Virus record (IMG/VR): IMGVR_UViG_3300036982_000164
Coordinates: 1 to 28,177 of that record
DNA length: 28,177 nucleotides
Reading direction: 5' to 3' (one strand)
From: a virus
Lineage: Duplodnaviria > Caudoviricetes
In this document: one piece after another, positions 1 through 28,177 of the stretch
How the letters are laid out: each line of letters starts with the position of its first letter
How positions within the stretch are numbered: position 1 is the first letter of the stretch
The notes under the pieces: generated by a model
Seen by the model: the letters and a program-made list of their open reading frames with translations, nothing else
The model's database searches: none
What the model was told of the DNA's origin: nothing
Position numbers and translations under genes: made by a program

Positions 1-573
1 TTTTTTAGTAATCATCTTAGTAGTGTCATAGAGTGACTCATAGACAAATGCTAAATCTAACTTTCTTCTCTTAGCCTTAAAAGTACGACCAATAAACTCT
101 TCTACTGCTTCACTCTGATAATCGAATGTATCAATTAACTTTAGTGTAGCCATATCAAATACCAATATCTCTACTGGAGTAGCCATTGTGTAGATGTCAA
201 TCTGTAATTGGCTCAAATAGAAATTTAAAAATGATGTATTATTTGGGTCAATCTTAACTCTGATACCAGCATACCTCCCAGCACCTAATGCAAGGTCAAT
301 GTTAGATGCATTAGTTAATACCTGACCTATTCTCTTATTCTCAATTATTGTATCTGCCTTCATCGTGGCTTGTAGGCGAGTGAGAATATCACTTGACAAT
401 TTCCTCCAAGCAAAGGCTCTCTTGCTTTCAAATAGTTCTACACCACTTGCATATTGGTCTGTGATTAATTGACCTAATAGAGAGGTGTTAATGCCCAAAT
501 CATCGATATACAAACCAGTAGTTGGTTCAGATAATTGGCAGCCTTTCAAACCTACGAGTTTTTCAAAGCACAT
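1..573 (-). CDS. Virion structural protein downstream of MCP (possible head completion/adaptor); 3'-truncated by window
   Basis: Not in ORF track. ATG at 573, open to position 1: MCFEKLVGLKGCQLSEPTTGLYIDDLGINTSLLGQ...; role inferred from position after MCP only. Confidence 0.75.
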   Translation of the reverse strand, partial: MCFEKLVGLKGCQLSEPTTGLYIDDLGINTSLLGQLITDQYASGVELFESKRAFAWRKLSSDILTRLQATMKADTIIENKRIGQVLTNASNIDLALGAGRYAGIRVKIDPNNTSFLNFYLSQLQIDIYTMATPVEILVFDMATLKLIDTFDYQSEAVEEFIGRTFKAKRRKLDLAFVYESLYDTTKMITKK

Positions 574-595
574 AATTTCTTTTTTGTAAAGTTAT

Positions 596-628
596 AAAAA
601 AGGGTGGGCAATTAATGACCCCACCCCT
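596..628 (-). terminator. Intrinsic terminator after the MCP gene and its frameshift extension
   Basis: mRNA AGGGGUGGGGUCAUUAAUUGCCCACCCUUUUUU: GGGUGGG/CCCACCC stem plus U tract. Confidence 0.8.
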
Positions 629-631
629 CAA

Positions 632-718
632 TTATTGTGATTGTAAATTATCACCATTTTGACCCATCAATTCATCTAAGTTTTCACTCAGTAGAAATTG
701 TGGGTTATCTATGGGTTT
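632..718 (-). other. -1 programmed frameshift cassette and 26-aa C-terminal extension of MCP
   Basis: Slippery A_AAC_CCA (718-712) directly before UAG, 6-nt spacer, hairpin 705-662 with GAAA tetraloop; -1 frame reads IDNPQFLLSENLDELMGQNGDNLQSQ* ending at 632. Confidence 0.75.
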
Positions 719-1752
719 ACAATGCTAACGCAATTCACATAGTTAACACCTGATAACTTATCTCCAGCCTCATAGATGTCAGTTGGAAGAGTAACAATCT
801 TACCAGTAGCAGTTACGATAACAGAAAGGTTACCACAATCATCTTTCAATGTTAGGTCAACTGGTACACCAGCTGGTGTGAAAGCAATTGTACGAGCATA
901 ACCAGCACCAACAGATGGAGTGAAATTTGAGTTCCACTCAGCAAGGTTATAAGATAACCACTGAATTGCTCCAGCAGTAGTCACCAATGCGTGAGTTTGG
1001 TCACCTTGAGCAGCAGCTACACGAGAGTCATAAGCAAAACCAAAACCATTTTGTTGGCTGATAGCTAACAAATCAATACCTGAGTTAGTGCAACATCCAG
1101 CCTTAACTGCATTAGCATATCTCTGCATTGCTGCACCACCAAAAGCAATTGGTGCTGCTGGGTAGTTAGCCATTGTTGTTGCTTGTTGGATATCAGCAAG
1201 AGCAAATGGGTTAACTTCATTACCAGCATTGATTGTATTTACTTCGATGCAGTCACCATCCATTGTGAAGAAATTTTCAACATCTGTACCCCAAGTACCA
1301 ATAGCAGCTACTGCTTGAGTAGCAGCAACAGATGCTACTTTGCGGTCAATCACATCCATTAGTCGCATAACTGACTCAAGGAAGTAAACATTGTTATCTT
1401 GGCAATGACGAGCAATATCTGCTCCTGAGATTAACTGAGATGCTTGGTAAGTATCTGTAGTCTCAAGGGTGTATGTTTCAGTAGAATCACCATATACATT
1501 AGTAGCAGAGCAGTTCATAATATCTGCACCAGCATCTACTTCTGTTTCAGGTAATCGTTGAATCCATCGTGCTTCAATTGTGCGTAGTTTACCACCACCA
1601 GCAGAAACTTGTTGACGAATTAATTTTACGTTCTCAGGTGAGTTAAGATACTCAAGAAAAGGTAATGACTCACGTTGACCAACCTCAATGAAGAGTTGAC
1701 CAAGTGGTGCTTGAATGTTTGGACATTCGGAAAGTATACGAGAAATTGACAT
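709..1752 (-). CDS. Major capsid protein
   Basis: 347 aa; follows portal, head morphogenesis and scaffold genes; has its own leader and terminator; size fits an HK97-fold MCP. Confidence 0.8.
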   Translation of the reverse strand: MSISRILSECPNIQAPLGQLFIEVGQRESLPFLEYLNSPENVKLIRQQVSAGGGKLRTIEARWIQRLPETEVDAGADIMNCSATNVYGDSTETYTLETTDTYQASQLISGADIARHCQDNNVYFLESVMRLMDVIDRKVASVAATQAVAAIGTWGTDVENFFTMDGDCIEVNTINAGNEVNPFALADIQQATTMANYPAAPIAFGGAAMQRYANAVKAGCCTNSGIDLLAISQQNGFGFAYDSRVAAAQGDQTHALVTTAGAIQWLSYNLAEWNSNFTPSVGAGYARTIAFTPAGVPVDLTLKDDCGNLSVIVTATGKIVTLPTDIYEAGDKLSGVNYVNCVSIVNP

Positions 1753-1779
1753 TTTAGTCGATTTAGAAAGTTAGTTTTT

Positions 1780-1809
1780 GTCTCATTTAAGGTTGAGAAT
1801 TTTACCTAC
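1780..1809 (-). promoter_or_regulatory. Structured 5'-UTR motif, copy 1 (MCP leader)
   Basis: GUAGGUAAAAUUCUCAACCUUAAAUGAGAC; shares GUAGGU..CAACCUUAAAU..GAC with 8196-8228. Confidence 0.6.
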
Positions 1810-1860
1810 TTTTTGGTGTCTTGTTAGAGTCAAGACTGACTACTTTGTCTTTTTGCGTGG

Positions 1861-1903
1861 CTAATTTACAAAAATATTTTAGATATTATTTGTTTTTCTC
1901 AAA
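1861..1903 (-). promoter_or_regulatory. Candidate Bacteroidota-type promoter for MCP
   Basis: TATTTTTG (1876-1869) matches TAnnTTTG; TTTG at 1903-1900; a variant TAAATTAG sits at 1868-1861. Confidence 0.45.
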
Positions 1904-2015
1904 TCCTTTTTAAAGCCTCAAATATGCGATTTAAGACACTCAATGTGTTTTTGATACTGCAATACCTTTTTAAAAAGATAATGCTTTCGACTGATAATCA
2001 ATCAGTTACAAACAC

Positions 2016-2044
2016 AAAAAAAGGGTGACATTTCTGCCACCCTC
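2016..2044 (-). terminator. Intrinsic terminator after scaffold gene / candidate sRNA
   Basis: AGGGUGGCA-GAAA-UGUCACCCU followed by a U run. Confidence 0.85.
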
Positions 2045-2100
2045 TCCTCAATCAAACATTGATTTACTTAAACTTCGCATAAAAGTGAACCACTATGAAC
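2016..2100 (-). ncRNA. Candidate small RNA with anti-AUG 5' seed
   Basis: TATATTTG -7 element at 2111-2104, about 85 nt upstream of the terminator end; 5' end (G)UUCAUAGUGGUU is complementary to start-codon regions at 20518, 21863 and 25020. Confidence 0.45.
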
Positions 2101-2117
2101 ACTCAAATATAGTGTTT

Positions 2118-2933
2118 TTACATACCCAAAAAACGTGGGTTAACAGATTTAGTTTTGTTGTTTTGGGTGGTCTCAAGTGGTGGAATATATGCACCTTTTT
2201 GGTTAACCATTTTACCCTGATGAACATTTTTTTGGATAATTCCAGCATCAGTAGCCTCCTTTAAAAGCACATCATTAATACCTAAAAATGAACCAGCCTT
2301 AGCAGTTGATTTTAATCTCTCACCACTTTTCTTATCCTTCACAATTGCATTACCATCATCTTCTAAGTCTATCACATACTTTTCTGCAATGACTGACTTG
2401 AACCCTCTAAGAGTAATATCCGATACTGATGGGTCAATCTTAATAGCAGTAAGTTCTTTCTCAAAGATGTTGTTGATGGTTGACATCTTAGTCTCTTCCT
2501 TAACTTTCTCCTTGTAATTTTCAAACTGGGTCATCACATCTTGTCTTGCTGAGTCAACATCATTATGCTTTTTCTCAAGTGACTTGTATTTAGATTCCCA
2601 TTCCTTGATTAAGGTCTCTGAGCCATTACCTGATGCTCTCTTCTCCCACTCTTCACGTTGTGCCTCAAATGATTCTTTGGCTCTTTCTGATGCACTCCTA
2701 ATGACCTCTTCTACTTTCTTATCCTTGAAGTCTTCTTCAGTAAGTACAATGCCAAATGGCTCAAATGCTTTCCTTGCTACATTGGTGATGCTGCCAGTAA
2801 CTCTACCTATCTTGCTTGATAGTTCCTCAGACTTGACCCATTGTGCTGTAAATTTTTCCTTCGCTTCTTCGATTGTTTCTGCGTTTTCTAAGTTTAGGAA
2901 CTTCACCAGTTCCAATGCTTCGTTCTCTTTCAT
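2118..2933 (-). CDS. Capsid scaffolding protein
   Basis: 271 aa, K/E-rich and coiled-coil-like, immediately upstream of MCP. Confidence 0.7.
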   Translation of the reverse strand: MKENEALELVKFLNLENAETIEEAKEKFTAQWVKSEELSSKIGRVTGSITNVARKAFEPFGIVLTEEDFKDKKVEEVIRSASERAKESFEAQREEWEKRASGNGSETLIKEWESKYKSLEKKHNDVDSARQDVMTQFENYKEKVKEETKMSTINNIFEKELTAIKIDPSVSDITLRGFKSVIAEKYVIDLEDDGNAIVKDKKSGERLKSTAKAGSFLGINDVLLKEATDAGIIQKNVHQGKMVNQKGAYIPPLETTQNNKTKSVNPRFLGM

Positions 2934-3057
2934 TGTTGTTTGTATTTAGTTCAATTGGTTTCAATTCTAATCTGCGACCTCCATTATATATCAAGAGTTC
3001 AGCAACCATATTAGAGACTTTCTTAATGTCTCCATCAGGCATTACTATTACGTTCAT
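2827..3057 (-). CDS. Small hypothetical protein (76 aa) with basic tail, overlapping scaffold gene
   Basis: Likely start MNVIVMPDG at 3057, after the intergenic gap and 4 nt from TATATTTA; fills 2934-3057; C-terminal PKLRKRRNNRR. Confidence 0.6.
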   Translation of the reverse strand: MNVIVMPDGDIKKVSNMVAELLIYNGGRRLELKPIELNTNNNERERSIGTGEVPKLRKRRNNRRSEGKIYSTMGQV

Positions 3058-3091
3058 TGTGTAAATATAATAATTTTTTGATTGTGTTATA

Positions 3092-4036
3092 TTAGGCTGA
3101 TAATCTTGCACCTCTTGGTGTTTCATTAGTATCAAAACCTTCAGCCTTTGCTCTTGCCTTAACTGATGGGTCAACCATATCTGATTCAATTGGTATTAAG
3201 TAGTGTCTGCAATTCCAACCACCAACAAATGTGAATATTGATGTAGAATCAGTTCCATCAATCCTACCAGCCCAATTACCATCAACTATATCATTGATAC
3301 CTCCTGAATTGATACCTCTACCCCATTGCTCAATTTCTTCCCTATGAAATACTTCACCTTCACGATGCTGACAAAATGGTCTTGTTGTTGGTATCTCACC
3401 ACCCAAGTATTCAAAGTATATAGCACCAATGGTTTCATTAATAGCAGATGAGTATGACCTATCAGCAACTGCCTGAGCAGTTAAAGCAGTTGTCTTAATG
3501 TGTCTTAGTAGATTGCCCTCTGTTGAATCAGTTCCAACTATAACACCTTCTAATGCTTTGATGGTTTCACTTAATGGAGCACGAGCAGATATGTTAGTCA
3601 CCAACTGCTCAACAAATGGTTGAGTGACATTATTCTTTAAACCACTTCCAATAAAGGTATCAATGGCATTGGTCTTAGATATCTGTAGTAACTTAGTCTG
3701 AGCAGCAGTAGGCTCAAATCCATCCTCAAATTTTTGAGCAATTTCATTGGTCAATACTACACCCTCATCAATTGAGTTAAGAAAGGTCTTAATGACATTC
3801 TGATATTCCTTACCACCAAGTACCTCATTAAGTTTATCTGCAATGATTCCAATTCTTGCTACGTTGTTATCACTCTGAATGATATTACCAGTAGCATCTA
3901 CCTCAAGGTCATTGATTACTGGCAAGAGTTCCTTCCATATCTTCAACTGAACCTTCTCAGTAGCATTCCCCATTTTATCAGGAGTGCTATCAAAAAGTTT
4001 AATCTTATCGTTGACTATGTCCCTAAGCGATGCCAC
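3092..4036 (-). CDS. Head morphogenesis / minor capsid (MuF/gp7-like) protein
   Basis: Follows portal; YLGG..TTRPFC and GGWNCRH motifs. Confidence 0.75.
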   Translation of the reverse strand: MASLRDIVNDKIKLFDSTPDKMGNATEKVQLKIWKELLPVINDLEVDATGNIIQSDNNVARIGIIADKLNEVLGGKEYQNVIKTFLNSIDEGVVLTNEIAQKFEDGFEPTAAQTKLLQISKTNAIDTFIGSGLKNNVTQPFVEQLVTNISARAPLSETIKALEGVIVGTDSTEGNLLRHIKTTALTAQAVADRSYSSAINETIGAIYFEYLGGEIPTTRPFCQHREGEVFHREEIEQWGRGINSGGINDIVDGNWAGRIDGTDSTSIFTFVGGWNCRHYLIPIESDMVDPSVKARAKAEGFDTNETPRGARLSA

Positions 4037-5936
4037 TCAAAAGATTTTGTTGAGCCAATTGGATTGGGTCAAGTACCTCTCTTACCTTACCTACCGCTGC
4101 ATCCCTTAATTGAATTATTTGGTCTTGCATTGATTGGTCTAAGAAATTTTGATAATCAGCATTTGGTTCAAATGTTCTTACTAATTCCATTACAAGTTGA
4201 GGTGCTGATTGGTGAAGTACATCTTGCCACTTCTCAATTGTACCTAATCCAAGTCTTGCAACTATGTCTGCTTGACCCATCAACAAGAGTTCATCTGCAC
4301 TCATTATGAGTTCATACATAGCAGCACTCTCATCATCAGTATAGTTGATGGCTTTGATGTAGTTGTATACGTTTGCATAGGTCACCGCTGGAGGCACACC
4401 AGCAGCAATACCCTCTGATATAACTGCAAGATAATCTGATGGAGTGCTGATATCAAATGAAGTAGGATATACAAGAGTAATGCCTCCAAAGTATTCACCA
4501 TAGCGCATTGAACCAATAGTTTGAAGAATGAATTCATACATACCAAATAGTTGGTCAGATATAGGCTTTACAAAAGCATACAATGCTCTCATCTTATTTA
4601 ATGAACCAGTAGCAGTTGATGCCTCACCTATAGTACCTGATGCATCACTTGATGGTAGATGAAGTACACTCCTTGACTTATCCATCTGAGTATTAATCTC
4701 ATTTCTCAAGAAGGTCAATGTGTCCATTGGTGGAGAAACAAACTTCATATAGTCACCACTTAATCCACTATCACCCTCACTCAATGATGTCTTTGGTTTA
4801 ACTAACAACATACCAGTTGGACTGAATCGACTCTTAACACCAGCACCTCCGCAAGAAGAGCACCCACGATATCCTCCACCAATAGGGTCAAATATCTGAC
4901 CATTGTCGCATCTGTTACCTTCTCTATCTACGAATTCACATATCTCACCAAGTGCAACCATAAATGGAAATGCAGAGGTAGCCTTAGACATCTGTAGATA
5001 TGACTCATCAAGTACAACTTGGTCAAGCAATGGAACTGCTGTGATGAATGGAGATTGAAATACTAACTCATTGTTGACAAGCAATGGTGTACCCATCAAC
5101 TTACGACAAGGCACATAACCTAAATCGTGTTTAAAATAAACAACTGGCTCACCAAATGTCATATCAGATTTCTTACCTACTTGTTCGATTCTCCATATGT
5201 TGGTATCATCAAATAACTCAAGTATGATTCCTGATTCCTCTGTCTTTGTACCTACTTTAATATAACTCTTATCTTCATCAATTACTAAGTACCACTTACC
5301 ATACTCTTGACCTACGATTCTCTTGCAGTTGTAATAAGAAGGCATTGGTTTAATAAGGTTATTACCAAGTAGCACCTCTTCACCATTGTCATTCTCATCT
5401 TCATAATCAAAATCTTCAGGCTCAATTGCAATGATTCCGTTAGGGTCAATCAACTTGAGAGTAGGTAGCATTGACTTAACAAATGTTTCTACACTACCAA
5501 ACTTCTCAATCTCCTCATTGATGAATCTGCTGAATGTGTCTTCACCAAATCTTTCATCAGTTTCAGGTCTTACATTGATTGACCAGTTTTGGTCAGCAAA
5601 TGCACGAGAGATAGTAGCCTTGAAATCTTCAAAGACATTAAGAGTAGTAGCCTTGTAATTAGCCTTTATGTACTCATATTGTGCCTCAGTCTGATTAGGT
5701 GACCTAACTGATAATAAATGCTCAGGATAGACATCTGCTCGTGCGTGAGGTAAAATAGAATCATACATCATAGCAGAGAAATTGTACCCATCCCAATATT
5801 CGGGATACTGGTACATTCCTACTCTTCTCTTTGAGATAGGATTAGTTGCAGACCTTGACTTGTCATTATCGAATGCCTTATGTTTATAGGCAAACTTTCT
5901 AACAATCTTGTTTACCTCCTCAATTGAGAGTGCCAT
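4023..5936 (-). CDS. Portal protein
   Basis: 637 aa, precedes head morphogenesis gene; HDLGYVP motif typical of portals; carries a Cys-rich CxxCxGxG insertion. Confidence 0.75.
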   Translation of the reverse strand: MALSIEEVNKIVRKFAYKHKAFDNDKSRSATNPISKRRVGMYQYPEYWDGYNFSAMMYDSILPHARADVYPEHLLSVRSPNQTEAQYEYIKANYKATTLNVFEDFKATISRAFADQNWSINVRPETDERFGEDTFSRFINEEIEKFGSVETFVKSMLPTLKLIDPNGIIAIEPEDFDYEDENDNGEEVLLGNNLIKPMPSYYNCKRIVGQEYGKWYLVIDEDKSYIKVGTKTEESGIILELFDDTNIWRIEQVGKKSDMTFGEPVVYFKHDLGYVPCRKLMGTPLLVNNELVFQSPFITAVPLLDQVVLDESYLQMSKATSAFPFMVALGEICEFVDREGNRCDNGQIFDPIGGGYRGCSSCGGAGVKSRFSPTGMLLVKPKTSLSEGDSGLSGDYMKFVSPPMDTLTFLRNEINTQMDKSRSVLHLPSSDASGTIGEASTATGSLNKMRALYAFVKPISDQLFGMYEFILQTIGSMRYGEYFGGITLVYPTSFDISTPSDYLAVISEGIAAGVPPAVTYANVYNYIKAINYTDDESAAMYELIMSADELLLMGQADIVARLGLGTIEKWQDVLHQSAPQLVMELVRTFEPNADYQNFLDQSMQDQIIQLRDAAVGKVREVLDPIQLAQQNLLSGIA

Positions 5937-5937
5937 A

Positions 5938-6018
5938 TTATGCTACTACTTTAGTTGATGTTGTTGAATTAATGATGTGAGAGCCACAAGATTTAGAACG
6001 ACAAAATGTAGGTTTCAT
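5938..6018 (-). CDS. 26-aa Cys/Ser/Thr-rich peptide
   Basis: MKPTFCRSKSCGSHIINSTTSTKVVA*; fills the gap between the MTase stop (6026) and portal start (5936) almost exactly. Confidence 0.55.
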   Translation of the reverse strand: MKPTFCRSKSCGSHIINSTTSTKVVA

Positions 6019-6025
6019 ATGTAGA

Positions 6026-6682
6026 TTATTTATGGATTATTGAAAGACCACGACCCTCAGGTGTGTTCAAAGTTACTGCTTTGTATCTGTAATTATTCAT
6101 AAATTTTATTAGCTTCTTAGGTGCTTCTAAATGAATAGTATCGTGATAAACGATAACACCACCTCTACTAACTAACTTATCAACTAATCTAAATTCAGGT
6201 AGAATAGATGCCCAAGAATGGTCACCATCAACAAATATCAAATCAAAGTGAGCAGTAGGTAATTTCTTCAATTCAATGTGTGAGTTACCTAATATGAAAT
6301 CAATTGACTTACCACCCTCTTTCATATACAACTTAGTTGCTGGTGTACGATAATCATTGATATCAATACCAACATATTGACCTCCTTGAGGTAGTGATTT
6401 AATAAGTGCTTGAGATGTTTCACCCTCAAATACTCCAATCTCTAAAATGGTCTTGTACTTTGACATCTTAACAAGTGATGCTAAAAACTCACCAACTTCT
6501 ACTTCAGAGTTCCATTCGTGTCTTGCAACTTCTTTGAATGTAGCAGTAGTAACAATCTCAACAATTGGAGAATCATCAATTAACTCTACAACAATTGGTG
6601 TATCATTAATGACCTCTTCAACTAATTCTGTAGTAGTTTTCTTAGGTCTTCCTTTCGGTTTTTTGGTAGTAGTGTCTTTCAT
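6026..6682 (-). CDS. Class I SAM-dependent methyltransferase (Methyltransf_24-like O-MTase)
   Basis: ILEIGVFEG, VGID, DLIFVDGDH and GGVIVYHD motifs; N-terminal KPKGRPKK. Confidence 0.85.
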   Translation of the reverse strand: MKDTTTKKPKGRPKKTTTELVEEVINDTPIVVELIDDSPIVEIVTTATFKEVARHEWNSEVEVGEFLASLVKMSKYKTILEIGVFEGETSQALIKSLPQGGQYVGIDINDYRTPATKLYMKEGGKSIDFILGNSHIELKKLPTAHFDLIFVDGDHSWASILPEFRLVDKLVSRGGVIVYHDTIHLEAPKKLIKFMNNYRYKAVTLNTPEGRGLSIIHK

Positions 6683-7632
6683 TTGTTCACGTATTTTTGA
6701 CCTATGATTCGGTCTATATGAAATTGATGTGTTTTGTTTTCTTTCTTCATCATTACTCTTAGAAGTCTCTCAAGCCATTCAGTATAGAATCTTGATGTAT
6801 AATTACGACCACCATAATATGATTGGAAATAATAGTTATCTGTTACCTCTTGAAATGATAAACCACGAACTGGTGAGAAATGTATAAAACCACTCTCTGA
6901 TTGTTTATCACCTACCTTATCTCCATTCTTGTATGATGGGTCGTACTTAGTCATAGCCAATGCAACATTCATATAGAGTTCATCAGGCTGACCATTACCC
7001 CATTTGCTTCTTAGCTTCTTCAATGGCAATTGATTGGTGGTGTATAGTATTCGCATCACACCAAATAAATCTTTAGCCTCTTTGCTCTTCTTGATGTATT
7101 GAATGCTGCTATTGATGGCTGGTAATATAGCATCACTTTCTAATTTGAAATGCTCCCATACATCATCACAATATGCCCAAACCATTGATGGGAAATCACG
7201 ACCTAAACCAATAGTATGATATCCCAAGCAATGGCTTATGTAGTGCCTCTTGGTACTTACTAAATCATCAATGAGTGGCTGAATGTCTTTAAGGCAAAGA
7301 GCATCAACATCAAGATATACATTGTGTTTAAAAGGCAGATACTTATATAGGGAAACCTTCAACATTGCTGGGTCTAATTTTCCATCAACATAGAGGTCAG
7401 AATTTTCTATTTCATTAATTGAATCAACATACTTATTAATATCATATGTTGCTCCATTGCACTTATTAATATCATCAACAAAGAGTGCAATCTTTACTGA
7501 TGGTGAATGATACTTAATTGAATAGGCAAGGTTATATGCTGCTTGGTAGTATCCAGCCTTGCCAAAAGCAAATAGTACCACACCCTCAGAAGAAGGTGTG
7601 GCAATATCGTTAGTTGTTAACTCCTCACTCAT
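6679..7632 (-). CDS. GT-A fold (GT8-like) glycosyltransferase
   Basis: Y..AYNLAYSIK, YLDVDAL (DxD), NSS, PDE..MN and FIHF motifs; likely start MSEEL at 7632 in a TAATG overlap with the tail tube stop. Confidence 0.75.
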   Translation of the reverse strand: MSEELTTNDIATPSSEGVVLFAFGKAGYYQAAYNLAYSIKYHSPSVKIALFVDDINKCNGATYDINKYVDSINEIENSDLYVDGKLDPAMLKVSLYKYLPFKHNVYLDVDALCLKDIQPLIDDLVSTKRHYISHCLGYHTIGLGRDFPSMVWAYCDDVWEHFKLESDAILPAINSSIQYIKKSKEAKDLFGVMRILYTTNQLPLKKLRSKWGNGQPDELYMNVALAMTKYDPSYKNGDKVGDKQSESGFIHFSPVRGLSFQEVTDNYYFQSYYGGRNYTSRFYTEWLERLLRVMMKKENKTHQFHIDRIIGQKYVNK

Positions 7633-8171
7633 TATCCAAAGATACCAGCTGGTGCTGTAAACTGAGTCGGAATCTCTTTTTGTCTCCAAGAAAACGTAAC
7701 TTCATAACGCTGAAGTTCGTTATTCTGCTCAGGGATGATGAAGTTAGCAGATGTTGTGATACCTACTGGTGGGTCGATGTATATAACCTTACCTGAATCA
7801 CATAAATAAGCCATAATCCAACCTACTTTTTGTTGGTTTAATGAGTTATAGAATGTGTTATTTTGGTCAGTTACGTTAGCATCGTAAAGAGTAGCAGTTC
7901 TATCTTCGTTGATTCTAATTTGAGTTCCACATCCTACTGGTGAATCCACCTGAATAGGTGAACCAGCTGGTAATGAAAAACGAATATCTTCAACTAATAC
8001 TGCATCACCACTAATAAGCATTTCTTCAATCTCTGCTGGTTGTGTTGGGTCAACTAATGTTGCTCCACAAGCACCGATGATAATAGCGGAAACTCCGCCA
8101 AGTTTATACTCTCCACAAGCGACTAAGTCGTGAGTTTCAAGTCCAGTTTCGCAATATGAGGCGCAGCCCAT
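7632..8171 (-). CDS. Tail tube (major tail) protein
   Basis: 179 aa, beta-rich, GGV near N-terminus and YEVTFSW near C-terminus; has its own promoter and a leader shared with MCP. Confidence 0.65.
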   Translation of the reverse strand: MGCASYCETGLETHDLVACGEYKLGGVSAIIIGACGATLVDPTQPAEIEEMLISGDAVLVEDIRFSLPAGSPIQVDSPVGCGTQIRINEDRTATLYDANVTDQNNTFYNSLNQQKVGWIMAYLCDSGKVIYIDPPVGITTSANFIIPEQNNELQRYEVTFSWRQKEIPTQFTAPAGIFG

Positions 8172-8195
8172 TGTATATAGATTTAAAGTTGTTCA

Positions 8196-8228
8196 GTCGC
8201 TATTTAAGGTTGCTTCCGTTAAACCTAC
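8196..8228 (-). promoter_or_regulatory. Structured 5'-UTR motif, copy 2 (tail tube leader)
   Basis: GUAGGUUUAACGGAAGCAACCUUAAAUAGCGAC; same core as 1780-1809. Confidence 0.6.
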
Positions 8229-8247
8229 GTGGGTGCAAAAAGATATA

Positions 8248-8255
8248 CAAATATA
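8248..8255 (-). promoter_or_regulatory. -7 promoter element for tail tube
   Basis: TATATTTG immediately after the stop of the 558-aa gene. Confidence 0.55.
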
Positions 8256-8256
8256 A

Positions 8257-9933
8257 TTAAAATTCGTAATACAAATTAACTGAATCTTGAGTAGTGATTC
8301 TATTTAAGTCTTGAGTGAGCAAGAATGGTTCATCTGAGTTATCTAATATAGATGGTAAGCAGTTAGCATCTGCTTCACTACATTGAACCTTTACTACCTT
8401 ATTCTCTTTCTCAACTAAGTCAATATTGAATGAGCCTAAGTATGTATCAGCATCTGCCCAATCAATAGATGGAAATGCATTATCTTGAGGAAACATCAAT
8501 ACACCATTGACATAGCAATTGTCATAGTAGAAGATGGTAGAGAGAAAGTCAAGTACATACTCAGGCAATCTGCCAAAGTGATACGTCCATTGTTTTACTC
8601 TATTGACATAGTTAGCAGTCCACTTACCCGATGCATAACGAAAGGTATTAGCATTGGTCACGTATTGTGCCTTAGACCTTTTACCTTCTATTCTAATCAT
8701 TGGTAAGAATGAACTACCACCAAATGCAAAATTGAATTGGTCTTGAGCATTACAACCTTCTATCTTAAAGTATTTACAACTATCATTATAGTCACCAATA
8801 GATAGAATATCAGAGTATTTATTCCACGTAATACTTGAATCATCAATACCTATATAAACTTGTGATATACAACATAAGCCAACACCAGCAGCAGTTCCTT
8901 GAAAAAAGAAATTTAATCTCATTCCGAATTCAATACTTGGACTTCCAGCAGTAATTGCAATAGTTTGAACACCAGTTGCACCAATTGGATATTGTACTTG
9001 ATTATCTCCTATTTGAGCATAGATAGCTATGTTGCTTACATTTATAATATTTATTTGAATGTAGTATAAATTACCTTCACAGAATTCTGAATCATTTGTT
9101 AATGATACCTCACCATCTCCAGTAGGCATTGTAATACAAAATTCATTACCAATATCATAAATAGCATCCAATGTAAAAACATCCCAACTTGGTACACCAT
9201 CTCTCGTTGGTGAAAATAAACCATTCTTAACAAAAAATTGTGAGCAAGTATTAGTACAGAAATCTGCAATAGCTAACCTATAACAACCTTCATTAACTTC
9301 AACATCTGTTAAACTAAATGCAGTAGTTATCTTGTTTCCTTTAAGAGTAAATACTGGTTGAATTACATCAATCGTCTCCAATGTTTCTGCATCAACAATA
9401 CCAATTTTCATTTGAGAATTAGATGCTAAACCTTCTACTTTAATACTACTTGCAATAATGCAACCTTGCCACCCATTTGTAGTTGTATTAAAAATAACAC
9501 TAAGTTCATTAACATTAATTGTTGGATTAGCAAAATACAAAGTATAAGTACCAGCTATTGTTATCTCATAAATAGTAGAGTAATCCATTGTTACACTCAA
9601 TGTACCTTCATCTAATGATGCAATAGTAAATGTTACTGAGTATAATTGAAATGGATATTGTGTCCTATAATAAAGTGCATAATACCCAGCCTCAAAAACA
9701 TTGGTACTACATATATTGCCATTAGTAACATTGTCACCCCATCCACCACTATCACTATCATAAAGGTATAATGGTAAATCTTGACAAGGTGATGTCTCAA
9801 CTTGAAAAAATATTTGGTCATTAAAGTCTACCAATTGTTTGTAGTCTGAACTTCCACACTCTTCACAAGGTGTTACTATTTCATCTGTTTGACGAAATAT
9901 AATAGGCTGATTTGGTATTGAAGTAAAACTCAT
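8257..9933 (-). CDS. Tail/baseplate protein with probable beta-sandwich (CBM-like) inserts
   Basis: 558 aa, second gene after tape measure; beta- and Cys-rich; C-terminal FLLTQD..ITTQD..NL motif. Confidence 0.6.
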   Translation of the reverse strand: MSFTSIPNQPIIFRQTDEIVTPCEECGSSDYKQLVDFNDQIFFQVETSPCQDLPLYLYDSDSGGWGDNVTNGNICSTNVFEAGYYALYYRTQYPFQLYSVTFTIASLDEGTLSVTMDYSTIYEITIAGTYTLYFANPTINVNELSVIFNTTTNGWQGCIIASSIKVEGLASNSQMKIGIVDAETLETIDVIQPVFTLKGNKITTAFSLTDVEVNEGCYRLAIADFCTNTCSQFFVKNGLFSPTRDGVPSWDVFTLDAIYDIGNEFCITMPTGDGEVSLTNDSEFCEGNLYYIQINIINVSNIAIYAQIGDNQVQYPIGATGVQTIAITAGSPSIEFGMRLNFFFQGTAAGVGLCCISQVYIGIDDSSITWNKYSDILSIGDYNDSCKYFKIEGCNAQDQFNFAFGGSSFLPMIRIEGKRSKAQYVTNANTFRYASGKWTANYVNRVKQWTYHFGRLPEYVLDFLSTIFYYDNCYVNGVLMFPQDNAFPSIDWADADTYLGSFNIDLVEKENKVVKVQCSEADANCLPSILDNSDEPFLLTQDLNRITTQDSVNLYYEF

Positions 9934-11933
9934 TTTAGTACCTTATTTGATTTTAATTCGAATGATGCCTCTTGTTCTATAATTGATTTAACATCAACCT
10001 TTTTAATGTATCCTTTGATAACTCTTAATGGGTCATCATATCTACCAAATGATATTGGTCTTGAACTATTGTTAAGTATTGCCTCAATCTCATTCATAGT
10101 CAATGGTCTTTCAAAGTTATAAAGATATGCTCTTACATCTTCAATGTTAACTGGCTCTAACTCACTTGGTGGGTTACTTGCTAATAATGGCAGTCCATTA
10201 ATAATTAATTGTGTAGTATACAATATTCCATCTTCAACACCTTGACCTTGTATTGCCTGATTTACTGGTGGACCTTGTGTACCAATCTTAGTAGAAACAT
10301 TAATTTTAATCTTATCACCAGCATTCATCAATATACTTATCTGCTTATTGGTAATAGTAAGATTAATTGATTGCTTCTGTAATTGTGGACCATTATATGT
10401 TTGAATCACTGAACCAGCTGAGTTCATATGAATAATTGATATAAATGAGAATTTACTACCAGTAATAAATATTCCCGATAGAATAACATAAGCACCTATA
10501 TTGTAAGTGCCTAAGAATGGTGCAGTATAAATATAATTATCAAAGTTATTACCCGTATCATATTGAACATTTGAAAATGGAACTGGAAAATTGTTATAAG
10601 AAATAAAATCACTAAATACTCCATCATCAGCAGTAAAGAATGGCTGACCAGCAACTGGATAACTACCAAATGCAGTCAAGTCAGCAAGTGCTGCATTGGG
10701 TGGTACATTAAGAAAACTGAATAGACTATTAGGATACCCACCAATCCAATTACTTGATACGTTTATATTTCTAAATCCGCCATTATATATTTTTTGATTT
10801 AGATTATATGGGTCGAATCTTATTGCATAATATAAGTTAGTTGTAGCACTATATGTTGATTCAATTACGAATGTATCAAGTTTCCTTTCATCTGTATTAA
10901 ACCTGAATACATCTTCAATGATATTACTATCAAATATGATATCACTTGAATTTAAGTCAAGAACTCTACTTGTGTTACATTCACCAGTAAATCCAAATGT
11001 CTCTTCTCTGAATCCTCTAAATGGTGTCTGAGTAAATGAGCAAGTGCCACCAGTGCAGTCTTCTGCTTCTAACATTGGAGATGAACCAAAACTCACTGCT
11101 GAGTATAATATATCTCTATCAAATGCAAGACTGATGTTAGGCTGGTCATATAGGTTGACTGATGGATTTTGTTGATTAATGTATGCAGCCTCTTCTATTC
11201 TTAGTAATGGTCTACCATTGGCTTGTTTCTCAAACACTAAACATAAGTTTAACTTTCTATGCATAGCGGTGAATAGTTTCTCAAAGCTAACAACTACCTC
11301 TCCAGTTAACCTACTTCTTATTGCTTCACCATTAGTTACAATGTATAAGTCTCCATCTGTATTCAAATCAAATTCAAAAAGATTACTTGCAAAGTCTATA
11401 AGGTTATCACTCATACAACTTACAAGATGCTTGAATACATCAAATATTTGATAACCAATTATTGTATTTGAATCATATACCCCGTTTGATGGATTGAACA
11501 ACTGACCATCAATTATTGTTGGTGGTGTTACTGGTTGCAAATTTTTTGTCAATGCATTGAGCATTGAGAATGGGATATTTTTATTATTATTAATCTTAGT
11601 GCTGAAACTTTCATCATATAGCTTTGTCTTAACCTGACATCTATCAAGTTGAAAGTTACACTCAGATATGATAAAATAACCTTTTACTAATTGCTTGTAA
11701 AATCCATCGCACCTATACTGGACTTCTACATTAATTAAATTGCAGAATCCATTTTCATCAAGTTTGTCAATAAGATATTCAAAGGCTTGACCAATAAAAA
11801 TTAGTTCGTTATTGAATGAAGTTATTCTTGCATTAATATCTTTCTCTTCAGATATAGTGAAACCAAAATCTTCAGCATTAGTTGGTTGACCTCTATCAAC
11901 ACCATCGATTAAGAATTTAATATCTACTGCCAT
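9930..11933 (-). CDS. Tail hub/baseplate protein with probable C1q/TNF-like insert
   Basis: 667 aa, directly after tape measure; YTAPFLGTY...MNAGDKIKI segment resembles a C1q-like domain. Confidence 0.6.
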   Translation of the reverse strand: MAVDIKFLIDGVDRGQPTNAEDFGFTISEEKDINARITSFNNELIFIGQAFEYLIDKLDENGFCNLINVEVQYRCDGFYKQLVKGYFIISECNFQLDRCQVKTKLYDESFSTKINNNKNIPFSMLNALTKNLQPVTPPTIIDGQLFNPSNGVYDSNTIIGYQIFDVFKHLVSCMSDNLIDFASNLFEFDLNTDGDLYIVTNGEAIRSRLTGEVVVSFEKLFTAMHRKLNLCLVFEKQANGRPLLRIEEAAYINQQNPSVNLYDQPNISLAFDRDILYSAVSFGSSPMLEAEDCTGGTCSFTQTPFRGFREETFGFTGECNTSRVLDLNSSDIIFDSNIIEDVFRFNTDERKLDTFVIESTYSATTNLYYAIRFDPYNLNQKIYNGGFRNINVSSNWIGGYPNSLFSFLNVPPNAALADLTAFGSYPVAGQPFFTADDGVFSDFISYNNFPVPFSNVQYDTGNNFDNYIYTAPFLGTYNIGAYVILSGIFITGSKFSFISIIHMNSAGSVIQTYNGPQLQKQSINLTITNKQISILMNAGDKIKINVSTKIGTQGPPVNQAIQGQGVEDGILYTTQLIINGLPLLASNPPSELEPVNIEDVRAYLYNFERPLTMNEIEAILNNSSRPISFGRYDDPLRVIKGYIKKVDVKSIIEQEASFELKSNKVLK

Positions 11934-14926
11934 TGGTATCTTGAGTCAACTGGATTACTATATCTTGTTTTAGATTGTCTTAGGTCTTTCCTCAATCCTT
12001 TTAATTCAGCCTCCATTGTTTTAGAGTTCAATGTAGCATTAACATTAACACCCATCTCTTTAGACTTTGAGTTAAGCATATAGTTCATCAATGCTGGTCT
12101 TACATACCTTTCATTGATTAGCCTCTTAAATGCCTCTGAGGATTGATTTAATGCATTCAATTCTCTTCTGTGGGCACTTGACTGCTTTCGATTAACAATG
12201 TACTCTCCTTGCTCTGCTTCTAATAATGTGCCTCCTTCACTATGTCTCTTACCACCAACTACTCCACCCTTCTCAAACTTAGGTATAGGTTGACTGGCAA
12301 TGGCTGCTATCTGAATTGCACCAGCAACACCTATGATAGCAGCAAGAATTGGATTTGCTACATTGGCTGCAATCTGTTGAGCAACTTGTATGGTTGCTTG
12401 GAATAGTGCAAGTGCCTTATCATTTTGTGCTTGTTTGGTTTTCTCTTTTGCTATTGCTGCTTGTGTTCTTTTTTCAAGTGCTGCTCTTTCTTTTATCTTA
12501 TCACGTTCTAATCCACTTCCATCATTGATAGCTTGTAATTCTGTTTCACTTGCAGCAGTTATATCTGCTACTCTTTGCTCTGATGCTTGTTTACTTATAT
12601 CATTAATACTTGAGAATACACTAACTACTGCATTGGCATACTCAAATGCTTTGTCAATTCTTTTTTGTTGTTCATCATCTAACTTTGCAGTTGTTTCAGC
12701 ATTAATTCTAATTATCTCTGCATTGTATGCCTCCTCACCTAATAGTTTCTTATCAAGTGCATTCTTAGCTTTTACACCCTCATCTTCAATCAACTTAACC
12801 CGTTGCTCATATGTTGATGTACCCAATGTTACTGCTGCTTGTGCCTCAGCATTAGCAATATCAATTCTTTTGTTTGCCTCCTCTGCTCTTGCTTGAGTTA
12901 TCTTAGTCTCTGTTTCTGCATCAATTAATGCTATGTCATTCTTTAATTTCTTTTGTGACTCTATATCAGTCTTAGCATTAAGAGTTAATGCTGCTTTACG
13001 TGCATTAGCATCTGCATTAATTATCTCCTCTGTAAGTTGAAGTGATACTTCACCTTGTGCCTTACGTAGTTCAAGGATTTGAAGACTTAACTCTTTCTCT
13101 GCTATGATTGCTGAATTAGATAAGGTTTTCTTTTCAGCAATTGCATTGGCATCAATACTATCTATTGCTGCTTGTAGTTCTTGTTTGTCTTTTATAGATG
13201 CCTCTGTTTCTTTCTTAGCAACATCTGCTCTCTTATCTACAAGTGCTAACTCATTGGCAAGTGATGTGTCACCTTGTGTCTTTAATGTCTCTAATCGTGT
13301 TAACTCAATTGATGCTAATCTTTTTGACTCATCAAGTTTTACTTGCTGGATGTCTCTACCTAACTCTGCATTGATTCTTGCAATGGTAGCAGCCTTGAGT
13401 TCTTCATTCTTAATTGATGCACTTGCTTCTTGCTTTTCAATTGCTGCACTACTTTTCAATTGTGCAATTTTATTCTTTAATGAATCACCTTCAATTGCAG
13501 TAGTTTTTAATATGCCTTGTTGTGCAATCTTGAGTCTTTCATTAGCAATATTGTTAGCAGATTCTTTTGCTCTGTTTTTTCCATCTACCTCTGCTTGTAC
13601 TTCAATTGTTTTTATTTGACTTTGAGAGATTAGATTCAATGATAATATTTGGTCATTAAGATTCTTTTGGTCATCAATCAATGTTTGTGATGTTAATGTA
13701 CCATCTTTCTTTCTTTCCTTCTGTAACTCTTGAAACTTATCATATAGTTCAGTTTCTGATTTCTTCAGGTCTTCATTAGCCTTTGCTATGGCTGAACCCC
13801 TCTCATTGAATGCTATGATATTATCAGCAGCAGATTGAGATAGCTTACCATTAGCCACTAACAATTTAACCTGAGCATTGGCTAACTTAGTTTGAGCCTC
13901 AGCACCAGCACTTGCCAAGCTATCATAAGCATCTTGCAATGCCTTTGCATCTTCTGCTGCCTTCTTTGATTTCTCAGATGATTCGCCAAAACTCTCTACC
14001 AATTTAGCAATAGCAAAGATTGCTATACCTATTCCAGTTCCAAGTAATGCTGCTCTGAATAATTTTAATTTTGTTGTACCAGCATCAACTACGAAATTAT
14101 AACCTTTCTGAGCAATTGCATAAACACCAGTCTTCTTTGCTTGTTGCTCAAGTAGTATGGCTCTTGCTTGTTCTAATGCACCAGTGATAGCCATTATCGC
14201 ATTGAGCCTTGTTAAGGTCTGAGTTAGTTCTTCATTCTCAGTTCCAAAGGCTGCACTTGCTCCTTGAACTGCTTGGAATGCTGCACCTACTAATTGTACA
14301 TTCTGAACTACTGCATTGAATCCACGACCCTTCTCAACGAATGAATCCACTTGTTGGTCAGTTTCAAAGATTGCTCTTTTTAGTTTTGTTGTTTCAGCTA
14401 TTAGGTCTTTAAACTCCTGAGTATCTTGCTGACCAGCAATTGCCAAATCATATAGCTTGTCTTCAAGTATACCTATTCTACTTGATGCAGCATCAGTTGA
14501 CTTAGCATATGCTTCTACTGCTCTATCTGCTTGTGTAATGGCTGCCTTGTATTCACCTATTGCCTTTGCTATGTTATCAAACTCTTTAGTGGTTGTTTTA
14601 CCAGCAAGTGCAAGTTCTCTAAGTTGGTCTTCTAATTTAGCAACATCATCAGCAGTATTGGCTAACTTCATTACTTCAGCAACAACCTTAGGTAAGGTCT
14701 TAACAAGTTGTAATGATTCTACATTAATGTCCTTTAATCCCTTCTTAACCTTCTCACCAGCAAATGCACCAGCCATTGATGAACCCATCTTCTTGAATGC
14801 ATCAGCACCCTCCTTACCAGCCTTCTCTGCTGAGTCACCAATCTGTTTATTGGCATTGATAATCTCATCAGTTACACCTTTAAGTGATGCTGCCTTTGCT
14901 TCATATTCAATGTATACTACTGCCAC
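11924..14926 (-). CDS. Tail tape measure protein
   Basis: 1000 aa, Ala/Lys/Glu-rich helical, hydrophobic segments, C-terminal GAIQIAAIASQP.PKFEKGG...HSEGG..EAEQGE; GTG start. Confidence 0.9.
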   Translation of the reverse strand: MAVVYIEYEAKAASLKGVTDEIINANKQIGDSAEKAGKEGADAFKKMGSSMAGAFAGEKVKKGLKDINVESLQLVKTLPKVVAEVMKLANTADDVAKLEDQLRELALAGKTTTKEFDNIAKAIGEYKAAITQADRAVEAYAKSTDAASSRIGILEDKLYDLAIAGQQDTQEFKDLIAETTKLKRAIFETDQQVDSFVEKGRGFNAVVQNVQLVGAAFQAVQGASAAFGTENEELTQTLTRLNAIMAITGALEQARAILLEQQAKKTGVYAIAQKGYNFVVDAGTTKLKLFRAALLGTGIGIAIFAIAKLVESFGESSEKSKKAAEDAKALQDAYDSLASAGAEAQTKLANAQVKLLVANGKLSQSAADNIIAFNERGSAIAKANEDLKKSETELYDKFQELQKERKKDGTLTSQTLIDDQKNLNDQILSLNLISQSQIKTIEVQAEVDGKNRAKESANNIANERLKIAQQGILKTTAIEGDSLKNKIAQLKSSAAIEKQEASASIKNEELKAATIARINAELGRDIQQVKLDESKRLASIELTRLETLKTQGDTSLANELALVDKRADVAKKETEASIKDKQELQAAIDSIDANAIAEKKTLSNSAIIAEKELSLQILELRKAQGEVSLQLTEEIINADANARKAALTLNAKTDIESQKKLKNDIALIDAETETKITQARAEEANKRIDIANAEAQAAVTLGTSTYEQRVKLIEDEGVKAKNALDKKLLGEEAYNAEIIRINAETTAKLDDEQQKRIDKAFEYANAVVSVFSSINDISKQASEQRVADITAASETELQAINDGSGLERDKIKERAALEKRTQAAIAKEKTKQAQNDKALALFQATIQVAQQIAANVANPILAAIIGVAGAIQIAAIASQPIPKFEKGGVVGGKRHSEGGTLLEAEQGEYIVNRKQSSAHRRELNALNQSSEAFKRLINERYVRPALMNYMLNSKSKEMGVNVNATLNSKTMEAELKGLRKDLRQSKTRYSNPVDSRYQWQ

Positions 14927-15212
14927 GTTGTTGAGATTTTATGAACGATTCAAATTTAGTCAAAAATAAGTCAACATCACCACTCATAAGTTGATTGTAT
15001 GCAACCACATCACCCTCAACAATTGTCATTACTTGATTTTTAATTCTCGTGGTCGCTTCACTCGCTCTGTATCGTGGACTCCATCTAAGTGGGTCAATGC
15101 TTTTATCAGGTTGCGTTGTGCCTCCACGTTGTAATCCCATAATTTCTTGAAGTCTTCTGCTGACATAGACATTAAGGGTATTAGCGGCTCTATGTCCAAA
15201 CGATAAAAAAAA
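14907..15212 (-). CDS. -1 frameshift extension of tail assembly chaperone (gpGT-like, about 257 aa in total)
   Basis: T8 run at 15212-15205 (GAU UUU UUU UAU); the -1 frame is open from there to 14907 and contains the 77-aa ORF. Confidence 0.7.
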   Translation of the reverse strand, partial: FFLSFGHRAANTLNVYVSRRLQEIMGLQRGGTTQPDKSIDPLRWSPRYRASEATTRIKNQVMTIVEGDVVAYNQLMSGDVDLFLTKFESFIKSQQRGSSIH

Positions 15213-15679
15213 TCGTGCGACCCCTCCTTACACATCGCATCAAATACTTCAAGTTTCTCTTTGTGAATATCGTTGTTGATTATTGTTGGGTCTTCATCAT
15301 CACGTATAATCCAAGTGGCTGCAATGTTGAGTAAGATGTCACGATGGATGATGGTGTCTTGTCTCTCACGAATAATGTGTATGTAGGTAGCAACCAATGC
15401 TGCATTCTTTGGATTGGTTAGACCAGCAGCCAATGCTTTCTCCATACCTTCCAGTATGCCTTCCATCTCACTACCACTTATACCTGAACTCAATCGTTCA
15501 AGTAGTGCCATTGACATACTAAATCGTTCAAGTGGCATATTGGTCTCTTTCGGGAATCTAAGATAGTTGTACCCATCCTGAGTGAATACCTTCACCAAGT
15601 TGTAACTTGATTGTTTTTGATTCCATCTATTGAATCGATGCCACAACTTGACTGGCATTAATTTTCTGAATAACTTCAT
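15029..15679 (-). CDS. Tail assembly chaperone (gpG-like)
   Basis: 216 aa, upstream of tape measure, with slippery site and overlapping -1 ORF. Confidence 0.7.
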   Translation of the reverse strand: MKLFRKLMPVKLWHRFNRWNQKQSSYNLVKVFTQDGYNYLRFPKETNMPLERFSMSMALLERLSSGISGSEMEGILEGMEKALAAGLTNPKNAALVATYIHIIRERQDTIIHRDILLNIAATWIIRDDEDPTIINNDIHKEKLEVFDAMCKEGSHDFFYRLDIEPLIPLMSMSAEDFKKLWDYNVEAQRNLIKALTHLDGVHDTERVKRPRELKIK

Positions 15680-15887
15680 CTATTGTGTTGTTGCTAACCA
15701 ACCTATCTAAGTTGGTTAAGGTTAGTATTGTTGTGCCTTGATTCTCTATGACCATCATTATAGCATTGACATTAACCAACACCTTGCAGTCTCCTAAATC
15801 AATTGCAGATAGTTCTTGTAACTCTTCATCTTCAATGTTCTTGTTGTATTCAATCAATGTAGATTGTAAGATGATAAAGTTTGCCAT
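15627..15887 (-). CDS. Hypothetical protein (weakly FlbD-like)
   Basis: 86 aa; VLVNVNAI..V...T.L.L...V...IDEV..KI pattern. Confidence 0.6.
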   Translation of the reverse strand: MANFIILQSTLIEYNKNIEDEELQELSAIDLGDCKVLVNVNAIMMVIENQGTTILTLTNLDRLVSNNTIDEVIQKINASQVVASIQ

Positions 15888-15890
15888 AGG

Positions 15891-16097
15891 TCACCAGTAT
15901 TCGTGAGGGCATTGTGCATCTTCAACCCTTGTCTTAGCTGGTAGAAAACAACCACAAGCATTGCATAGATTCAATCTCTTATACCTATGTTGGCAATTGT
16001 TACAGATAGCAGTTCGTTCACTACTTAGTTTCTTATTCTTAGAACTTGCAGTAAGGTAGTAATACCACCCTCTAATGATTGCTGATAACTTAGTCAT
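15891..16097 (-). CDS. Small Zn-binding protein (DUF6171-like)
   Basis: ICNNC..CNACGCFLPAKT...CP..W. Confidence 0.75.
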   Translation of the reverse strand: MTKLSAIIRGWYYYLTASSKNKKLSSERTAICNNCQHRYKRLNLCNACGCFLPAKTRVEDAQCPHEYW

Positions 16098-16437
16098 TGG
16101 TAAGATTTACAATGGATGGTTCAGCATCACTAACTGCAATACTAAAGTCAATGCAAGTATAGGTGTCAGCACCTATGGTTAGGTCTTGCCTTGTGCCGTT
16201 TGGTGTATCTGTTGTTATCCATAGTGTATAACCTTGTAATGGGTCAATCAATACTCCTTCAATGGTTATGTTACCAAACTCATCACTAATGGATACAAAG
16301 GTCTGAATGCGACCAGTAGCCTTATACTGTATGCATACAAGGTAAGATGTATCAGGTTCAGCAACCCCAAATGTAAGACCAGTAGCACAAACATCTACAT
16401 AGCTTCCCGAATCGTAACAAGGTGAACAAATGCTCAT
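16090..16437 (-). CDS. Hypothetical beta-rich (Ig-like) protein, possibly virion
   Basis: Likely start MSICSPC at 16437 in an ATGA overlap with the terL stop. Confidence 0.6.
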   Translation of the reverse strand: MSICSPCYDSGSYVDVCATGLTFGVAEPDTSYLVCIQYKATGRIQTFVSISDEFGNITIEGVLIDPLQGYTLWITTDTPNGTRQDLTIGADTYTCIDFSIAVSDAEPSIVNLTND

Positions 16438-17714
16438 AGGTATCTTTTTAAAATAGCATTGACAAAGTAACGAAAACAATCTAAAAAGTCAGCACGTTCA
16501 GATAGGTTTTTTCTGTTTGATTTGATGATACCACCATCAGCATTACATTGTACTTGTTTAGCATCATAGACCAACCCTTTGCACTTAACTGAGTTCACCT
16601 TTATCTCAAGACGAGTTAGTGCATTGTTGCAGTCTATTCGACTATTGTAGTGGGTAGGATTGGCTGGTATGATAATCTGTGAATCTGCAAGGTGTAACCT
16701 TCTTTTGATTTGAGTATAGGCTGAACTATTATCACGTTGTTGAATGCTTCTACCACTACCCATTGCATCACCAGTTATTCTTAGTAGACCACGTGGTACA
16801 TTCAACCCTTCAACGTAATCACAGAAAGCATCAATGCTACCCTTATCAATGTTAATCTCACCAATGACTGAACAACCTTTAGTGGTGTGCTGCTGAATGA
16901 TTAATGCAGACAATGGGTTAATATTGAAATCGACTGATACGAATACTGGTAGGTTAGGATTTAATGTTAGTGAATCGTCTATGTGTCTATAATCATCCCA
17001 AGCATATAGGAATGGGTTTGATACATCATCCATCACGTCCCAGTCACCTTCTACGAATCGTGCATATTGAATTGGTGGCAACTCTTTAAGTGAGTCTAAG
17101 TATTCTTGACTAATGTATGGGTTATCTGTTATGCGTGAGTTAATGTATGACCATTTCTCAGGTAGTGTACCACCTCGCCACCTTTCATAGATTACTGACT
17201 TTACCCAGTTGTTAGCTGGGTTGCAAGTGGCAAGGCAAACAATTGGTGGTTGACCTATAGCCTTATTCCAGCTACCTATCCTCTCTTGAACCTTATAGAA
17301 GGTTGCTTCTTGAAGTTCATTGACCTCGTCAAGTCCAGCACCATTCACCTCAAGTCCTCTGAACCTATTCAAGTCCTTGTCATCGTCATAACTCTCAGCC
17401 ATAAATATTAACTCTGAACCATTAACGAACTTAACCACATTAGTTCCTAAGTGCCACTCTTTGACATAAGCATTAAGACCATCGTTAAGTATTGAACTAA
17501 ATGATGGGAATGTTGTGCGTTTAAGGTCGGGTAGCGTCTTACGAATAACTACCCATCTTGAACGTGGGTACTTCAATGCTAATGCTGATAAGGTGATAAG
17601 CAGCCACCACGTCTTACCACCACGAATTGCACCACCAAAGACAATGACTTTCTTTTCACCATTGAGTGCTAACTTGTATGCTTTGCTTTGTCTGCTGGTT
17701 AGCGTTATGTTCAT
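16434..17714 (-). CDS. terL: Terminase large subunit
   Basis: Walker A GGAIRGGKT, Walker B GLDE, CNP motif, nuclease VDFN and D..DCFRY. Confidence 0.95.
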   Translation of the reverse strand: MNITLTSRQSKAYKLALNGEKKVIVFGGAIRGGKTWWLLITLSALALKYPRSRWVVIRKTLPDLKRTTFPSFSSILNDGLNAYVKEWHLGTNVVKFVNGSELIFMAESYDDDKDLNRFRGLEVNGAGLDEVNELQEATFYKVQERIGSWNKAIGQPPIVCLATCNPANNWVKSVIYERWRGGTLPEKWSYINSRITDNPYISQEYLDSLKELPPIQYARFVEGDWDVMDDVSNPFLYAWDDYRHIDDSLTLNPNLPVFVSVDFNINPLSALIIQQHTTKGCSVIGEINIDKGSIDAFCDYVEGLNVPRGLLRITGDAMGSGRSIQQRDNSSAYTQIKRRLHLADSQIIIPANPTHYNSRIDCNNALTRLEIKVNSVKCKGLVYDAKQVQCNADGGIIKSNRKNLSERADFLDCFRYFVNAILKRYL

Positions 17715-18016
17715 TCGTCATCTTTACTTTCCGTTAGCGTTATGACTAATGGTTGAGATACGTTCAAGTTATTATCAATGGTTTGCTTTGCTTTGCCGTA
17801 TGCCCTATCAAGCAAGACCTCTGCCGCTCTTATATCACCTTTGGTAGCCTTTGCCCTCAATGCCTTTAATATCGCTTCTGCTGCGCTTAAACCATCCTTC
17901 TCTTCGCCCATTACATCTGCAAGTAGTTTATCTAACTCAGGTAGCTTACGAGGTCTCCCATTGGGGTTCAATGTCTCACCTTTCTTCATCTTCTTGCCAT
18001 CGTGTGGAAATGCCAT
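17711..18016 (-). CDS. terS: Terminase small subunit (DUF5681-like)
   Basis: KKGETLNPNGRP, GDIRAAEVLLDRAYGK; ATGA-coupled to terL. Confidence 0.85.
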   Translation of the reverse strand: MAFPHDGKKMKKGETLNPNGRPRKLPELDKLLADVMGEEKDGLSAAEAILKALRAKATKGDIRAAEVLLDRAYGKAKQTIDNNLNVSQPLVITLTESKDDE

Positions 18017-18037
18017 AATCGTCTGTAATTTGTCTGT

Positions 18038-18832
18038 TTAATCTAATCCTACGAATGCCTTTAGTGGGTAGAATACAAGTGAGTTTCTATATCCTCCTTC
18101 ATGTGTTGGTGTGATAGGTGTTACCCCATGAACATTTCTCCACGCAGGATAAACAAGTATAGAATTGTCTTGCTGTCCTATGGTTGCTCCATAATCTGGT
18201 ATATGTAGGTCACCGCCTTTAGAATTAAACTTCTTGCAGATGATTACATTAACCGCCCCTACTATGTTACCAGTGTCTCTGTGGAATGGTGCTGATATAT
18301 TATAGTTTGAGATTGAACTGGTGAATAGGTTTCCAAACTTCCATTTGTCGGGTACACCTTTGAATAGTTCTACTTGTTGTTCGTATTGCTTAGGTAGTAT
18401 TTCCTTTATTAGTTGCTCACTTTCTTTAGCAAGTAATAACATTGCCTTGATAAATGTTTGTGCAGTCTTAACTGAGTGAACACTTGATATGGTTGCGTAG
18501 TTTCTTCTCATGTGTGGTTTTGGTGGCACACCACCTAAAATACAACTCCATTGATGTACTTCATTTTTATATTTCCATATTCCTTTTTTTTCATCCCATC
18601 CATCAGCTTGTCTTCTATTTAACATTGATTTAGGCACATTCTTACTTCTTAATTCTTTATCTGCAAGGTCTGCAAGTTTGCACATCTTATCAGGCATCTT
18701 TGTTAGATAGAATCCTATTGGTTCTCCATCTGCATAAAATATACTATCTTCTGTTATATTAGGTTCTTTGTAATCGCAATTTTCACCTATTTTAACATTT
18801 TGCTCTACTTTGATTAAGTCTATACGTTTCAT
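18038..18832 (-). CDS. TET/JBP-family 2OG-Fe(II) dioxygenase
   Basis: N.N..APFHRD (HxD), GGDL..PDY, distal HGVTP, RNSLVFY (RxS). Confidence 0.85.
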   Translation of the reverse strand: MKRIDLIKVEQNVKIGENCDYKEPNITEDSIFYADGEPIGFYLTKMPDKMCKLADLADKELRSKNVPKSMLNRRQADGWDEKKGIWKYKNEVHQWSCILGGVPPKPHMRRNYATISSVHSVKTAQTFIKAMLLLAKESEQLIKEILPKQYEQQVELFKGVPDKWKFGNLFTSSISNYNISAPFHRDTGNIVGAVNVIICKKFNSKGGDLHIPDYGATIGQQDNSILVYPAWRNVHGVTPITPTHEGGYRNSLVFYPLKAFVGLD

Positions 18833-19560
18833 TTGACTATTTTATTATAATGATTAGCCAATGCTTTTATATCTGTTTTCATATCTATTCTTTCACCTTT
18901 TCTTTGAAGTGTTATATAGGGATTCCATTCGTAGCACATTTTTTTTGCAGACTCTTCATCTTTTTTTTGTTTGTACATATCATTAAGTCCTCCAGCGTTA
19001 CTACCAATATCAGGACATGAAAACCAATATTTGTTAAACCTCAATATTCCATTTCCATTTTTAATTGTCTGTAGGGCAAAGTCTCTATCCTCTTTAAGAT
19101 TGAACTCAGACCTATAATTCCAATTAATATTTTTAACATTCATTAAGATACAAACCTCTGCAAATTTTTTATTAATTGAGTAATTTGTTTTTTCGTGCCA
19201 TGCGTGTTGAGTATAGTTAATACCTATAATTTCAAATGGTAATGACATTGCTTTTTTTAATATATCAAACCAAATAGTAGCATCTTTTTTTATTGTCTTT
19301 CCATTATAAATTCCAAATGAAACTACATCATCATCGCAGATTATAACCCATTCATAGTTATTTGTTCTTGCATAATCAAGCATAAAATTACGAACATATC
19401 CAATACCTTTATCGTTTTCTACAATACATACTTTATTTGGAACTTGATATTTATCAATTTCTTGTGGTTCAATAAAGTGCTTTACCTCTATTCCAGCATC
19501 TTGAAATAGTTTGTATGTTTTGGTTTGTGGTCTACCTTTAGTGGGTATAAAGCAAATCAT
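18829..19560 (-). CDS. TET-associated GT-A glycosyltransferase
   Basis: FIPTKGR, GIGYVRN, CDDD, KEDRDF and N.GG motifs; ATGA-coupled to the TET gene. Confidence 0.8.
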   Translation of the reverse strand: MICFIPTKGRPQTKTYKLFQDAGIEVKHFIEPQEIDKYQVPNKVCIVENDKGIGYVRNFMLDYARTNNYEWVIICDDDVVSFGIYNGKTIKKDATIWFDILKKAMSLPFEIIGINYTQHAWHEKTNYSINKKFAEVCILMNVKNINWNYRSEFNLKEDRDFALQTIKNGNGILRFNKYWFSCPDIGSNAGGLNDMYKQKKDEESAKKMCYEWNPYITLQRKGERIDMKTDIKALANHYNKIVK

Positions 19561-20138
19561 AAAGTTTCCTTTTCAGACTTCAAATATTCTATTATCATAC
19601 CACCAACGTAGGCTTCTCGCTCTCTCCAAAATTTAACCAGTTCATAAGCCTCTTCATAGTGTTCTGCTTCAAACTCTATCTGTATTGCCTTCTTAACACC
19701 ATCAGTCATATCTTCAAGTTGTTGAGATACGTCATCATCATCAAGTATTGAGTAATCGATGTCACTTGCAAACTGAGGTACATCTAACCCCCATTCAGCT
19801 AATTCATTCGTGTCCCATTCTGATTGAATCATATTCCAATCCCAATCACCACCGCTTACATTGTCCTTAATCAAGAACTCACGCTGCTGGTCTTCTGTTA
19901 GGTTATCGGCAATGATAATAGGTACTTCTTTTAATCCAGCCTCTTTACAAGCCTTGAGCCTCATATTGCCACCTAATACCACCATATCGGTATTAACAAC
20001 GATAGGACGTATCTCAAGCATCTGAGGTAGGTCTTTTATTGATTGCACCAATTTAGCAAATTTATCATCTCTGATAAGTCGTGGATTGTTTGGATTTACT
20101 TTTACCTCACTAATCTTTACACTCTTTGTTATAATCAT
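19557..20138 (-). CDS. ParB/Srx N-terminal domain protein
   Basis: NPNNPR, RPIVV..VLGGNMRLKA, KDN..GDWD. Confidence 0.85.
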   Translation of the reverse strand: MIITKSVKISEVKVNPNNPRLIRDDKFAKLVQSIKDLPQMLEIRPIVVNTDMVVLGGNMRLKACKEAGLKEVPIIIADNLTEDQQREFLIKDNVSGGDWDWNMIQSEWDTNELAEWGLDVPQFASDIDYSILDDDDVSQQLEDMTDGVKKAIQIEFEAEHYEEAYELVKFWREREAYVGGMIIEYLKSEKETL

Positions 20139-20518
20139 TTTGCAAATGTATTTAATTTATCAAGTGATATGAATTTCTGTAACTCAAAGCCTTGAGCCTT
20201 GAAGTTCATTGTGGTGCAATGTTCTATCAGATAGTCCTTAGTCACTAACCAGCTATTCTGCTCATCAACTATCTGCACCTTGTCAAATGACTTACCATTC
20301 TCAATCAGGTAGTAGTTGATGCCATATGAGTTATTGGCTCTCATCAGATGCTTTGACCTTGACCTAACTAATCTTAATGTTCTTGTGCCTTTATCAATCT
20401 GACCTATAGCTCTCTTCTTACCATCTGCAAGTAATAGTGATAGGTTGATTACTGCATCGTTATGTGTGGCAATTAATCTATTACCACTACCATCTTCTAT
20501 TGTGTGGGTCTTGTTCAT
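20135..20518 (-). CDS. Hypothetical protein
   Basis: 127 aa, tightly packed with neighbours. Confidence 0.7.
   Translation of the reverse strand: MNKTHTIEDGSGNRLIATHNDAVINLSLLLADGKKRAIGQIDKGTRTLRLVRSRSKHLMRANNSYGINYYLIENGKSFDKVQIVDEQNSWLVTKDYLIEHCTTMNFKAQGFELQKFISLDKLNTFAK
20143..20150 (-). promoter_or_regulatory. -7 promoter element heading the ParB-GT-TET-terS-terL operon
   Basis: TACATTTG 4 nt upstream of the ATG at 20138. Confidence 0.5.
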
Positions 20519-20524
20519 AGTGTA

Positions 20525-21187
20525 TTACTTTTGATAGTCACTAAACTTTTTAGTACCCATCTTTTTTATGAAGTGCTTAATATTATTTCGGTATAGACCA
20601 ATTTTATGATTTGGGTTGATGGCTGCTTGTTTATCGTCTTCTGCTATATCAACATAATCAAGTCTAATCATTTCATCATAGTCGGGAAATACATCAGAGT
20701 GCCTATCTACTTCTTTATTGATATACTGGTCTTGCTTACCACCATATGAGTATATGACTATGAAGTTATCAGGCTTTTGTAATTGCTTCATCATTGTCAC
20801 TTCTTTAGTGTAGGTATAGAATATTGACTCATTGCACTCAGTAGCTATATCAATCCAATCTTGTGCATATGTTTCATTGAAGAAGTCTCCAGCATCATGT
20901 ATACGAATGTATTTACTTTTGTACTTAGGCTTCTTAATCTCTTCAATCATCATTCTTTTCCACTCTTCACGATTGTTAAGTACCAATTCTAACTTTTCAA
21001 TGTGTGCCTTTCTAACATTACTGAATAGGTAAGTACCATTCTTGGCGTAACAAAATGCAGCACAAGCACCAGCATTAGGGCAAGTATTAAATTTTGTACC
21101 ATCTGTCAATGTAACCCAATGTGCTGGTAATGTCCAACCAAATATGCCTGACTTTTTTAAATCACTATTCTGAGTTAGTAGATTCAT
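20525..21187 (-). CDS. GP88-family protein (radical-SAM-like Cys motif)
   Basis: TLPA..TCP...ACAAFCYA, RIHDAGDF, YTYTK. Confidence 0.8.
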   Translation of the reverse strand: MNLLTQNSDLKKSGIFGWTLPAHWVTLTDGTKFNTCPNAGACAAFCYAKNGTYLFSNVRKAHIEKLELVLNNREEWKRMMIEEIKKPKYKSKYIRIHDAGDFFNETYAQDWIDIATECNESIFYTYTKEVTMMKQLQKPDNFIVIYSYGGKQDQYINKEVDRHSDVFPDYDEMIRLDYVDIAEDDKQAAINPNHKIGLYRNNIKHFIKKMGTKKFSDYQK

Positions 21188-21582
21188 AACTGGTAGGTGT
21201 CAATTCTTTTCTTAACCATGTCGATAAACTTATCCATCATAGCTGAATAGTAATTATTGAAGTCTTGGTAGCCTTCGGGATTGCGTTCAAATAGAACATA
21301 TAGGCAAGACCTCAACCTTTGACTGGGTGTCTTGCTGCCCATCTCTTCTGCATCTATCTTGATAGCCTTGAGTAACTCTTCATCATTGTAATTGAATGAT
21401 TCACCTTTGAATGCCATCACACCTACACCTGATGTCCACTGGTTAAATAACTCAGCAGCCTTAGATGGAGATAGTTCTTGTGTACCTATCACTACCTTAA
21501 GAGTCTTATCTCTTCTTGTAGCAACTGATTCAATTGCACAAGGTATAAGTAGTAGGTTATTGTCCATAGGTTGAGGTGTCAT
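21184..21582 (-). CDS. Hypothetical phage protein
   Basis: 132 aa; TRRDKTLK...TQEL and KTPSQRLR..LY; ATGA overlaps on both sides. Confidence 0.7.
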   Translation of the reverse strand: MTPQPMDNNLLLIPCAIESVATRRDKTLKVVIGTQELSPSKAAELFNQWTSGVGVMAFKGESFNYNDEELLKAIKIDAEEMGSKTPSQRLRSCLYVLFERNPEGYQDFNNYYSAMMDKFIDMVKKRIDTYQL

Positions 21583-21863
21583 AGATTATCTCCCCTTAAT
21601 ATTTCAAACTCTCTCCACGTTGTAATTCCACTATTACGATTACTTAAAAACATTTCTTTAGTTATTTGAGATGGATAAATATCAATATCGCTATAATAAC
21701 ATTTTAATATGTTTGTAAGTCTAACTGAACAATCAACTTTCCAAATCCAGTCTTTGATTAACAATTCAGTTGATGCTTTTACTTTTTCCTTTTTTAGCAA
21801 ATGTGCTAAATACCTTTTATCGCTATCATTTAAGCAATTGTGGTAAAATGTATACAAGTTCAT
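21579..21863 (-). CDS. RNA polymerase alpha-CTD-like protein
   Basis: CSVRLTNILK...ITKEMFLSNRNSGITTWREF resembles alpha-CTD LSVR..N.LK...T..ELL..RN.G.KS..EI. Confidence 0.55.
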   Translation of the reverse strand: MNLYTFYHNCLNDSDKRYLAHLLKKEKVKASTELLIKDWIWKVDCSVRLTNILKCYYSDIDIYPSQITKEMFLSNRNSGITTWREFEILRGDNL

Positions 21864-21882
21864 AGTTTATTTTTATTAATTC

Positions 21883-22101
21883 TTATGCGTAGAATTGATT
21901 GTAAAAGTCTAATGATGCCTTTGGTGCATACCTTTCTGTTTCTGAGTCTTCCAGTCCACATTCATATGCACCCATCACTTCCATCTTATGCTGAGACTTT
22001 AACTCTTCATAACTTGATGTGAGCCATAGATTAAAATCATCAATGGTAAGTTCGTTTTGTTTTTCAAAGATTATTTCAATGCTTGATTGTTCAGCAGCCA
22101 T
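21883..22101 (-). CDS. Hypothetical protein (EKxQIxxAY...YY-type family)
   Basis: Likely start MAAEQSS at 22101; HKMEVMGAYECG...DFYNQFY. Confidence 0.6.
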   Translation of the reverse strand: MAAEQSSIEIIFEKQNELTIDDFNLWLTSSYEELKSQHKMEVMGAYECGLEDSETERYAPKASLDFYNQFYA

Positions 22102-22300
22102 AATGTTCAGATTTAGTTGGTTTGTTTGATTTGAATTCATTACTCACCTTGTCAAGGTATTCTTTGACCATTGCCTTGATTAATGCCTTATGCGAAGTTG
22201 GTATTCTAAATGTGATATTGATTGTACGTTCACCATATTTGAATGGATGACCAGCACCAAGTCTCTTACCACCTCTGTTATCTTTCTTGATTTGTTCCAT
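22091..22300 (-). CDS. Small DNA-binding regulator (RGGxRxGAG + ribbon-helix-helix)
   Basis: RGGKRLGAG, TINITFRIP; likely ATG at 22300, 6 nt after TATATTTG. Confidence 0.7.
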   Translation of the reverse strand: MEQIKKDNRGGKRLGAGHPFKYGERTINITFRIPTSHKALIKAMVKEYLDKVSNEFKSNKPTKSEHYGC

Positions 22301-22306
22301 AGTCAG

Positions 22307-22317
22307 CAAATATAGTG
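22307..22317 (-). promoter_or_regulatory. -7 promoter element
   Basis: CACTATATTTG, identical to 2114-2104. Confidence 0.55.
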
Positions 22318-22349
22318 ATTATATGATTACGTTGTACTTTTATATAAAA

Positions 22350-23204
22350 TTAGTCAGTGCAATATCCTGCTTGACATCCACTACCTATTCCAAAATTGAA
22401 TGATTGCTGCAAACCAATCTTTTTAATATTATCATAGTTAGTTTTACTTTTATAATTATACTTTGAAATTCGCTCTTGTTCAGAAAACCATTCCATTTTG
22501 TTTGGGTGGTCATCCCAATTTTTTCTTAATTGTTGAGTATCCTTCCAAAAGCACCCAATGCAGTTACTATCTTCTTGAAAGTCTATACTTTTATTTTGCC
22601 AATAGTTTCTCACTTGATGGTGCATAATCTTATCATAGATTAAAGGGTAATTTGCCACACCCCAAAAAACCATATCCCACTTATTTCTTGTGCCTCTTTT
22701 ACCAACAATTATTTTTGACCTTAGTTCTCTATCTTTTTTTGCACGATGTTCCTCATCATATCTAAAACCAACATTTGAAAATACAGGCATCATATCGTAT
22801 TGTGGCATTATGTTGTTATAGACAAAGTTTGCTATTGGATATATTTTCATATCACTTGTACAATATCTTCTTTCCATGTTAGGTACTAACCTACCATGTT
22901 TTTTATTTACAATATCAAAACTATCACCCCTTATCCATATTATTTCTTTGCCAATCATTTGCTCCAAGTCAAACATTACCTTAAGTATTTTGTCATCTTC
23001 AGCAGTTGCTATGAAGTCCCCATATTTTTCAGTATATCCATACTTTGATAATTTGTCATTTACCATCTGAATTATTTTTTTATCATTTGGTCTACACTTG
23101 TCACCATCTATTGTAACAAGTGAAAATATGTTATAGTCAGCAGGATAATGAACTGCTAAGTATGAACTTGTTTTACCTCCACTTAAACTATTTATACTTA
23201 TCAT
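22350..23204 (-). CDS. PAPS-reductase-like PP-loop protein
   Basis: SLSGGKTS (PP-loop), RYCT..MK..PI, GFRYDE..R, YPL, SNCIGCF, terminal Cys pair. Confidence 0.85.
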   Translation of the reverse strand: MISINSLSGGKTSSYLAVHYPADYNIFSLVTIDGDKCRPNDKKIIQMVNDKLSKYGYTEKYGDFIATAEDDKILKVMFDLEQMIGKEIIWIRGDSFDIVNKKHGRLVPNMERRYCTSDMKIYPIANFVYNNIMPQYDMMPVFSNVGFRYDEEHRAKKDRELRSKIIVGKRGTRNKWDMVFWGVANYPLIYDKIMHHQVRNYWQNKSIDFQEDSNCIGCFWKDTQQLRKNWDDHPNKMEWFSEQERISKYNYKSKTNYDNIKKIGLQQSFNFGIGSGCQAGYCTD

Positions 23205-23214
23205 ATTTTATTTT

Positions 23215-23454
23215 TTATTTACAATTTATCAATTTACAAAATATCTTACCATGATACACTTTAGCATATTCGCACTTACCACTTCTTATCTCATAGTAGT
23301 TGAGGTCACATTCAATTGACCACATCTCACGAAATGAATAAGAACTATTGAATAAGTCTTCAAACCGCTCATAGGTTAAGTCAATTTCATCTAACATAAC
23401 AAACGGCTCTGTTTTATACTTTAATAGGTAGTTTGAATACTCAGAATGGAGCAT
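23215..23454 (-). CDS. Hypothetical protein
   Basis: Likely start MLHSEY at 23454, overlapping the dnaB end; Cys-rich C-terminus. Confidence 0.5.
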   Translation of the reverse strand: MLHSEYSNYLLKYKTEPFVMLDEIDLTYERFEDLFNSSYSFREMWSIECDLNYYEIRSGKCEYAKVYHGKIFCKLINCK

Positions 23455-24814
23455 CCCAGTCTTTGTCTGCATAGTGTCTAAGGTCTTTAGGTTGAGGTAA
23501 AAATGTACTACCAATCTCGTGAGTAGTCACATCAGTAAAGTTGGTCATATTGGGTGAATGCCTAAATTCAACTACACCAGTAGCACCTTGACGATGTTTC
23601 TCAAATAGATAGAAGATGTGGTTAGTGTATGGGTTGCCATCATCATCATTCAATCCATAGTATGATGGTCTCCAAACAAATGCAACTGAGTCTGCATCTT
23701 GCTCTAATGAACCTGATTCTCTTAGGTCAGATAAGATTGGTTTCTTGTCGGGTCGTTTTTCTACCTCACGACTCAACTGAGCAAGTGCTATAATTGGTAT
23801 TCCAAGTTCTTTTTGTGCTGCTTTTAATGTTCTACTTATCTCAGCTACCTCCGCCTCTCTATTACCTCCTTTAAAGCCTTCTATGGTCATCAATTGCAAA
23901 TAGTCAATGATTGCCCACTTACATCTGCCTTTACGATGCTCTCTCTTCATTACCCTTATTGCCTCGTGTACACCACATCTTGCCTTATCGTAAATCAAGA
24001 ATGGTGCTTTCTCAATGCTGCCTATAGTCCTCTCAAATGAGTGCAGTTCAGATTGACTTAGGTTACCATCTCTGAGTCGTGAAGAGTGGATACTATCACC
24101 AGCCTCTTGTAGTATTAACCTTTGACATAGTTGAGATTTATTCATCTCAAGATTGAAATAGATACCAGCCTCACCACTTTTCATTCCGTGAAACAATGCC
24201 AATGCAGTCTTACCCATTGATGGTCTACCAGCAATGATTATAAATTCGGGATGGAATCCACCAGTAAACTTGTTGAGTGATTTTAGACCAGTCTCAAGAC
24301 CAGTAGTCTTACCTGATAGTGTCAATGCTGCCCTACGATAGTATGACTCCCTTTCATCATTGGTAAGGTCAGATAGGTTAATGATATTATCTGAGTTAGA
24401 ACCAGTATCAAGTAAATCTGTTAATGATTTGATGATTGATGTGGCAGTTGTGAATCCATCTGTATTACTAAGTCCTAATGACTGCTCAGTTACAATTGAT
24501 GCTATTGACCTCTTGATGTGTTCATCCTTCAGTATAGCAATGTATTCGTTAACTGGTTCATTGTAGGTCAAGTTATTTGACCAAGTAACTATCTCAGATG
24601 TTTCTTTAGGACTGAACTTATCAATGTCTTTAGCAGTCATAAAGAAGTTGACTAAATTAGGTGTAAGACCTTTGTCGATTGCCTTATTGATTACTTGGTA
24701 ACACCTTGAAGTAAGCACCTCATTGAAGAGATGCTCACCTAATTGAGGTATTAGTTCCTGATGTGTCTCACCAGTCATCAGAATACCTATAAGTGCTTGT
24801 TGTGGGTTAGTCAT
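23441..24814 (-). CDS. dnaB: Replicative DnaB-family helicase
   Basis: GRPSMGKT, IDYLQL, LAQLSR, SDLRESGSLEQDAD, KHRQG. Confidence 0.97.
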   Translation of the reverse strand: MTNPQQALIGILMTGETHQELIPQLGEHLFNEVLTSRCYQVINKAIDKGLTPNLVNFFMTAKDIDKFSPKETSEIVTWSNNLTYNEPVNEYIAILKDEHIKRSIASIVTEQSLGLSNTDGFTTATSIIKSLTDLLDTGSNSDNIINLSDLTNDERESYYRRAALTLSGKTTGLETGLKSLNKFTGGFHPEFIIIAGRPSMGKTALALFHGMKSGEAGIYFNLEMNKSQLCQRLILQEAGDSIHSSRLRDGNLSQSELHSFERTIGSIEKAPFLIYDKARCGVHEAIRVMKREHRKGRCKWAIIDYLQLMTIEGFKGGNREAEVAEISRTLKAAQKELGIPIIALAQLSREVEKRPDKKPILSDLRESGSLEQDADSVAFVWRPSYYGLNDDDGNPYTNHIFYLFEKHRQGATGVVEFRHSPNMTNFTDVTTHEIGSTFLPQPKDLRHYADKDWDAPF

Positions 24815-25020
24815 TAGTATTTTGCTAAAATTAAACTTCTTATTTCTAATATTCTGTTTGCCATCTCTTGAGCATTGACATAGTTATTTTCAAATCCTTG
24901 AAATTTACTGGAGCATAGGTATACAAGGGTGTCAGTTAATTCATCGCTTAACAAATCAAGCAAATCATTCTTTCTTTCAATCTCTGACCTTAGAACTTCT
25001 GAGTAGTGTGGACTTTTCAT
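24814..25020 (-). CDS. Hypothetical protein
   Basis: 68 aa, has its own promoter, TAATG-coupled to dnaB. Confidence 0.65.
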   Translation of the reverse strand: MKSPHYSEVLRSEIERKNDLLDLLSDELTDTLVYLCSSKFQGFENNYVNAQEMANRILEIRSLILAKY

Positions 25021-25052
25021 AGTGATTATTTTTTTAGTGATTTATTGATAGG

Positions 25053-25082
25053 CAAATATAGAACTCTTTTTTGAATACGCAA
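25053..25082 (-). promoter_or_regulatory. Bacteroidota sigma-70-type promoter
   Basis: TTG-N19-TATATTTG (-33/-7). Confidence 0.75.
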
Positions 25083-25124
25083 TACATTTATAAAAATATT
25101 TTTAATTATTTTTTGTACGTACAA

Positions 25125-25757
25125 CTATATCACATCATCACCTACATATTTCTGACCTTGTGATGAACGATTAAAGACTGGTTGAACTTGTTTGACAAAG
25201 TTGGTAGTAGGTTGTTTCTCTCTCTGTTTCCAAGTAGATAGTCTTCTATGAGTGTCCCAAGCCTTTTCATTAGTCAATCTCATTTTACCATTGGCTAATG
25301 GTTCACTCCAATATGAATAAAAAGCATTGCAGGTGTCTTTGCCAAATTTATCAATCAATGGTTTCATTTGGTTAATAAGGTCTTGATGAGTATAAGACTT
25401 GAATGATGGTGCTTTAGCACTAACAACTTTATCCTTATCTTCATCCTTATCCTTATCCTTATCCTTATAGGCTTCGCTTTCGCTTACAAGTCGCTTCGTG
25501 TTCGCTTCTGATTCGCTTATTGTTTGCTTTAATTTCGGTCTACTTCCATTGATATAGTTAGTATTGCCTTTCTCCAATACTGGTCTTATAAGCCTCCATA
25601 TAGTCAATGATAGACCACTTAATGATGGTTCAACAAAGTCTAATGAGTATTCAAAGATGGCATTGTATAACTCAGCCTGATTGTCTTTAGGTAGTTCTTT
25701 TATTGATTCAAACATTGAACGATAAAAGATGCAAGTATTACGAGAGTCCATGTTCAT
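25125..25757 (-). CDS. Replication initiator (DUF6291-like N-terminus)
   Basis: IFYRS..ESI..L...ELYNAIFEY; KDKDKD linker; FYSYWSE..G.MR...WD..RRL.TW; upstream of dnaB. Confidence 0.8.
   Translation of the reverse strand: MNMDSRNTCIFYRSMFESIKELPKDNQAELYNAIFEYSLDFVEPSLSGLSLTIWRLIRPVLEKGNTNYINGSRPKLKQTISESEANTKRLVSESEAYKDKDKDKDEDKDKVVSAKAPSFKSYTHQDLINQMKPLIDKFGKDTCNAFYSYWSEPLANGKMRLTNEKAWDTHRRLSTWKQREKQPTTNFVKQVQPVFNRSSQGQKYVGDDVI
25429..25529. repeat. Probable replication origin: phased iterons plus (TTATCC)n tract
   Basis: TCGCTT at 25480, 25491, 25502, 25513 and TTGCTT at 25524 (11-bp period), an extra copy at 25474; TTATCC repeats at 25429-25468. Confidence 0.7.
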
Positions 25758-26067
25758 TTTCTAATTTTTTTACCCATTCATTAATGTCTTGCAAATCATT
25801 AAATTCATCTAATGATTCTTCTATCTCTTCACCACTATGATGGTTTGTCCACAATACATAAACGTCCTCTCTTTTCAAATCACAATTGATAGGAAGATAA
25901 AGAGTAAAGTCATAATCTTCCAGCCATAAATAGGTGTATCCACTATTTTGGTTTACATCCAATTCACCATAGCAATGAATATCCATTTCTAAATCCTTTG
26001 CCATTAAGATTAGGAAAGTTGCTTTTTGAACTTCCCACTTAGTCATTTTTTCAAGATTTGTTGTCAT
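25738..26067 (-). CDS. Hypothetical acidic protein
   Basis: 109 aa; NQNSGYTYLWLED. Confidence 0.7.
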   Translation of the reverse strand: MTTNLEKMTKWEVQKATFLILMAKDLEMDIHCYGELDVNQNSGYTYLWLEDYDFTLYLPINCDLKREDVYVLWTNHHSGEEIEESLDEFNDLQDINEWVKKLENEHGLS

Positions 26068-26080
26068 AATTTTTAGAATT

Positions 26081-26191
26081 AAAAAGCCCTATGAAGACTG
26101 CGGTAGTAGCGACCTTGAATTATTCTCGGTCTCGCAGTCACCATAGGGCGACAATTTTTTTTAATCCATTCAGGCTACTACCTCTGAATGG
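26081..26191 (-). ncRNA. Structured leader/attenuator with loop-bulge pseudoknot
   Basis: Hairpin CCAUUCAG/CUGAAUGG with loop GGUAGUAGC; second long hairpin GCCCUAUG..GACUGCG/CGCAGUC..CAUAGGGC + U5 with bulge GCUACUAC; TATCTTTA at 26201-26194. Confidence 0.75.
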
Positions 26192-26206
26192 TGTAAAGAT
26201 AAAAAA

Positions 26207-26590
26207 TTATTCTTGATTAATATAACTCTCAATCACTTTTATTGTTTCATCTACTCCAGTTGAAAACAATGCAGCATAACCTACTTCATTTAACATCTTC
26301 AATACTTCTGCTTGTCTTTCTGTATGCTCATTAGCTTTCAATGTACCATCTTTCTTAAATGGGTTAGCCTTGTCAGTTTTAATCTCAATGAATAGACCAG
26401 CAAAGTTACCACGTGGTAATGCAATAAATAAGTCAGGGTAACCTTTGATTGGATTCTGTGACCTATGCTTATTTGCCATATAAGGGCTGAGGTACATACC
26501 AGCAGCAAAGTCAAATCTGAATATTAACTTAGGGTACTTAATGCTTAGATACCTTGCTATTACCTTGTAAATCTCTGCTTCGTGATTCAT
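26207..26590 (-). CDS. VRR-NUC domain nuclease (Holliday junction resolvase-like)
   Basis: EA.I, GYPDL, LFIEIK, Q..V...L...GY. Confidence 0.85.
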   Translation of the reverse strand: MNHEAEIYKVIARYLSIKYPKLIFRFDFAAGMYLSPYMANKHRSQNPIKGYPDLFIALPRGNFAGLFIEIKTDKANPFKKDGTLKANEHTERQAEVLKMLNEVGYAALFSTGVDETIKVIESYINQE

Positions 26591-26975
26591 TTAGAAAGAG
26601 TTTATAGTTATGGATTAGTTGACTTCTTGAATTGTTTGCAAGATACAGATAGTAGTTCAATTCGTATACTGGTTGCCACTCATAACGATATGACTTAGGG
26701 TAGAGCCTTTCTATTTCTTTCTCACTATACATCACTTCAATCTTAGGTGCTTGGTCTTTAATGTCTACACCAGTCATTAGTGACATTCTTTGCTGAATAA
26801 GTAGAGTCAACTTATTGTGGCTCAAATCAAGGTAGTTTGCAATCTGTGATGATGATAGGTCACCACCACATAAAAACCATCTATTGACTGCTATTGAATA
26901 CCTTTCATCAATCTCTTTGAACTTGTTAGACTTGTTGGTTAAGTATTCGATGTGTTGAATTATATCAGCCTTCAT
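26538..26975 (-). CDS. Hypothetical protein, possible HTH
   Basis: Likely start MKADII at 26975; LSSSQIANYLDLSH. Confidence 0.55.
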   Translation of the reverse strand: MKADIIQHIEYLTNKSNKFKEIDERYSIAVNRWFLCGGDLSSSQIANYLDLSHNKLTLLIQQRMSLMTGVDIKDQAPKIEVMYSEKEIERLYPKSYRYEWQPVYELNYYLYLANNSRSQLIHNYKLFLNESRSRDLQGNSKVSKH

Positions 26976-27192
26976 ATGATTGTTTATAATAATTTTCTGA
27001 ATCTGAAAACCTACCAATTGAACATTCGTTGTATCCTTTTTTGTATGCCTCTATAATCTGCATCTTTTCAATTTCAATATAAAGGTTTTCAATTATCTCT
27101 ATAACTTCAGGGCATTTCTGCATTAGTGGTTCGTGAGTCTTTAGTAAGTCAACTAACTTCATTACTGATGTTTTCTTATCGTTAAAGTCCAT
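26965..27192 (-). CDS. Hypothetical protein (EKxQIxxAY...YY-type family)
   Basis: KTSV..L...EKMQIIEAY..G...SENYYKQSY. Confidence 0.7.
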   Translation of the reverse strand: MDFNDKKTSVMKLVDLLKTHEPLMQKCPEVIEIIENLYIEIEKMQIIEAYKKGYNECSIGRFSDSENYYKQSYEG

Positions 27193-27195
27193 ATT

Positions 27196-27813
27196 TCAAG
27201 ATTTATAAGATGAATTAAAATTTGATTTGAGTTCATTAATGTTTACATCAAGGTATCCAGTAATGAGTTTGTAGGCATCTGCAATCTCATGGTCATTATG
27301 ACGATATACTAAGATGCTATCAGATGTACTACCACTTCTTTTGCTTCTTGCAGTCACTCCAATGTAGTAGAAATTCTTAGGGTCAATACCAGCTATCAAT
27401 GAATACCATACTGCTTGGATGTGGTTGTAATGCTTGGTCATATCTTGTCCAAATACATCTAAGGTCTTTGCTGATGTTGTTTTGATGTCAGCAATCACAT
27501 TAAGTTGCTGATTGTAGATATCAAACATTGCTTTCCCTTGAATAGTATGTCTGCCAATCTGAACTTCCTTAATCAATGGGTGTTCATTTATTGCACCATT
27601 CATTATTCTCTTTGCTACTGGATGGTTACTTATTGCCTTGTGTACATTGTATGCCTCAATGTTCATCTTTTCAGGTTTCAAATCAAGTAACTGATGGTGC
27701 AAACTAACACCTAACTCTAATGCTACTTTTGCATAGCTGATGTCACCAGTATAGTGTTTCTTGATTCGTGAACAAGATAATGCTGGATAGTATACGAATT
27801 GGTCTCTTGTCAT
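27196..27813 (-). CDS. PD-(D/E)XK exonuclease (RecE/DUF3799-like)
   Basis: LS.S.IK, LG..LH..LL, KA.FD, ADIKTT, Y..Q..WY. Confidence 0.8.
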   Translation of the reverse strand: MTRDQFVYYPALSCSRIKKHYTGDISYAKVALELGVSLHHQLLDLKPEKMNIEAYNVHKAISNHPVAKRIMNGAINEHPLIKEVQIGRHTIQGKAMFDIYNQQLNVIADIKTTSAKTLDVFGQDMTKHYNHIQAVWYSLIAGIDPKNFYYIGVTARSKRSGSTSDSILVYRHNDHEIADAYKLITGYLDVNINELKSNFNSSYKS

Positions 27814-27816
27814 AAC

Positions 27817-28177
27817 TTATCGTATAACTTGGGTCTTATGGTCGTAAATTTCAATACCATCAATCTTAACTACTCCGCACTTTTCCATAGCCTTAGCAAG
27901 TGGTGTTAGCAGTTCTTGGTAGTCTAATACTTCTGCTGCAAATAATACATTAAGTACCATTGACCAATTGACCTCACCACAGATTCTTGCTTTCTTAGTC
28001 ACCCTAATGTTCTTAGGTTGCTCAGTATTGATTGATATTGCTTGGTCAACAAAGTAACCAGCTAAAGTATTAAAGACATCAATGGGTGCATCTTCTAATG
28101 CTTTCTCAGATTCAATTCTTAGTTTCTCATTTGCCTCACGTTGTACCCTTTCTAACTCTTCATTGTAGGCTAACATC
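27817..28177 (-). CDS. Hypothetical protein, probably 5'-truncated
   Basis: Open to the window edge; coiled-coil then KIDGIEIY..K...R. Confidence 0.6.
   Translation of the reverse strand, partial: MLAYNEELERVQREANEKLRIESEKALEDAPIDVFNTLAGYFVDQAISINTEQPKNIRVTKKARICGEVNWSMVLNVLFAAEVLDYQELLTPLAKAMEKCGVVKIDGIEIYDHKTQVIR

Follow-up and report, generated by a model that had tools for sequence, protein, structure and literature searches.

A probable -1 frameshift at the stop codon of the major capsid protein gene in uncultured freshwater phages, supported by comparison of relatives

The capsid gene and its genomic setting

The window, i.e., the whole stretch of DNA analyzed here, is an IMG/VR virus contig of 28,177 bases (completeness ~80%) from a large group of uncultured freshwater phages. 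On its minus strand, the genes of the head module follow each other from a portal gene (4023-5936, PHROG 7376) through two genes of 314 and 271 codons, the latter in the scaffold position, to a capsid gene that ends with GTA AAC CCA TAG (720-709). The features found at and behind this 3' end are collected in Table 1.

Table 1. Features at the 3' end of the capsid gene (positions refer to the window)
Feature	Position	Strand	Description
Major capsid protein gene	1752..709	minus	347-aa ORF in frame 0, HK97 fold by model, stop codon UAG (711-709)
Putative slippery heptamer A_AAC_CCA (X_XXY_YYZ)	718-712	minus	last two sense codons and the preceding A
Frame-0 stop UAG	711-709	minus	directly 3' of the heptamer; possible second stimulator
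-1-frame tail ORF	712..632	minus	26 codons (712-635) and TAA (634-632)
Hairpin of 44 nt, putative stimulator	705-662	minus	GAAA loop (685-682), 6-nt spacer (711-706)
Terminator-like stem	629-596	minus	10 pairs, 11-nt loop and T run; G+C-rich; 2 nt past the tail stop

The 347-aa protein had zero matches in Pfam and PHROGs, nothing relevant in the PDB by sequence, and zero matches in the phage collection, i.e., no close cultured relative there; the portal found a sole weak match in the same collection, Croceibacter phage P2559S (26% identity, partial). Its AlphaFold2 model (input of 88 relatives, pLDDT 85.4, pTM 0.82) was matched by Foldseek to 316 PDB chains at E <= 0.001, the best of which were all phage capsid proteins (Mycobacteriophage Douge gp8, cyanophage Mic1, phi29, and T7, the last with 3j7w at E 6.7e-7), and the best BFVD matches were named major capsid protein. 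Together with the position in the head module, these fold matches indicate that the product is, as modeled, an HK97-fold major capsid protein belonging to a family missed by current libraries. The wider family comprises 376 clusters at 50% identity, none of them recognised by Pfam or PHROGs.

In relatives with as little as 27% identity, the cysteines of the capsid protein are conserved to an unusual degree: C81 and C306 never vary, and C10, C117, C220, and C221 are kept in at least 90%. These residues might form disulfides or bind metal in the capsid. Elsewhere in the window, genes at 18038-19560, 22350-23204, and 6026-6682 (minus strand) carry PHROG names related to DNA or base modification (queuine tRNA-ribosyltransferase, hydroxymethyl-cytosine-type glucosyltransferase, PAPS-reductase-like protein, DNA methyltransferase), and these matches suggest that the DNA of the phage is chemically modified. 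A comparison with 185,579 species genomes gave a single match, locus L160 on a 5-kb contig of a MAG labelled Bacteriovoracaceae, not enough for a host assignment. L160 has a tail-less capsid gene that ends with AAT CCA TAG.

Relatives and classes of 3' ends

The 3' end of the capsid gene was compared in 155 rows, namely the window, 76 IMG/VR loci, and 78 metagenome loci. The IMG/VR loci were drawn from 77 with 62-93% identity, after L072 (N-terminus only) was dropped, while the metagenome scan kept 80 out of 120 relatives, from which L156 and L157 were dropped as they were cut before the C-terminus. Both collections share contigs and the rows are therefore not independent; distinct 3' ends are given alongside the counts. 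A tail of 25-28 codons in the -1 frame was present in 120 rows (78 distinct 3' ends), the same tail lay in frame 0 behind the stop in five (5 distinct; L034 was reassigned to this class by hand after inspection) and in the +1 frame in two (2 distinct), 27 rows had no tail (19 distinct), and one row was cut. No protein with the tail fused in frame, without a stop, was found among the 120 homologous proteins listed, the four longest of which are N-terminal mis-starts.

Conservation of the slippery site and of the adjacent stop

A preliminary description, made from the letters of the window, had proposed that a hidden -1 frameshift at the capsid stop appends 26 residues to a fraction of the capsid subunits. 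The XXXYYYZ heptamer A AAC CCA on which it was based is present and in frame, and it is conserved among the relatives: in the 120 rows with a -1-frame tail, C_CCR occurs in all and A_AAC_CCR in 114, and its synonymous sites are constrained. The Val(-3) codon is GTA in 76 of 79 distinct genes and the Asn(-2) codon AAC in 81 of 85, with a third-position entropy of 0.27 compared to a median of 1.0 for 214 conserved degenerate codons (85 distinct genes), which places both third positions within the top five for constraint. For the last Pro, 120/120 rows have CCG or CCA and none has CCT or CCC, CCT accounting for 44% of the Pro codons elsewhere in the same genes. The A that precedes AAC is kept even where Val is replaced by Ala (GCA) or Thr (ACA), and AAC is never AAT beside CCR, which argues for selection on the whole heptamer. 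A Shine-Dalgarno-like stimulator upstream of the heptamer was not visible in the window sequence.

The frame-0 stop directly adjoins the site in 114 of the 120 rows, in agreement with the earlier suggestion that the adjacent stop may help the slip. It lies one codon later in the remaining six, where TCA or TCT separates CCG from the stop and AAACCCG is kept throughout; six other rows lack AAA (GTC_CCG in five, GCC_CCG in one), and in all of these the stop adjoins the site. Neither feature is thus strictly required, and the two are never missing together. In this class the stop is TAA in 69 rows, TAG in 51, and UGA in none; TGA ends 11 of the 27 genes of the window.

The reservation voiced in the preliminary description about a C-rich YYY proved justified. 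According to PMC4066793, A_AA.C_CC.A is one of the three heptamers out of 64 that did not reach the threshold for being frameshift-prone in E. coli, even when combined with the IS3 pseudoknot, and the tetramers C_CCA and C_CCG gave 1.8-3.6 times the background. A_AAC_CCA does not count as shift-prone in this bacterial system, which may not reflect the behaviour of the phage's host. A literature search with the letters of the heptamer returned primer lists only.

Coding signature of the tail frame

As had been reported, the -1 frame of the window is open for all the residues listed and closes at 632. At least 26 open codons were also retained in 1954 of 20000 mononucleotide shuffles (9.8%) of the 135-nt intergenic stretch, meaning that the open frame of the window alone lies within chance and is not proof, and that the comparative data decide. 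In 46 distinct tails of 26 or 27 codons (three tails of other lengths were left out), the entropy by codon position was 0.89/0.48/1.02 bits, and it was 0.76/0.18/0.98 in the ten codons beyond the hairpin, i.e., the periodicity was strongest outside the hairpin. Furthermore, pS exceeded pN in 21/21 pairs among seven clade representatives. Judged by these patterns, the tail frame is coding, and the conserved open -1 frame that the preliminary description asked for was recovered, at 25-28 codons and with a coding signature, in 120 of the 155 rows.

The peptide is conserved across clades despite greatly differing nucleotides. It keeps L7-L8, D13, L15-L16, and G20, followed by D, N, and L-L, so that Leu-Leu pairs recur every 8 residues with the turn-prone G/N/D between them; the net charge of the tails ranges from -4 to -8 and K or R occurs in only 2 of 65 distinct tails. 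In 86/120 rows, the stretch running from the upstream -1-frame stop to tail codon 5 is free of ATG, GTG, and TTG. Moreover, the -1 frame is open for only 4 codons ahead of the capsid stop in 34 rows, and for only 2 in L134 and L144, which leaves no place for the shift other than the site. Both observations imply that no separate gene encodes the tail, whose open frame is thus under coding selection without a start of its own.

Six tails searched against Pfam gave no match, and against PHROGs one weak match (E 0.29, for one relative), which agrees with the earlier view that the extension is a short peptide and not an Ig domain; with 26 residues and no Pfam match, no Ig-like domain was found in it. 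Searching the ESM Atlas with the 30-residue -1 ORF returned nothing of use, and a six-frame regex search of the window for the tail motif found only the tail itself. When the readthrough isoform of L029 was modeled with TGA as W, the capsid fold was kept and the tail had a pLDDT of 32-44, giving no structural lead. In a comparison of ten genomes (six with a -1 tail, one with readthrough, and three without a tail, two of which are incomplete), no ORF cluster was shared by every tail-bearing genome and missing from every tail-less one, a weak test. By analogy with T7 10B, the tail probably forms a flexible, exposed extension.

A conserved hairpin downstream of the site

The GNRA-looped hairpin of 44 nt behind a 6-nt spacer is present as first described, and folds at -17.1 kcal/mol compared to -6.6 +/- 2.3 for shuffled sequences (z -4.65), none of 200 shuffles being as stable. 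All 49 distinct IMG/VR tail sequences fold into a long hairpin (-11.3 to -27.1 kcal/mol); its first paired base lies 5-7 nt past the site in 36 of them, while in the other 13 the minimum free energy fold adds a few outer pairs. In the window and in these 36 sequences, the spacing falls within the 5-9 nt expected of a -1 frameshift cassette.

In 40 of these 49 sequences, an equally stable fold is reached by 10 or fewer of 200 synonymous recodings that keep the peptide. The base helix covaries, one pair being GC in 25 and CG in 22 cases and another CG in 17, GC in 16, GU in 8, and AU in 6. Two structural registers exist among the tail-bearing hairpins: in the 25-/26-codon register (39 distinct sequences) 86% of the cells pair and 11/17 pairs changed on both sides, and in the 27-codon register (40 distinct sequences) 88.5% of the cells pair and 9/20 pairs changed on both sides. 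Shuffled controls never reached these values in either register (0/500) and slid controls paired at 30-48%. The stem covariation looked for on the basis of the preliminary description is thus found in both arms, and the two-sided changes, together with the rarity of equally stable synonymous recodings, argue that the hairpin itself is selected. In a 136-nt fold, the slip-site region also pairs with 656-640 and encloses the hairpin (640-725 in all, minus strand); no such pairing could be spotted by eye in other clades, and this candidate was dropped. An Rfam search over positions 500-900 gave nothing near any gathering score.

The terminator-like stem begins right behind the tail, as previously noted, 2 nt after the TAA that ends it. 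It was omitted by a scan for consensus terminators, which allows loops of up to 8 nt compared to the 11 nt of this stem. A G+C-rich stem followed by a T run was also seen within a few nt of the tail stop in the relatives inspected.

Other arrangements of the tail and its repeated loss

Five relatives (L029, L030, L031, L034, and L037), forming one clade with a support of 100, end their capsid gene with TGA and carry a homologous 24-residue tail in frame behind it (3542-3619 in L029), with a hairpin starting 4 nt past the TGA. In these five, it looks like UGA readthrough replaces the frameshift. In the window, frame 0 is open for only 6 codons behind the UAG, so readthrough would not give the tail there. 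Two further relatives (L104 and L123, one clade, support 100) end with AAC TCG TAA and, in the stretch of ~110 nt behind this stop, have a 24-codon tail in the +1 frame together with an intact hairpin (-26.1 and -24.8 kcal/mol). Compared to their sisters with a -1 tail, they show a 1-nt deletion just past the stop as well as a change of CCG to TCG, and no known slippery site for a +1 shift was seen in them. Our literature search returned no description of tailed phages that combine readthrough and frameshifting in capsid genes or switch between the two. Switching of the recoding route between sister lineages is known from retroviral gag-pol.

The distribution of the tail was examined on a FastTree phylogeny of the capsid protein (137 rows, 107 of them different; built without the last six residues). 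At least 13 changes are required on this tree to explain the tail-less state, and in 13 independent pairs of tail-bearing and tail-less relatives, C_CCR at the stop goes the same way as the tail in 12 and the opposite way in none (sign test p = 0.0005). Of the 24 tail-less rows on the tree, 23 have lost the slippery site and end with AAT CCT, AAT GCT, AAC TCA, and the like, L118 being the sole tail-less locus that keeps AAACCCG TAA. Identical tail-less 3' blocks recur across branches, however, so recombination may have spread them, in which case the events may number fewer than 13 and the association between site and tail may be inflated. Four single distant proteins led to one locus, L078, which ends in VDNS and has no tail.

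Both states occur within the same samples. A contig of run X1 covers positions 581-820 of the window without any difference, which excludes an assembly artefact, and neither run X1 nor run X2 has indels between 632 and 720. At the same time, a contig of X2 skips 601-716, and a loose end at 621 in X1 runs into a tail-less 3' end, so the tail is a presence/absence polymorphism within samples. Since it has been lost repeatedly, the tail appears to be dispensable in the short term, yet it has been kept over long times.

Discussion

Proposed mechanism

Taken together, we consider it likely that the slippery site and the hairpin make a minority of ribosomes slip by -1, adding 26 residues to the capsid protein. 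In this mechanism, the hairpin would make ribosomes pause while tRNA-Asn and tRNA-Pro occupy AAC_CCA, and both tRNAs would re-pair on AAA_CCC; alternatively, with the stop still in the A site, peptidyl-tRNA-Pro alone would shift its pairing from CCA to CCC. In either case, ribosomes would read on to the TAA at 634-632 and yield an isoform of 373 residues (347 + 26). No relative carries the tail fused in frame, and the tail is therefore probably tolerated on a small share of the subunits only. Our best guess, by analogy with known capsid extensions, is a flexible acidic peptide displayed on few subunits.

The poor performance of the heptamer in E. coli is the main objection to this mechanism, and it could be answered in several ways. 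Low efficiency may be exactly what is needed, as no relative tolerates the tail everywhere; the tRNA-Pro set of the host may differ from that of E. coli; and the adjacent stop could promote a P-site slip of tRNA-Pro during slow termination. The frameshift probably has a low efficiency, depends on the host, or gains from the adjacent stop.

Alternative explanations

A variant with the same product, in which peptidyl-tRNA-Pro alone slips from CCR to CCC with the slowly decoded stop in the A site and the hairpin helping, is a possibility that we would take seriously without favouring it. It would explain why C_CCR is the only invariant part of the site (120/120), why the rows with GTC_CCG or GCC_CCG manage without AAA and all have the stop adjoining, why the -1 frame of L134 and L144 can open so late, and why the stop is adjacent in 114/120 rows, and it fits with a full heptamer that is nearly inert in E. 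coli (PMC4066793). It does not account for the retention of the full AAACCCG in precisely the six rows with TCA or TCT before the stop, nor for the A before AAC that is kept through GCA and ACA, nor for AAC never becoming AAT beside CCR. An effect of the shifted ribosomes that is mainly regulatory, by hindering the folding of the terminator and letting transcription proceed into the downstream genes with the peptide being secondary, would make sense of the short distance from tail stop to terminator stem, which is 2 nt in the window and likewise only a few in the relatives inspected. We regard it as improbable, since such a role needs no conservation of the peptide, in which L, D, G, and N are invariant or nearly so and 63 of 65 distinct tails contain no K or R, and since tail-less relatives keep the same terminator and downstream genes.

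Explanations without a frameshift during translation fare worse. A strong hairpin between a highly expressed gene and a terminator could well be an untranslated 3' element acting in RNA stability, processing, or attenuation, with an incidental open -1 frame, and the window by itself, where this frame is within chance, would allow it; the periodicity that is strongest outside the hairpin, pS > pN in all 21 pairs, the length fixed at 25-28 codons in 120 rows, a peptide conserved through nucleotide divergence, and the joint loss of site and tail make this highly unlikely. Re-initiation after the capsid stop, giving the tail as a separate small peptide, finds some footing in the overlap of the stop with the first tail codon, as in some coupled genes, and in the 34/120 rows with an ATG, GTG, or TTG nearby, and is nonetheless hardly credible: the first tail codon is GTA or ATA and 86 of the 120 rows scanned for starts have no standard one, while in the relatives with the tail in frame 0 or +1, which were outside that scan, the first tail codon is ATA or AAT except for L034 (ATG). 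Finally, the chance that the change of frame stems from an assembly error, a recent mutation, or transcriptional slippage is practically negligible, as the same arrangement recurs in 120 rows from many samples, the X1 contig is identical over 581-820, both runs are free of indels over 632-720, and A3C3 offers no long homopolymer for polymerase slippage. The preferred reading thus remains a predicted -1 shift of ribosomes at the end of the capsid gene, supported by comparison of relatives.

Comparison with known recoding systems

In T7, the shift takes place at G_GUU_UUC and the extension is roughly 50 residues long. The tail of the window has about half this length, and its site, A_AAC_CCR, differs from that of T7 and abuts the stop; beyond the HK97 fold, no sequence relationship between the two capsid proteins was detected. 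The five relatives with UGA resemble phage Q-beta, in which readthrough of the UGA of the coat protein gene produces the minor coat protein A1, in that their extension lies in frame behind UGA, a route that the window itself lacks. Q-beta itself has an RNA genome and an unrelated coat fold.

Extension of capsid proteins by -1 frameshifting is described for T7 and T3 (gene 10), Lactobacillus phage A2, and the Listeria phages A118 and A500, and the Listeria phage PSA uses a +1 shift at a CCC proline codon with a downstream pseudoknot in its capsid gene and shifts at CCC_UGA, beside the stop, in its tail-shaft gene (PMC5009743). Based on the same source, the window would be similar to T7 10A/10B and T3 gene 10 in having a -1 shift near the end of the capsid gene that gives a minor longer isoform (predicted in the case of the window), and to A2, A118, A500, and PSA in the recoding at the 3' end of the capsid gene. 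The differences concern the extension, a 26-residue repeat peptide without family match as opposed to the Ig-like domains of A2 and T3 (that of T7 is not Ig-like), and the slip, which would be -1 on C_CCR in the window and is +1 on CCC_N in PSA (PMC5009743). The frameshift cassettes of dnaX, IS911, and IS3 share with the window an X_XXY_YYZ heptamer, a short spacer, and a downstream structure (PMC4066793). They have sites of the A_AAA_AAG type. The heptamer of the window is among the three worst of the 64 in E. coli (PMC4066793).

The case likely works like the known capsid recoding of the T7 10B or phage A2 kind, in an unusual form. Four differences set it apart from the known cases: the site, the abutting stop, the short repeat tail that is not Ig-like, and the switching of routes within the lineage.

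Implications for the phage group

A bolder proposal, which we put forward only tentatively, is that the tail must be present, but on few subunits, and would be kept behind a recoding barrier by three routes (a -1 slip on C_CCR beside the stop, UGA readthrough, and an unexplained +1/-2 shift), with A_AAC_CCR-stop representing a new stop-assisted class of bacterial -1 sites that is not predicted by the rules derived from E. coli.

Recoded capsid isoforms are known from a handful of cultured phages, and a large uncultured freshwater group would be added to these, on evidence that is purely comparative but unusually complete. A conserved site that is rated almost inert in E. coli provides a test of the generality of those rules, and of whether an adjacent stop can replace a good heptamer. 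Sister lineages would reach the same tail via a frameshift, readthrough, or a +1 arrangement. Frequent loss of the tail, and the lack of any in-frame fusion among the relatives, make it a natural test case for why certain capsid decorations have to stay sub-stoichiometric.

Follow-up and report, generated by a model that had tools for sequence, protein, structure and literature searches.

Sequence comparisons suggest that a short C-terminal peptide, shared, in a family of uncultured freshwater phages, by an inferred tail-tip protein and a predicted recoded long form of a putative major capsid protein, is probably a docking plug that mounts one small receptor-binding fibre at the tail tip and on a minority of the capsid subunits. 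The pattern common to both copies is three repeats of eight residues, each with two hydrophobic residues, T/S and E/Q, then a turn, and the consensus of this tag reads hhT[EQ]xGxx, three times. Both carriers are encoded by a 28 kb virus record estimated to be ~80% complete, the whole of which (28,177 nucleotides) was analyzed and is referred to here as the window. The minus strand of the window holds a siphovirus-like gene set (terminase, tape-measure-like gene and portal), and DNA near-identical to the window occurs in sediment and freshwater runs. The features that bear on the two copies of the tag are collected in Table 1.

Table 1. Positions in the window of the two carrier genes, the tag and the putative recoding signals
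Feature	Position	Strand	Remarks
Putative major capsid protein, short form	709..1752	minus	347 aa; assigned by gene order
Inferred tail-tip component	8257..9933	minus	558-aa all-beta multi-domain protein; second gene after the 1000-aa tape-measure-like gene
Three-repeat C-terminal tag of the tail protein, FLLTQDLN RITTQDSV NLYYEF	8260..8325	minus	E 8e-15 with the combined profile (profile includes it)
Slippery heptamer A AAC CCA, abutting the TAG stop	712..718	minus	X XXY YYZ form in register
Stem-loop, predicted frameshift stimulator	662..705	minus	begins 6 nt past the heptamer
26-codon -1 extension with TAA	632..712	minus	tag portion at 635-697
Terminator-like hairpin and T run just past the stop of the extension	596..628 (approximate)	minus	read by eye from the sequence

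The carrier proteins and their common peptide

The labels capsid and tail tip are given to the two carriers because of gene order. The order leading to the 347-aa gene is portal (phrog_7376), a 314-aa gene, a 120-aa gene and a 271-aa scaffold-like gene, and the 347-aa protein itself had no Pfam, PHROG or cultured-phage match, any HK97-type identity being putative and read from gene order. The 558-aa protein likewise had no Pfam or PHROG match. Its AlphaFold model has a mean pLDDT of 81, and Foldseek returned only low-TM beta-sandwich matches (TM ≤0.22 by query), the best viral one being a protein of Polaribacter phage P12002S (E 2e-11, TM 0.21); a Dit with inserted carbohydrate-binding-type domains and a hub are candidate identities. 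Relatives of the putative capsid protein were found in 77 viral loci and 138 protein clusters, and relatives of the 558-aa protein in 36 viral loci and 754 protein clusters; among cultured phages there was no tblastn match to either window protein.

The tail tag and the -1 capsid extension are both present in the sequence as the sequence-only reading had quoted them, and its count of 7 identities over 18 residues from the F was confirmed. The significance of this single pair is modest. A local score of 37 between the tail and capsid peptides was reached by 61 of 20,000 shuffles against the last 36 residues (p about 0.003), by 25 of 3,000 shuffles against the whole protein and by 41 of 200 against the six-frame window (p ~0.2), although the pair is the top non-self match among 1,013 window segments. 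The resemblance is accepted because the family profiles match: hhalign of the profiles of both peptides gave 95.6% with E 1.2e-8 over 21 columns. With a tail-only HMM run over 67,440 segments, all of the top non-tail matches were capsid extensions (best E 8e-5; the extension of the window E 0.1), and with an extension-only HMM the tail C-termini came directly after the extensions, at a best E of 8e-4; the matches of at least 8 bits did not include the tail peptide of the window itself. Judged by these profiles, the resemblance of the two peptides is real; the similarity of the single pair is distinguishable from shuffled sequence locally, and is not distinguishable at the scale of the whole window.

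The peptide is also kept in relatives of both proteins, with a tag in 64 of the 79 distinct capsid ends and, by pattern, in 117 of the 119 tail homologues of at least 500 aa (it is visible by eye in the other two). The tail copy is kept even in phages that lost the capsid copy. An alignment of the residues NC in register had been claimed as part of the likeness, and this holds for the Cys, which lies 13 residues ahead of the tag in 52 of the 60 ends of the frameshift class, all 4 readthrough ends and 114 of 117 tail homologues, and is Gly in two tagged capsids (L067 and L071). The Asn was rejected as part of the motif, as the tail homologues have D at this position in 104 of 117 cases and N in 8, and its match is put down to chance. 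In the AlphaFold model of the 558-aa protein, the linker at residues 512-534 has a pLDDT under 50 and the tag about 55, as would be the case for a disordered linker and a peptide that folds on a partner. No third carrier of the tag was found in the window or in the family loci (L001-L189), where the generic tag profile matched 57 tail proteins, 61 capsid proteins and 1 cut capsid fragment, and no other sites.

Several further features of the window were observed among and beside these genes. The structural proteins at 709-1752, 7632-8171 and 8257-9933 (all minus) are Cys-rich, and the family of the 558-aa protein has 10 invariant Cys; a disulfide-stabilised virion is possible. At 14907-15679 (minus), a 216-aa ORF ahead of the tape-measure-like gene is overlapped by a 77-aa ORF in the -1 frame, a layout of the kind seen in tail assembly chaperone G/GT frameshifts. 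At 18038-19560 (minus), a Tet_JBP oxygenase (PF12851) lies beside a TET-associated glycosyltransferase (PF20691), followed by a ParB-N gene, and these genes are likely a DNA base-modification cassette. At 6026-7689 (minus), within the structural cluster and between the 179-aa gene and the portal, are genes for a 336-aa DxD protein (phrog_1903) and a methyltransferase; both are kept in the relatives checked, and a role in virion modification is possible.

Recoding at the end of the capsid gene

The 347-aa ORF ends GTA AAC CCA TAG, and the -1 frame runs for 26 further codons, IDNPQFLLSENLDELMGQNGDNLQSQ, to a TAA at 634-632. Among relatives, 104 loci have a full capsid end (2 cut ones were left out), corresponding to 79 distinct ends, which divide into 60 with the tag in the -1 frame, 4 with the tag in frame after TGA and 15 without a tag. 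The slippery site follows this division: AAACCC[AG] abuts the stop in 54 of the 60 frameshift-class ends, with CCCG at that place in 3 and one codon earlier in another 3, and among the 15 tagless ends the heptamer occurs at the stop in 1 and AAACCCA two codons before the stop in 3. The segment 652-718 folds at -20 kcal/mol (z -4.0), a value matched by none of 200 shuffles. When the window was compared with 47 of 53 distinct relatives (48 sequences in all, with the structure taken from the window), two-sided changes were seen in 12 of 19 pairs of the stem-loop, and the covariation score was 0.416 vs 0.168 for shuffled and at most 0.229 for slid alignments; the RNAalifold consensus keeps only 5 basal pairs, 4 of them compensatory. 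The -1 frame is constrained as well, with its second codon position the least variable (160 vs 386 and 435), also when differences are counted between close pairs (201 vs 607 and 874). The slippery site, the stem-loop and the 26-codon frame are shown, by comparison of sequences, to be conserved together, and a long capsid form is very probably made through a -1 slip. The earlier argument that the tag lends independent support to the frameshift was borne out.

The stop that separates the two frames is not considered an assembly error because an independent contig (possibly from the source sample) is identical to the window over 581-820 and because 59 further distinct ends show the same layout. 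A hairpin lies behind the TGA in 4 of 4 readthrough ends. Hairpin z-scores do not tell the classes apart, with 15 of 15 tagless ends also under -2, because in these ends the terminator enters the folded window; in relatives without the extension, a terminator-like hairpin sits close behind the capsid stop. No Shine-Dalgarno-like upstream stimulator was found in any of the 79 capsid ends.

When 74 capsid proteins were placed on a tree (root at L071, many nodes weak), the 4 readthrough ends grouped as a single clade with support 0.999 that lies within the frameshift ends, and parsimony requires 11 changes, corresponding to one switch and about ten losses. The peptide has outlived a change of recoding mechanism, which suggests that it is the peptide, and not the mechanism, that is kept by selection. 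An altered genetic code was rejected for the readthrough clade, as TGA ends other genes there and the aligned genes are without internal stops; by this comparison UGA is an ordinary stop in the clade. One readthrough end (L034:7511-7582) has an ATG directly after the capsid TGA, where the others have ATA, and the tag might there also arise as a free 24-residue peptide.

The extension measures 25-28 residues across relatives, too short for an Ig domain, and an Ig-like extension of the T3 and A2 kind was rejected on this ground; against PHROG it matched nothing under E 0.25. Capsid forms fused in frame were likewise rejected, as the four longer homologues inspected (P0141, P0148, P0152 and P0239) differ in their N-terminal start, and the tag was absent from all 10 capsid homologues inspected for such a fusion. 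No further recoded tag was found at the 11 other gene ends of the window.

The tag in unrelated phages and a candidate fibre partner

A search of 1.84 billion representatives with the tag profile gave 17 matches, 9 in the tail family and 8 in unrelated proteins, with no recognisable capsid protein among the 17. Some of the matches outside the family hold several copies of the tag. Two such proteins (P0244 and P0253) consist of three to six copies with little else recognisable, six stretches in the case of P0244, which had no tblastn match in cultured phages; they are candidate multi-fibre scaffolds. A pattern scan recovered 57 unrelated viral loci. They hold 44 distinct carriers, and in 22 of these no more than 10 residues separate the tag from the C-terminus. 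In other unrelated carriers, the tag lies in a loop of hub-like proteins, which we take to be P22 gp10-like. One hub family has the tag as an optional insert within a single loop (L195, L217, L239, L250, L259, L273, L317 and L321), and many members are without it. A candidate Dit protein with a tag (P0256) was rejected, as hhalign aligned the tag alone. The Atlas gave no usable match to the tail tag, and neither the tag profile nor that of the partner N-domain described below found anything under E 0.09 among solved structures, T4 chains included. The cultured phage phiKp24 has the tag (E 0.007) at the C-terminus of gp314 (L478:1483-2094), a DUF7941 virion protein that adjoins the fibre cluster and may link DUF7941 filaments to depolymerase fibres. 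The tag is not confined to the phage in which it was noticed and recurs as a generic module in many phage proteins.

The candidate partner comes from relatives that reach past the left end of the window. Between a tail-terminator-like gene and the endolysin, a region missing from the window, these loci encode a protein of 150-320 aa with the start MAG[VI]K[IV]TDL and a variable remainder, and they do so in all three capsid classes. The protein has a conserved N-domain of ~45 residues ('KISELP') and an exchangeable head, and the partner profile gave 127 matches in L001-L189, all of them to the MAG-start gene. The neighbouring tail-terminator-like protein is ~180 aa and stands alone in two loci (L014:12809-13354 and L070:12761-13303), and in three others (L002:12792-14768, L022:12748-15675 and L049:12676-15405) it carries a variable fibre-like extension of 370-800 residues. 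Tandem partner paralogues with the same N-domain occur in L003, L015, L043 and L074, and their heads differ in L003 and L074, so that one tag could mount two receptor-binding proteins.

A monomer model of one partner (L005, residues 44-168) superimposed by VIA on avian reovirus sigmaC (2jjl; Z 10.0, rmsd 2.7, 118 residues aligned), and its head also resembled the Dettilon tailspike (6f7k; Z 8.8) and the receptor-binding heads of lactococcal phages and Listeria phage PSA (Z 6-7); Foldseek found nothing under E 0.001 for the partner protein. By this model the C-domain has a beta-barrel fold like that of trimeric viral receptor-binding heads, with a trimer predicted. The N-domain had no Mtd_N, DUF685 or Phage_tail_C match in Pfam, these being the nearest named clusters in the Atlas at 0.89-0.92, a level often reached by chance, and phrog_19691 ('virion structural protein') matched 24 of 46 N-domain members with E up to 0.1. 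The same N-domain opens fibres or structural proteins of phiKp24, phiST, S-TIM5 and phiEt88, and 5 of these matches are annotated phiKp24 tail fibres. A hydrophobic, signal-peptide-like leader precedes the KISELP-type domain in eight loci of unrelated phages (L207, L213, L227, L236, L241, L246, L244 and L233).

Tag and N-domain are neighbours in phages unrelated to the window. Among the 44 unrelated carriers, which are not phylogenetically independent, a KISELP-type domain begins within 200 nt past the stop in 15; of the ORFs in these loci that lack a tag, 6 of 626 are followed by one in this way. The comparison is partly circular because the partner profile was grown on loci where adjacency was counted. 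A family-only profile, free of unrelated loci, found the N-domain in 7 of the 57 unrelated tag loci, and in MW202577 a 66-aa tag ORF stands immediately ahead of a fibre gene. A joint pattern of half-tag and KISxLP recovered 104 loci (76 distinct, with full tags in 40 by the strict pattern), none of the 76 with the two elements fused, as expected for two binding partners. In the control family of presumed P22 gp10-like proteins, tag and partner were unassociated at the strict threshold of 15 bits (p 0.72 and 1.0) and, over all 114 loci, at the threshold from the decoy set (p 0.16); p was 0.04 only in a post hoc subset, the 19 loci that have 8.5 kb of upstream DNA (5 with both, 1 with tag only, 3 with partner only, 10 with neither). 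No partner was found within the available DNA of 24 of the 44 tag loci, and no tag was detectable in phiST, S-TIM5 and phiEt88, three of the five phage genomes that have the N-domain. In the lineages that lost the capsid tag, about ten in number, the partner gene was kept in those checked. The sequence-only reading had proposed that one accessory (a fibre, decoration protein or modifying enzyme) is recruited to both head and tail, and a candidate is now at hand in a fibre with a conserved N-domain, encoded behind tag genes in unrelated phages; the modifying-enzyme option found no support.

Fibre docking, alternative readings and known systems

In the proposed mechanism, a fraction of ribosomes would slip -1 at the last Asn-Pro codons, with the stop codon and hairpin assisting, and produce the long capsid form, with one clade making the same capsid peptide via UGA readthrough. 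Each tail-tip subunit and each long-form capsid subunit would then offer one tag, and the same fibre would be mounted at both places. From gene neighbourhoods, we infer that the partner is the MAG[VI]K[IV]TDL protein, and the tag likely binds its N-domain. The three repeats of one tag could each touch one subunit of a trimer, which would solve the mismatch of one chain meeting a threefold partner; this match of repeats to trimer is a hypothesis to which we give an even chance. Recoding would hold the tagged subunits, and hence the head fibres, below one per capsid protein, and such fibres would assist a first, reversible adsorption. Display of the fibre on the head is somewhat favored, and it appears dispensable because 15 of 79 relatives lost the capsid copy.

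Alternatives differ in how much of this scheme they retain. The long capsid form could be made and the tag could be a protein-binding module, with a different partner such as the tail-terminator-like extension, a decoration protein or further tag copies. Relatives do encode further fibre-like proteins, proteins that are nearly all tag repeats exist (P0244, with its six stretches), and the three of five N-domain phages lacking a detectable tag fit such a reading; it is nevertheless unlikely, given that tag genes and KISELP genes are strongly linked as neighbours in unrelated phages and that the MAG-start gene is found throughout the loci of relatives that reach that region. A fibre docked at the tail only, with the tagged capsid serving assembly in few copies (e.g., at one vertex) or soaking up fibre and no fibres on the head, would agree with a capsid tag lost about ten times while the tail tag was retained. 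Retention of the extension under two recoding mechanisms argues against this, as does the fact that known recoded capsid extensions reach the virion, according to the available text of PMC5009743, and we regard a dock confined to the tail as quite unlikely.

It is very unlikely that the tag is the acceptor or recognition site of a modifying enzyme, for which the 336-aa DxD protein (6679-7689) and the methyltransferase (6026-6682) would be candidates. Both genes lie between the tail and portal genes and position 3 of the repeat carries Thr/Ser, but in relatives Ala, Leu, Gly or Tyr also occur there, unrelated carriers are usually followed by a fibre gene and not by an enzyme gene, and the 336-aa protein has no Pfam match. 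Finally, the region past the capsid stop could be kept as an RNA element, with the open -1 frame and the likeness to the tail as by-products, a reading in keeping with a covarying hairpin that spans most of the extension and with a pairwise match that is not significant window-wide (41 of 200). We hold it to be highly improbable, as the readthrough clade keeps the same peptide in a different frame, the peptide fits a generic phage module, the second codon position is the least variable and the slippery site travels along with the extension.

The preferred reading, a plug for a small fibre, can be widened to a tag-and-catcher pair that is widespread among tailed phages. Such a pair would consist of a 21-24-residue three-repeat peptide that any virion protein could carry, be it at the tail tip, in a hub loop, on a filament protein or on the capsid, and a ~45-residue N-domain that grips it. 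Recoding at the capsid gene (-1, or UGA in one clade) would set the number of head fibres, the same fibre would be carried on the tail tip, and loss of the slippery site and extension would switch head display off. We consider this wider scheme as evenly balanced between right and wrong. The role of recoded capsid extensions is mostly unclear, and the tag offers a concrete, testable function for them, with two recoding mechanisms serving one peptide. It would also provide a candidate rule for fibre attachment in many uncultured phages, based on a short tag missed by gene callers and a partner domain without a Pfam family; if true, receptor-binding proteins and their attachment sites become readable from genomes. 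The pair further offers a small natural peptide-to-trimer coupler, for which phiKp24 is a cultured model.

Among the titles and abstract openings covered by the literature search, no description of the tag was found. Systems with related elements are known. In the T4 baseplate, a single chain of gp7 engages the gp9 and gp10 trimers at their N-terminal domain; the profiles of tag and partner are without sequence match to the solved T4 chains. A conserved N-terminal attachment part with an exchangeable head is described, in the available portions of the sources, for phiKp24 fibres, T4 gp10-like docking sites and F-type pyocin side fibres (PMC9700779; bioRxiv 10.64898/2026.02.24.707460), and the phiKp24 fibres carry the same N-domain as the partner here. 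The dock in these systems is a folded domain or a coiled-coil shaft, and a portable C-terminal peptide on capsid and tail tip is not described in those portions.

Docking of a peptide to a domain has been proposed for the head-to-tail DUF7941 filaments of Chimallivirus (Goslar gp22/gp23 and phiKZ gp126/gp127), in a paper whose available text does not mention 'frameshift', 'readthrough' or 'motif' (bioRxiv 10.64898/2026.04.21.720040). The structural proteins of the window, both carriers included, have no DUF7941 match, which only phiKp24 gp314 has. Head fibres that aid first attachment are represented by phi29 gp8.5, the spikes of RcGTA and the capsid fibres of phage 7-7-1, as far as the accessible part of the source describes them (PMC12796354). 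The fibres of 7-7-1 are placed at the vertices and carried by a linker protein, with no fibre protein assigned, whereas the anchor predicted here is a recoded extension of the capsid protein that also ends the tail-tip protein.

The closest parallels are in recoded coat genes. In the text available from PMC5009743, a minor, longer coat protein arises by recoding where the coat gene ends, in T7/T3 (gene 10A/10B), in Lactobacillus phage A2 and in the Listeria phages A118 and A500 (-1) and PSA (+1); in the Listeria phages the shift takes place at a proline codon beside the stop or a 3' RNA structure, and the addition to the coat protein is an Ig-like domain in T3 and A2 and a non-Ig extension in T7. 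The recoded minor long form is the feature in common with these phages, here predicted from sequence. What differs is the addition itself, which in the phage of the window would be a 26-residue linear motif shared with a second virion protein, and the route to it, which in one clade of its relatives would be readthrough of UGA.
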